Assembly (NCBI GenBank): GCA_977017645.1
Contig: OZ360240.1
Location: 6,014,001 to 6,078,000 of the forward strand
Reading direction: 5' to 3'
Origin: Torpedo marmorata
Lineage: Eukaryota
Length of the DNA: 64,000 nt
Shown here: positions 1 through 64,000 of the stretch, in pieces
How positions within the stretch are numbered: the stretch's first letter is position 1
How the letters are laid out: each line of letters opens with the position of its first letter
The notes under the pieces: generated by a model
What the model saw: the letters and a program-made list of their open reading frames with translations, nothing else
Database searches by the model: none
What the model was told of the DNA's origin: nothing
Made by a program: the position numbers and the translations under genes

Positions 1-184
1 TGGCAGGGGGGTGGGAATCAGAATGAGAATGCGGAGATTAGAGTAGATTTGAAGGAAGAGAGGAACCAGAATGTTAAAGTTAATGAAGGAGAGGGTAATC
101 AAAGGAGTGTATGTGGGGGACATTCTCTCAAGTGTATACATTTCAATGCAAGGAGCATTGTAAGAAAGGTGGATGAGCTTAGAG
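1..184 (+). mobile_element. CR1 LINE fragment (start of ORF2 APE endonuclease)
   Basis: SLKCIHFNARSIVRKVDELR, nearly identical to the CR1 ORF2 start within 61955..62149; cut off by a Penelope copy. Confidence 0.75.
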
Positions 185-1001
185 TAAAAAACACAAATGC
201 TGGAGAAGTTCAGCAGGTCAAACAGTGTATTTTATGTAGCAAAGGTAGAAATACATAACCGACGTTTCGGGCTTGAGCCCTTCATCAAAGTATGAGAAAA
301 TACCGGCAGGCGTCCGAACAAAAGAGTGAGGGGGGGAAGGGGGGGATGGCAAAGGCAGGAGATGATAGGTAGAGAAAGGAGGGAGGGGACAGCAGCAAAG
401 AGGGGGAGGAGGGATGGCTGGGTGGGTGGAAAAAAACTGGAAGGACAGGTAAGGGGGGAGGGGAAGGAAAAGGCAAACAGGTTTAGTGGAAAGCAGAAAA
501 GTCAATGTTAATGCCATCTGGCTGGAGAGTGCCCAGACAGAAAATAAGATGTTGTTCCTCCAATTTGCGGGTAGTCTGGGTGGGATAGTACATAAGGCTA
601 TGGACAGACATGTGAGTGTGGGAGTGTGTCTCGGAATTGAAATGGTTGGCTACTGGGAGGTTTGTTGCGGACGGAGAGGAGGTGCTCAGCGAAGCGATCT
701 CCCAATCTACAACCGGTCTCTCTGGTGTAGAGAATGCCACAAAGGGAGCACCGGATGCAGTTCTCTGGATGTACAAGTGCAGCTTCACTTGAAAGGCCTG
801 GTTTGGGCCCTGGACTGTGGTGAGGGGGGAGGTGTGGGCGCAGGTGTTGCACCTCCTGCGGGCACAGGGGAAGGTGCCGGGGGTGCGATGGGTGGGGAGG
901 GATGAGTGCACGAGGGAATCGCGGAGGGAGCGGTCCCTACGGAAGGCCGAGAGGGGAGGAGAAGGAAAAATGTGTCTGGTGGTGGGATCCTGTAGTAAAT
1001 G
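185..1001 (-). mobile_element. Penelope-like element, 5'-truncated (GIY-YIG end + 3' UTR)
   Basis: Highly similar to 6545..7377; ORF 483..911 ends EEQHLIFCLGTLQPDGINIDF. Confidence 0.92.
254..294 (-). ncRNA. Minimal type I hammerhead ribozyme motif (C3U variant) in the Penelope 3' end
   Basis: CAUACU-UUGAUGA-A-GGGC-UCAA-GCCC-GAAACGUC-GGUUAUG: core, helix II, palindromic ACGU helix III and a bulged helix I. Confidence 0.75.
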
Positions 1002-2040
1002 TTCCCTGTAAACTCACAGAGTTCAATGGAACATGCATCATTCAATTGTGTAACATCTTAACAAAAATAACTGCAAATGCTTGGAGATTTAATATGAATA
1101 ACATCCAATAGTTCAAAAAATCTGCTACTCTGGCACCAAAATCCCGAGGTGCTGGATAAATAGAAATGGGTACATTTTCCAGCTTTTAAGATAAAGCAAT
1201 TGTAAAAGCCACAATTGAAGGACCACTATGTATAATCACATCAGTTGTCTTCTTGAATATTTTCAATCCTTCTTGCAGTGCACATCATAGATCTAGGAGG
1301 TGCTGACCAAGTGGCCTAGTAGAGTAGTTGCAGTATTGATGGGCATTGTACATCAATGGTGAAAGAAATTAAACTTTGGGAAGGTGGATACTATACCAAT
1401 TCAGTGAGCAGTTTTATTATGGATATTGTCGATATTCTTGTGTTGATGGAATGGCATCTTACAAATGATGTAGAGCAAGGATGCAAGTCTTCAGTCAGAA
1501 GAAACCCAGTATCTGACCTGCCCTTGCAGCAATTGTTTTTGTGATGGATCGATCCAGTTCAGTTGCGAGGTTAAGTTGATACCATCCTTAAGAGTAACAT
1601 ACTGAGATTTGATACTAAGAATTGGTGCACAGCTGATTTGGAAACTGACCTTATTGACAAAATGAGCATCTTTATACCAAGACTTATTTTAGTTGAAACC
1701 TTCTCTGATATCTCTACATCTCTCATTTTGCATGGTATGGCAAAAAAACGAAGACAGAGATTATCTACTGAAATCTAAAATTCCAACGTCAATCGTAACA
1801 TCCGTGGATGACTGGTGATCCTTTCCCCACCTCTGACAATTCAATCCTAGTTTTTCAAATCTAAATTGTTTACCTTGTGAATAAACTCAGCAATCAAATA
1901 TTTATAGCTCCATAACTAAAATGACCATTTTTTAATTGAAATTAAAAGTTCTACAGTTGTGAAGAAATCAATTACTTTCAGTAATAATCCCTACTATTCA
2001 CAGACTACCTCGTTCAAAAACCATTGGTCAAAGGTCTGAG

Positions 2041-2820
2041 GTTACTTTTCTTGTCATGTATAATACATTAAAAATGTAATACAAATTATATACTTCAAAT
2101 TTTGTCTGCCGTAAGGCAAACAAAGTCGTGAGCATTGCACAGCGCCCTAACAATAGAAGCAAAAGAGAGTTCCTTCAGAGACACTCAGTGTTCATGGATT
2201 TGCCTCCTGTGCTCCCGCAGCCTCTGCAGCCGCACAGACTTCAGTTCAAACCATCGGCAAACTGAGCTCCAGATCCAAACCTCCAATACGATCAGGAGGA
2301 CTTCAGCGCCCGAGGCCCTTCGGGAGCCCTTCTTGCCCTCAGCACCCTCTCGAGTCCCTGTCCCGTGAACCAGTCTCCAGCTGACCGCAGCCCGTGTGGG
2401 CCCTTCGACTGCAAGTCGCCAACCGCCCAGAGTCCGCATAGGTCTTTCAGCCGCTGAGCCCCTCGCTGGTCTGCTGCCATGGTCCCTGATATGGAGGATC
2501 GTCTCCTATGCTTCTTCTCAACAGGGGAGGGGGGGGGTGTCCTCCCCATTTCTGGTGCCCTGCACAAGTCCGCTACTCCCCTGGAGTCTGCAACCCCTGG
2601 TATTCTGCCTAGCATAGGCGCTGCCATATTGGGCACAGACCCTGGGTTTGTAGGATTTAAAAAACACCGTCAGCTCCTTTAACGGGTCGTTTAAAGCCTG
2701 TACGGAGCTGTTGGCATTGGTAGAACTCTGTGGAGCAGTGCTGCGTCTCCGCTGCATGGTCTCCCGGGTCCGCACCAGCAGCAGCGCTGCCATTACAGCA
2801 GCTCTGGCAGCGCTGGCATT
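2041..2820 (-). mobile_element. Non-autonomous retroposon with a GC-rich body and a 3' tail shared with the 5S-SINE
   Basis: 2041..2150 aligns with the SINE tail at 5230..5345 (ttttgtctRccgtaaggca...cagcgccc); GC-rich non-coding body in AT-rich surroundings. Confidence 0.55.
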
Positions 2821-3034
2821 TTTTTCTGCTACCTAAATGCTTGTTAGCAGGTAAATACAAAACCTCACTGGTCAAACTACAAACAAACATCAAACCATTC
2901 TCATCACAAAGGGAATCAAACTACATAGTGCAAGACATTGAAACTTAAATCATTTGTTTTAAACATTCAAGTTGGGAACATAAACAAATTATTTTGTTTT
3001 AGTCATTATTCTTGGAATTTAATCAGATACTCAC

Positions 3035-3143
3035 AGATCATAATGCTGATTCCACTTTGGGTCGAGGGTATTCTTTACTGTGTCTGTAGAATGGCACTGG
3101 CCTGACCCATCCACCACTATTTTTGCAAAGGGATCAGGGAGTC
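3035..3143 (-). CDS. SMURF1: SMURF-family E3 ligase, coding exon 3 (C2 domain, RLPDPFAKIVVDGSGQCHSTDTVKNTLDPKWNQHYDL)
   Basis: Minus strand: cttgtttccattcag|GACTCCCTGAT...TATGATCT|gtgagt. 109 nt; the peptide matches the vertebrate SMURF1/2 C2 sequence as I recall it. Downstream exons lie left of the window. Confidence 0.93.
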
Positions 3144-3786
3144 CTGAATGGAAACAAGATGTTATTATTTTTTGAGATAATATCAGACCTTGGTTTCCTC
3201 GTAGAAAATGTTTACAACAAAAATGTAGAATTGCTTATTCTTAGAATTAATAATGCTGCGTACAAATTACACTATTTTCTACAGAATTTTCGATTTCCAA
3301 TTCTCAACCCAACAAATGAAGATATTTCACCTTCCTCTCCAAAATGCATTTACTCATATGGCAGGGCACAGCATCAGATGACTGTAGCTGATAATAATTT
3401 TGAGGAACACCTATCATTTGAAGTGTCTTAATCTCTTCACTGTAAACGTGCTCATTGACAAGTGTGTGCTTCTGCCACTTGCTGCTTTCATTTCTGGTAC
3501 AAGTGTTTTGTTTTTCACCATTGAACCAAACCAGAGGCAATTGGCAGTAGTTTGATACAACGCTATTGCACATGGGCAATATGAAATAGCTCAATAGCAA
3601 AGTCAACAAAATATTAAGACAATTATAAAGTACAGTTCCCTGCATAACAAAGGCAATCTGCAGAACAAGGAATATTGGTGAAGAATAAATGAGCAAATTC
3701 CACCAGAATGGTCAAATTAAGGAGTCTTTATTCAGGCGGAAAATACAATTAATTTGTTCATAATATAATTGAACTCTATTCTAAGA

Positions 3787-3886
3787 TAAAAACAGAAAAT
3801 GATGAAAACACTTAGCAGGTTAGTCAGCATTTGCACAAAGAGAAACAGAGTTAGCATTTCAGGATAAACGTCCTTGCGTCAGAACT
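3787..3886 (-). mobile_element. Old Penelope-type 3' end with a decayed hammerhead
   Basis: Minus strand AGTT-CTGACGCA-AGGA..TCCT-GAAATGCT-AACT followed by ctgactaacctgctaagtgttttc. Confidence 0.5.
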
Positions 3887-4848
3887 TTTCTATGCCCACC
3901 TTACCCATCTCAGCTGGAGAAGAGTGTATATGGGCTGGGCAGTTTTAAATTTGGATTTGGGGAAGTGAAAGGAGAGGAAGAAAAATAATTCAGACAAGAA
4001 TTTGTTCTCAGGTAACCAATAGCAACACCTTAGTCGAAGTAGTCTTAACAGTTTGCAACCCTGAAGAAAGAGGCAAGCTATATAGAAAGATGTACATGAA
4101 ATGCTGGTAAATTGAATTAGTATAAATAGTTACTTTAAGGTTGGCATGGATCTGGTGGGACCAAAGACATGTTTCTGTGCTGAATGACTGTATGCTAATG
4201 ATTTCTACTAGTAAGGATTATATCTCAAGTATTTCTCATTCCAACATCAATAACGATTATAATTCACATAGTAAAAAAACCAGTTCAAACTTTTCAACCA
4301 GACCATATTCACATCAGACCATTTAATTTTTTTACAATGTACTTCTCCAAAAAAACATTAATACTACAGTTAAAGTACGTTAAAAAGTCCATGGGTAACA
4401 GCAATTTTTTTTTGGTATACAAATGAGTTACGTGGACTAAGACCCAAACTCAATCCTTAGTTTGTACTGAATAGAGGACATCAACTGACAAATTAATGGT
4501 ACATCAATCTCCACTGTCCTTGAACTAGAGATGGATACAGGAAGCAAAGCATTAACAGCGGACTCCTGCTGTAAATGAGTATGAATTGTGAGTGAGGACA
4601 ACATGGGTGCTTGGATACACAACACAGTCAATTTTCTTTATCGAAGTTCCTATGTGAATATTAATTAGGGTGCACTGTGGGGTCTTGCCAGGACCTTGAG
4701 AATAATCAGGGGTTGCTTATGGTAAACAAATAATGGTGAAAGTGATGGTATGGGGTCAGATGGTGCAAATAAGAGCAGTAAGGGAGACAGAAATCAAAAC
4801 ACAGCCAGCTGAATAATGGAGTTATTCCATTGATTAATTAAAATAATA

Positions 4849-5218
4849 CAGTAAAACCTGAATAATCCAACATCCGATTATTCAGAGATCCTGCTGGTTC
4901 AGTATCCAACTCGCTCATTAATCCAGAATGGAAGCCAACAGCCCCGAATGCAATCAGGGAGCTTGGCTAGACTGTTGGGGACTGGAACACTCGGGATCAG
5001 GAGTAGGTTTATGTCGACACATAGATCCCATGGTGTTTTAGTATTTCCCACTCCCTTTAAACTCACAGGATTCTCTGGAAAATTTATTACACGACTGTGA
5101 AATTTACAAAAGATTAAATAAAAGTGTATTAATGGAAGCAACACCTAATAGCTCAGAAAATCTACTAGTCCAGCACTTCTAATGTCCAATGGGTGCCAAA
5201 TTATCTAAATTTTGTCAT
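4849..5218. mobile_element. Decayed TA-flanked Tigger/pogo-like MITE
   Basis: TA-CAGTAAAACC left end resembling the MITE at 24835; the right end is degenerate. Confidence 0.35.
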
Positions 5219-5220
5219 GT

Positions 5221-5460
5221 AAGGTAAAGGTTCCATTATTGTCACGTAACACTACATTTATAATGTAACATACATGAAATTCTTTAATTTTTGTCTACCG
5301 TAAGGCAGACAGAGTCGCTACTTTGTCCAGCGCCCCTCACAGAAACCTACAGCAATCTGGTGTTCCTAGGCGGTCTCCCCTCCAAGTACTGACCAGTCCT
5401 GTGCCTGCTTAGCTTCCGAGATCAGACAATCCCAGTCGTATACAGGCTATTGGTGCTGTA
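5221..5460 (-). mobile_element. 5S rRNA-derived SINE (SINE3)
   Basis: Minus strand GTCTGATCTCGGAAGCTAAGCAGG...AGTACTTGGAGGGGAGACCGCCT (5S A and C boxes), then a ~120-nt tail ending GACAATAATGGAACCTTTACCTT. Confidence 0.88.
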
Positions 5461-5742
5461 ATATCAGAACAGCTTTGAAATATTAATATCAGAACAGCTT
5501 TGAAATACCAATCCAAATAAGTTCTTGTAAAATTGCAATATCATACCTCAGAACGCAATCTACAAATACCGTAATACGACAAATTGGACAGATTTCTGAC
5601 AATTATTTTAGAAATCTACTTTATTCATTCGAATGCTCTGCAAAATATTTTTGAACTGATTATCCAACAGCTTCTTTTATTTTTACTGTTATTAATGTTG
5701 CTAAGACAGTTTTGTCTGGTGATATCCAGCTAGAATACTTAC

Positions 5743-5781
5743 TGAAGAAGTCTTTCTTCACCAAGTTCTTCGCACATAACA
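5743..5781 (-). CDS. SMURF1: SMURF-family HECT E3 ubiquitin ligase, coding exon 2 (C2 domain, VLCAKNLVKKDFF)
   Basis: Minus strand: ttttctcctttctatttctag|TGTTATGTGCGAAGAACTTGGTGAAGAAAGACTTCTTCA|gtaagt. 39 nt, canonical splice sites, phase 1/1, joins the next exon in frame. The paralogue call is tentative: LVKK is SMURF2-like, while AKIVV and the split A|GA Arg codon are SMURF1-like. Confidence 0.9.
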
Positions 5782-6613
5782 CTAGAAATAGAAAGGAGAA
5801 AAATTATTTAACTTCTGAAACAATTCTGCACCTTACAAAAATAGTCAAGCATTTAGATTAATGATTTAAACAACAGAATTTATAAGGTAATTAAACTAAA
5901 GATTTGGAGAAAGCTACACATGTTATGTGAAACTATAGGGAAAAAAAAGTATTTCGAATGTCATAGAAATGGATAAAATTATGTTGCTGATTAAAATCAA
6001 GCTCTAAAATCAAGCTGAATTTATCCCAAATTGAATCATCATTAGATCAACATGGCAAACTACTGCAAAGTAAGCTACACATCATGTTTCCCATTGCAAA
6101 AAATTGAATGATCTACAAATTTGCTGATGACAGCACGGTTGTTGGCAGAATCACAGACGGTAATGAGGAAGCATACAGGAGTGAGATAGATCAGCTGGTT
6201 GTGTGGTGTCACAACAACAACCTTCCATTCAATGTTAGCAAAACCAAGGAATTGATTGTAGACTTCAGGAGAGGGAAATTAGGAGAACACGAGCCAGTCC
6301 TCATCAACGGGTCAGCACCGGAAAGGGTTAAGAACTTCAATGTCCTGGCTGTCAACATCTCTGAAGATCTGTCCTGGGGCCTCAATGTTGATGCAATCAC
6401 GAAGAAGGCTCGCCAGTGGCTATACTTCACAAGTAGTTTGAGGAGTATGTCACCAAGACCCTTGCAAATTTCTACAAGTGTACTGTGGAGAGCATTCTGA
6501 CTGGTTGTAAAACACGAAAATCTGTAGACACCGTGGTTGAAGTAAAAAACACACAAATGCTGGAGAAACTCAGCAGGTCAAACAGTGTCTATTATGTAGC
6601 AAAGGTAGAAATA

Positions 6614-6654
6614 CATAACCGACGTTTCGGGCTTGAGCCCTTCATCAAAGTATG
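6614..6654 (-). ncRNA. Minimal hammerhead ribozyme motif, copy 2
   Basis: Identical to 254..294. Confidence 0.75.
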
Positions 6655-6839
6655 AGAAAATGCCGGCAGGCGTCCGAACAAAAGAGTGAGGGGGAAGGGG
6701 AGGTGGCAAAGGCAGGAGATGATAGGTGGAGAAAGGAGGGAGGAGACAGCAGCAAAGAGGTGGAGGAGGGATGGCTGGGTAGGTGGAGAAAAGCAGGAAG
6801 GATTGGTGAGGGGGGAGGGGAAGGGAACGACAAGCAGGT

Positions 6840-8364
6840 TTAGTGGAAAGCAGAAAAGTCAATGTTAATGCCATCTGGCTGGAGAGTGCCGAGACGGAAT
6901 ATGAGATGTTGTTCCTCCAATTTGCGGGTAGTCTGGGTGGGATAGTACATAAGGCCATGGACAGACATGTGAGTGTGGGAGTGTGACCCGGAATTGAAAT
7001 GGTTGGCTACTGGGAAGTCGCTGTTGTTGCGGACGGAGAGGAGGTGCTCAGCAAAGCGGTCTCCCAATCTACGACCGGTCTCTCCGATGTAGAGAAAGCC
7101 ACAAAGGGAGCACCTGATGCAGTAAATAAGTTCTCTGGATGTACAATTGAAGTGTAGTTTCACTTGGAAGGCCTGTTTGGGGCCCTGGACCGTGGTGAGG
7201 GGGGAGGTGTGGGCGCAGGTGTTGCACCTCCTGCGGGCACAGGGGAAGGTGCCAGGGGTGCGATGGGTGGGGAGGGATGAGTGCACGAGTGAATCGCAAA
7301 GGGAGCGGTCCCTACAGAAGGCCGAGAGGGGAGGAGAAGGAAAAATGTGTCTGGTGGTGGGATCCTGTAGTAAATGCCGGAAATTCCAGCGGATAATGTG
7401 TTGGATGCGGAGGCTGGTGGGGTGGTAGGTGAGGATGAGGGGGATTCTATGTTTGTTGTGTCTGGGGGCAGAGGGGGCCAGGGCAGATGAGCGGGAAATG
7501 GAGGAGATGCGGGTGAGGGCTGAGTTGATGGTGGTGGAGGGGAAGCCACGTTTGTGGAAAAAGGCAGACATTTCAGAAGATCTGGACTGGAAGACCTCAT
7601 CTTGGGAACAGATGCGGCGGAGACGGAGAAATTGAGAGAAGGGGATGGAATCCTTGCAGGGGACAGGGTGTGAGGAAGTGTAGTCCAGATAGTTGTGGGA
7701 GTTGGAGGGTTTGTAGTAAATGTCGGTGGAAAGCTTGTCTCCCGAGATGGAGACAGAGAGATCCAGGAAGGGGAGAGTGTTATCGGAGATGGACCAGGTG
7801 ACTTTAAGATCGGGGTGGAAGTTGAACGTGAAGTGGATGAAGTTGACAAGCTCATCACGGGTGCATGAGGCAGCCCCGATGTAGTCGTCGATATACTGGA
7901 GGAAGAGTTGAGGGGTCTTGCCTGTGTAGGCTTGCAGCATGGATTGCACCACAAAGCCCACAAACAGGCAGGCGTAGCTGGGACCCATGCGGGTACCCAT
8001 GGCTACTCCTTTGATTTGGAGGAAGTGGGATGAGTTAAAGGAGAAGTTATTGAGAGTGAGGACAAGTTCTGCCAGGTGGAGGAGGATGGTGGTAGAGGGT
8101 GACTGGTCGGGTCTTTGGTCCCGGAAGAAGCGAAGTGCTTTCAGACCTTCTGTGTGGGGGATAGAGGTATAAAGGGATTGGACATCCATAGTGAAGATGA
8201 TGCAGTTCGGTTCAGGGAATCTGGTCATTGAGGAGATGGAGGGCATGTGAGGTGTTGCGGATGTAGGTGGGGAGGGATTGGACCAGGGGAAAAAGATGGA
8301 GTCAAGGTAAGATGAAACTAGTTTGGTGGGGCAGGAGCAGGCAGAAACAATGGGTCTGCCCGGA
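6840..8364 (-). CDS. Penelope RT/GIY-YIG endonuclease ORF (partial; apparent frameshift near its 5' end)
   Basis: DVQSLYTSI, GVAMGTRMGPSYACLF, YIDD, LIYCIRC..YIGETGRRLGDRFAEH. Confidence 0.9.
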
Positions 8365-8850
8365 TGGTTGCATAACTGTCTGGTATGGAAGTGCGAATGC
8401 ACAGGACAGGAAAAGACGACAGAGAGTTGTGAACTCGGCTAACACTATCAGGGGCATCAGTCTTCACTCCATCGAGGACATCTACTAGAGGCAGTGTCTG
8501 AAGAAAGCAGCCTCTATCCTCAAGGACCCTCATCACCAAGGCCATGGCCTCTTCTCACTGCTACCATCAGGAAGGAGATATAGGAGCCTGAAGATGAATA
8601 CCCAGCGGTACAAAAACAGCTTCACCCCCTCTGCCATCAGATCTTTGAATGGACAATGAACCAGCAGTTTCTCTGCTTTTTGCACCAATTTATTTATTTT
8701 TAAATGTAATTTATAGCAATACTTGCACCTATAACACTGCCGCAAAACAACGAATTTTGTGACATAATCATGACAACAAATTCTGATTCTTTTGATTTAC
8801 AATTTGCCACAATGGTGTATTCAATTAATCTTGACAATCTTACTTAAAAG

Positions 8851-9006
8851 TGTAATGTATTCTAGGCTTAGATATACACAAGCACACGGAGACGTGGTGC
8901 TTCATTCATTCTTTATTACTAAACTAAAGATGGTTTCCCGCGCCACATTATATATGTGCGTCACGACGTCATACGCGGCGTACCAAGCCTGCGTGTATCC
9001 ATAACA
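8851..9006 (-). repeat. 3' LTR of Gypsy-1
   Basis: 156 bp, TG...CA, adjacent to the polypurine tract. Confidence 0.95.
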
Positions 9007-9106
9007 CACTTTCCCCCCCACAGAATATATGCGATTAAACATGCCCATGTAACAAGTATGTTAAACTACAGTGACTAAAGAGTATTATGATGGAACTACG
9101 ACTAGA

Positions 9107-9107
<1 letters not shown>

Positions 9108-9136
<29 letters not shown>
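9108..9136. repeat. (TA)n microsatellite
   Basis: Seen directly, in the Gypsy-1 3' UTR. Confidence 0.9.
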
Positions 9137-9142
<6 letters not shown>

Positions 9143-9428
9143 TTCGTAATGTAATAACATGTCAAGTGGCCCAGCCATGGTACATAGTCACTCAGACGTT
9201 CCGGAGGGCGTAGTTGCCTTTGTGATCTTCTTGGCGGGGCTACCGAGTCCGTCGGGACCCCTGGACTCTGCCTTCTCGGGACAATTTGCTTTTTCTGGAC
9301 TCTTTGCCTTCACGGGACTCTTTGCTTTCTCGGGGAAGACCTCCTCCTCGGGTCGCTTGGATTGGGAGCTTGGTTTTCGATGAGCATTATTTCAGCCTTG
9401 GGTTGGACTGCTTCCCCGTCTCTCTCGA

Positions 9429-12400
9429 TCAGTATCCTTTGGTGATATTAGCAGGGATGTCGTCGTTGACCAAAACTGGAAAACCTTGGGGCTCGTCTGT
9501 TGGTAATGTCATCATTGGATCTTCTACTGCTCTCAATTGGTCAATGTGTCGCTTCCATATGTCAGTTCCCACTTGTATGGAATACGAACAGTGGCTTAGT
9601 TTCTTAACGATAACGCCCCTTACCAAAGTTTCTTTATTATCTCTGTAATCTCGTACCAACACTCTTTCTCCCACTTCTAGTGATCTGGTCGGCCTAGTTG
9701 GAGAAGTGGATTGTTCGATACGAAGGCCGTTGTCTGGGTGTACTGCAGAGAGGCGTTTTCTTAAGTTGCGTCCAAACATCAATTCTGCTGGTGTTCTTTT
9801 TGTTGTTGAGTGAGGTGTATTTCTGTATCCTGCGAGAAAGTTAGCGATTTTGTGATTCCAAGAAATGTTTTGCGATTTGCAAGCTTTCAGGGCTCTTTTA
9901 AATGTCCGTACAAAATTCTCAGCTTCTCCATTAGTGCTTGGGTGGTATGGTGCTGAGAACACATGCCGTATACCGTTGTTACGCAGAAACATTTTTAAAA
10001 GCATCTGATACAAACTGAGGTCCATTATCTGAGACCAGTTCCATTGGTAAACCATATGACGCAAACATATTTCGCTGTCTTTCAATTGTTTGAATTGTTG
10101 TTGTTGTACACATGTGTGATACCACTGGCCATTTCGAGTGTGTGTCGACAACAATAAAGAAATTTTCCCCCATGAGTGGACCTGCGAAATCCACATGAAT
10201 TCTGTGCCATGGTCGTGACGGCCATTTCCATGGGTTAGCTTCGGCTTGTGGTGCTTTGGGTTGCATTTCTTGACAAGTGCCACACCTTCGTACGGTTTGT
10301 TCGATATCAATGTCCATTGATGGCCACCAAACATGCATTCGTGCCAAAGCTTTCATTCGGACCATTTCAGGATGATTGTCGTGTAGTTTTGCTAGCATGT
10401 CCTTTTGCCATTTTTTTGGAATAATCGTTCTGGCACCCCACAAGAAACAACCTTCTTCGATAGTTATTTCATTATGTCGTGTATAGTAAGGTTTAAGGTC
10501 TAGAGAAACAGCGTCCCCTTCGGGCCATCCATTCAATGTGAAGTAAAAGACTTTTGCCAGTGTCAGTTCGTTTCTTACTTCTTTGCTGATTATTTTCGCT
10601 GTAATGGGTAGGTGGCGAAGTTGTTCTTGGTTAACAGCTGTTGCTTCTGCTGTCCAGTGGATTATCTCTTCTGTCTGTTCAGTTTCAGGTAGGGGCAAAC
10701 GTGATAAAGCATCGGCATGTTCGTTTTGTTTTGCTGGTTTATGTTTCAAATCATAATCATAAGCGGCGAGCATCATGGCCCATCTTTGGATTCTTGTCAC
10801 CGCTAGTACCGGAATGCCCTTTTTAGGACCTAAGATCAAACTCAGTGGTTTGTTGTCGGTCACTAAGGTAAACCTCCTACCATACAAGTACTGGTGAAAT
10901 CTTTTGATTCCGAATATTATGGCCAGTCGCTCTTTTTCGAGTTGTGCATAATTGTGTTCACAAGCTGTCAATGACCGTGATGCATAAGCCACTGGTTGTT
11001 CTCCTTTTTCTGTGATTTGCGACAATACTGCCCCTAAACCCACTGGTGAGGCATCCACTGCTAAAGTCACCTCTTTGTTCGGGTCATAGTGGACGAGCAC
11101 ATTATTGCTTGAGGTTAATAGTTTCTTTAAACGGTTGAACGCGTCATTTGTTTTGGTATTCCAGCACCATTTCTGGTCTTTTCTTAGCAACTGGTTCAGT
11201 GGGTTGCACAGCGTGGACACGTTTGGGATGTGTTTCCGATAATGATTGACTAAACCTAAGAACGATTGTAGTTCTGCTCTGTTTGTTGGGCAGGGTGCTC
11301 TGCGGGCGGCTTCAGTACCTGTCGTATCCATTTGTACTCCTTCACTATTAATTGTAAATCCCAAATACGTTACGGAGGGTACCATAAATACACATTTGTC
11401 TTGGCGCAGCAGGACATCCGCTTGTTGTAGTTGGGTTAAGACTCTTTCTAGGTTCAATAGGTGCTCTGCGTCGTCCCGCACTGTAATAATGATATCATCC
11501 AGGTAGCACCCTACATTTATACCGTGCAGTAATTTGTCCATAACTGCTTGAAAAATTGCAGGAGCTGCTGATATTCCATATGGCATTCTTGTATATGTGA
11601 ATAACCCCAGGTGGGTATTGATTGCCACATATTTCTTTGATGCTTCATCCAATTTAACTTGTTGATACGCTTGAGATAAATCCAGCTTCGTGAACTTTTT
11701 CCCACCATTTAGGGATTGGAATAACTCCTCCGCTCTAGGCATGGGATCTTCAGGTATCAGAATCAGAATTTATTGTCATGAACAAGTCATGAAATTCGGT
11801 ATTTTGCGGCAGCATTATACTGCAATTAACATTCATATTATAACCATCTTACGACATTACTATAAAAAATATATAAATAATAGTGCACGAAAAGTAAGGC
11901 AGTGTCTTTGGTTCATTGATTATTCAGGAATCTAATGGCAGCGGGGAAGAAGCTGTCCTTGTGCCGTTGAGTGCTCGTCTTTAGGCTCCTGTACCTTTAT
12001 CCCAATGGTAGCAGAATGAAGAGGGCATGGCCTGGGTGGTGGGGGTCTTTGAGGATAGAGGCTGCTCTTTTAAGACACCGCCTCATGTAGATATCCTCGA
12101 TGGAGTGAAGTCTGGTGCCTGTGATGTCACAGGCCGATTTAACAACCCTCGAGTTTATTCTTGTCCTGAGAGTTGGCGCCTCCATACCAGGCAGTGATGC
12201 AACCAGCCAGAATGCTCTCCACGATACACCTGTAGAAGTTTACGAGACATACAGAATCTCCTCAGACACCTTACAAAGTATAGCCGCTGGTGAGCCTTCT
12301 TTGTGATTGCATCAACGTGGAGGCTCCAGGACAGATCCTCGGAGAAGTTGACACCCAGAAATTTGAAGTTCTTGACCCTCTCCACTACTGAGCCCTCGAT

Positions 12401-13955
12401 GAGGACTGGGTCGTGTTCCCCTGACTTCCTCCTGAAGTCCACAATCATCTCCTTGGTTTTGCTGACGTTGAGCTCAAGGTTGTTGTCGTTACACCATTCA
12501 ACGAGCTGATCTATCTCCGTCCTGTACGCTTCCTCATTGCCGTTTGTGATTCTGCCGACAACTGTGGTGTCAACGGCAGACTTGTAGATGGCATTGGAAT
12601 TGTGCCTGGCAACACAGTCATGGGTGTATAACAAGTAGAGCAGTGGGCTAAGCACGCATCCTTGGGGTGCGCCTGTGTTGATAATCAGTGAGGAGGAGAC
12701 GTTGTTTCCAATTCGTACTGACCTTAGTCTTCCGATGAGAAAGTCAAGGATCCAGTTGCAGAGGGGGGTACAGAGGCCTAGAGTTTGTAGCTTCTTGACC
12801 AGCACTGAGGGAATAATGGTATTGAAGGCTGAGCTGGAGTCGATGAAGAGCAGCCGTATGTATGAATTGCTATTTTCGAGTTGATCCAGAGCTAAGTGTA
12901 GAGCCAGCGATATTGCATCTGCTGTGGAGCGATTGTGACGATAGGGGAATTGCAGTGGGTCCAGATCTTTGCTTAGGTACGTGTTAATTCTGGCCATGAC
13001 CAGCCTCTCAAAGCATTTCATCACAGAACTTGATTAACGGTAACTTTATAATCCCCGCAAATTCGGATTTCTCCATTCGGTTTTCGGACTGGCACGATGG
13101 GAGCTGCCCAATCATTATATTGAAGCTTTTCAATGATTCCTTCGTTTTCTAATCTGTTGAGTTCTGCTTCAATTTTTCCTTTTATTGCAAAAGGCACTGT
13201 CCTTGGCTTATAGAACTTGGGTTCAGCTTCAGGTTTCAATTATAACTTTGCTTGGTCTCCTTTGATTTTCCCCAGGCCTTTTCCGAATAAGGTTTGATAC
13301 TTTTTAAGCACTTGTGTCAGTTTTGATTTTGGTTCATTCTCAGTATGAATCTTCAGTACTGAACCGATTTCCATCCAATCTAATTGGATGTGTGATAACC
13401 AGTTTCTTCCGAACAATGCATGTCCCTTTCTGTCAATGATGACGAGGGGTAAGTCTTTCGAGATCTTACCCTTATATTCGACCTTTACTTTGCATTTACC
13501 AATCACTTTGACTTTTTCCCTTATGACCGTTTTCAATACCATGTCGGACTGTTTTATGGTAAGGTTGGGCAATAGTTGTGCTTTTATGTGTTTTGGCATT
13601 AGAGTCACTGATGCTCCGGTGTCCAACTCCATCTGAAGAGGTTTGTCGTTGATTTTAACCTCCACATAAATTTCAGATTTCTTGTCCCCCACACTGCGGA
13701 CATGCATTACATCCACTGCCTGCATTACATCCACTGCCATTTCCCCCTCAGTCATTATTAGAATCACCGCTAGAGGTTTCGTCCTTCTCTTCTATATTTT
13801 TCACTTTGGACGGTTGTCTGCTGTATTTTGGCTTTTGTTTATTTCTTTTTTGGTATATTAGTCTTCTGTTTGGACATCTGGATTTGATGTGTCCTTCCTT
13901 GTCACATAAATGGCATTTGGCTTTTTTTAAATAACAGTTATCAGGGCTGTGGTTG
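9429..13955 (-). pseudogene. Gypsy-1 gag remnant/pol (zinc knuckle, protease, RT, RNase H, integrase), frameshifted
   Basis: CHLCDKEGHIKSRC; MELDTGAS (13240..13767); IRICGDYK; YLDD; DASPVGLGA; HVDFAG; SDNGPQF; PYHPSTNGEAE. Confidence 0.93.
11756..13026 (-). mobile_element. Rex1/Babar-type LINE, 5'-truncated, inserted in the Gypsy-1 RT
   Basis: ORF 12155..13024 ([10 protein letters not shown]); (ATTCTG)n tail; the Gypsy frame NQVL...PEDPMPRAEELF is split around it. Confidence 0.93.
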
Positions 13956-14008
13956 CTTCTCTTCCCTTTCCTTCTTAGGGAAGTTCGTTTTGATCCTCGT
14001 CGCCAATC

Positions 14009-14152
14009 TGTAGTGTATTCTAGGCTTAGATATACACAAGCACACGGAGACGTGGTGCTTCATTCATTCTTTATTACTAAACTAAAGATGGTTTCCCGCG
14101 CCACACAATATATGTGCATCATGACGTACCAAGCCTGCATGTATCCACAACA
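14009..14152 (-). repeat. 5' LTR of Gypsy-1
   Basis: 144 bp (12-bp deletion relative to the 3' LTR), adjacent to the PBS. Confidence 0.95.
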
Positions 14153-14404
14153 AAAAGCATCTATTCTCTAATCCATGCAGGATACATCAGCAAAATTGCA
14201 GTTAATATAATACTTGTTTAAGCTCAATGGCATCTAAATGGACATAATGGGGGTTATGAATTTAAAAATAAAACTCTTAGATATAACTACAGATTACCAA
14301 ACCATAAAAAAGCCCTAAATTTCAAAAGCAACCAAATGCCTGCTGAACAGTTTTGTAATCTACCAGAATAGCTATTGAAACACTGTATTCTTGAAATGCC
14401 ATTT

Positions 14405-15633
14405 GAGTAGCCTCGCCGAGAGAACCCTCGCAAGGCGTCAGGCCCTGATGACATACCTGGCAGGGTATTGAAAATCTGTGCCAACCAACTAGCCGGTGTG
14501 TTCCCAGACATTTGCCTATCGTCACAATTTGCCTATCGTCACAATCGCTCCACAGCAGATGCAATATCACAGGCTCTCCACTCAGCTCTGGATCACCTAG
14601 ACAACAGCAACACATACATCTAGCTACCCTTCATCGACTACAGCTCAGCCTTCAACATCATCATTCCCTCAGTGCTGGTCAACAAGCTCCAAAACCTGGG
14701 CCTCTGCACCCCCCTCTGCAACTGGATCATCAGAAGATCACAGTCAGTACGAATTGGAAACAGCATCTCCTCCTTACTGACAATCAACACAGGCGCAACT
14801 CAAAGGTGTTCTACTCACTCTACACCCATGACTGTGTGGCTAGGCAGTTCAAATGCCATCTACAAATTTGCCGATGACACCACGGTCATTGGCAGAATCA
14901 CGGACGGCAATGAGGAAGCTTAGATCAGCTAGTTGAGTGGTGTCACAACAACAACCTTGCACTCAGCATCAACAAAACCAAGGAGCTGATTGTGGACTTC
15001 AGAAGGAAATCAGGAGAACACAAACCAGTCCTCATTGATGGGTCAGCATTGGAGAGGGTAAGAACTTCAAATTCCTTGGTGTAAACATCTCTGAGGATCT
15101 GTCCTGCAATTAGGAAGAAGGCTATTCAGCAGCTATACTTCATGAGGAGTTTGAGGAAATTTGGTATGTCACCACAGACTCTTGCAAATTTCTACAGGTG
15201 TACCGTGAAGAGCATTCTGATTGGTTGCATCACTGTCTGGTTATGGAGGTGCCAATGCACAGGACAGGAAGAAACTCCAGAGTTGTTAACTCTGCCAGCA
15301 ACATCACGGGCACCAGACTTCACTCCATCAAAGAAAACTACAAGAGGCGGTGTCTTAAGAAAGCAGCCTATATCCTCAAAGACCCCCACCACCCAGGCCA
15401 TTTCCTCTTCACACTGCTACCATCAGGTAAAAGGTACAGGAGCCTGAAGACGAGCACCCAGCGGCACAAGGACAGCTTCTTCCCCTGTGCCATCAGATTT
15501 CTGAATGGACAATGAACCACAGACACGACCCCACTTTCTCGCACTATTTATTTTGAAGTGTGATTTATCGCAACACTTGCACTGTAATGCTGCTGCAAAA
15601 CAAAGAATTTCATGACAATACATTCTGATTCTG
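14405..15633 (+). mobile_element. Rex1/Babar-type LINE, degenerate
   Basis: YKFADD, KDPHHP, RFLN motifs; ATTCTG tail. Confidence 0.88.
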
Positions 15634-15979
15634 AGTGTTGACCTGTAGTTTTTGGCCCAGTAAGATAACAGAATGTTGGCATTGCATCAATTAGATATTC
15701 TTAAGCTAGCACTTGTATTAGTGTGCATTTGTTACGAGTAAGATGGGCAATATTCTGTCAAACTGTTTCATTATCCTTTGTAGCCACAAGTTCTTAGATC
15801 CACAACATCACAATGCATTTCAATTTATTGCACAGAATAGGGCCCCCTTTTCAAATAATATTATTGCATAGTGTTTCATGAATAAACAACCACATGAAGG
15901 CAGTGAATGCAGTGTTCAAGTCACTCTCCGTAGACAAGAATTAAAATGAGAAAAATTAACTACATCAATAAGGATGAGA

Positions 15980-16520
15980 TACACAAGAAAATTTGTAGAT
16001 GCTGGGGTCGAATGCAGTACACAAAAGCGCTGGAGAAACTCAGCAGGTCACGCAGCATCCGTAGAAAGTAACAGACAGTCAACGCTGTATGGAATGTCAA
16101 AAATCAGGCAGACGCTTGAATAAAAAGGTGGCAAGGGGGTGGAGCACAGGCTAACAGACAAGATGTAATATGTGGATACAGGTGGGAGGGTAGAAGAGAA
16201 AGAAGCTGAGAAGTGATAGGAGGAAAAGGGGGTCTAAGAAGGACAGGGAAGGGGTGGGGAGCTGGAGGAAGGGAGACAGAGGGGTATGGAAAGCGAAAGA
16301 CAGGGTGAGAGGTTTAATAGAAATTGGAGAAGTCATGTTTGTCGATGGCCTCATGTACTGCCAAACTGAACCACCTGCAAAATGGAGAAACAACAACAGC
16401 TTATATTCCAGCTTGGCAGTCTCCAACCAGGTGGCATCAATATCATTCTCCAATTTGTGTTAAACCCCTCACCCAGTCTCACTCTTCCCCAACCCCTATG
16501 TCCCACTTCCTTCCCTTCTT
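15980..16520. mobile_element. Old Penelope 3' end with internal inversion
   Basis: Minus-strand tail (gctggagaaactcagcagg) up to ~16340, then plus-strand GIY-YIG end (ggcctcatgtactgcc...ctccaaccaggtggcatcaat). Confidence 0.65.
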
Positions 16521-16536
16521 TTTAAACATTTTTTAA

Positions 16537-16698
16537 GGTGCTGTCTGTAAGGAGTTTGTACGTTCTCCCTGTGTCTGCGTGGGTTTCCTCCGGGTGGTCC
16601 GGTTTCCTCCCACCGTTCAAAACATACCGAGGGTTGTAGGTTAATTGGGCGGCATGGCTCGTGGGCCGAAAGGGCCTGTTACCGTGCTGTATGTCTAA
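16537..16698 (+). mobile_element. V-SINE (HE1-like), 5'-truncated, with CR1-type tail
   Basis: V-domain GTTCTCCCTGTGTCTGCGTGGGTTTCCTCCGGGTGGTCCGGTTTCCTCCCAC; tail GGGCCGAAAGGGCCTGTTACCGTGCTGTA. Confidence 0.85.
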
Positions 16699-16879
16699 AG
16701 TCGACATGAAAGCAGAACCCCAAGCATGTTGAGGATGATGGATCTTGAGTAAAGTCTTGGGGTCACAGAATATCCAATTTAAAATAATACAATCAGGCAG
16801 GTTATTTGAGAATTTCACAATTTTTGCATCTTAAAATGAATAAGGATGCATGGGCACTCGCTTTGAAGCAACTGTATCT

Positions 16880-17190
16880 ACAGGTGTAAATAACTGGAAC
16901 TGCTCTGCCCAAGCCACAATAAAATGCAGAGAATTCTAACTGCAGCTCAGGCTAACACACGAACCAACCTCTTCTCCATCTATATTTCCTGCTGTCTCAG
17001 GAAAGCTGTTAAACAAATTAAAAAGGACCTATCCCACCCAGATCATATTCTCTTCTACCCCTTCTTCTGCCAGGCAGAAGATAACCAAGCTTGAAGACGT
17101 GAATCTCCAGATTTAAGGACAATTTCCTGCTGTTATCAGACACTTAAACGTATTCTACACTGGCAAAAGATTATGCCCTTGCACTGTTTT
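16880..17190 (+). mobile_element. Old Rex1-like LINE 3' fragment
   Basis: Decayed equivalent of the KDPSHP...GRR...RFKD region. Confidence 0.5.
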
Positions 17191-17458
17191 TTTTAAATAG
17201 TAGGTGGCGACTGTTTACCATCCAGGTCACTTTATCTTTCTTCACACTTTTCTTTTATTTCTTTTCTATCTTTTCTTTCTTCTTTTCTGGGATGTTGGTT
17301 TGGGGGGAGGGGGGAAAGTGGGCTGGGGTTTACCTATCGTGTATAAGTAGTGTAATAATAATAAATTGACATCTTGTTATGTATTATATGATTATGCATG
17401 TATGGATAAAAATTTCAAAAATAAAATATTCCAAAATAAAAAACCAAAAAAAAAAAAA
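17190..17458 (+). mobile_element. L1-like 3' UTR fragment with poly(A)
   Basis: T-rich tract, G-rich tract, AATAAA and an A-run, in the same order as the other L1-like ends. Confidence 0.55.
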
Positions 17459-17710
17459 GTTTTCTCTATACCTTACACTTGCCCGGTAGGCAAACGGTCC
17501 ATCTTCTCTCACCAGAACTACTACTACTCTGGTGCCAACCACCAGGAGTTGCACAAGATCTCACACATATACTCCAGTTTTGTTTGAACAGGAACTATCA
17601 GAAGAAAGTTAAACTTGCATCTTCCCATTCATGGTAATTATTTGCCTTGTGTAACAATGTACTAATTTTACCAGTTAGATTCTGATTAGAAAAAGTATCG
17701 GATAACTAAT

Positions 17711-18536
17711 AAAAAACACAAAAGCTGGAGAACTCAGCAGGTCAAACACTGTCTTTTATGTAGCAAAGGTAGAAATACATAACCGACGTTTCGGGCTTGA
17801 GCCCTTCATCAAAGTATGAGAAAATGCCGGCAGGCGTCCGAACAAAGGAGTGAGGGGGGAAGGGGGGTGGCAAAGGCAGGAGATGATAGGTGGAGAAAAG
17901 AGGGAGGGGACAGCAGCAAAGAGGGGGAGGAGGGATGGCTGGGTGGGTGGAAAAAAAACAGGAAGGATTGGTGAGGGGGGAGGGGAAGGGAACAACAAAC
18001 AGATTTAGTGGAAAGCAGAAAAGTCAATGTTAATGCCATCTGGCTGGAGAGTGCCGAGACGGAATATGAGATGTTGTTCCTCCAATTTGCGGGTAGTCTG
18101 GGTGGGATAGTACATGAGGCCATGGACAGACATGTGAGCGTGGGAGTGTGACCCAGAATTGAAATGGTTGGCTACTGGGAGGTCGCTGTTGTTGCGGACG
18201 GAGAGGAGGTGCTCAGCAAAGTGGTCTCCCAATCTACGACCGGTCTCTCCAATGTATAGAAAGCCACAAAGGGAGCACCGGATGCAGTAGATAAGTCCTC
18301 TGGATGTACAAGTGGTGTAGTTTCACTTGGAAGGCCTGTTTGGGGCCCTGGACCGTGGTGAGGGGGGAGGTGTGGGCGCAGGTGTTGCACCTCCTGCGGG
18401 CACAGGGGAAGGTTCCGGGGGTGCGATGGGTGGGGAGGGACGAGTGCACGAGTGAATCGCGGAGGGAGCGGTCCCTACGGAAGGCCGAGAGGGGAGGAGA
18501 AGGAAAAATGTGTCTGGTAGTGGGATCCTGCAGCAA
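17711..18536 (-). mobile_element. Penelope-like element, 5'-truncated
   Basis: Near-identical to 185..1001. Confidence 0.92.
17778..17818 (-). ncRNA. Minimal hammerhead ribozyme motif, copy 3
   Basis: Identical to 254..294. Confidence 0.75.
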
Positions 18537-19614
18537 GTTCATTCTTCAAAAACAAGCTTTTAATGTGTCTGAAACATCAACTGCTTTTTACTTCCTATGG
18601 TTGTTGCATGATCTGCTGTGTTTCTCCAGCACTTTTCTACTCTTTTAATGGGTCTACTGACTCTGCTGGTGATGATGCAAGATACATGGCTAATGAATGG
18701 TACCTATGCCACAGTCAGTGTTAATTTCACATCTTATTTGAAAAGGGTCACTTCCAGCTCATGCTCAATTGAAAATCATCAATATTTTGTGTTCATATCT
18801 CAGTAGGATTTGAACCTAGCACCTTTGGACTTGAAAATAACTCGTGGCATCAGCTTTCTGCCTTTAGGTCATACCATCCTAAATCTAACTTTCCCTCAAA
18901 CATCCGGTTTTCTGTATGTCCACAATTTAATGTGTGGTAGCTTTACACCAAACAATTATCATACTTCAAAACAGAGTTTTCTGTAAATTCACTTTGTAAT
19001 AGGATGATGAGTTGAACATAGAAAGCGAAAAAGTCAGTACACTTTAAAAACAATAAAAAATATGCATCATATTGCCATATCTTTCAGAATATTTTGGGAA
19101 AAGAAGAATATTTCCCAGCAATTATAATAGCTCGCCATAATAATAAACTACTTGCTCAAATTTCAAATCTGTCCATGCAGGTTCTCAAAAGGCAAAATTA
19201 TACTTCTGTAAACCAACAAAGCTATCTTACTTTGTGCTCTCGTCAAATTCTTTAGATACTGGCCTGTAAATTTCAATCTCCTTCTGTCCAAGTTGAGCTG
19301 TAATTCTTCTAAGCACACTTTTGTGTTCAAGAAAGTCAACGAAGGAGAAAGTCTATTTTGTCTGAAATGCTTTTCTAATTACACAGCAATAGTTGTTTTA
19401 TCACCTCTTCATTCCAGAAATAATCATAAATCTACATATTTTATAAACTATTAAATAAAAACATTTGCCAGGTGATATTTCTACTCTCATAATTAATCAC
19501 TCCATGGGTATAATGAACCTTCAAAGTTCCCTTTCCTAATCATGGTTCTTTTTAAATGATTGCAGCTTTTATTTAACAAACAAAAGAAAACTACACTTTC
19601 TCTAATCATTTACA

Positions 19615-19972
19615 TTTCATATTTACTGTCAGAGTACATACATAACATCACATACAACCCTGAAATTCTTTATCTGCGCAGCAGAATTACCACTAATTGG
19701 TAGTGCAAAAAAAAATTGCACACAGCGTAAACATGTAAACAAACAAAGAACTGTAAACAGATAACAAATGTAAACAAACTGTGCAATACAGAGAGAACAA
19801 AAAGAAAATCAATAACGTGCACAAGAGTCCTTAAATGAGTCTCTGATTGAGTTTGTCGTTGAGGAGTCTGACGGTGGAGGGGTAGCAGCTGTTCCAAAAC
19901 CTGGTGGTGCGAGTCTTGTGGCACCTATACCTCTTTCCAGGTGGCAGCAGCGAGAACAGAGCGTGTGCTGGG
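19615..19972 (-). mobile_element. Rex1-like LINE subfamily B, 3' end
   Basis: Reverse complement of 20830..21145 plus the tail gtatgtactctgacagtaaa. Confidence 0.85.
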
Positions 19973-20461
19973 AGGCTCTTTTGAAAATGGTTTTATCATT
20001 TATTATATTATAACACTAAGATGCTTTATATTTTACAAAGTGAGAGTCAAGGGCTTATGTGAGTAGCCAAAGAACACAGTTGTGCTATGGAGTGTATAAA
20101 ACACTGAAAGACAATCTGTCATTCTCAGCTTTTGGAAGCTAAAGGTTGTTTTTTTAAATGTTATTACTTCATAAAATATTAAGTGCTTATAAAATATACA
20201 TAAACTGAAACAGAACAGAATAATGGTTTCCTTTAGATGTTGTTTGCAAATTGGATGAATAGCAATAACCATTGAGGTTCTATTCTAAGGAATCACAAAA
20301 AATAAAAACATCAGAACAGTGTTTACAATTTGCAGGTCTTTTATTATTAGTGAGACAATGTAATCCATCCAAGTTATTATTTGTAAGGATATGTAGTTTC
20401 AGACACAAAAATGTTATTTTGTGGGTACAGCACAGAAAGTTTATTTCAATTTTAAGATTCA

Positions 20462-21148
20462 GAGGTGGAGAGGGTGAGCAAATTTAAGTTATTGGGAGTC
20501 ACTATCTCAGAGGATCTTTCCTGGACCCAACACACCAATGGCATCGTGAAGAAAGCACGTCAGCGCCTCTACTTCCTCAGGAGTTTGCGGAGGTTTGGTA
20601 TGACATCAGAAACCCTGGCAAATTTCTACAGAGGTGTGGTGGAAAGTGTGCTGACCGGCTGCATCACAGTCTGGTATGGAAACACCAATACCCCTGAGCG
20701 TAAAGCCCTCCAAAAGGTAGTGGACACAGCCCAGGACATCACAGGCAAAACCCTTCCCAATATTGAGTACATCTACAGGGAACGCTGCCGTCGGAGAGCA
20801 GCAGCAATCATCAAAGACCCTCACCACCCAGCACACGCTCTGTTCTCACTGCTGCCATCAGGAAAGAGGTATAAATTCCACAACTCACACCACCAGGTTC
20901 AGGAACAGCTGCTACCCCTCCACCATCAGACTCCTCAACGACAAGCTCAATCAGAGACTCATTTAAGGACTCTTACTTGTGCACTTTATTAATTTTCTTT
21001 TTGTTTTCTCTGTATTGCACAGTTTGTTTACATTCGTTATCTGTTTATAGTTCTTTGTTTGTTTACATGTTTTACGCTGTGTAAAGTTTATTTTTTGCAC
21101 TACTAATTAGTGGTAATTCTGCTGCGCCCGCAGGAAAAAGGAATCTCA
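20462..21148 (+). mobile_element. Rex1-like LINE subfamily B, 3' fragment
   Basis: ORF 20465..20992 ([23 protein letters not shown]). Confidence 0.88.
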
Positions 21149-21353
21149 AATTAAATGTCTATTCATGTCACCAGAGAAAATGCACGGTCTCTTCTGCAAA
21201 TTCATGCCAGAGATGTTATGTAAATGAACATACTCAACATTCCATGCTGCAAATTTCACTGATTCATTAATTCACAAACTTCAGCACACATATTCAAGTT
21301 TCTGTGAATGTTTATTGACCTGAAATATAACACTACTTCACTCTCCACAGATA

Positions 21354-21619
21354 CAGTGAAACCCCGATTTTACGCGCCCCGATTTAAGGCGAATTCGGAT
21401 ATAACGCGATAAGTCATTGGACTCAGGCGTCGGGCTCCCGGATTAATTTAAAATGCATACAGAATAACTGGGATGTTCCAAATAAAGGAGAAATGGAAAT
21501 GATGTAGGTATGAAAATTAAACAGGGAAATACAGTGAAACCCCGATTTAGCGCAACCCCGCTTTTTTCGCGATGAGATTTTATGGACCCCAACGATCGCG
21601 TTATAACGGGGTTTCACTG
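21354..21619. mobile_element. TA-flanked Tc1/mariner-pogo MITE
   Basis: TIR CAGTGAAACCCCG at both ends, TA TSD, extra internal TIR at 21532; inserted in an old Penelope tail. Confidence 0.9.
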
Positions 21620-22054
21620 TACTTCTTAACCTGCTGACTATTTCCTGCCCCTTATGTTTTATACTTTAAAAAAGAATCACTTGGTCATAACTTCCTTGGC
21701 TCACTTTTGAGATCTTCGTAATCTCAAGTCTGTTCCTCATTAAAACGTGTCATAATAATCCAAACACGAACTCTAGTCCTGCCCAGAAAATAAAATTGTC
21801 CATCAAGCAACAGAAAGGAACTCATTCAAACATTTTCTGTTTCAGTTTATGGAGAACACATGCGGCAGACTTGGTCCTTGGCTGTGGCAACTAACTCACT
21901 CCCCTGCTGTTTGTGTACTATTTTTAGTATTATTAGGCATAAATCCATTCTTTTCCTACATTACAAAATTATGTGAACATGTAAAGAGATCATTTTACAT
22001 CATTTGAAAACATTCAACTATCTCAACAACAGTTACTGTACACAAGCACATAAA

Positions 22055-22335
22055 AGACAGGAATAGCTACATGGCCCCTCAAGTCTGCTCAATCATTCAA
22101 TAAGATTATGGTTTGATTTTGGCCTCATCTGTCTGTTCCCCTTCACCCTCAAAATCGGTCTGCTGGCCTTAAATATTTTCAATGATTCAACCATCACAAC
22201 TCTCCGAGGTAGAGTTCCAAATATTCATCACCCTCAACGTACTTCTTTACTGCCTCTTTTCATAATTCCATAACCATGCAACTCCATTACAAGGGGAAAA
22301 CACAGCTTGGCGTCTTGACAAGCCCTCTCAAGATC
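22055..22335 (-). mobile_element. Old CR1 3' fragment
   Basis: Decayed version of the CR1 tail at 29080..29330. Confidence 0.5.
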
Positions 22336-22356
22336 AACTCCAAACAACAATATATA

Positions 22357-24750
22357 CAGTGCCCTCCATAATGTTTGGGATAAAGACACTTTTTTTTCCT
22401 TTATTTGCCCCTGTGCTCCACAGTTTTAAATTTGTAATCAAACAATTCACATGTAATAAAAGTGCACATTCCAGATTTTAGTCAAAGTTATTTGTCTACA
22501 TTTTGGTTTGACCAAGTAGAAATTAAAACACTTTTTATACATAGTCCCCTCATTTCAGGGCACCATAATGTTTGGGACATTTGGCTTCATACTCAGGTAT
22601 GTTTAATTGCTTCATTGGTGCAGGTATAAGAAAGCTAGGCTTGCTTCAAAGCTTTTGATCACCTTTGGAGTCTGTAGTTGCATTTTTCACCTTGAGGACC
22701 AGAGTTGTGCCAATGAAAGTCAAAGAAGCCATTATGAGGCTAAAAAACAAGAATAAGACAGTAAGTGACATCGCCCAAACCTTAGCACAGGGCTTCCCAA
22801 ACTTTTTAGCTCACAGAACCCTTTTGGGGAGCACTTGGAAATCGCGGAAACCCAGTCGTCAATTACAGTTTAAAAGACCTGGTATATACACAAGCATAGT
22901 AAGAAAGTAAATAAACTCACTAGTAGCAGATTAACTACCACCAGGGCCCTAGGCTGAGCTTTAGTAAGGCCCCCCCTGACATTGCCCCGCCACGGGCCCA
23001 GGCTACCCCCGCCGCCCCTCTTTCCCCGCCACAGCCCAGGCCGCCCCCGCCGACCCTCGCTCCCCAGTGAGGGCCTGGCCACCCGGGCGCCACTCGCTAC
23101 TGGCCTCTCATTTAGCTGTACCGGCCACCGGTCAGACAGCGCCAGCCGCGCACCCCTCCCGTTGTTCACTTACCGCAGGTGACAGGCTGCGCCCCCTCCT
23201 CGCACATGCCGCAAATCTTCATGCCGCCACCAGCTCCCAGAAACCACCTCGCGTTACCCCGGCAATGGCGCGGCGCCGACTCTGGCCCACAGTCACCGGC
23301 TTCACCTGCGCAGAGTCGGGGTGTTGGAGAACACCGCACATGCTCCTTAAGTCAATTCCGAGTCGCGACTGCGCCCTCGGCTCCTTCAGCGGAGATAAGG
23401 TGCAATCTCGCCATGGGGTTTCTGGGTATTTCTGGCGGCCATGAAACTGGCCGCTGCGCTGTTTGGTGTCCTGTGATGTTCGCCCCAGTCACTTTTCAAA
23501 AGACCAAGCTCCCCAGGTTTCCGGAGTCTGGTTTGGCTCCCCCCGCCCGAAACAAATTGAATTAAAGACAGAGGAAAAATGTAAATTAAAGAAAAACAGG
23601 TAGATCGTTATTACTCCCTGTCATTTCTTCCGCGGAACCCCAACGCCTTTCCGCGGAACCCAGTTTGGGAAACACTGCCTTAGCATTACCAAAATTAACA
23701 GTTTGGAACATCATTAAGAAGAAAGAGCGTACTGGTGAGCTCAGTGATCGCAAAGGGACTGGTATTCCAAGGAAGACCTCCAATGCCGATGACAGAAGAG
23801 CTCTCATCATAATAAAGAAAAATACCCAAACGTATGTCTGACGGATCAGAAACACTCTTCAGGAGGCAGATGTGGATATACCAATGACTACTGTCTGCAG
23901 AAGACTTCATGAACAGAAATACAGAGGCTACACTGCAAGATGCAAACCATGGCAAAGGTGGTATGCTTTGGATCTTGGACAGTTCCTTTACACCTCCACA
24001 CTTCCCTCTTGCCATCACTCTGATACAGGTTAATCTTGGTCTCATCTGTCCACAAGACCTTCTTCCAGAATTCTGCAAGCTCTTTTAAATATTTCTTGGC
24101 AAACTGTAATCTGGCCATCCTTTCTGTGGCTAACCAGTGGCTTACATCTTGCAGTATAGCCTCTGTATTTCTTTTCATGAAGTCTTCTGCGGACAGTAGT
24201 CATTGACATAATCTCACCTGCCTCCTGAAGAGTTTTTCTGATCTGTTGGACATATGATATGGGATTTTTCTTCATTATGATGAGAATTCTTCTGTCATCA
24301 GCAGTGGAGCTCTTCCTTGGAATGCGTCCCATTGCGATTACTGATCTCACCAGTACGCTCTTTCTTCTTAATGATGTTCCAAACTGTTGATTTTGGTAAA
24401 GCTAAGGTTTGGGCGATGTCTCTTACTGTTTTATTCTTGCTTTTCAGCCTCATAATGGCTTCTTTGACTTTCATTGGCACAACTCTGGTCCTCATGTTGA
24501 AAAATGGCAACTACAGACTCCAAAGGTGATCAAAAGCTAGAAGCAAGCCGAGCTCTCTTCTACCTACACGAATGAAGCAATTAAACATACCTGAGCACTC
24601 ACAAACACATGGTCAAATCAAAATGTATACAAATAACCTTGAATAAAATCTGGAATGTGCACTTTAATCATGTGTGAATTGTTTGATTACAAATTTAAAA
24701 CTGTGGAGCACAGGGGCAAATAAAGGAAAACATTTCTTTGTCCCAAACAT
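22357..24750. mobile_element. Tc1 transposon, fold-back derivative (two 5' halves in inverted orientation)
   Basis: TA-CAGTGCCCTCCATAATGTTTGGGA left end. Transposase N-terminus on + (22665 onward, resuming at 23686) and on - (24298..24510; WKKVLWTDETKI in 23888..24178). The tip of the right TIR is missing. Confidence 0.9.
22788..23677. mobile_element. Non-autonomous hAT (Charlie-like) element
   Basis: TIRs CAGGGCTTCCCAAACT / AGTTTGGGAAACACTG; perfect 8-bp TSD CCTTAGCA (22780..22787, 23678..23685) with central TA. Confidence 0.93.
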
Positions 24751-24834
24751 GTACAACTCACATTTCCTCAGAGCCACCCTTACATGCCAGCAAATAACCA
24801 GTGGACCTTTTCTCGTCTGTCACCAATGCATGGA

Positions 24835-26270
24835 CAGTAAAACCCCTGGTATCTGGAATTCAAGCAACCGGCAGTCTCAAGCAACTGGCAAAAAAAAAGG
24901 AAAATAAATTAAAAAATTAAAATAAATAAGAATAAAATAATAGGTAAAAAATGCGCAAGTTTAAAATTGTAAAAGTAAATGTTCTCTGAAGTTACACATA
25001 AACCTTTGGTGAAGATGGGAGCAAATATTCAGCCAGCGGAGTGCCTTGGTCGTGCTTTGCTTGTTGCAGCTGTTTGAATAAAGTTGTGTGAAACAGCAAT
25101 GGCGTTGCCCAGGATGAAGAGCTGGTTAACGCCGCTCACCGTTGGAGTGACTCTCTTAAAAGTGTCTTCTTATGCTTGCTTTGTCAGAGTCACCCCAGTC
25201 AGAGGCTTTAGCTGTAAACTTGGAGGGGGGGGGGTAATTATCTATAATGTTATTATTCGTCTTTCCGGCAGCTCCGTGGAGGGGGAGGAACCTGCAGATG
25301 CAGTGACGGTTAAATGTTTTCAAAGAAAGTGTTACTGAACATAAAGTAAAATGTTTTAAGGTTTATACATTCATGCAAGTGAAGTTTGTTCAGTGTAAGT
25401 ACAGTACAGGTGCCTAACCTTTTATCTGAAAACCTTGGGACTGGACACTTTTCGAAATTTGGATTTTTTCGGATTATAGAATTAAAGAGGCCAACGTCCC
25501 CACTGCTGCGACCCGGGATGCCAACGTCACCGGCCCCGTTGTGATTTCGAACGCTGGTGAAGGTCCTGACCTGCCGGGAGGCCGATGTCGGTCCCGCTCC
25601 TGCCGGGAGGCTGACCCAGGACCTGCTCCTGCCGGGAGGCCGACGCCGGTTCCGCTCCTGACCTGCCGGGTGGCTGAAGCTGGTCCTGCTCCTGACCTGC
25701 CGGGAGGCCTACGCCGGCACCGCTCCTGCGTTGTGATTTGGAACGCAAGCGCAGATTTCTGGCGCTCTCTCTCCCTCTTCAATCTCTCTCCCTCCCCAGC
25801 GACGGCAACCTGCGCATGTGTTCCAAATCGGAGGCGCTGGACAAAGTGGGGGGGGTGGGGGGGGTTGCAGCGGCGCTGGACAGGGGGGGAGGGGGGGGGG
25901 TTGCAGCGATATCCGTACCTGTAAGACGTCTCAGCTGCTGCCAGGAGGCCAACGTCCCCGACGTTCCACTAACTATCGACGCAGACTGACACGGGATTTT
26001 CAAGTGTGAGTTAAGTTTAGGTCGCGTCGTGTCATGTTTGGTGAGCACATTACATCCATGAAAAAAAGTTCGGTTTTCGGTGGTTTCCGGTTGTCGGAAT
26101 TCCGGATAAAAGGTTAGGCACCTGTATAGTATTTTTGTCTTTTAAACTGTTTATTCTTAATGAAAATATATTAGTTAGGCATTGTAAGAGTAAGTCTCAA
26201 GCAACCGGAAAATACACTTATCCGGCAACTCCTAATCCCCATAGGTGCTCGATACCAGGGGTTTTTACTG
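24835..26270. mobile_element. Tigger/pogo-like MITE (outer)
   Basis: TIR CAGTAAAACCCCTGGTATC / GATACCAGGGGTTTTTACTG-TA; subterminal tcaagcaaccgg repeats. Confidence 0.85.
25407..26124. mobile_element. Nested TA-flanked MITE (inner)
   Basis: TIR CAGGTGCCTAACCTTTTATC at both ends, TA TSD, internal cctgccgggaggc repeats. Confidence 0.92.
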
Positions 26271-26352
26271 TATATCTCATCTTTAATAAAGCGATCAGTA
26301 TTCCAGTTCCATAAATCACCCTGCACAGTTGCAACAAGATTTCCCTACTTTT

Positions 26353-26573
26353 AAAGGTAAAGGTTCCATTATTGTCACGTAATACTACATTTAGAATGCA
26401 ACATACATGAAATTCTTTAATTTTTGTCTACCGTAAGGCAGACAAGAGAGTCGCTACTTTGTCCAGCACCTGATGTTCGTAGGCAGTCTCCCCTCCAAGT
26501 ACTGACCAGTCCTGTGCCTGCTTAGCTTCCGAGATCAGACAATCCCAGTCGTATTCAGGCTATTAGTGCTGTA
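26353..26573 (-). mobile_element. 5S rRNA-derived SINE, copy 2
   Basis: Matches 5221..5460, with a ~20-nt deletion between CAGC microhomologies. Confidence 0.88.
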
Positions 26574-27079
26574 TATTCCATTCCCTTTTAAATTAAGGCC
26601 AACTTTCAATTTAGATAATATGAGAGAGAGAAAACATCAGAAATTGATTCTTTAAACAACTATGTTTGCTGAATTTAAACCTGCATCTGTATTTACAACA
26701 AAACATACCATGAAATTCCAATATGCGACAACTGCCGTTTAGTTTCAAGATTCACAAATTAAAAATTAAATTTGTATCATGTTCTTAAAATAAGGTGATT
26801 ACCGTATTTAGATTACACCAAAACTGTGATGAAAAATGTGGAAATTAAAAATAACTATTAATGTCATAAGCCATTTTAACTGTAATAAAACTTGAAGCTC
26901 GTCACAATAGTTTGGATTTAATCAAAAGGATCTATTTAAGATTGCTCAGTCACTATTACAAAAATATGGACAGCAAACTTTGCTCGCATGTCTGAAGCTG
27001 CTGGGATTTGTAGAATGAACAGTGGGTGGGTTTCAATATGAATGCAGACTTCTCAACTGCAGTCTGAAATTTCAAGTAT

Positions 27080-27610
27080 TGCTGCAAGAACACTGAAATA
27101 GAAGCATCAAGTTATCCCCTTGAGCTTTAACCCTTCACACCTTTGTGATGACACCATTTTCCGTCTTGTCCTTCACTTTTGGTTAATAAAAATCCTTCTA
27201 TCACAGATTTAAAAATTATTAACCTGGCATCAAATTCCACCAGCAGAAAAGAGTTCGACACTCCTACCATGCTTTGCAGAGAAATGCTCCCAAGCTTCAG
27301 TGATGAAAGGTCTGGCTCTGATTTTTGGAATTATACCCAGAGTTCATCATTTACCAGAGAAATACATTTCTCTATCTATTCTATTTAATGTTTATTATCA
27401 AAAACTTCAATTAAATTCCCTTTAGCTTTCCAAATTTCACAGGAAAAAACTCAGCTTCTATAATCTATCCTCACAATTTAACCCTCAAAGTCAAGTATTA
27501 TTCTAGAAAGCCAATATGCACTTCCTCAAAGGAATCATTCCTAATGTGTGTTGCTCAAGAGCTGCTCTCAGTACTCTGGTTGTAGTCCAAATAGAATATT
27601 GTTTAGCTGT
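27080..27610 (-). mobile_element. Old CR1 3' fragment
   Basis: Decayed resemblance to the CR1 3' region (agagaaatgctcc, cttctataatctatcctc). Confidence 0.45.
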
Positions 27611-27634
27611 GATCTATGTCCTTGTGCTCTAATA

Positions 27635-27834
27635 CCGCACTGTATAACTGGATCCTGGATTCCTTGGTATTGACAGTTTGTTTACATTTCTCTCTTTTGT
27701 GTGTGCATCTTTTCTTGAGTACAGCTTTCTGCACTACTGATAAGTAGAAATTCTGCCTGGCCCGCAGGAAAGAATCTCAGGGCTGTATGTGATGTCATGT
27801 ATGTACTCTGACAATAAATCTGAACTTTGAACTT
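27635..27834 (+). mobile_element. Rex1-like subfamily B 3' tail
   Basis: gcccgcaggaaagaatctcagggctgtatgtgatgtcatgtatgtactctgacaataaa. Confidence 0.75.
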
Positions 27835-28854
27835 AATTCCCTACACAAGGCCACCCGCTCACTGGCCAATTTGATTATTTTCTGTATCTGCTCTTGATAT
27901 TTTGATCTATATACATATACCACAATGTTTCTTTGGTCCTCCACTGGTTCTATTTTCACCATTTGAAAAGAATTTTGTTCTACTGCTGTTATTTTTTAAA
28001 TCCAAAGTGAAGCATCTCTCATTTTCCCTTACTGAAAATTATTTGCCAATTTTGCACATTCACCTAATTTTCTAATACTACTACTGTACTTAATGTAATA
28101 CGACCACTTGCAATATTGTCTTTTTTCCCCATTAGCAAGCAAACGCAAAACCAATACTGTCTTCACCTGATGTCATGCATGCATGATGCAGTAGGGATAA
28201 TTAGGTGACACCACTTTGATTGGAAATTTCAACTTTGGCCAGTTTAAGCACTTTGTTGCTCTCGTTTAGCAATAAACTTTCGGAGTAAAGGTAGCAGTTA
28301 GAGTCGTCATCTCCTGACCTGACTGGATCAGTATTAAGTATTGCATTCAAGTATAGTATGAGGAAAAATGGTTTAAGAATTTATAAATCATTCAGGATAT
28401 TTTGTGCTCTCAAAAGTACTTGTCACCTTAATGCAATGTGGAATGTGCTGCTATTGCTATGATAAGTTACGTTCAAAATGACAAGATACGACTAATCTAC
28501 CCAATAAAACTATTCTAGGTCTGCTCTGCCCTGACCATAAATAGGAGCAGGAGCAAGTCAAAAGCATGCATGAGCCTACTTGGCCATTTTAATAAATTAT
28601 TGTGGATCCAATCCTGACTTCAATACCACTGTTCCACTCTCTCCCATACCCTATAATGGGTCCATCTCTGCCATGGATATATTCATTACACTGTCTCTAC
28701 ACTTTTCTGGAGCAGAGAATTCCAAAGAGCCACCAATTCAGGATAAATTCCTTATCTTCATCTTAAATGGGCAACCTTTTATTCTGAAATAAAATACCAG
28801 TTCCAGATAACCCTATGAGTGAAAACATCCTATCTTTCTAAATATTTCTATCTA

Positions 28855-29068
28855 AAAAAACTTCAGATGCTGGAAATCTTAATGCTGTAATATTGAGGCC
28901 AGGCAGCATCTGTGGAATGAGATGTAAATAGACATTTCAGATCAAAGATCATTTACCAAAACAGGCAAAGAGGGAAAAATTGTATCCAACCGGTTTTCTC
29001 TCTTTCATAATTCTAACAAGTCTTTGACCAAAAACATTAACTCTGTTTTGTTTTCCCACAGATTCTAC
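28855..29068. mobile_element. Two old Penelope-type tails in inverted orientation
   Basis: cagatgctggaaatct...cagcatctgtgga on one side and aacattaactctg...cccacagat on the other. Confidence 0.45.
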
Positions 29069-29070
29069 TT

Positions 29071-30726
29071 AGACAATAGACAATAGGAGCTGGAGTAGGC
29101 CCTTCGGCCCGTCGAGCCAGCACCACCATTTTACAGATCATGGCTGATCATTACTATCAGTACCCCTTTCCAGCCTTATCCCCATAACCCTTAACTCCTC
29201 TGCCCACTAGAGTCTTATCTAACTCTCTTTTGAACATAATCAGCGAATCTGCCTCTACCACCCTCTGTGGCAGAGCATTCCACAGATTCACACTTCTCTG
29301 GGTAAAAAAATTTTTCCTCATCTCCGTCCTAAAGGGCCTTCCCTGTATTCTTAAACTATGCCCTCGTCTCTCCCATCATTGGGAACAAGTAATCCAACTT
29401 CACCCTGTCTATCCCCTTGATAATCTTGTATACCTCAATCATGTCCCCCCTCATCCTTCTAAACTCCATCAGATATAAGTCCAGTTTTTCTAACCTTTCA
29501 GCATATGTCAACCCTGCCATCCCTGGAACTAACCTTGTAAATCTGCGCTGCACACCCTCTATAGCTAGTATGTCCTTCCTCAAGTTTGGAGGCCAGAACT
29601 GGACACAATACTCCAGGTGGGGTCTCACCAGGGCCCTGTACAACTGCAGAAGGGCGTCTCTGCTCCTATACTCCAATCCCCTCTTTATGAAAGCCAACAT
29701 GCCATTTGCCCTCTTCACAGCTTTCTGAACCTGCATGTTAGCCTTCAGTGACCGGTGTACAAGTACACACAGATCCATTTGCACTTCCCCACTCCCTAGC
29801 TTGTCTCCATTTAATTAATACTCAGCTTTCCTATTACTGCCCCCAAAATGGATAACCTCATTGAACTTCATCTTCCATTCTTCAGCCCACTCCCCCAACC
29901 TGTCCAAGTCCCTCTGCATTTTCCTGACATCCTCCTCACACTTTACACCGCCACCCAGTTTAGTGTCGTCTGCAAACTTGCTCATGTTATTAATAATCCC
30001 ATCATCCAAATCATTTACATAAATGACAAACAACTGAGGACCCAACACCGATCCCTGCGGCACTCCACTCGTCACATCCTGCCATCCTGAAAAAGACCCG
30101 CTTACCCCAACCCTTTGTTTCCTATTTCTTAACCAATTTCCTATCCATGTCAGCACCTTTCCTCCAATACCATGCTCCATGATCTTGCCCACTAGTCTCC
30201 CGTGTGGGACCTTATCAAAGGCCTTCTGGAAGTCCAAATACACCACATCCACTGGCTCTCCCAAGTCCACCCTCTTTGTCACATCTTTGAAAAATTCCAG
30301 AAGGTTAGTCAAGCATGACTTACCCTTAAGGAATCCATGCTGACTAGCCCTTATACTATTATTTCTGCCTAAGTGTTCTACTATTACTCCTTTTATGATA
30401 GATTCCAATATCTTCCCCACCACTGACGTCAGGCTGACCGGTCTATAATTTCCCGTTTTCTCCCTCCCTCCCTTCTTAAAAAGCGGCACCACATCAGCCA
30501 CTCTCCAATCCACAGGGACCTCCGCCGAATCTATGGAACTTTGGAAAATATCGACCAGTGCCTCCACAATTTCCAGAGCAACCTCTTTAAGCACCCTGGG
30601 ATGCAGCCCATCAGGCCCTGGGGATTTATCAGCCCTCAGTCCCAACAATTTACTCACAACCTCCTGCTTCTGGATCCGGATATCCATCAGATCCCCTACT
30701 TCCCCAGGAAAGTTCCCCAAGTCTCT
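29071..30726 (-). mobile_element. CR1 LINE, 5'-truncated
   Basis: ORFs 29815..30720 (YLDFQKAFD, GVPQGSVLGP, FADD) and 29356..29784 (RPHLEYCVQFW); short tandem tail (agacaat)n. Confidence 0.95.
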
Positions 30727-30911
30727 TGATACTGCATGACCACTACCCCCTAACTGACCATAACCTATATCCTCCTTGTTTATATTTTTTCATACATCAC
30801 CCCCTTCATCCCAGGATGATGACAGTGTTAATTCTACATTCTACTTCAGAACTCTATTGTGCCTTTGCAAGTGTTGTCTCCAATTTCTTAAATAGTACAA
30901 TTAAATCATCT

Positions 30912-31200
30912 CCAGTAATAGTTAAACAACTGGACTAGTTATTCAGAAGCTAGACAAATTAAAATGCCAACATTGTAGATGGAGAATTTAAATAAGAGGA
31001 AATTTAATAAAATGAGCTAATCTCAGTCATTGATGACAATCAAACTACCAAACCAACATAAAACACACCTTGTTCATTATATCTCTGACCTGACTCAGTC
31101 TGGATTGTTTGTGATACCAAACCTACTTCAATGTAATCGAATCAAAATTGCCTTCTGAAATGGCCTAACAAGCAATTCAGTTATATCAAAGCAGCAGGAA
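30912..31200 (+). mobile_element. Old shark-type SINE / L2-associated repeat
   Basis: ctggactagt...tgccttctgaaatggcctaacaagcaattcagtt resembles a common chondrichthyan repeat; a related copy lies on the opposite strand at ~31830..32070. Confidence 0.4.
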
Positions 31201-33306
31201 TAAAACATGTTAAGACAAAACTAGACAGACCATTACACATCAAGTTCAACTCCAGACTATAACACAGCAAAGTCACTTCCAGGCCAATCACTGTACAGTA
31301 CTGGGCACAAGATCTGGGTATTCAGGGCTAAATTGGAAGGGTTGGCACACACTTAACATGTTTCAGTCTGATCTAGTAATGTTAAATGTAGTCACTACTT
31401 TAATGGAACTGTTCATTCAATGGAGTTTGTGCACATTGCCAGCTCACACCTGCCCAAAAAAGAATATACCACATACCAAACCAAATCATCTTAAAATTGT
31501 TAAGATATCTCAATGATGTTAGTGAGGCACTATGTTTAGGCAGGTATTTCCTTCTAAAAGGCTACATCGCCCAGCATCTAGTCAGCAAACATATGAAAAT
31601 GGTTTGGCAATCCATGTATGTGGATGGAGTGGTTTTTACCAGTCCCTTCTTTTATTGCCATATTATTTCCTGAAAACATACAACTCCCTACCTCTAACCA
31701 TCTTCTATTCAATTATTAAAAGATAATTGGAACCTCTGATTACCAGGATTAAAAATATCACACTGACAGGTTCTTTATTTATTGTGCAACCCTAATATTT
31801 TTTCATGAAATAGACAGCTTCCTCTGCTATTTCAGAAGGCAGTTAGCGTCAACCTTATTTGTCAATTAAGATTAATTAATAGGCCAGATTGCAAAAAAAA
31901 AAATCCTGAGGGTTACTGAGCAATAATTCAACAGTTTGATGGTTATCATTATTGATACTAGTGAGTAATTACTTGAACCTAAATTCTCCCACTGTCATGG
32001 TGAATTCAAACTTGCATCTCTAGGTTCATAGTTCAAGTCTCAGAATCCTAGCCCAATAACAATCATAATCCCACGTATCCAGTAAGATCAAGTGTCATAG
32101 ATGGAATGTTACCTGTCTGGTAGCAGAGCGAGAATACATCCTAAACTGGCTTGAAAGATCATTTGGGGGACTAGGCAAGGATCTATCATTGCAATACATA
32201 TTAGGATAGACCACATGAGAAAGGGGTTCCCCTTTCCTGAGTACCTCAAACAAATAGCAAAATTAAGAACATTACTTCAAGAATTCTAAGACAACTGCAA
32301 CTAGTATAGGGATAATGAGATTTCAAAGGAATGTAAGTGAAAGAGATATTCCATTTCATAGCTAACTAGCATCAATAAAGGATAGGAAGTAACTGAACCA
32401 GTGGATTAAGCTTCATCTGAATCAGGTTGGGACCACAATCCTAAAGGATAAATACTGAACATGTAATTTGATCACATGTTCCCACTGGAAGTTGGAAGAG
32501 ACTTGAGGGGGTAAAGGTCCTATTTTGTTTCTCTCTCTCATAATAAGCCATCCTAAACTTTACTTGATCGTGGCAAAATTCACCAAAAAACAATTTGTTT
32601 AAAAGTTAGCATAACATTAAAATCATAACAACATTCTGATCATGCTTGATAACTCACATCTACAAGGCTTCAACTGGGTTCACAACATTATTCACCACAA
32701 TAAAAAAACAAAGCTAGAACATTTATCACTATGTTATTTGATTAAAATTATTAAAACCTTACTTTATTTTGTGAACTTGGATAACAGCTGCACGTCTTTA
32801 CTCTATTATATAGTCCGTCAATTTAAACAAGTCCCAGCTGTTGAAACACAACAATACAGTGTACTAACGTGTACAGTTAATGAATGGCTGGGTATGCTAA
32901 TCTGAATAAAGTTCTAACTGCTCGCTGCCAGATTCCCCTTCCCTCCTCCAGAGATCGACTGCATTCCAATTACACTTATGGCTGGAATGAAACCATTTCA
33001 GACAAAAATACCAGTTTACAATCTTCTAAAGGCATTCAGTAGTACACTATAAGCAACATAATACACATACTCAGAAGTCAAAGAATTAGGGTTTGCAATC
33101 TTCATTTTAAAGGATGGGGAAAAAATCTAATATCTTTACAACCTGCCAGATTATACACACAGAATGACTATCTTAATTTGCATATTGGTGAAATGTAAAG
33201 CAGGAAGACAGGCACTGTCTCAGTTACTTGTTCAATGTTCATGGTTGCTTTGGTTTTTTAAAGAAATAATGCTTATACTATATAGCATTCTGGTTTGAAA
33301 TAATCA

Positions 33307-35095
33307 CATCAGTTTCAATTTTTTTCTGTCTACAATTTTGCAAACTTTTAACATTATGTTTAATTTTCTGTGAAGATATCACTCCCCATCCTTTCTCCCC
33401 ATCAATCAAATCCACTTTAACCAAACTGCACCAAAGGATCACACGTGACAAAGTTCAACTGACCATCTCAGTTAAACGTCACAGATCCACTTCACAGAGA
33501 ATATTCTGTGACCAGTGATGTATCAGCAGGGATCTCTAATATTCTGCACAAGCAGGAAATAGTTTTTCTTTCCATGGTTTTACACCTCCGACAGTCCAGC
33601 CAGGCAGGAAACAATGCTACTCTGCAGTCAATTGCTCAAAAGTGCACAAGAGTTCAATATTTCAACAAGCTCTGCCTTCCTTCTCCTCCTTTAGGGAAAC
33701 TCCTGGCATCTATTTCACACCTCTGGTAGATCAGTTACTCAAGGCATGGAAATTCACAAAATATTCTAACACTGGAACACTTCACATTTGAAAAGATTGA
33801 AGTAATCCAATAGAAAATAGCACGAGTATTGGTTCAATTCTGAGCCATTATTCCCAAGTCCACAATTTGGAGAATTCCTGATTTCAAAGTAAATATACCG
33901 AAGATTATATGCAACAGTCACCCACTCTCCCAAACATGGGGCAGGGTGGGAAATATCAGAAGGCAAACCAACCAATCAACTTTGCAGTGGCAAAGGAAAT
34001 AGCTGTATGCTTTCCTTTCTTGGACAGTGATTGGCATGACACCAATGAAATTTGGGTGTTTCTTCTAAATGGTGAAAACTATTTATAATGCATAGTTTTA
34101 CCACAAATATACCACAGCAGGCAACATGACTGACAAGAGCCGAACTGACTAGCCTGGCTGTTCCAGTAATCTAACCTGTCTGTCCTCATCTCCAAACCAA
34201 GATCTGGTAATACTTCCTTTGAATAATTAACCAAAGCAGTACAAATGTAAGCAGAGATCAAGTTGTTTTTAGGTACGTATTAAACATTATTTCATGTTCG
34301 AAAAGCCTGCTGTTGTTTTTTGTGTTGTTTAACCGCTGATATAAGTATTCTGCTGATGCTACTGAGCTGCTTAAAGCCATTGTTCTGATAACCGGAAAAA
34401 ACCCAATAACCGAAAAACATCTGGTCCCGAGCGTTTCGGATACGGGGAAACGTACTGTATAAGAAATGAAAATGCTTTTAGGAACAAAGGATTTGCAAAG
34501 CAATAAAAAAAACAGGGATTGAACCAGCCTGATTTCTTGGTTGTTGCATGATATCACTAAGTTGTTATCAATCTCTATCAATTAATTATTACACATCCAA
34601 ACTTTACTCTAAATAGACTTGGTTTAAAATCACATGGCCACTGAGTTTCAATTCTTTTCAGCCTCGTCAACTTCAAATACCAAAATAAATGGCAAGACAA
34701 AAAAATCCACACTGATCAACGTGATGCAACTGCAGAAATATTACTGACAATCTAAAGGATGTAAACTGTGCATGTGGCAAATATTTAAGACATCTGTCTC
34801 TCTCTCTCTTACACAATGTTTTGAAAACAATGCTAAAAACAGATACAGTGCTGTCAGCCAGCTGTTCTACAGGGAATACTACAGACTGCTAGCCTTCTCT
34901 TTGTGAAGTGGATCTGAGACGTTTAACTGAGATGGTCAGTTGAACTGTAATTTGTGATCCTTTGGTGCAGTTTGGTTAAAGTGGATTTGGTTGTTGGGGG
35001 GAAAAGGATGGGGAGTGATATTTTTATAGAAAGTTAAACATAATGGTAAAAGTTTGCAAAATTGTAGCCAGACAGAGAAAAAATTGAAACTGATG
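33307..35095. repeat. ~200-bp inverted repeat pair (33307..33501 / 34895..35095)
   Basis: For example aaatccactttaaccaaactgcaccaaaggatcaca and agttcaactgaccatctcagttaaacgtc both occur as exact reverse complements in the right arm. Confidence 0.93.
34380..34458. mobile_element. Right end of a Tigger-like MITE
   Basis: ctggtcccgagcgtttcggatacggggaaacgtactg-TA; no matching left end seen. Confidence 0.5.
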
Positions 35096-35614
35096 AATCT
35101 TAGGTATGATTATCTCTACATTTTTTTTCCCAAAAGTTTGACTGATATGCTGGATGCCTGACATTTTAACACAAGACTAAAATGTACAGTCATAACTCTT
35201 CCTGCCATAATGCAACATTTTTAGGTTCAACCACAGGGCTAATGTAACAGAGAAAGGATCCAAGATTAACAGACATAATAAAAAAATTAAGTGGCCAAGA
35301 TGGTCCATAACATCATTTTGTATGTGTTCAGAAGCTATTAAACAGCTTTATACATTTCACTCAACAAGTTACAGGAACATTGCACTAAATTTAAAAAGGC
35401 AAGTTTGAAAAGTTAATGTTCCTAGTGTTGTGTGTGTAACCAATTAAATTGTTTCCTGAAGTCTGAGAATTGGCACTTTCATCCAACAAATGTTAATGTT
35501 TACCATACGCACTGGAACCAATCATCAGTCACTAAAAATGGTTCCACCTCTGCAATTACTGGAAGATTCATCTTTCCTGTTTTTTTGAGCATCTGCTTCC
35601 ACTATAACTGTGGA

Positions 35615-36910
35615 GTGAAACACAGAAGTCTGCAGATGCAGTGAGTGTAAAAATACAATGCTGGAGAAACTCACCAGGTCACACAGCGTACTTTATATAG
35701 CAAAGATAAAGATACCATACATAACCAACATTTCAGGCCCGAGCCCTTTATCAAGGTGCAGGTGCTCGAATAAAATGCTGGGGGAGGGGGGTGAGAAACA
35801 GGCTAGAGGGAGGAGCACAGGCCCACAGGCAAGAGGTAATAGGTGGATAAGTGAGGAAGGGGGAGGGGGTTATATCTCTTTGAATGGAGAAGGAAAGGGG
35901 TGGAGAGCAAGAGGAAAGGAAACAGAGGGAGAAGGAAGGGAGGGAGAACGGGGAGTGGTCTAGCAGAAACTGGAGGTCGATATTAATGCTATCTGGTTGG
36001 AGAGTGCCCAGATGAAATATTAAAAATTAGAATCAGAATTTATTGTCATGTCATGTGTCATGAAATTCGTTATTAGGTGTTGCTCCTCCAATTTACGGAT
36101 GGCCCTGGTTTGGCAGTGCACAAGGCCATGGACAGACATGTCAGCATGGAAGTGGGGCACAGAATTGAAATGGTTGGCTACTGGGAGATCCCAGTTATTG
36201 AAGTGGACAGAGCGAAGATGCTCAGCGAAGCGATCTCCCAGTCTGCATCCATTCTCTCCGATGTAGAGAAGGCCACAACGGGAGCTCCGGTTGCAGAAGA
36301 TGACCCCACAGATTCACAAGTAAAGTGTTGCTTCACTTGTAAGGACTGTTTGGGGCCCTGAATGATGGTGATGGAAGAGGTGTGGGTGCAAGTGTGGCAC
36401 TTCCTGCAGTCACAGGGGTAGGTGCCAAGGGGGTGATTAGTGGGAAGGGATGAGTGTACGAGGGAGTCACGGAAGGAGCGGTCCCTGCAGAAGGCGGCGA
36501 GGGGAGAGGGGAAGATGTGCCTGGTGGTGGGATCACGTTGTAGGTGACGGAAATTGCGGAGGATGGTGGGGTGATAGGTGAGGACAAGGGATATCCTGTT
36601 CTTGTTGCGTCTGGGAGCAGATGTGTGGAAAATGGAGGAGATGCGGGTACGGGCTGAATTGATGGTGGTAGAGGGGAAGTCACGTTGTTTGAAGGAGGAG
36701 GACATCTTCGAGGGTTTGGAATGGAAGACCTCATCTTGGGAACAAATGTGACGAACTCCCACAATTACATTTTCTATAAACCTACTAACTCCCACAATTA
36801 CCTCGACTACACTTCTTCACACCCTGTCCCCTGTACGGATTCTTTTCCTTTCTCTCAATTCCTCCGTCTTCATTGCATCTGCTCCCAAGATGAGGTTTAC
36901 CATTTCAGAT
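35615..36910 (-). mobile_element. Older Penelope copy with an inverted 5' segment (36752..36910 on +) and a ~55-bp Rex1 tail insertion (~36020..36070)
   Basis: ORF 36178..36795 homologous to 6840..8364; CpG-decayed hammerhead at ~35720..35757. Confidence 0.88.
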
Positions 36911-37034
36911 CAATAATTCCAATGCTAATGTAACAATAGATGAAAATCATTGGAAAGAATTATGTAAATTAAGTATGACGAAGATTATTAATGTTAGATA
37001 TAGATTAGTACAATATAATTTTTTTCATCAATTA

Positions 37035-38192
37035 CCGTATATTTCGGCGTATAAGTCGACCAGCAGATAAGTCGACCCCCTTTTTCAGCCTCATTTTAAT
37101 GGTTTTATGGTATATCTGGCGTATAAGTCGAACCCCAAAAATCGCGATGCCTGAGATGTTGCGCATTGACCGGCGTATAAGTCGACCCCCAATTTTCAGG
37201 CTGTCTGGGCCTCCTAGCAACAACCCAAAATTTGTTACAACATCCCATTCGCCAAGTAACAAAGCTGTAAATTAAGCAAGTACCACACCGGTAAGTTAAA
37301 AAAACAGTAAAAAAAAAACCTTTGCTTCTGGCCGGGTAGATGCAGGTGCGGCGACGTCTTTCTCCTGAGCAGTAGCGGGGACTCATTCTCCTGAGCAGGA
37401 ACGTCTTTCTCCTGAGCAGTAGCGTGGAGCTCGTTCTCCCGAGCAGTAGCGGGGACTCATTCTCCCGAGCAGGAGCGGGGACGTCTTTCTCCCAAGCAGG
37501 AGCGGGGACGTCGTTCTCCCGGGCAGGTGTGGGGACTCGTTCTCCTGAGCAGGAGCGGGGAGCTCGTTCTCCCGAGCAGGAGCGGGGAGCTCGTTCTCCC
37601 GAGCAGGAGCGGGGACATCGTTCTCCCGGGCAGGTGCGGGGACTCGTTCTCCCGGGCAGGAGCGGGGAACTCGTTCTCCCGAGCAGGAGCGGGGAGCTCG
37701 TTCTCCCGAGCAGGAGCGGGGACGTCGTTCTCCCAGGTAGGAGCGGGGAGCTCATTCTCCCGAGAAGGAGCGGGGAGCTCATTCTCCCGGGTAGGAGCAG
37801 GGAGCTCATTCTCCCGAGCAGGAGCGGGGACGTCGTTCTCCCGTTTAGGAGCGGGGAGCTCGTTCTCCCGAGCAGGAGCGGGGAGCTCGTTCTCCCGAGC
37901 AGGAGCGGGGACCTCGGGCTCTACAATTGTAGAATGTCTGGGTGGTTTATGGCGGCGCCCGGCGGTGGGGAGGTGTCGTAGAGAGGCGGCGCCGGCGGTG
38001 GGGAGGCGCTTCCAGGGTCGACCTATACGCCGAATCGTGTTTTCAGGGGTCGACTTATACGCTGAATCGGCGTGAACTCGATTTTGAGCTGATTTTAAGG
38101 TCTCAAAAGTATATCTGGCGTATAAGTCGACCCCCGTTTTTTGAGACATTTTTGAGGGTTTCAAGGGTCGACTTATACGCCGAAATATACGG
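37035..38192. mobile_element. Tc2/pogo-like non-autonomous DNA element
   Basis: TIR CCGTATATTTCGGCGTATAAGTCGACC at both ends; TA duplicated relative to the empty site caattatattta at ~43628. Confidence 0.93.
37345..37912. repeat. 27-bp GC-rich minisatellite, about 20 units
   Basis: Unit GAGCAGGAGCGGGGAGCTCGTTCTCCC. Confidence 0.93.
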
Positions 38193-38931
38193 TATATTTA
38201 ACACCTAAAAAATTTAAGAAATTTAATCCGACATTATCAGGTTTATGTAATAAAGAGGAAGGTTCTTTCATACATTCTACATGGTTTTGTCCAAAAGTTT
38301 ATGATTTTTGGTTGAAAGTTAAAAAAAATTTAGATAAAGTATTTAAGATTACATTTCCAATGGATCCTATGATATTTTTGTTTGGAGATATTAGAAAACT
38401 TAGTATTAAGATGAAATTGAACATGAATCAAATAGAATTTCTGTGAATTGCTTTAGCTGTTTCAAAGAAATGTATTGCTATTACTTGGAAATCTGATCTA
38501 GATTTAGGGTTAGAAAGATGGCATGCAGAACTTCGTTCATGTATACCACTTGAAAAAATTACTTATAATTTACACAACAAATATCATTTCTTTTAAAAAA
38601 TATGGAGCCCATATATGAAAGCTGTCGGTTTAAGGATTTGAAGATCTCTGGACATCGGATCTACTGGCAAACCTGACCTCCATAATAGAATTAGTTTATA
38701 GATGTATTTTTTTTAGATTGACACTCTCCTTACTCTATCTTTTTCTTTCTTTTTTTATTTTATTTTTATTTTATTTTTTATTTTTATTTTATTAGATTAG
38801 TGGGGTTGGGAGGGTTGGGGAGGGGAGGGTGGGAGGGGGGTGAAAATGTATCACAAGTATTTTGATAATTTCATATTTTACCTTATGTATTCTGTGATTT
38901 AAAATTTTAAATAAAATATTTTTAAAAAAAG

Positions 38932-39432
38932 AATTACACTTCCAATGGATCCTATGATATTCTTATTTGGAGATATTAAAAGAATTAGTACCAAGATGAA
39001 ATTAAATATGTACCAAATAGAATTTTTGCGAATTGCTTTAGCTGTTTCTAAGAAATGTATTGATATTACATGGAAATCTGATGTAGATTTAGGGTTAGAT
39101 AGGTGGCATGCAGAACTTCATTCAGCTATACCACTTGAAAAAATTACTTATAATTTACGCAATAAATACCATTTCTTTTTGAAAATATGGAGCCCATATA
39201 TAAAAACGGTTGGTTTAAGGATTTGAAGATCTCTGGATATCAGATCTGACTGGTGAACCTATTTTCTACAATTTAGATTATAGTTGTTCTTTTTTTTTTA
39301 GATTGACATTCTCCTTATTTTATCTTTTTCTTTCTTTCTTTTCTATTAACTAGATTAGTAGGGCTGGGAGGGTTAGGGAGGGGAGGGAGGGTGGGGGGGG
39401 GAGAAAATGTATCACATGTATTTTGATAATTT
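38932..39432 (+). mobile_element. Second L1-like 3' fragment, in tandem
   Basis: ORF 38945..39226 (LEKITY...KIWSPY); 3' end cut where Gypsy-2 begins. Confidence 0.88.
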
Positions 39433-41897
39433 TGTCCATCCACCTGTTGCTCAAGTACTCCCGCGACTGCTGTGTTGGAGGCGTCTGTAGTGAGGGCGGT
39501 CGGGGCATCTGTCCGTGGGTGCACCAGAAGCGTGGCGTTGGCCAGGGCGTCTTTGGCCCTCTGAAACGCTTCTGATGCTTCATTGTCCCGTTCCACCTCT
39601 TTCTTTTTGCCGGCCATCAAGGCGAATAGCGGGCGCATGATGCGGGCTGCTGCCGGTATGAAACGGTGGTAAAAGTTGATCATACCAGCGAACTCCTGGA
39701 GGCCCTTCACCGTGTGTGGCTTGGTGAAGCGCCTGACAGCCTCTACCTTCTCAGGTAGTGGTGTCGTCCCGTGTTCATTAATTCTGTGGCCCAGGAAATC
39801 GATAGTCTCTAGCCCGAACTGGCATTTGACTGGGTTGATGGTCAGGCCGAAATCTCTGAGGCGGGAGCACAGCTGCCATATGTGCGCTGCATGTTCTTTG
39901 CGATTGCGGCTGGCCACCAGTATGTCATCGAGGTAGATGAATACGAAATCGAGATCCCGGCCCACCATGTCCATTATCCTCTGGAAAGTTTGAGCAGCGT
40001 TCTTTAGCCCGAACAAACCAAAGGGGGTTATGATGGCGGTTTTAGCTATGTCCTCAGGGTTGACTGGGATCTGGTGGTAGCCTCTGATGAGGTAAACCTT
40101 GGAGAAGACCCGTGCCTCCTGTAAGTTTGCGGTGAAGTCCTGTATGTGGGGCACTGGGTATCGGTCTGGCATGGTTGCCTGGTTCAGGCGCCGGTAGTCT
40201 CCGCACGGTCTCCAACCTCCTGCCGCCTTCGGAACCATGTGTAGGGGGGGGTGCCCAGGGGCTGTCGGACCTGTGCATGATCCCCAGCTCCTCCATCTTC
40301 ATGAACTCTTCTTTGTCTAAGCTCAGTTTATCGGGGGAGGCGGCGTGCCCTAGCGTGGAGGGGAGGGCCCACTGTGAGGATGTGGTGCTGCACCCCGTGT
40401 TTGGGCCCGGCGGAGGTGAACTGCGGTACTGCGATGGATGGGAATTCGGCAAGGATTCGCGTGAACTCGTTGCGGTCGGCGGTGACGGAATGGAGGTGGG
40501 GGGCAGGTAAACCGGCTTTCCCCAGGGGGAAGGACTGGAAGGTTTTGGCGTGGACTAGCCTTCACCCATTGAGATCTACCATCAGGCCATGTGCCCTGAC
40601 GAAATCCGCCCCTAGGAGCAGTCGTTCTACTGCGGCGAGTGTAAAGGACCGTGTGAACAGGCTGTTGCCGAAACAGAACGGTACGGTACACGTGCCGAAC
40701 GTCCTTATGGTGGAGCAGTTTGTTGCTCTCAAAGATGGGCAAGGCTGCTTGTTGCGGATGTCGTGTGCCGAGGAGGGAAGAACGCTGACTTCGGCTCCGG
40801 TGTCGACCAAGAACCGCCATCCAGACAGGGAATCCCACACGTTGAGCAGGCTGTCTTGTTGTCCAACCGCCATGGCCATTAACAACGGCCGGCCTTGGCG
40901 TTTCCCGGGAAAGCGCAGGGTGGGCGGCATCGGCGGGCCTCCGCACCCCATCACTGATGGTAGAAACAGCACTGCTCACCCGCAGAGTCCGTTTGCCTGT
41001 CGCGTGTGGCCGGTGGCCTTGTCGCTCGTTGTATGTGGGGCTTGGCGACGTGCTCCACCATGATGTCGGAGTGTCTCTGACTTCCAGAGCACGTTTGCCC
41101 AGGCTGCCACCTTCCTCGGGTCGCTGAAATCTTCGTCCACCAGCAGCAATCGGATATCCTCCGCCAATAGCTCTAAGAAAATCTGCTCGAAGAGCAGGCA
41201 AGGTGTATGGCCGTCGGCGAGCGCTAACATCTCGCCCATGAGGACGGATGGGGCCCTGTCCTCCTATCCGTCCATGTGCAACAATCGGGTCGCGCGCTTA
41301 CGCTTCAAGAGCCCGAAGGTGCGGGTTAGTAGCTCTTTAATGGCCTCATACTTCCCTTGCTCTGGTGGGTGCCGGAGGAAATCGACGATTCTGGCCACTG
41401 TGTCTTGATCCAGCGAGCTCACCACGTAGTAGTAGCGCGTGGCGTCGGAGGAGATCTGTCGAATCTGGAACTGAGCCTCGGCTTGCTCGAACCAGACCTG
41501 TGGCTGTGTTGTCCAGAAGGTCGGAGGCTTCAGGGCGACCGCGTGGATGCTTGCCTGGTCCATCGTCTTCGGGTCCAAAAACGCCGTTCAGACCCGTCGG
41601 GGACACCAATGTAGCGCGCTGCGGATGCTGCGTCGAAGAAACACCACTACATACGAGGTAAGCTCAAATAAGACTGATTTATTGAGGCTCTGGCTCTGCT
41701 TTTATAGGGCCAGCTACCCGGAGAGACCCGCCTCTTCCGGCCGAGATGATGTCACGGGCCGGCTGCCGATTGGTCGGTTTTCCCGCCGGTGCTGGAGCTG
41801 ATGCAAGAAGGCCATTTAGTCCGTGGCCTTGATGCAATCGCCGAGTTCAACCGCCATTTTGTGCAGCGGGTTGCCGATCGGCTCGCGGGCCGCTACA
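39433..41897 (-). mobile_element. Gypsy LTR retrotransposon 2 (5' LTR, gag, PR, RT; 3' part lost), inserted in the BEL RT
   Basis: LTR 41610..41897 (TGTAGCG...CGCTACA); PBS TGGTGTCCCCGACG (tRNA-Trp type, one mismatch); gag LKPPTFW..WFEQAEAQF; FLVDTGAE; [11 protein letters not shown]; YLDD. Confidence 0.93.
41610..41897 (-). repeat. 5' LTR of Gypsy-2
   Basis: 7-bp terminal IR; TATAAAA (~41700..41706) and AATAAA (~41678..41683) on the minus strand. Confidence 0.88.
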
Positions 41898-43026
41898 GAA
41901 CTGTCATTCTGTATTCTACCATGTTCTGACTGTAATCTCCATCAGGCCACCAAAGGAATCGTAACAAGTCACGGTCTTCTTTCGGTACTTTCAGCTGGTG
42001 GAACATTGCTTCAATGTCTGCAGTGATGACAAGAGGTTCTTTACTGAATCTAGTTAAGACTCCGATCAACGTACTGGTCAAGTCTGTAAGAACTGAGAGT
42101 TTAATGAAACTCCCCGAAAGGTTGCTACACAGTCAAACACCACTCGAAGTTTTTTCTTTTGTGGATGCAAAACCCCATGGTGTGGTAAATACCATTTTTT
42201 GCCATCACTACGTTCCAAGATATCATCTGGTACTTTCTCTGCATAACCTTTAAATATCATGTCAGACACGCAGTTGGTGTAGTCTGAATGAAAGGAAGAA
42301 TCTTTCTTGAATCTTCTCTTTAAATTCAGTGTACGTTGTTCGACAACGCTCCTATTATCAGGCATGCAAAATTCCCTTTTCTTTAAAGGTAATCCAATGT
42401 AATAATGATCATTAACTATCTTGGCAGATTTTGACACCAAATCCAAGAACTGCTGGTCTTCCTTTGAAGGTTCTTGGGCGTCCCTGAGGCACTCAAGAAA
42501 GTCAGTCTTGAACTGCTGCTCCCACAGCTCTTCAAGTTTAACAATCAATATCTTGTTGACACTTATAGCCGACTGGTCCTGATCCTCATTTCTTCCTCCT
42601 AATGGTCCATTAATCGTCCAACCAAGCATAGTTTTGACAGCGTAAGGTCCATCTCCCACACTCCTTATCATATCTAGTGGTTCCAGAGCTTTTGGTACAT
42701 CTGTACAAATCAGCAACTCTAGCTCAGAGTTGATTTTAGGTAAACGAACATTTTTCAAATGCATCCACGGTTCAATGTCGTTTTGATGTGGGATGTTTCC
42801 TTTATGCACAGGCATAGTTTTCTGAGTTTATACGCCTGGGAGTTCACAAAAATCGTTACTATCCAGCTTAGCGACCTCTAAGCCAAAAACAACGCTGGTT
42901 TCAATGATTTTAACTTGACCTATAGTTCTCAATAGAATTTTTGACTTTCTTCCTTGAAGATTAAGCTTATTCATTAGCCCCACAGTGCAAAATGACGCAG
43001 TGCTACCTGGGTCAAGAAATGCATAA

Positions 43027-44391
43027 CTGAAGAAGTTATTTATAAATGGGATTCTAAATTAATATCAACAAGAAAGAAAAATTCTCCTATTTTTAAACAT
43101 TTGTTAGAAATATGGAATAAGACGGATAAGGAAATAGGGGGAAGAACAATGATTTCTCCAAGGATGCCTTTATATCAAAATGGACTTATTCCATTTACTA
43201 TTAATAATCAATTATTTAAAATTTGGTTTCAAAAAGGAATTAAGAAAATTAATGACTGTCTTGAAGCTGGGAAATTCATTACTTTTCAAAGAATGAAGGA
43301 TAAATTTAATATATTAGATAATACACTTTTTGCTTATTATCAAATTAGAGCATTTCTGATTGAGAAATTAGGTTATAGTTTGATTTTACCAAGACAGAAT
43401 GAATTAGAATTATTAGATACTAAAGAAGATGTAAATAAATTTATTTCTCAAATGTATAAATTGTTTCAGAGGAAAACTTCTAAAGTAGGAATTCATAAAT
43501 CAAAATTAAAATGGGAATTAGATTTGAATGTAACAATAGATGAGAATCACTGGAAAGAATTATGTAAATTAAGTATGACGAAGATTATTAATGTTAGATA
43601 TAGATTAGTACAATATAATTTTTTTCATCAATTATATTTAACACCTAAAAAACTAAAGAAATTTAATCCGACATTATCAGGTTTATGTTTTAGATGTAAT
43701 AAAGAAGAGGTTCTTTTGTACATTCTACATGGTTTTGTCCAAAAGTTTATGATTTTTGGTTGAAAGTTAAAAAATTTTTAGATAAAGTATTTAAGATTAC
43801 ATTTCCAATGGATCCTATGATATTTTTGTTCGGAGATATTAGAAAATTTAGTATTAAGATGAAATTAAATATGTATCAAATAGAATTTTTGCAAATTGCT
43901 TTAGCTGTTTCAAAGAAATGCATTTCTATTACTTGGAAATCTGATTTAGATCTAGGATTAGAAAGATGGCATGCAGAACTTCGTTCGTGTATACCACTTG
44001 AAAAAATTACTTATAATTTACGTAATAAATACAATTTTTTCTTAAAAATTTGGAGCCCATATATGAAAGTTGTTGGTTTAAGAATTTGAAGACCTCTGGG
44101 TATCGGATCTTCTAGCATACCTGACCTCCACAATAGAATTAGTTTATAGATGTATGTTTTTTTAGATTGGCATCCTCCTTACTCTATCTTTTTCTTTCTT
44201 TTTTTTCTTTCTCTATTTTTATTTTATATATTTTTTTATATATTTTTTTATTTTTATTAGATTAGTGGGGTTGGGAGGGTTGGGGAGGGGAGGGTGGGTG
44301 AAAATGTATCACAAATATTTTGATAATTTCATATTTTATTTTATGTATTTTGTGATTTAAAATTTTAAATAAAATATATTAAAAAAAAAAA
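43027..44391 (+). mobile_element. L1-like LINE, 5'-truncated, inserted in the BEL protease
   Basis: 13-bp TSD AAGAAATGCATAA (43014..43026, 44392..44404); poly(A); CFRC knuckle region. Confidence 0.95.
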
Positions 44392-45865
44392 AAGAAATGC
44401 ATAAGTATGCACTATTGCACTCCCTTTCTTGGCCTTGACTTGCACAGGTACTATTAAAAGTTTGCAGATGTCCTCACTGGCCCCAGTAAGACCATTTGTC
44501 TGTACCGAGGCTACAGCACTGTTTTCATCTGCTTCTTTTCTTGCTGTTTGTTCCTTTTCCGTATTCTTCTATTTCTGGAAGAGCATTTTGGGATGCTTTA
44601 GACTGCATATGTCGCAGCTGAGTCGCTTTTTGCAGTTCTTGCTGATGTGTCCTTTACACATACAGCCAAAACATACTCCATTTTCCTTCAGAAAAGCAAT
44701 TTTCTCACTATGCGTTTTCTTTTCCAACTGTGCACAGATTTCCAAAGCATGTATATCTTTGCAGAACAAACATTTCTTCACAGCAAGCAAACTCTCCTTT
44801 TCCTTAGTTTCTTTATCAATTTTCTTATCTGCAACAATAACAGTGGTGGCAAATATACTTTTTTTCAATTTTGGATGAGGATGTGATTTGGACCTCTCAA
44901 CATCTTTGCTTACTGTCTGAGTGTCTTTGATATTTCCATACACTGGATTTGTGACAATGTCCACTTGCCCTTCAATGAACTCCACCAAATCCTTAAAAGT
45001 AGCCCTTTGATTGTATTTTTTCTGGTATTCAACAACTAAACCTCCATAGTTCTCTCATCCGGTAAGGTAATTTATTTAAAATGATTTGCATATTAGTAGA
45101 CATATCAAGCTCTTGTAGATAGTCGATCTCAGCCATGGCATTGCAACATCCTCTTAGAAAGAGGGCGTAAGCTTGTAGAACTTTCATGTCATCCGGTTTT
45201 ATTGACGACCATGAAAGAGCCTTCTGTATATAAGCTGGAGCAATTTTATGCTTGTTGCCAAAATGCTTCTTTAGTAAAGACTTAGCCCTTTTCAATCCTT
45301 CGTTCGGGGGCATATGATGGCAACTCCTTACGTTCTTGTGGTTGTCCGCTCGTGAACTGTTCCAAATAATAGACAATCCTCTGAGTTTTGGCTATTACTT
45401 TCAATACTGTGTTCAAAGTTTCTCATGAACGCTTGGAACTGAAGTGGATCACCATTAAAAACTTGAATCTCTCTCTTGGGCAGAGAAGAGAGAGACTGTA
45501 ACTGGATTAACGATGCAGCCATTTCATCTTGCCTTCTCATGCCTGAGCGTACATTGCTTTGTTCACCCTGATTTCTGATACCTGACTGGATCATCAAGTA
45601 ATCTGTACCGAGAGATTGGATTTGGCTCATATTTCTGTCTGCTGTGGTCATTGTTGGGGTTTGAGGATTGGCATTACCATGCCTTAACATGGTTTGTTCT
45701 GGTACATGCACGTCTTGTAACCATGGCACTGGCTCTGCCTTAGTATTAAATATTTTCTTTTTCTGTTGTTCTTCCTCAAAACATGACTCCATAACATTAG
45801 ACGCTTTAGATAAATTACTTCGAACATCAGATCCCTTTGAGGTTGTTAGTAACTTCATTTTAGCC

Positions 45866-46579
45866 TTAACAACAGTAAGGTTTTTCTTCCAACTCTATTT
45901 CCTCTCTTTTCCTCCTTAGCTGCTCCTCTTCCCTCCCTAGCTGCTCCTCCTGCAGCTCCTTTTCCATCCGTAGCTGCTCCCTTCTCTGCTCCTCTTCCCT
46001 CCGTAGCTGCTCCTCTTGTCTCCGTAGCTGCTCCCTTTTTCTCCTTAGCTGCTCCTCCTGCTCTTCCAAGGCAAATTTATTCTGAAGCAATTCTTGTTCT
46101 GCAACAAGAGCGACAACATCAGCCTGAACCTTTAAACGTGCAGATGCAGTACTTGAAGTACAGGAAACTCTGGAGCTTGCTCGAGAAGAACTTTCTTTGC
46201 TTCTCCTGCTTCCAGCATTTGACGCACTATCACTTGGTTGTATATCATCCTGAATGTCAGATGTTGCCTTAATATCTGGCTTTGTCTCCATTTTGATTTG
46301 CCAATCCTCCACCTCACCATCTTGTGACATACCTTCAGACATTTCCATGTGACTGATCTTAGATTCTGTTGATGTTTTTTGCAGAAATTCTGTGGAGTTT
46401 GTATTCCCAGCAGCCAAAACCTTCTCTGTTTCTTTTGCCTCTTTCAGTCTTGTAAAGAGAACAGCTTTGGCTCCACTTGTATCTAAGTGCCGCCATTGCA
46501 ATTCATCTCTAAGTTCCGTGACCTTCATCTCCTTGATACGTTGCTCCTCAGGGGCAACAGCTTCAGCGGCGGCTGCCAT
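45866..46579 (-). pseudogene. BEL Gag N-terminus: SAP domain, Ser-rich region and coiled coil
   Basis: IKEMKVTELRDELQWRHLDTSGAKAVLFTRLKEA fits the SAP pattern; PSDSAS..SS and an E/R/Q coil are typical of BEL gag. Confidence 0.8.
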
Positions 46580-46876
46580 TTTATCCTTATCTTTATCCTT
46601 ATCCATCCAGCTGATCGCCATTATCAGGCACCAAGCTTGCACAACAATAACTCCAAAACCAAAAACAGTCCCCAAAGGACAAGCGGCAGTTACTCCAAAC
46701 TGTGTTCCAAACTCGCAATCAAAACACAGAAGGAATCCACGTAAGGCTTACCGCTTCCGATGGCCTTGATGCTCCTGTTGACAATCGTGCATCCATGAGT
46801 TCAAAATGCTCTAAACAGAGCCCAATCGATCCAATCCAAATTCCAAATCCAATTTCCAACTTTCTATTGACTTAAT

Positions 46877-47376
46877 TGTAGCGACTACTTTCCATTATAG
46901 TCGCTTGGATGCTAAAATAATCTTGTAATCTATGACTCGTTCCAACAAATTTGTACTAAAGTTAAGTTGAGTTTTCCAAAGTTTATTAAACGATATTAAA
47001 CATTGTTAACGTTATTATAGGTTGCTAAACATTGTTACAAGTTGCTAAACATTGTTACAAGTTGCTAAACATTGTTACAAGTTGCTAAACTTTGTTACAA
47101 GTAGCTAAACATTGTTACAAGTTGCTAAACTTTGTTACAAGTAGCTAAACATTGTTACAAGTTGCTAAACAGTCAATAGAAAATGTTGCAAGAAGCTTTA
47201 ACATTCATTTCGTAGAACAAAAGAAAGAAACTAAAAATCTTATCTCCTAAGCAAGCAGAGAAAACTAGTTATGACCCTGAAGCAAAGGTGTTGCGAGGAG
47301 ACAGCATAAAAATAAGTTAAACAAAAAAAATAACCACAGACAAGTGGCAAGCATGAAACACATTTTAACCCCTACA
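46877..47376 (-). repeat. 5' LTR of the BEL element
   Basis: TGTAG...CTACA terminal IR; AATAAA on minus at 46982..46987. The partner LTR is lost, so the boundaries are inferred. Confidence 0.75.
47021..47170. repeat. 20-bp tandem repeat (GTTGCTAAACATTGTTACAA, ~7.5 copies) inside the BEL LTR
   Basis: Seen directly. Confidence 0.95.
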
Positions 47377-48151
47377 TATTTTTTTATTTGATGAAAGACT
47401 AATAGATCAGAAATAATAACTTCATTTCTCTTCCCACCAATGCTACCTGGCTCAGATACTTCAAACACAGTCCTCCGTCCAGATTTCCCATATCTGGTTC
47501 ATTTTAGAACAAAGGGAAATTCTTGTTAAGGCACTGCAACAATATACATTTATATAATGACTTTAATGTCATGAATATACACTATACTTAGATGCAAGTC
47601 TTTATCATGACATTAATTTTAACTGTGTTGGTGCCAATTAAGCAGCCAAGTACCAAGGATGTGAGGGAATATGAACAAAAAAAAAAGCAGAGATGGTAGT
47701 ATTTCTACTTTTCCTCTGCACATTGTCTATTTATGTCATTTTCTAATGACTAAAGGTATAGACCATGGGTGAGAAACTGATCCCAAGCTCTTTTTAAAAA
47801 AAACCAAACCATTTATGATGATCACCAGGGCATAAATCAGTGGGGCTAGGAGCAGAAAATCTTGTGCCCATCTTTGGGTGCATTTGCTTCCAACAGGTAA
47901 TTTGCCCCTTCAGTTTCCTGTGGGATATTTTTCTTTCTGACAACTTCTTTCCACTTAAAACTCCCCAATGTTGACAGTATTGCAACACAAAATATAACAG
48001 CAGATTTTTAAATTTCACTAGTCCAAAGTAAAATGAGAGTTCTTATTCCCACACAGAATCACCATGATTTATGAACCAGTTCACTTTAAACTATGCAATC
48101 AATTCCAAAGGGCCAACAAACAAACTACATTAAGAAACACAAAAGCTGCAG

Positions 48152-49192
48152 ATCAGAATCAGAATTTATTGTCATGAACAGGTCATGAAATTCGGTGTTT
48201 TGCGGCAGCATCATAGTGCAAACATTCATATTATAAACATCTATGACATTACTATTAAAAAATATAAATAATAGTGCACAAAAAGTAAGACAGTGTCTTT
48301 GGTTCATTGATTATTCAGGAATCTGATGGCAGTGGAGAAGAAACTGTCTTTGTGCCGTTGAGTGCTCGTCTTTAGGCTCCTGTACCTTTTTCCCGATGGT
48401 AGCAGAGTGAAGAGGGCATGGCCTGGGTGATGGGGGTCTTTGAGGATAGAGGCTGCTTTTTTTAAGACACCGCCTCATGTAGATGTCCTCGATGGAGTGA
48501 AGTCTAGTGCCTGTGATGTCGCAGGCCGAGTTAACAACCCTCTGGAGTTTATTCTTGTCCTGAGAGTTGGCTCCTCCATGCCAGGCAGTGATGCAACCAG
48601 CCAGAATGCTCTCCACGGTACACCTGTGGAAGTTTACGAGAGTCTTCGGTGAAATACCGAATCTCCTCAGACACCTCACAAAGTATAGCTGCTGGCGAGC
48701 CTTCTTTGTGATTGCATCAATGTGGAGGCTCCAGGACAGATCCTCGGAGATGTTGACACCCAGGAATTTGAAGTTCTTGACTCTCTCCACTACTGAGCCC
48801 TTGGTGAGGACTGGGTCGTGTTCCCCTGACTTCCTCCTGAAGTCCACAATCATCTCCTTGGTTTTGCTGACATTGAGCGCAAGGTTGCTGTCGTTACACC
48901 ATTCAACGAGCTGATCTATCTCCCTCCTGTACGCTTCCTCATTGCCGTTTGTGATTCTGCCGACAACTGTGGTGTCATCGGCAATCTTGTAGATGGCATT
49001 GGAATTGTGCCTGGCCACACAGACATGGGGGTGCGCCTGTGTTGATAATCAGTGAGGAGGAGACGTGGTTTCCAATTCGTATTGACTGTGGTCTTCCGAT
49101 GAGAAAGTCAAGGATCCAGTTGCAGAGGGGGGTACAGAGGCCTAGAGTTTGTAGCTTCTTGACCAGCACTGAGGGAATAATGGTATTGAAGG
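48152..49192 (-). mobile_element. Rex1/Babar LINE, left arm of a head-to-head pair
   Basis: ORF 48311..49018; ATTCTG tail at the left. Confidence 0.92.
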
Positions 49193-50589
49193 TATTGCGG
49201 CAGTCAGAGGTTCCCACCTGCTTCAAAAGGGCATCAATCATCCCGGTACCCAAGAAGAGTAGTGTGGGCTGCGTCAACGACTACCGCCCAGTAGCACTAA
49301 CATCTACTGTGATGAAATGCTTTGAGAGGCTGGTCATGGCCAGAATTAACACGTACCTAAGCAAAGATCTGCACCCACTGCAATTCGCCTATCGTCACAA
49401 TCGCTCCACAGCAGATGCAATATCGCTGGCTCTCCACTCAGCTCTGGATCACCTCAAAAACAGCAATTCATACATACGGCTGCTCTTCATCGACTACAGC
49501 TCGGCCTTCAATACCATTATTCCCTCAGCGCTGGTCAAGAAGCTACAAACTCTAGGCCTCTGTACCCCACTCTGCAACTGGATCCTTGACTTTCTCATCG
49601 GAAGACCACAGTCAGTACGAATTGGAAACAACGTCTCCTCCTCACTGATTACCAACACAGGCGCACCCCAAGGATGCGTGCTTAGTCCACTGCTCTACTC
49701 GTTATACACCCATGACTGTGTGGCCAGGCACAATTCCAATGCCATCTACAAGTTTGCCGATGACACCACAGTTGTCGGCAGAATCACAAAAGGCAATGAG
49801 GAAGCGTACAAGAGGGAGATAGATCAGCTCGTTGAATGGTGTAACGACAACAGCCTTGAGCTCAACGTCAGCAAAACCAAGGAGATGATTGTGGACTTCA
49901 GGAGGAAGTCAGGGGAACACGACCCAGTCCTCACCAAGGGCTCAGTAGTGGAGAGGATCAAGAACTTCAAATTCCTGGGTGTCAACATCTCCGAGGGTCA
50001 GTCCTGGAGCCTCCACGTTGATGCAATCACAAAGAAGGCTCGTCAGCGGCTATACTTTGTGAGGTGTCTGAGGAGATTCAGTATGTCACCGAAGCCTCTC
50101 GTAAACTTCTACAGGTTTACCGTGGAGAGCATTCTGGCTGGTTGCATCACTGCCTGGTATGGAGGTGCCAACTCACAGGACAAGAGTAAACTCCAGAGGG
50201 TTGTTAACTCGGCCTGTGACATCACAGGCACCAAAATTCACTCTATCGAGGACATCTACATGAGGTGGTGTCTTAAAAAAGCAGCCTCTATCCTCAAACA
50301 CCCCCACCATCCAGGCCATGCCCTCTTCACTCTGCTACCATCGGGAAATAGGTACAGGAGCCTAAAGATGAGCACCCAACGGCACAAGGACAGCTTCTTC
50401 CCCGCTACCATCAGATTCCTGAATAACCAATGAACCAAAGACACTGCCTTACTTTTCGTGCACTACTATTTATAATTTTTTATAGTAATGTCGTAAGATG
50501 GTTATAATATGAATGTTAATTGCACTATGATGCTGCCGCAAAACACCGAATTTCATGACTTGTTCATGACAATAAATTCTGATTCTGAT
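49193..50589 (+). mobile_element. Rex1/Babar LINE, right arm of a head-to-head pair
   Basis: Uninterrupted RT frame to 50433 ([24 protein letters not shown]); ATTCTG tail at the right. Confidence 0.94.
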
Positions 50590-51969
50590 GGCCAAGCTGC
50601 TGGAATCTCAGCCAAAAATCAAACTACATTTCTTGTTCGCACAGATCTGCGACTTCCTACAACCTCAAACATATTAAACTATCCAGAGGTTTAAAGTTCT
50701 TTCTTTAAAAAGAGTTAACTATCACCCTGGTCACAACTTCTTTTAACTGTTACCTTCAGACAGAAGGTAGAGAAGCTCAAACCAGCACCTCTCGAGGTTC
50801 AAGAACAGTTTCTTTCCAACAGCTATAAGGCTCTTGTTATGGATTGCTCTGCCACCACACAAGTGTATTGCTGCAAGTATAAATGCGACACTGTTCGCCT
50901 TCTATCAATACTCATTTTAACAACTCCATTTGGTCTATTCAAGGATAAATCTAGATCCTTAAAGTGATGTGCCTTTCAACGATTTGCATGGATTGTAAGT
51001 TTGGAAAACTGTCAAATGTTAATACATCACAGGCCCATAACGGTTATATATCTTTACCTCCTATAGAAGCAGCGAGACCTGCTGAGTTCCTCCAGCATTT
51101 CAGTGTTTTTACCCTAAGAATAGGGGCCTTGATTTTCTTAAAATACTAAGATACAACAGCTGCAAACAAAATGAATGAAAGATTTTGGATTTTTTCTCCA
51201 GAATCAAAGCAACATGGATTGTCACAATCTGGCGCCGGGTCCAGATGTCTCTGTTAATGTAGCCTATGTGACTATGAGACATATCAATCTGGAATCTCCT
51301 CATAATTTCCATGTCTAGACTCCTGTTTAACACCATATTGCATTTTTCACATCATTGTTCTACAGTAAACAAAGCACTTCCTTTTTTCTCCTCCCACTTC
51401 CTCTCTGTTAGTTACAACAAAATTAAAATGCTGTTAGGATGCTGGCATGTAGTTTTATGTTTTTGCATTTCCCAAACTTTTTCCTTTCATGGCTTCAAGC
51501 CACTTTATATCAACTTACACAGACTCAGCCCTGCATATTATGACTGCAATAAAGTTAGCATAAAGACTCAGATATAAAATAGGCAGCCAAAATATCCTTC
51601 ATTCAACAGCAAAGACAAATGATTTCCACACCCATTTAAAGATTTACAACAGAACACATTGGAATGCTTGGTTTATGTAATATTTAATTAAAATGGAATG
51701 GATCGTTGTTATATTTTGCATCTGGCGAAAGTGTTTTCAAAATCATAGCTTGCCAATCTTTGAAAGACCATCTATCAAAGTCTGGGCTACATGTCTGTGC
51801 ACCAGATAAAGCAGCCAAGAATGGAAATGAAGGGCTGAACCACACAGTGCATTTGATAGTTGACAGCAGAATATTTTCATATGTTATGGATCTTAAACTG
51901 AAGGGAAAGGTTGGGGAGGGGTAAATGAGTAGAATAGAGAAATAAAAATGTATACACAGAATTATAAAG

Positions 51970-52420
51970 TGTACAGCATAGAAACAGGACAACTACCAAT
52001 AATAATGCTCATCTATATTAATCCCACTTGCAATACAAATTCCCCATCTGTCTATGCCTTCCTCCTCATTTAAATACCTGCCCAGATGCCTCTTAAATAT
52101 TGTTACTGTACCTCCTCTGGCATCTCATTCCAGTTACCAATTACTGTTTGAGAAACTTAACCCTTCAAATACCCTTTTCCCTCTCACCTTAAACCTAAAC
52201 CTTCCAGTGTAAGACACATTGGGAAACAAGCACTGGCTATCTACCCTGTTGATACCTCTCAATTTGCTACCACTCTGTCATGTCACGTCTTGGAAGATTC
52301 TCAGATAATCTTCTTCACTGACCACTCTCCCACCAGTTTTGGTGTTATCTGCAAACTTACTAATCATGCCACCTATATTCTCATCCATATCACATTAGAA
52401 AAGACCAAACCCCGATCCTT
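51970..52420 (-). mobile_element. Old CR1 3' fragments
   Basis: tacagcatagaaacagg tail; ggtgttatctgcaaactt corresponds to KFADNT on the minus strand. Confidence 0.55.
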
Positions 52421-52799
52421 ACAGTGCAGAACTAGTCCTAGGAAATAGTGGACGAGATTGTCTAGATCTGATTAGGACTAAAATGAGTACTCATCGTAAG
52501 TGGAAATTACAATAAATTTCAAGGGCCAATCTGAATTTACCTGAAGCAGTCATGAAATATGGATAAGAAGTTTCAATCAAAGATGCAATAAACAATCCCC
52601 TCATTTGTGCTGATCCTTGTTTCTTCAAATCCATTGGGTTATCCTCACTATCACGACAGATATCTGAACTCCGAAAAGATTTTCATACATTTCTGTAGTT
52701 TTGTTGATTTGTGGGATGCAACATCCATAAAAGTTTGTATCTGTAGAATAGCTGAGCTGAAGGGCCTGTTCCTATGCTATTCCAAAAAAATTTCATTGA

Positions 52800-54470
52800 G
52801 CACAGCCTACAAAGCAAGGGCGAACACCATAGATGGCTGTGATGCTTCATTACCCGATGAGTTGAATTATGCCCGCTTTGAGAAGGAGAACAAAACAGTG
52901 CCTACTAGAATCCCTGCAAAGGCTGAGGACTCTGTGATATCTGTCTCTGAGGACGACGTCAGAACATCATTCAAGTGGGTGAACCCTCGCAAGGTGTCAG
53001 GCCCTGACGGCGTACCTGGCAGGGTAGTGAAAATCTGCGGCAACCTACTATCCGGAGTGTTCACGGACATTTTCAACCTCTCATTGCTGCAGACAGAGGT
53101 TCCCACCTGCTTCAAAAGGGCATCAATCATCCCGGTGCCCAAGAAGAGCAGTGTGAGCTGCCTCAATGGCTATCACACAGTAGCACTAACTTCTACTGTG
53201 ATGAAATGCTTTGAGAGGCTGGTCATGGCCAGAATTAACACGTACCTAAGCAAAGGTCTGGACCCACTGCAATTCGCCTATCGTCACAATCGCTCCACAG
53301 CAGACGCAAAATCGCTGGCTCTCCACTCAGCTCTGGATCACCTCGAAAACAGCAACTCATACATACGGCTGCTCTTCATCGACTACAGCTCAGCCTTCAA
53401 CACCATTATTCCCTCAGTGCTGGTCAAGAAGCTACAGACTCTGGGCCTCTGCACGCCCCTCTGCAACTGGATCCTTGACTTCCTCATCGGAAGACCACAG
53501 TCAGTACGAATTGGGAACAACGTCTCCTCCTCACTGATTATCAACACAGGCGCACCTCAAGGATGCGTGCTTAGCCCTCTGCTCTACTCATTAGATACCC
53601 ATGACTGTGTGGCCAGGCACTATTCCAATGCTATCTACAAATTTGCCGATGACACCACAGTTGTCAGCAGAATCACAAACGGCAATGAGGAAGCATACAG
53701 GAGGGAGATAGATCAGCTCGTTGAGTGGTGTCATGCCAACAATCTTGCGCTCAACGTTAGCAAAAGCAAGGAGATGATTGTGGACTTCAGGAGGAAGTCA
53801 GGGGAACACGACCCAGTCCTCATCGAGGGCTCAATAGTGGAGAGGGTCAAGAATTTCAAATTTCTGGGTGTTAACATCTCCGAGGATCTGTCCTGGAGCC
53901 TCCATGTCGATGCAATCACGAAGAAGGCTCGCCAGCGGCTACAGTATACTTTGTGAGGTGTTTGAGGAAATTCGGTATGTCACCGAAGACTCGAAAACTT
54001 CTACAGGTGTACTGTGGAGAGCATTCTGGCTGGCTGCATCACTGTCTGGTATGGAGGTGCCAACTCTCACGACAAGAATAAACTCCAGAGGGTTGTTAAC
54101 TCAGCCTGCGACATCACAGGCACCAGCCTTCACTCCATCGAGGACATCGACAAGAGGTGGTGTCTTAATAAAGCAGGCTCTATCCTCAAAGACCCCCACC
54201 ACCCAAGCCATGCCCTCTTCACTCTGCTACCATTGGGAAAAAGTTACAGGAGCCTAAAGATGAGCACTCAGCGGCACAAGGACAGCTTCTTCCCCGCTGC
54301 CATCAGATTCCTGAATAATCAATGAACCAAAGACACTGCCTTACTTTTCATGCACAATTTATTTTTTATTTATTGTTGTAAAAGAGGTTATATGAATGTT
54401 TGCACTATGATGCTGCCGCAAAACACCAAATTTTGTGATTTGTTCATGCAATAAATTCTAATTCTGATTC
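52800..54470 (+). mobile_element. Rex1/Babar LINE, 5'-truncated
   Basis: RT in ORF 52607..53956, frameshift at ~53945, ATTCTG tail. Confidence 0.94.
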
Positions 54471-55493
54471 CTTTCTTGTTCTTCCTAAACTCAGTTTAAT
54501 TACGTATTCTAAACATTTTTCTTCTCATCCTGACCTAGCCCATTGTTCAAACCTTTAAGTAACATTTTGAAAACATACTATCTGATTATTACAATACACA
54601 AAAGTGCTAGAGGAACTCAGTAGGTCATGTAGCACCCATGAAAAGCAAGAGGCAGTCAACAATTCGAACCAGAACCCTTCATAAGGAATGATAGCTCATC
54701 ATTATTTGCAAAAGCTTGTTATGTGCACATTACCGACCCATCTCAAAAATGGTCTGTATAACACACTCAGTTTTGTTGAAGTCCTAATAAATTCTGTATA
54801 ATTACAAGTATCTCTTGCTATGTTCTTTTTTCATCATGGTTTTGAATAGAAGCAACACTTCCAATTCCAGAATCAAAATTCATTTTCTCCTTCCTAGTGT
54901 GAAGCTCCATGTCATCCAATTATCATTTCCTAATTTATGTTACCCTTTATCACTGTACATTTGCCATCTCATCATTGTAGGAATAATGAAATGCCATTTG
55001 GTTACAAAATAAATCAACCAAAGTGAAACATTATAAATATATCATTCCACATTCAGGCTGCACATCCCTCCAAGTAACTCAGTGAAGAGCAAAGTACAAA
55101 CTAGGCATTCGTATCATTACTGATTCTTCAAGAGTAAACTAACTGTATGTGCATATGATAGCATCTACAAAATTCATGAAATCACTAGTTCAACAACACT
55201 TTCTGTCGACCAATTTAACAATACACACCCTTAGTAGATGAGAAGGATTTTAAAGGCGACAAGTGACAGATCGAGGCCAATACAAGTAGTTATGTTGTGT
55301 GTTTTCCTACTATATACTGTGCAGAAAACCTTAAATTAAGATTCAACTTGGGTATTACACTGTGAATTATTTGCGATACAAGGTTTTTTTTTTTATAAAT
55401 GATGTCAGTAAAGTTCAGAATAAGACAATAGGCCTTTTCACATTGGCAACCCACTAAATTGGCATGTGAACGACCCATTTTGAAATACCATTA

Positions 55494-55640
55494 GGGCCGT
55501 TCACACTGGACCAAGAAAACCCGGTTCCGTGCGCCCTTTCACATTGCCTACCCGTATCGCGGAGCAAAGGGGGGCCCAGCTCCAGCGGTGACGTCCTGAG
55601 TGACGTATTACGCACTTGCAGGCAGTGAATGCTTTGTTCT
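55494..55640. mobile_element. Possible PIF/Harbinger MITE end
   Basis: TTA-GGGCCGTTCACACTG and repeated ttcacattg; no partner end found. Confidence 0.35.
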
Positions 55641-57921
55641 ATACACCTCACTCCAGCCTCTCACTCTCTGGTATGTTCCCACACCTCACCCCAGCCCCTC
55701 ACTCTCCGGGTGGGGGGGATGCGTGTGTGGGGGTAAAAAATATGGGCACACATATGTCCCTACACACAACCCCACATATGCACCCCCCCCCACATCCAAC
55801 AGCAGGAGGATAATGGAGCAGATAAAATCATTGAAGAAAATAAGAAACAATAAAGATGACTGAATCTCAAATTTAGTTGGGTGCATTCTTGCCGCAAGCT
55901 AAAACAGAACTTTTGAAGTATACTTTATAACCATATAACCATATAACTACAGCACGGAAACAGGCCAGTTCGGCCCTTCTAGTCCGCACCGATCCAAGTA
56001 CCCTCCTCTAATCCCACCTACCAGCACCCTTCCCATATCCCTCCATTCCCCTCCCATCCATATACCTATCCAATTTTTCCTTAAATGACAGAATTGACTC
56101 TGCCTCCACCACCTCTCCCGGAAGCCCATTCCACATATCAACCACTCTCTGAGTAAAGAAGTTCCCCCTCATGTTACTCCTGAACCTTTTCCCGTCAACT
56201 CTCAACCCATGACCTCTTGTATCCATCTCTCCTACTCTCAATGGAAAAAGTCTATCCACATCAACTCTATCTATCCCCCTCATAATCTGAAATACCTCTA
56301 TCAAATCTCCTCTCAGCCTACTATGTTCCAAGGAATAAAGACCTAATTTGTTCAATCTTTCTTTGTATTCCAGATGCTGAAACCCAGGCAACATTCTTGT
56401 AACTCTTCTCTGCACTCTCTCTATTTTGTTGATATCCTTCCTATAATTCGGTGACCAGAACTCCACACAGTACTCCAAATTTGGTCTCACCAATGCCTTG
56501 TACAGTTTCATCATCACTTCCCAACTCCTATATTCTATGCATTGATTTATATAGGCAAGCAGACTAAAGGCCTTCTTCACCACATGCGATCCTACCTTTA
56601 GGGAACAATGCACCGTTATTCCTTGATCTTTCTGCTCCACTGCATTCTTCAATGCCCTCCCATTTACTACGTATGTCTTGCTTTGATTATTCTTTCCAAA
56701 ATGAAGCACCTCACACTTATCAGCATTAAACTCCATCTGCCATCTTTCAGCCCACTCCTCTAAGCAGTTCAAATCCCTCTGCAATCTTTGAAAACCCTCT
56801 TCATCATCCACAATTACCCTATTTTAGTATCATCTGCATATTTACTAATCCAATTTACTGCTCCATCTTCCAGATCATTAATGTATACAAACATCAATGG
56901 TCCCAATACCGAACCCTGAGGCACACCGCTTGTCACCGGCTTCCATCCTGACAAACAATTATCCACTACTACTCTCTGGCACCTTCCTTCCAGCCACTGT
57001 TGAATCCAATTGACTATCTCCAAATTAATACCTAACGACTGAGCCTTCCTAACTAACCTCCCATGCGGAACCTTATCGAAGGCCTTACTGAAATCCATAT
57101 AGACAACATCCACTGCTCTATCTTCATCAACATTCCTAGTCACCTCTTCAAAAAATTCAACAAGATTGGTCAAACATGACCTTCCATGCACAAATCCGTG
57201 TTGAGTGTCCCTGATCAGACCCTGTCTCTCCAGATACTTATACACACTATCTCTAAGAACGCTTTCCATTAATTTACCCACCACAGACGTCAAACTTACA
57301 GGCCGATAATTGCTAGGCTTGCTCCTCGAATCCATTTTAAACAAAGGAACCACATGCGCAACACGCCAATCCTCTGGCACTATACCCATCTCTAATGACA
57401 TTTGAAAAATCCTTGCCAGAGCCTCCGCTATTTCCTCACTAACTTCTCTCAAGGTCCTGGGGAAAATCCTGTCAGGGCCTGGAGACTTATCCACCTTTAT
57501 ATGCTTCAAAAACTTCAGTACTTCCTCTTTCTTAATCACTATAGTCTCCATATATACCCTCTTTGCTTCCTTTACCCTGCACAGTTCAATATCCTTCTCC
57601 TCAGTAAATACTGAGGAAAAGAAATTATTCAAGATCTCCCTCATCTCTTTTAGCTCCACACACATTTGTCTGCTCCGATTCTCTATGGGACCAATTTTAT
57701 TCCTCACTTTCCTTTTGCTATTTACATATTTATAGAAACCCTTTGGATTTATTTTCACCCTACTTGCTATAGCCACCTCATACCTTCTTTTAGCTTTTCT
57801 AATTTCTTTATTAAGATTCTTTCTACTTTCAATATAGTGTCCGAACATCTCCTTTTTTCCCTGTTTCTTATATTTATTGTAGTCCTCCCTCTTTTTTCGA
57901 ACCAAATTTCCAACCTCCCTT

Positions 57922-60900
57922 TTTAAAAAAAAAAATTATTTTATTTAAACTTTTAAATCACAAAATACATAAAATAAAACATAAAATTGACAAAATACAT
58001 GTGATACATTTTCACCCCCCCACCTCCCTCCCCTCCCTAACCCCCCCATCCCCACTAATCTAGTAATATAGAATAAAAGTAAAAATAAAAATAGAAAAAA
58101 GAAAGGAAAAGATAGAATAAGGAGAATATCATCTATAAACTAATTCTATTACGGAGGTCAAGTATGCCAGTAGATCCGATATCTAGAGATCTTCAAATCC
58201 CTAAACCCACAGCTCTCATATATGGGCTCCAAATTTTCAAAAAGAAATGATATTTATTACATAAATTATAAGTAATTTTTTCCAGTGGTATACACGAACG
58301 AAGCTCTGCATGCCATCTTTCTAATCCTAAATCTAAATCAGATTTCCAAGTAATAGCAATGCATTTTTTTCGAAACCGCTAAAGCAATTCGTAAAAATTC
58401 TACTTGAAACATATTTAATTTCTTTTTAATACTAAATTTTCTAATATCTCCAAATAAAAATAACATAGGATCCATTGGAAATGTAATATTAAATATTTTA
58501 TCTAAAAATTTTTTAACTTTCAACCAAAAATCTTGAATCTTTGGACAAAACCATGTAGAATGAACAAAAGAACCTTCCTCATTATTGCATCTAAAACATA
58601 ATCCTGATAATGTCGGATTAAATTTCTTTAATTTTTTAGGTGTTAAATATAATTGATGAAAGAAATTATATTGTACTAATCTATATCTAACATTAATAAT
58701 TTTCGTCATACTTAACTTACATAAATCTTTCCAATGATTTTCATCTATATTTACATTTAAATCTAATTCCCATTTTAATCTTGATTTATGCAATCCTATT
58801 TTAGGCATTTTCCTCTGAAACAATTTATACATTTGAGAAATAAATTTATTAACTTCTCCATTAGTAACTAATAATTCTAATTCATTCTGTCTTGGTAAAA
58901 TCAAAGCATGACCTAATTTCTCAGTTAAAAAAGCTTTAACTTGATAATAAGCTAGAAATGTATTATCTGATATATTAAATTTATCTTTCATTCTTGGAAA
59001 CGTAATAAATTTTCCAGCTTCAAAACAATCATTAATCTTCTTAATACCTTTTTGAAACCAAATTTTAAATAACTGATTATTAACAGTAAATGATATAAGT
59101 CCATTTTGATATAGTGGCATATTTGAAGAAATTAATCCTCTTCCACCTATCTCTTTATCCATCTTACCCCATATTTCTAACAAATGTTTAATAATCAGTG
59201 AATTTTTCTTTTTTACTGATATTAATTTAGAATCCCATTTATAAATAATCTCTTATTTAAAATTTTCTCCTATATTATTTAATTCTATTTTAATCCAAGC
59301 AGAAGTTTTATTTGAATCAAAAAATTCATTAACAAATTTTAATTGGGCTGCTTTATAATAATTTTGAAAATTAGGAAGTTGCAATCCACCCAACTCATAA
59401 TTCCAGGTTAACTTTTCCATGCTTACTCTTGCTAACTTTCCTTTCCATAAAAATTTCCTAATAATAAAATTTAAATCTTTAAAAATTTTTTGAGGAATTC
59501 CAAAAGGAATTGATTGAAAAAGATACTGAACTCTTGGAAAAATATTCATTTTAATACAATTTACCCTTCCCATTAAAGTTATGGGTAAATCTTTCCAATT
59601 CTCTAAATCTTTCTTTATTTTCACAAATAATGGTAGATAGTTTAATTTATATAAATTTTCCAATTTTGTATCAACCTTAACCCCCAAATATTTAATTCCT
59701 TCTTTAGCCCATTTAAATTGTGTAATTTCTTTACATCTAGTATAATCACCTTGAGATAAAGCCATTATTTCACTCTTATATGAATTAATTTTATATCCAG
59801 ATATTTCACCATATTCTCTTAATATAATAGATAATTGTTGAAGTGATATTATAGATTTTGTCATATATATCAATACATCATCTGCAAACAAACTAATCTT
59901 ATGTTCTTCCGTACCAACTTTAATACCCACTATTTTAGGATCTTTTCTAACTAATTCAGCCAAGGGTTCTATCGCCAAAACAAATAAAGCTGGTGACAGG
60001 GGACATCCCTGTCTCGTAGAACGTGTCAAAGAAAATTTTGGCGATATTTGTCCATTTGTAATTACTTTAGCTGATGGTTCTTTATATATAGTTTTAATCC
60101 AATTTATGAATGTATTTCCAAAACCAAATTTTTCTAATACCTTAAATAAAAAATTCCATTCTAATCTATCAAAAGCCTTTTTAGCGTCTAATGTTACAAC
60201 TAATGGTAAATCTTGTTTCTTTTTATGCAAACTAATTAAACTAATTAATCTAGCTATATTATCCTTTGAATATCTATTTTTAATAAAACCAGCTTGATCT
60301 AGATGTACCAAATCTGGCAAATATTTAGCCATTCTATTTGCTAAAATTTTTGCCATTATTTTATAATCTACATTTAATAATGAAATAGGTCTATATGATT
60401 CGGTTTTTAATACATCTCTATCCTTTTTTGGTATAACTGTAATTATAGCATTTTAAAATGTTTTCGGTAATGAATGAGTTTCCGTAATTTGATCTAATAT
60501 TTCCATATATGGAGGTATCAATAAGTCTTTAAATTCTTTATAAAATTCTGATGAAAACCCATCATCACCCGGAGATTTACCACTCTTCAACGAAGAAAAA
60601 ACTTCACTAACTTCTCTCATTGTAAAAGGTAAATCTAAAGAATCTCTACTCCGGATATTCAATTTAGGTAATGTGATTTTAGATAAGAATCTATTAATTT
60701 TAGAATCATCTTGATCAATCTGCGATCTATATAAATTCTGATAATAGTCTTTAAAAGATTAATTTATCTCTTGAGGTTTATAAGTTATTTCTCCAGTATT
60801 TTTCTTCCTTATAGCATTTATAGTTTTAGAAACTTGTTCCTTTTTCAATTGCCATGCCAAAACCTTATGTGCTCTTTCTCCTAATTCATAATATCTTTGT

Positions 60901-61164
60901 TTAGTTTTCTCAATTAATTTTTCCATTCTATATGTTTGCAACAAATTATAATGTACTTTCTTCCCTATTAAACGATTTCTTTTTTGAATTGATCTATTTC
61001 TCTGTAAATCTTTCTCCATAAGTTCAATTTCCTTCTCCAATTTTTCTGATTCCCTAAAATAATCTTTCTTAATTTTAACTGAATAACTTATTATTAAGCC
61101 CCTTAAATAAGCTTTTAAAGCTTCCCAAACTATAAATTTATCATTAGTAGAGTTAACATTTATT
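57922..61164 (-). mobile_element. L1-like LINE ORF2 (RT), 5'-truncated, inserted in CR1
   Basis: 17-bp TSD AATTTCCAAYCTCCCTT (57905..57921, 61165..61181; one mismatch); KSPGDDG, LDAKKAFD, RQGCPLSP, LFADD. Confidence 0.95.
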
Positions 61165-62277
61165 AATTTCCAATCTCCCTTGAGAACCATGGCTCTCTCA
61201 AACTTTTGACCTTACCTTTCAACCTAACAGGTATATAAAGATTTTGTACTCTTAAAATCTCTCCTTTAAAAGACCTCCATTTCTCATCTACATCCTGTCC
61301 AGAAAACAAATTGTCCCCATCCACCCCTTGTAAATCCTTTCGCATCTCCTCAAACCTCGCTTTTCCCCACTCGAAAACCTCAACTCTGGGCCCTGACCTA
61401 TCCTTTTCCATAATTATATCGAATCTAATGGCACTATGATCACTGCACCCGAAGTGCTCCCCAACACACACCTCTGTCACCTGACCTATCTCATTTCCCA
61501 ACAGTCAATCCAACCCAGCTCCCTCTCTAGTTGGTACCTCCACATATTGCTGTAAAAAGCTATCCTGCACACATTTTACAAACTCTAAACCATCCAGCCC
61601 TTTCACGGAATGGGTTTCCCAATCAATATTGGGAGAATTAAAGTCCCCCACAATCACTACCCTGTGCTTATTACAAATATCTGCTATCTCCCTACTAATT
61701 TGCTCCTCTAGTTCGCGTTCCCCATTTGGTGGTCTATGGTACACCCCTATAAGTGTAACTTCCCCTTTCTCATTCCTCAACTCCACGCAAATAGCCTCCC
61801 TGGACGAGCCTTCTATACTGTCATTCCTACGCACAGCTGTGATATTTTCTCTTACAAGTAATGCAACTCCACCCCCTCTTGCCCCTCCGGTTCTATCACA
61901 CCTAAAGCAACGGAATCCAGGAATATTGAGCTGCCAGTCACATCCCTCCTGTAATCATGTTTCACTAATCGCCACTACGTCATACTTCCAAGTGTCAATC
62001 CATACCTTCAGCTCATCCACCTTCCTTACAATGCTCCTAGCATTAAAATATATGCATTTTAGAGATTTCCCACTTTTTACTTCCTGTATGGCCCTATCTT
62101 TACCAACAGCTCTATTATGCTTTTTTGCAATCGACTTCCTTCCATCCACATATAGAGCATCCCCCTTTACTATCTCCTGCCTTTCCCCCCTTGAACATTG
62201 TCAACAAGCTTTCACTGATTGCACTCTAACCTTCTCCTTGCAGTTCTCTTTCATTTGGTTCCCTCCCCCCAGCCATT

Positions 62278-63246
62278 CTAGTTTAAAGTCTCCTGAGTAA
62301 CCCTAGCAAATGTCCTCGCCAGAATCCTGGTCCCCCTGGGGTTCAAATGCAACCCGTCCTTTCTGTACAGGTCACACCTACCCCAGAAATGGTCCCAGTG
62401 ATCCACAAACTTGAATCCCTGCCCCTTGCTCCACCCCTTCAGCCACTCATTCATCCTCCACCTCATTCTATTCCTGCTCTCAGTGTCGCGTGGCACCGGC
62501 AGTAATCCCGAGATTACTCCCTTTGCGGTCCTTCTTTTTAACTCTCTACCTAACTCCCTATACTCACTTTTTAGGACCTCTTCTCCTTTCCTCCCTATGT
62601 CGTTGGTACCTACAGGTACCACGACCTCTGTCTCATCTCCCTCCCCCTTTAGGATGTCCTGGACTCGAGCAGCAATATCCCGGACCCTGGCACCAGGGAG
62701 GCAAACCACCATCCCGTTCTCCTTGCTCTGTCCACAGAATTCCCTATCTGTACTCCTGACTATTGAGTCCCCTATGACTATTGCCCTCCTCTTCCTTTCC
62801 CTACCCTTCTTCTGAGCCTCAGAGGCCGACCCAGTGCCTGAGGCACAGCAACTGACACTTTCCCCTGCTTGGCTGTCTCCCCCAACAGTACCCAAGGAGG
62901 AGTACCTGTTGTTGAGGGTTACAGCCACAGGGGTCCTCTCTACCACCTTACTCTTCCTCTTATCTCCCCAGACCGTGACCCACCTGTCCTCCTCCCGTGG
63001 CCTTGGTGTGACCACCTGGCTGTAACTTCTATCTATGATTATCTCGCTCTCCCTGTCATCGAGGTCATCGAGCTGCAGTTCCAGTTCCCTAACACGGTCC
63101 CTGAGGAGCTGCAGCTCAGCACACCTGGCGCAGATATGGACGTCCGGGAGGCTAGAAGACTCCATGACCTCCCACATCCAGCACTGAGAACAGAAAACTG
63201 CTGTCACACTCATCCCTACTCTCTCCCCTTCCTCAAATAAGTACAA
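62278..63246 (-). CDS. CR1 ORF1p (zinc finger, coiled coil, SGNH/GDSL esterase)
   Basis: CSQC..CARC, LRDRVRELELQL, VIGDSIVR, VGTND, DGLHLN. Confidence 0.9.
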   Translation of the reverse strand: MYLFEEGERVGMSVTAVFCSQCWMWEVMESSSLPDVHICARCAELQLLRDRVRELELQLDDLDDRESEIIIDRSYSQVVTPRPREEDRWVTVWGDKRKSKVVERTPVAVTLNNRYSSLGTVGGDSQAGESVSCCASGTGSASEAQKKGRERKRRAIVIGDSIVRSTDREFCGQSKENGMVVCLPGARVRDIAARVQDILKGEGDETEVVVPVGTNDIGRKGEEVLKSEYRELGRELKRRTAKGVISGLLPVPRDTESRNRMRWRMNEWLKGWSKGQGFKFVDHWDHFWGRCDLYRKDGLHLNPRGTRILARTFARVTQETLN

Positions 63247-63478
63247 AGGAATAAGGAAGCAATTAAACAGTCTTACCTTAAATTGACAAGCTTGACCTCA
63301 GCCTCTGCTCGCCAAAGCCTCTCGAGCCAAAGCCTCGGTGCCCCACTCCTTCCCTATGCCACTTACACACTGGGCCGCTCCCTCAACTTCCCTTCCTGTT
63401 ATAGGTCACTGTTAATTTACTCAAATACCCAATTTCTTACTACTACTGATCACCACTTAACCTAGCCCTTTGTCCTCC

Positions 63479-63632
63479 ACGCCCTTTTTAAACTAAATTC
63501 ACAATTCCAAATTACTCACCAAGCACCAGTCACCCCTCCCACTCCAACGCAACTGAACAGACCGAAGCCCGAAAAAGCGCCCTTTTTAAACTAAATTCAC
63601 AATTCCAAATTACTCACCAAGCACCAGTCACC
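63479..63632. repeat. ~55-bp direct repeat in the CR1 5' UTR
   Basis: cgccctttttaaactaaattcacaattccaaattactcaccaagcaccagtcacc occurs twice. Confidence 0.9.
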
Positions 63633-63835
63633 AGTCGCTCCTCCCACTTTAATTCAGTTGTTTAATTAAATTGTGCACGTATTTTCCCACACTCTTTTAT
63701 TTGTTCTTTTTATTCCCGCTACGATTTTCCCACGCTCCTTTATAAATTGTGTGCGTATGTTTTATTAAATTGTGGCGTATTTTCCCACGCTCTTTTATTC
63801 GCGTGTGTTTTATTCCTGCTACGATTTTCTGATAC

Positions 63836-63897
63836 TGGAGTAGGTTTATATAGGTCGGCATAACATCATGGGCTGAAGGGCTCATACTGTGCTGTAC
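63836..63897 (+). mobile_element. CR1/SINE 3' tail fragment
   Basis: ggtcggcataacatcatgggctgaagggctcatactgtgctgta. Confidence 0.6.
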
Positions 63898-64000
63898 ATA
63901 ATGCTTAATTATGTTTTAATTAAGCATGAATAATTTTGTTTAAATACAAGATCAAAATACATTGATCAGGATTGAGAATTTAGTAAATTGAATACAAAGT

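Follow-up and report, generated by a model that had tools for sequence, protein, structure and literature searches.

The Gag protein of a BEL/Pao retrotransposon family of Torpedo marmorata opens with a SAP domain that was almost certainly captured, to judge from sequence, from the host gene SLTM. The account that we favour as a whole, a single capture of SLTM mRNA with the SAP kept as a likely, predicted chromatin tether, is probable. One copy of the element lies in the stretch of 64,000 nucleotides of contig OZ360240.1 that was analysed (the window, to which all coordinates refer).

The window copy

On the minus strand, positions 46433-46579 encode a SAP domain, with which the Gag of this broken copy of a BEL/Pao element begins. 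The sequence-only reading of this DNA had placed the SAP peptide in frame with the serine-rich and coiled-coil part of Gag, and this is confirmed: both share the ORF 45866-46747 (minus strand), with the peptide starting from an ATG at 46579. A SAP hit, whose absence that reading had named as grounds for its dismissal, was found: residues 15-48 match Pfam PF02037 with 38.9 bits (E 6.1e-10; curated cut-off 23.9 bits). The predicted structure agrees with the SAP pattern too. An AlphaFold model, made from an alignment of 22 rows, has three helices (mean pLDDT 81.5) and its nearest folds are the solved SAP domains of 3'hExo, hnRNPUL1 (1zrj), DEK, Tho1 and Hcc-1, matched with probabilities of 0.97-1.00 and rmsd of 0.5-1.1 Å, with no row at E<=0.001. 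A viral fold search returned generic SAPs only, none at E<=0.001, every match in the ESM Atlas stayed below 0.9, and a word-index search of long proteins gave 89 candidates, none of which scored. HMMER found 139 matches among 1.84 billion representatives, mostly proteins with multiple SAPs, which were of use as a source of cellular SAPs only. The position equivalent to SAFB2 S54 is alanine in the window copy; its odd tryptophan stands at a CGG/TGG codon (20 TGG and 7 CGG of 28), consistent with CpG decay.

The copy lies on the minus strand and starts with a 5' LTR (TG..CA; 46877..47376) common to the LTR pairs of the copies L031, L032, L035 and L044; tandem copies of a 20-nt unit (at about 46968-47187) lengthen this LTR and form a longer array than in other copies. 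The element leader (46619..46876, minus strand) is, by alignment, present in all four subfamilies compared and unrelated to the DNA upstream of host SLTM. It is followed by a decayed remnant of the captured SLTM 5'UTR (46580..46618, minus strand), which was placed by local DNA alignment to the host locus (L113) and ends in the host start context TAAAATGGC. Next comes the captured coding exon 1 of SLTM (46439..46579, minus strand), an alanine-rich leader plus the SAP core, which is now the Gag start (Pfam match 46436-46537); over the core, 67/99 nucleotides and 16/33 amino acids are identical to host SLTM. Sixteen nucleotides from the start of SLTM exon 2 (46423..46438, minus strand; 12/16 match here by reading the sequence) lead into a linker (46270..46422, minus strand). 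In the copies nearest to SLTM, 15 residues of this linker are left over from the ancestral BEL N-terminal domain; in the window copy this remnant is more decayed. The serine-rich and Glu/Gln coiled-coil part of Gag (45869..46269, minus strand) is homologous to fish BEL Gags, and the rest of gag (44392..45868, minus strand), with the DUF1759 capsid region and Cys/His knuckles, is broken into three frames. The 3' fragment of a LINE with poly(A) (43027..44391, plus strand), recognised from a gap in the copy alignments, a zf-RVT trace and the sequence itself, is inserted into the element; the protease and the start of pol (41898..43026, minus strand) end at a Gypsy LTR (41611-41897). The remaining RT, RNase H and integrase parts of this copy were not found within the window. 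With its gag frame changes, LINE insertion and Gypsy insertion, the window copy is dead.

Elsewhere in the window, downstream of a Gypsy RT, about 20 copies of a 27-nt unit (37366-37948) lie in open frames (37105-38197) that have no Pfam match. An ORF at 62281-63297 (minus strand) has a GDSL/SGNH esterase domain; such domains occur in some LINE ORF1 proteins. A fragment at 6843-8438 (minus strand) has a Penelope-like RT and a GIY-YIG domain, and more copies of it lie near 430-1000, 17700-18500 and 36000-36550.

The SAP domain is a feature of the family

A DNA search of the genome with the window element gave 2,284 first-look candidates, of which 40 were scored, and the SAP is encoded in all 30 family loci fetched; it is thus family-wide and the possibility that it exists only in this copy is refuted. 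Family copies have Peptidase_A17, DUF1759, DUF5641 and integrase, with PR-RT-RH-IN in one frame, and TG..CA LTRs of about 360-400 nt; target duplications of 5 bp flank three of the four copies inspected. The element is, from these copies, a BEL/Pao retrotransposon, of which the window copy holds gag to the start of pol.

When the genome was searched with PF02037 (29,045 first-look candidates), 29 of the best 30 loci were subfamilies of the SAP-bearing element and one was what we take to be an hnRNPU-like host exon. SAP matches in this genome are therefore overwhelmingly element copies (29 of these best 30) and will mislead annotation. The SAP was also present in 18/20 of the fetched regions with an A17 match and at the head of the frame in each of the 11 elements fetched whose open frames span 2,018-2,134 amino acids (Pfam match in 3/3 tested). 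The LTRs of these 11 elements are 97-100% alike, indicating that recently mobile elements use the SAP.

The copies L213-L228 and L230 belong to a young subfamily whose LTRs are almost identical and in which gag and pol form one open frame, so this lineage was moving until very recently. In its SAP, the Ala/Thr leader is longer and the loop has changed shape. The LTRs of L138, one of the copies nearest to SLTM, are 96% identical and those of the window-type copies L031-L044 89-94%, which suggests that the host-like, slow lineage was inserting as late as the diverged one or later. L139 and L133 are second, more diverged family copies, nested inside or beside copies nearest to SLTM. In the run X1, short contigs resemble the window element; these are not evidence of expression.

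The donor is SLTM and the template was spliced mRNA

A search pattern for the SLTM/SAFB motif had six matches in the genome, all of them element copies with an almost SLTM-like N-terminus. One such copy retrieved three teleost proteins, two of them named SAFB-like transcription modulator. With the help of these proteins, the host SLTM gene (exon 1 and exon 2) was located on contig C68 and a paralogue on contig C54; best matches of a named SLTM (P0140) identify the C68 gene as the SLTM orthologue, and the RRM exon of P0140 matches the C68 gene with 80% versus 62% for the C54 paralogue.

Host exon 1 is matched at E<=0.001 by 60 of 89 element loci (three loci are duplicates). In the copies nearest to SLTM, similarity to the host extends from 38 nt upstream of the ATG as far as the splice donor, with about 78-90% DNA identity, and it starts at the same base in almost all of them. 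The 16 nt that follow exon 1 in these copies are host exon 2 (exact in 18/26, median 16/16; median 6 against the host intron), and the next 16 nt do not match the host (median 5). Window-type copies retain a median of 13/16 exon-2 bases, against 8 for the intron. A contig of X1 joins host SLTM exons 1 and 2 across 1,184 nt (GT..AG); it also reaches upstream of the capture breakpoint in host SLTM, and our guess is that X1 is RNA. As exon 2 sequence directly follows exon 1 and the 1,184-nt intron is skipped, the captured piece was derived from spliced SLTM mRNA.

The window copy itself aligns to SLTM exon 1 with a score of 108, while the maximum of 500 shuffles was 33. SAFB was considered as donor and is out-scored (23). 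The best PDB sequence match of the window SAP is hnRNPUL1, which the DNA rejects as donor, the hnRNPU-like exon scoring 46. In a tree of SAP DNA (99 nt, 19 rows, ACIN1 not included), the element copies branch off stepwise from host SLTM, and both SAFB and the hnRNPU-like exon fall outside (92/95). The sequence-only reading had noted a resemblance to SLTM including the alanine-rich leader and had suggested capture of the 5' end of an SAFB-family mRNA. Both statements are borne out by the host DNA, as leader, SAP and the end of the 5'UTR all match SLTM, and with the exon junction the donor can be narrowed to spliced SLTM.

Generic SAP convergence or a transfer from element to host might be argued from hnRNPUL1, not an SAFB protein, being the best PDB sequence match, yet either is extremely improbable and already refuted by the identity of non-coding 5'UTR and by the exon-exon junction; moreover, teleosts have SLTM with the same N-terminus, yet their BELs are without SAP.

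A single capture replaced an older N-terminal domain

Identity to the host SAP core (33 residues; rows with frame breaks skipped) is graded: 26-32 residues in the copies nearest to SLTM, 24-26 and 20-24 in two further groups and 14-18 in the window type. In a tree of the Gag core (a quick search, with 32/41 loci having enough columns), all 32 SAP copies form one clade (SH-aLRT 97) inside SAP-less fish BELs, with the copies nearest to SLTM basal and on the shortest stems. An alignment of four subfamilies has the same leader and host start context TAAAATGGC in each.

A search with the Gag core identified 81 relatives among 2,495 candidates, and neither precomputed Pfam annotation nor our own profile found a SAP in any of these 81; grouping with SAPs already widespread in BEL gags, the other outcome that had been considered, is thereby refuted. 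The statement that BEL Gags more often carry a PHD finger or nothing at this position needs correction here: related fish BEL Gags open with an N-terminal domain of about 150 residues. In 39 of the 81 relatives, 100 or more residues precede the shared motif; most of these 39 have an N-terminal domain in common, and the SAP-bearing Gag retains a 15-residue remnant of it. Shuffled sequences reached the score of the remnant in 0/500 cases against P0143 and in 1/500 against P0170; it is not significant in 7 of the 11 relatives tested. As the related Gags open with this domain, gain of the SAP was a replacement. Together, these sequence comparisons show a single origin of the capture, in which most of the ancestral N-terminal domain was replaced. 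The fish domain itself (P0143, residues 10-120) belongs to no Pfam family and has no Atlas match at 0.9. A SAP-less parent element was not found in this genome with one query, the P0143 N-domain.

We propose that an ancestral BEL/Pao element recombined once with spliced SLTM mRNA. It would have gained the end of the SLTM 5'UTR, the start codon and the SAP as a new Gag N-terminus, and lost most of the old domain. Retroelements are known to acquire sequence when reverse transcription switches template onto a co-packaged mRNA, and because the intron is missing we infer that this was probably the route here.

Retention of the SAP domain

Net of change within subfamilies, dN/dS between the host and the window type amounts to 0.38 (dN<dS in 295/300 bootstraps), against 0.17-0.54 for the other subfamilies; these low values overstate constraint, as dS is inflated by the composition drift from host to element (GC3 from 0.58 to 0.37-0.45, CpG from 6 to about 2). 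When host DNA was changed randomly by the same 32 nt, the observed SAP score was reached in 0/1000 simulations with the generic profile and in 5-9/1000 with an SLTM/SAFB profile; high scores are favoured here, as similarity or SAP score had guided the choice of copies and matches of the window SAP were the source of the generic profile. The Pfam SAP score of a derived copy (L073) is 52 bits, that of the host 45.3.

Among 105 copies, the G-x-K, R-L and E-L positions hardly vary. SAFB2 K53 corresponds, by the spacing in the host paralogue, to a lysine that 104/105 copies retain (87/88 older and 17/17 young ones), and K53 is described as decisive for dsDNA binding in a passage of PMC9958909. In the young copies, the equivalent of SAFB2 R45 and a conserved loop leucine are changed in 17/17; loss of R45 unfolds the SAFB2 SAP domain, according to the same passage (PMC9958909). 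Between two open-frame copies, in one pairwise comparison, amino acid identity is 0.54 for the SAP and 0.57 for the linker. Retention in frame and of the SAP-defining residues is shown at the level of sequence, and it is quite probably a real retention at the level of the protein.

Possible functions of the captured domain

The reading that we favour with modest confidence, by analogy, is that the SAP gives Gag a predicted weak, multivalent tether to dsDNA or chromatin: assembled Gag would carry many SAPs, each binding dsDNA weakly, and these would anchor the particle or its cDNA to chromatin, which is likely why the SAP was kept. The analogy is with foamy virus Gag and with the SAFB2 SAP, for which a passage of PMC9958909 describes micromolar binding to dsDNA only, not to ssDNA. 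Targeting of AT-rich DNA, which had also been suggested, finds no support: insertion flanks of 200 nt are not enriched in AT (0.609 for 37 BEL versus 0.608 for 30 Gypsy insertions), and over 20 nt the BEL flanks (0.609) are lower in AT than those of Gypsy (0.700, p 0.01).

The same capture may have been useful for another reason: a Gag that had lost its own start could have been rescued by the start context of SLTM together with a soluble, folded N-terminal cap, the SAP being held loosely for fold and frame and not for DNA binding. The invariance of TAAAATGGC across four subfamilies and host, the SAP identity that is not above that of the linker, the loss of two structural SAP residues in the young subfamily and the absence of an AT bias would all fit. 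We consider this unlikely, given that G-x-K, R-L and E-L are nearly invariant over the 105 copies and that derived subfamilies match or beat the host on SAP profiles (L073, as above), unlike the drift simulations. Binding of RNA instead of chromatin, in packaging, export or protection of the element transcript, is improbable. Gag is known to act on genomic RNA, and RNA-associated SAPs (3'hExo with the histone mRNA stem-loop, Tho1/Hcc-1) are among the fold neighbours; however, Gag has its own Cys/His knuckles and the SAFB2 SAP bound dsDNA only in the passage cited (PMC9958909).

The SAP could also be a decoy that blunts transposon repression by SAFB and SLTM, competing for chromatin sites or partners. 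SAFB1, SAFB2 and SLTM suppress L1 and other elements in mammals and flies, as stated in a passage of PMC10901741, the SAP may dimerise (a passage of PMC9958909), and 29 of the best 30 PF02037 loci are element copies. Yet repression as described works via RNA binding, and the most expanded subfamilies drift from SLTM-specific residues that a mimic should keep; such a decoy is very improbable. A bolder version of the tether reading, in which the element took the chromatin-binding domain of one of the transposon repressors of its host, exchanged its own Gag N-terminal domain for it, tuned it into a capsid tether and reached thousands of copies thanks to this swap, is doubtful; if it were true, all steps from near-identical capture to retuned domain would still be present within one genome.

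Comparison with known systems

The closest known elements are fish BEL/Pao (Belpaoviridae), for example P0143 and P0170, with a Gag core up to 72% identical to the SAP-bearing element and with the same DUF1759, A17, DUF5641 and single gag-pol frame. Their Gag opens with the non-Pfam domain of about 150 residues, whereas the SAP-bearing element has a remnant of it with the SLTM SAP in front. With SLTM, a member of the SAFB family, the element has in common the end of the 5'UTR, the start codon, exon 1 and 16 nt of exon 2; it took no RRM or ER-rich region, and its SAP diverges along the element lineage.

SAP accessory domains are also present in Zisupton DNA transposons and in the Penelope-like element Chlamys-1_pPol, but these belong to other classes, have the SAP outside Gag and no host donor is named in the relevant passage of PMC8557442. 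The chromatin-binding signal of foamy virus Gag is our working analogy for a tether carried by Gag; there, as a passage of PMC7828637 describes, the signal is a short viral motif and tethering is shown, whereas here it is a captured host domain and tethering is proposed. Plant LTR elements carry pieces of host mRNA, like the SAP-bearing element (PMC3726574, 10.1101/777037); in contrast to that gene-fragment capture, the SLTM piece is joined to Gag in one reading frame and has persisted through a radiation of subfamilies.

Searches of the main texts of freely readable articles brought up no BEL Gag described as containing SAP or SLTM. SAP domains in transposons and capture of host mRNA by LTR elements are already known; an in-frame, traceable capture of SLTM in a BEL Gag appears, from these searches, to be new. 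The donor is from a family whose members repress transposons both in mammals and in flies (a passage of PMC10901741). Most accessory chromatin domains of transposons, such as SAP, PHD and chromodomain, are of an age at which their donors can no longer be traced. Here one can still read the donor gene and its spliced junction, the two breakpoints, the domain that was replaced and a graded series of descendants, so that the retuning of a captured host domain and its gain for an LTR element become directly testable.

Follow-up and report, generated by a model that had tools for sequence, protein, structure and literature searches.

In the window analysed here, a 64-kb stretch of Torpedo marmorata DNA, the 5' portion of an LTR retrotransposon lies on the minus strand between 47376 and 41900; its 500-bp LTR is followed by a leader and a damaged gag-pol region. 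The 5' LTR (46877..47376, minus strand) has TGT..ACA termini and contains a 20-nt tandem array of 7.6 copies (47021..47171, minus strand, detected with TRF) as well as a candidate polyadenylation signal, AATAAA, recognized from the sequence at 46982..46987 on the same strand. The gag-pol region (41900..46747, minus strand) comprises gag, protease and the start of the reverse transcriptase (RT), is disrupted by stops and frameshifts, and encodes a SAP domain at the start of Gag (~46436-46537, minus strand; Pfam E = 1.3e-8). The element is interrupted in its protease region by a LINE piece (~43027-44391) and is cut off inside the RT by a Gypsy insertion at 41897. Neither its 3' half nor a second, 3' LTR was found in the 64-kb window, and because the window has no second LTR, the LTR ends were tested on other genomic copies, where solo LTRs, 3' LTRs and 5-bp target duplications define them.

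A DNA search of the animal's own genome, in which the best 40 of 2873 candidates were scored, yielded at least 30 loci of this family, here designated family A. A 28-nt pattern from the U5 end gave 100 exact matches in the genome, 30 of which were inspected. In 11 of them the LTR is followed by the site seen in the window copy and in 19 by unrelated DNA, the latter comprising 13 that lie behind a polypurine tract, 3 solo LTRs and 3 for which no LTR start was found. LTR length in the other family A copies ranges from 304 to 572 bp, and their target duplications are mostly 5 bp. The 20-nt array is expanded in the window copy and, with a different unit, in copy L007, and is short or absent in most copies; in the window copy it lies directly 3' of the predicted primer described below and lengthens the loop between that segment and its site. 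Both LTRs were present in six of seven retrieved family A copies, with 91.5-96.5% identity, and none of the seven has a long intact frame; family A is thus fairly old, and the copies examined are dead.

The protease-RT stretch of the window element matches 148 proteins, and most of the 120 matches listed carry Pao peptidase, DUF1759 or DUF5641 domains, with hosts that include teleosts, echinoderms, a soft coral and a schistosome. PF05380, PF03564 and PF18701 are present in relatives of the element, and among the top 30 PF05380 loci of the genome 23 cluster with family A copies and 26 link to family A copies at 80% DNA identity or above, in a single group that also contains the sister family B. 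Together with an LTR length within 0.2-1.2 kb, a polypurine tract, the target duplication and homologous Pol and Gag domains, these observations identify the window element as a dead, truncated BEL/Pao copy. LTR size, the gag-protease-RT order, Pao peptidase, DUF1759, DUF5641, a polypurine tract preceding the 3' LTR and a 5-bp duplication are shared with the Belpaoviridae as profiled by the ICTV, in which priming is ascribed to host tRNA through an 18-nt site for tRNA-Arg or tRNA-Gly (PMC8742986). The window lineage differs in having no such site; as the family is defined by phylogeny, the lineage is a variant of the Belpaoviridae and is not excluded from them.

Immediately inside the LTR, a spacer (46872..46876, minus strand; 5 nt in 26/30 family A copies and 6 nt in 4/30) separates the LTR end from the primer-binding position at 46859..46871 on the minus strand. 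All coordinates that the original prediction had given were reproduced on the minus strand, as was its observation that the primer-binding position is devoid of a TGG. The first TGG occurs 18 nt past the LTR end (46858). The site AGTCAATAGAAA (46872..46861, minus strand) is complementary to a segment inside the LTR at 47182..47171, upstream of the AATAAA. Dinucleotide shuffles of the LTR reached at least 12 nt in 10/5000 cases and at least 11 nt in 20/5000. The predicted 12-nt complement is exact in the window, but its 12th pair (A46872:T47171) occurs in only 4/30 copies, most of which have a C; this pair is copy-specific, and the family core is 11 Watson-Crick pairs (site side 46871..46861, beginning GT). 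This core is perfect in 22 of the 30 family A copies, six of these loci being near-duplicates, and with one G.U and one A-U added it becomes an uninterrupted helix of 13 pairs between 47184..47172 and 46871..46859. The predicted self-primer corresponds to 47172..47184 on the minus strand, with a predicted 3' end after 47172 and an AC terminus. A further proposed extension, CAAC/GTTG after a bulge, can form but is one of two options, since the TTGGA past the core (46855..46859, minus strand) can pair either with the LTR upstream of the primer or with a candidate partner, TCCAA, in U5 (46905..46909, minus strand), a pairing available in 28/30 copies. As family-wide features, both the 12th pair and the bulged extension were rejected. 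Matched changes of site and LTR also occur within a family A sub-branch (L023, L033, L062).

The site was compared with 47 distinct host tRNA sequences, covering 12 anticodons and 8 amino acids and lacking the cognates of either Gypsy site of the window. Within this partial set no tRNA match was found for the window site, the best being 6 nt, or 9 nt with G.U pairs. The sites of the 14 families described below likewise reached only 5-7 nt in this set, and none of the 14 has a TGG in its first 10 nt. The exact 11-mer, located 30 nt or less before a T-loop motif, was found at three places in the genome, none of them a tRNA gene. Both Gypsy elements of the window (41610-41897, nested in the BEL RT, and ~13990-14260) do have TGG-starting sites, as had been noted, one at 41608 and the other 3 nt past the LTR end at 14009. 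As controls these elements show only 4-5 nt of self-complementarity. We take their sites to resemble the 3' ends of tRNA-Trp and tRNA-Ser. A tRNA-derived SINE is abundant genome-wide and accounts for most of the loose A/B-box matches among those listed (100 of 218).

Sister families A2, B, C, D and E were obtained from Pfam profile searches of the animal's own genome and of retrieved regions. Among 20 own-genome regions, 5 were without a paired repeat and others contained nested elements, and both LTR ends could be obtained for only some of 17 further regions; the LTR ends of families B, C and E were placed by inspection, to within 2-3 nt. A metagenome scan added 80 loci, among which a paired repeat defined the 5' end of the LTR boundary for 8 non-redundant elements, least clearly for L232. 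Each sister family has its own site sequence and a matching LTR segment. Relative to family A, and on both arms, B differs at two positions, D at another position and C by a matched indel, with C copies differing among themselves by one further matched change. In all 14 families with paired-LTR ends, which span close sisters to elements with 36-51% protein identity to the query, the site has a perfect complement of 10-15 nt in its own LTR, a length reached in each case by 10/1000 shuffles or fewer (p<=0.01). The site starts 0-5 nt from the LTR end in these families, and the own LTR is the best partner in 13/14 families, with one tie. Complements of at least 10 nt occurred in 4/182 cross-family pairs, and 3/504 downstream control windows reached the observed length. 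The expectation that complementarity would be kept in the family and its relatives through compensatory change was thereby borne out in 14/14 families, with differing letters on both arms.

A blind scan was run on the 39 of the 80 metagenome loci with enough upstream DNA. Matches of at least 11 nt were found in 15/39 loci, three near-duplicate pairs being among the 15, versus 2/117 shuffles, and the matched LTR segment ends in AC in 14 of these 15. The other 24 loci remained below 11 nt; some of them are without a whole 5' LTR or have a misplaced gag start. A junction scan with a strict acceptor rule and early ATG limits found matches in 11/19 loci and missed several others. Matches of 10-15 nt were seen by eye in L179, L185, L212, L224, L250 and L254, and L185, L212, L253 and L254 were also recovered by the blind scan. 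No relatives of the element were found by a scan of viral contigs.

The relationship between site and LTR was also followed copy by copy in two families. Family B is young, with paired LTRs 94-100% identical, and has 9776 pattern matches in the genome. Among the 100 matches listed, position 10 of the site, left free in the pattern, is G in every case, while position 11 is G, A, T or C in 48, 39, 12 and 1 (a hand count in which some rows are relic sites in family F); 6 small indels also occur among these 100 matches. When a tree of 30 copies was computed with the site left out, position 11 required 7 changes, a number that none of the 482 control columns attains. All 23 true B copies of the tree keep the LTR partner unchanged; the other 7 belong to family F. 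A hypervariable base just past the core is what would be expected if the site were re-copied from a short self-primer. The LTRs of families B and C (L162-L168, L174, L176, L177; L160, L170) end in TA, not CA.

Family F is a chimera. Its LTR is new and is matched by a site of its own; ~150 nt further in lie a B-type U5 end and site, relics that have no partner. From 736 pattern matches, 30 were retrieved and 26 anchored, one of them a 3' LTR, which leaves 25 5' junctions. Three site variants coexist in these copies, one of them on two branches; 23/25 copies match their own LTR over 11 nt and 2/25 have a mismatch. In a permutation test that ignores kinship, and in a sample where five copies are tandem, the mean was 10 and 23 was never reached in 10,000 permutations. 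Copy L406 has a site variant from a different sub-branch than its LTR. Six F copies have runs of 12, 13 and 15 nt, with diverse letters after position 11, and the varying run length together with the diverse flank suggests primers of slightly different length. Some F copies (among L365-L369, L374, L387 and L391-L420) are tandem arrays sharing LTRs, with a period of 4964, and copy L387 carries a tandem pair of F-type sites, of which the first matches its LTR and the second is another variant. The U3 regions of families B and F are GC-rich and contain GCGCATGCGC-like repeats, which are NRF1-like.

The U5 hairpin at 46880..46905 (minus strand) was present as predicted; it consists of 9 bp with one G.U (z = -3.7), not of 8 bp, and a strong hairpin (z <= -1.6) occurs in 4/14 families. 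In Tf1 of Schizosaccharomyces pombe, a central duplex and two more duplexes between site-adjacent bases and the LTR are needed, in what has been described as a three-duplex 'pretzel' (PMC10085805, in part). The U5 hairpin would correspond to one of these. Flanking duplexes can likewise be drawn in families A, B and D, where the bases just 5' of the hairpin arm pair with site positions 13 onward over 5 bp in A and 4 bp in B and D, in one register and with three different sequences, a pattern found after the fact. This third duplex is present in three of eight families and absent in A2, E, F, L178 and C; all three Tf1-like duplexes are possible in A, B and D, and the pretzel is incomplete in most families. 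In folding models of the window copy, RNA starts at 47184-47200 give the core pairing a P>=0.94, and RNAs that extend further 5' give 0.4-0.5. Across 30 copies, core P exceeds 0.5 in 19 with a start at the paired A, in 26 with a start 8 nt upstream and in 4 with a start at the LTR start; in the model, the last of these starts mostly abolishes the helix. Taken in full, the region is no more stably folded than its shuffled versions (z = -0.85).

A modelled transcription start near 47184 fits both the folding results and the fossil flank; a TATA-like motif ~65 nt upstream of the paired segment in family F, noted by eye, does not fit it. The LTRs of B, D and F (L164, L176, L290, L365) also contain, by eye, a donor-like GGGTGAG ~20 nt upstream of the paired segment. 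The TATA-like and donor-like motifs would place the start upstream of the primer, unlike in Tf1, and the primer may be internal in these families, not the first nucleotides of the RNA. Contigs of three runs contained no transcription starts or splice joints for family B or the window.

A second form of the complementarity was found among the metagenome elements. In five of the eight (L192, L226, L235, L237, L251), an 11-15 nt match exists only across a GT..AG junction, whose donor is of the GTAAG or GTACG type and whose acceptor is rich in pyrimidines; the shuffle null for these matches was allowed the same GT..AG junction freedom. If transcription began at the first paired base, these relatives would need a first exon of 4-8 nt. 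In an RT-RNase H tree (LG+G4) the midpoint root, a weak one, falls on a Schistosoma protein; L289-291 and L302 were omitted owing to low cover. The window family belongs to a clade of contiguous-type elements (bootstrap 84) surrounded by spliced-type branches, and a spliced clade (100) contains two further contiguous elements, a topology that fits repeated intron loss. A search of the animal's own genome with a spliced-type RT gave top matches of 58-59% identity, several of them at known family B loci.

Schistosomes have introns as short as ~35 nt. The Sinbad element of Schistosoma mansoni (Sinbad clade, Sailor lineage) has an LTR of 386 bp (PMC554778, in part). Inspection by eye of the sequence in supplement 1 of that paper indicates a 4-nt spacer followed by bases 391-401, which begin with GT and contain no TGG, and which are complementary to LTR positions 191-198 plus 234-236, flanking a 35-nt GT..AG stretch (PMC554778, in part). 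The Sinbad match hence needs splicing, in contrast to the contiguous match of the window element. The main text of the Sinbad paper makes no mention of a PBS, tRNA or priming (PMC554778), and a term search of PMC3118150 found no occurrence of primer, PBS, tRNA or priming. A Schistosoma protein, P0119, is a homologue of the window element (37%) and served as a by-eye proxy for the Sinbad clade, on a long branch. We lean slightly towards a broader reading in which a Sinbad-related branch of the Belpaoviridae, with hosts ranging from flukes and marine invertebrates to fish-type animals, would be tRNA-free, the ancestral primer having been built when host splicing removed an intron from within the LTR. 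In the window branch, intron loss would have made the spliced form permanent. The site would be rewritten from the LTR at every round, so that thousands of genomic copies would preserve a record of where primer 5' ends lay.

The reading that we favour for the window, and consider quite probable, is that it contains a dead copy of a BEL/Pao family with a primer site complementary to its own LTR, and that the family started reverse transcription from that LTR segment and not from a tRNA. The proposal that this BEL lineage self-primes is supported by the covariation and by the fossil signatures, and it is likely that Tf1-like self-priming occurs in a superfamily for which no report of it was found. 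The transcript would begin at or slightly upstream of the paired segment (near 47184), which would fold onto the site ~300 nt downstream, or ~185 nt in copies without the expanded array, assisted in family A by the U5 hairpin and the short third duplex. Cleavage behind the conserved AC, probably by the element's RNase H as in Tf1, would free a 3'-OH, and RT would extend from it through the 5-nt spacer, U5 and R. In LTR elements generally, the plus-strand copy of the primer becomes the site of the daughter element. During plus-strand synthesis RT would thus copy the retained primer, so that the daughter site would take its sequence from the LTR segment; untemplated bases added at the primer end would scramble the next position. 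In distant relatives the primer segment would be put together when an intron within the LTR is spliced out; it is contiguous in the window branch.

Several other explanations were weighed against self-priming within one RNA. A primer derived from the element could act in trans, as a short RNA cut from LTR transcripts of the same or another copy (an aborted transcript, a small RNA or a second packaged genome) and annealed to the site. This would account no less well for the complementarity, for the tracking at copy level and for the hypervariable flank, and L406, whose site and LTR come from different sub-branches, speaks for it. It is nevertheless unlikely, as site and own LTR agree in 23/25 F copies despite three coexisting variants, and the hairpin and third duplex in A, B and D point to a fold in cis. 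The pairing could instead be structural or regulatory, serving packaging, dimer formation, masking of the site or a switch between mRNA and genome, with a host RNA such as a tRNA fragment as the real primer. The tRNA-Arg or tRNA-Gly priming given for the family (PMC8742986), the partial coverage of the tRNA screen and the possible upstream start in family F leave some room for this reading. Yet the site tracks the LTR among families and among near-identical copies, and each variant would need its own host RNA. Because the site varies copy by copy with its own LTR, a fixed host primer is hard to invoke, which is a stronger argument than the tRNA screen; with the uniform lack of an early TGG in the 14 sites and the three T-loop places that are not tRNA genes, a host primer appears very unlikely.

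Lastly, AT-rich sequence might have produced the match by chance, or a single inverted duplication might have been passed on without having any function. Both arms are indeed AT-rich, and the window alone gives p ~0.002-0.004. Such an origin is hardly credible given that the pairing is kept near the LTR end with different letters in 14/14 families, and across splice junctions in five; it is contradicted by the 14-family test, the blind scan and the tracking in family F.

Self-priming from the element's own LTR has its closest parallel in the Tf1/sushi group (Tf1/Tf2 of Schizosaccharomyces pombe, Tj1, Tosmo1-3), in which the site just past the 5' LTR is complementary to ~11 nt of the own LTR and has no tRNA match. 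These are Ty3/gypsy chromoviruses, and the window element, with BEL/Pao domains and homologues, is not a member. Tf1 has been reported to keep the primer-copied site on about half of its cDNA and to add untemplated bases (PMC11042837, in part), and a hypervariable base occurs at the same place in the window lineage. Differences from Tf1 include a site 0-6 nt from the LTR end (5 nt in the window) and the need for splicing in five relatives. The Tf1 primer is the 5' end of the RNA, released by an RNase H cut; in the window lineage the cut, after the conserved AC, is a predicted one, and the primer may be internal. Self-priming of this kind has been tested so far in a yeast element. For plant Tcn1 (Gypsy) and TAR (Copia), it was predicted from LTR-site complementarity alone (PMC6317226, in part); this is the same kind of evidence and a precedent for repeated origin, in other superfamilies and hosts, and the part of that source consulted mentions no splice-junction form. 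The statement that self-priming had not been reported for BEL/Pao held for the titles and abstract openings searched, a coverage that leaves subscription journals, Repbase Reports and GyDB outside. If true, self-priming in this lineage would mean that the reference description of one of the five Ortervirales families needs correcting and that tRNA-free priming has arisen in a third superfamily as well; it would also account for the failure of annotation based on tRNA matches to recognize these sites. The splice-junction form, if true, would couple the start of reverse transcription to host splicing, a link without precedent in the literature searched. With ~9,800 family B matches, starts, cleavage and strong-stop ends would be readable from tissue RNA and DNA.

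Other repeats occur in the window. The LINE 3' fragment at 43027-44391, in the BEL protease region, has an apparent 13-bp target duplication, and related pieces lie at 38193-39433 and 57932-59254. A 27-nt GC-rich tandem array is found at 37342-37916, in a unit bounded by repeated GTCGACTTATACGCC-like motifs, which is itself inserted in a LINE fragment.
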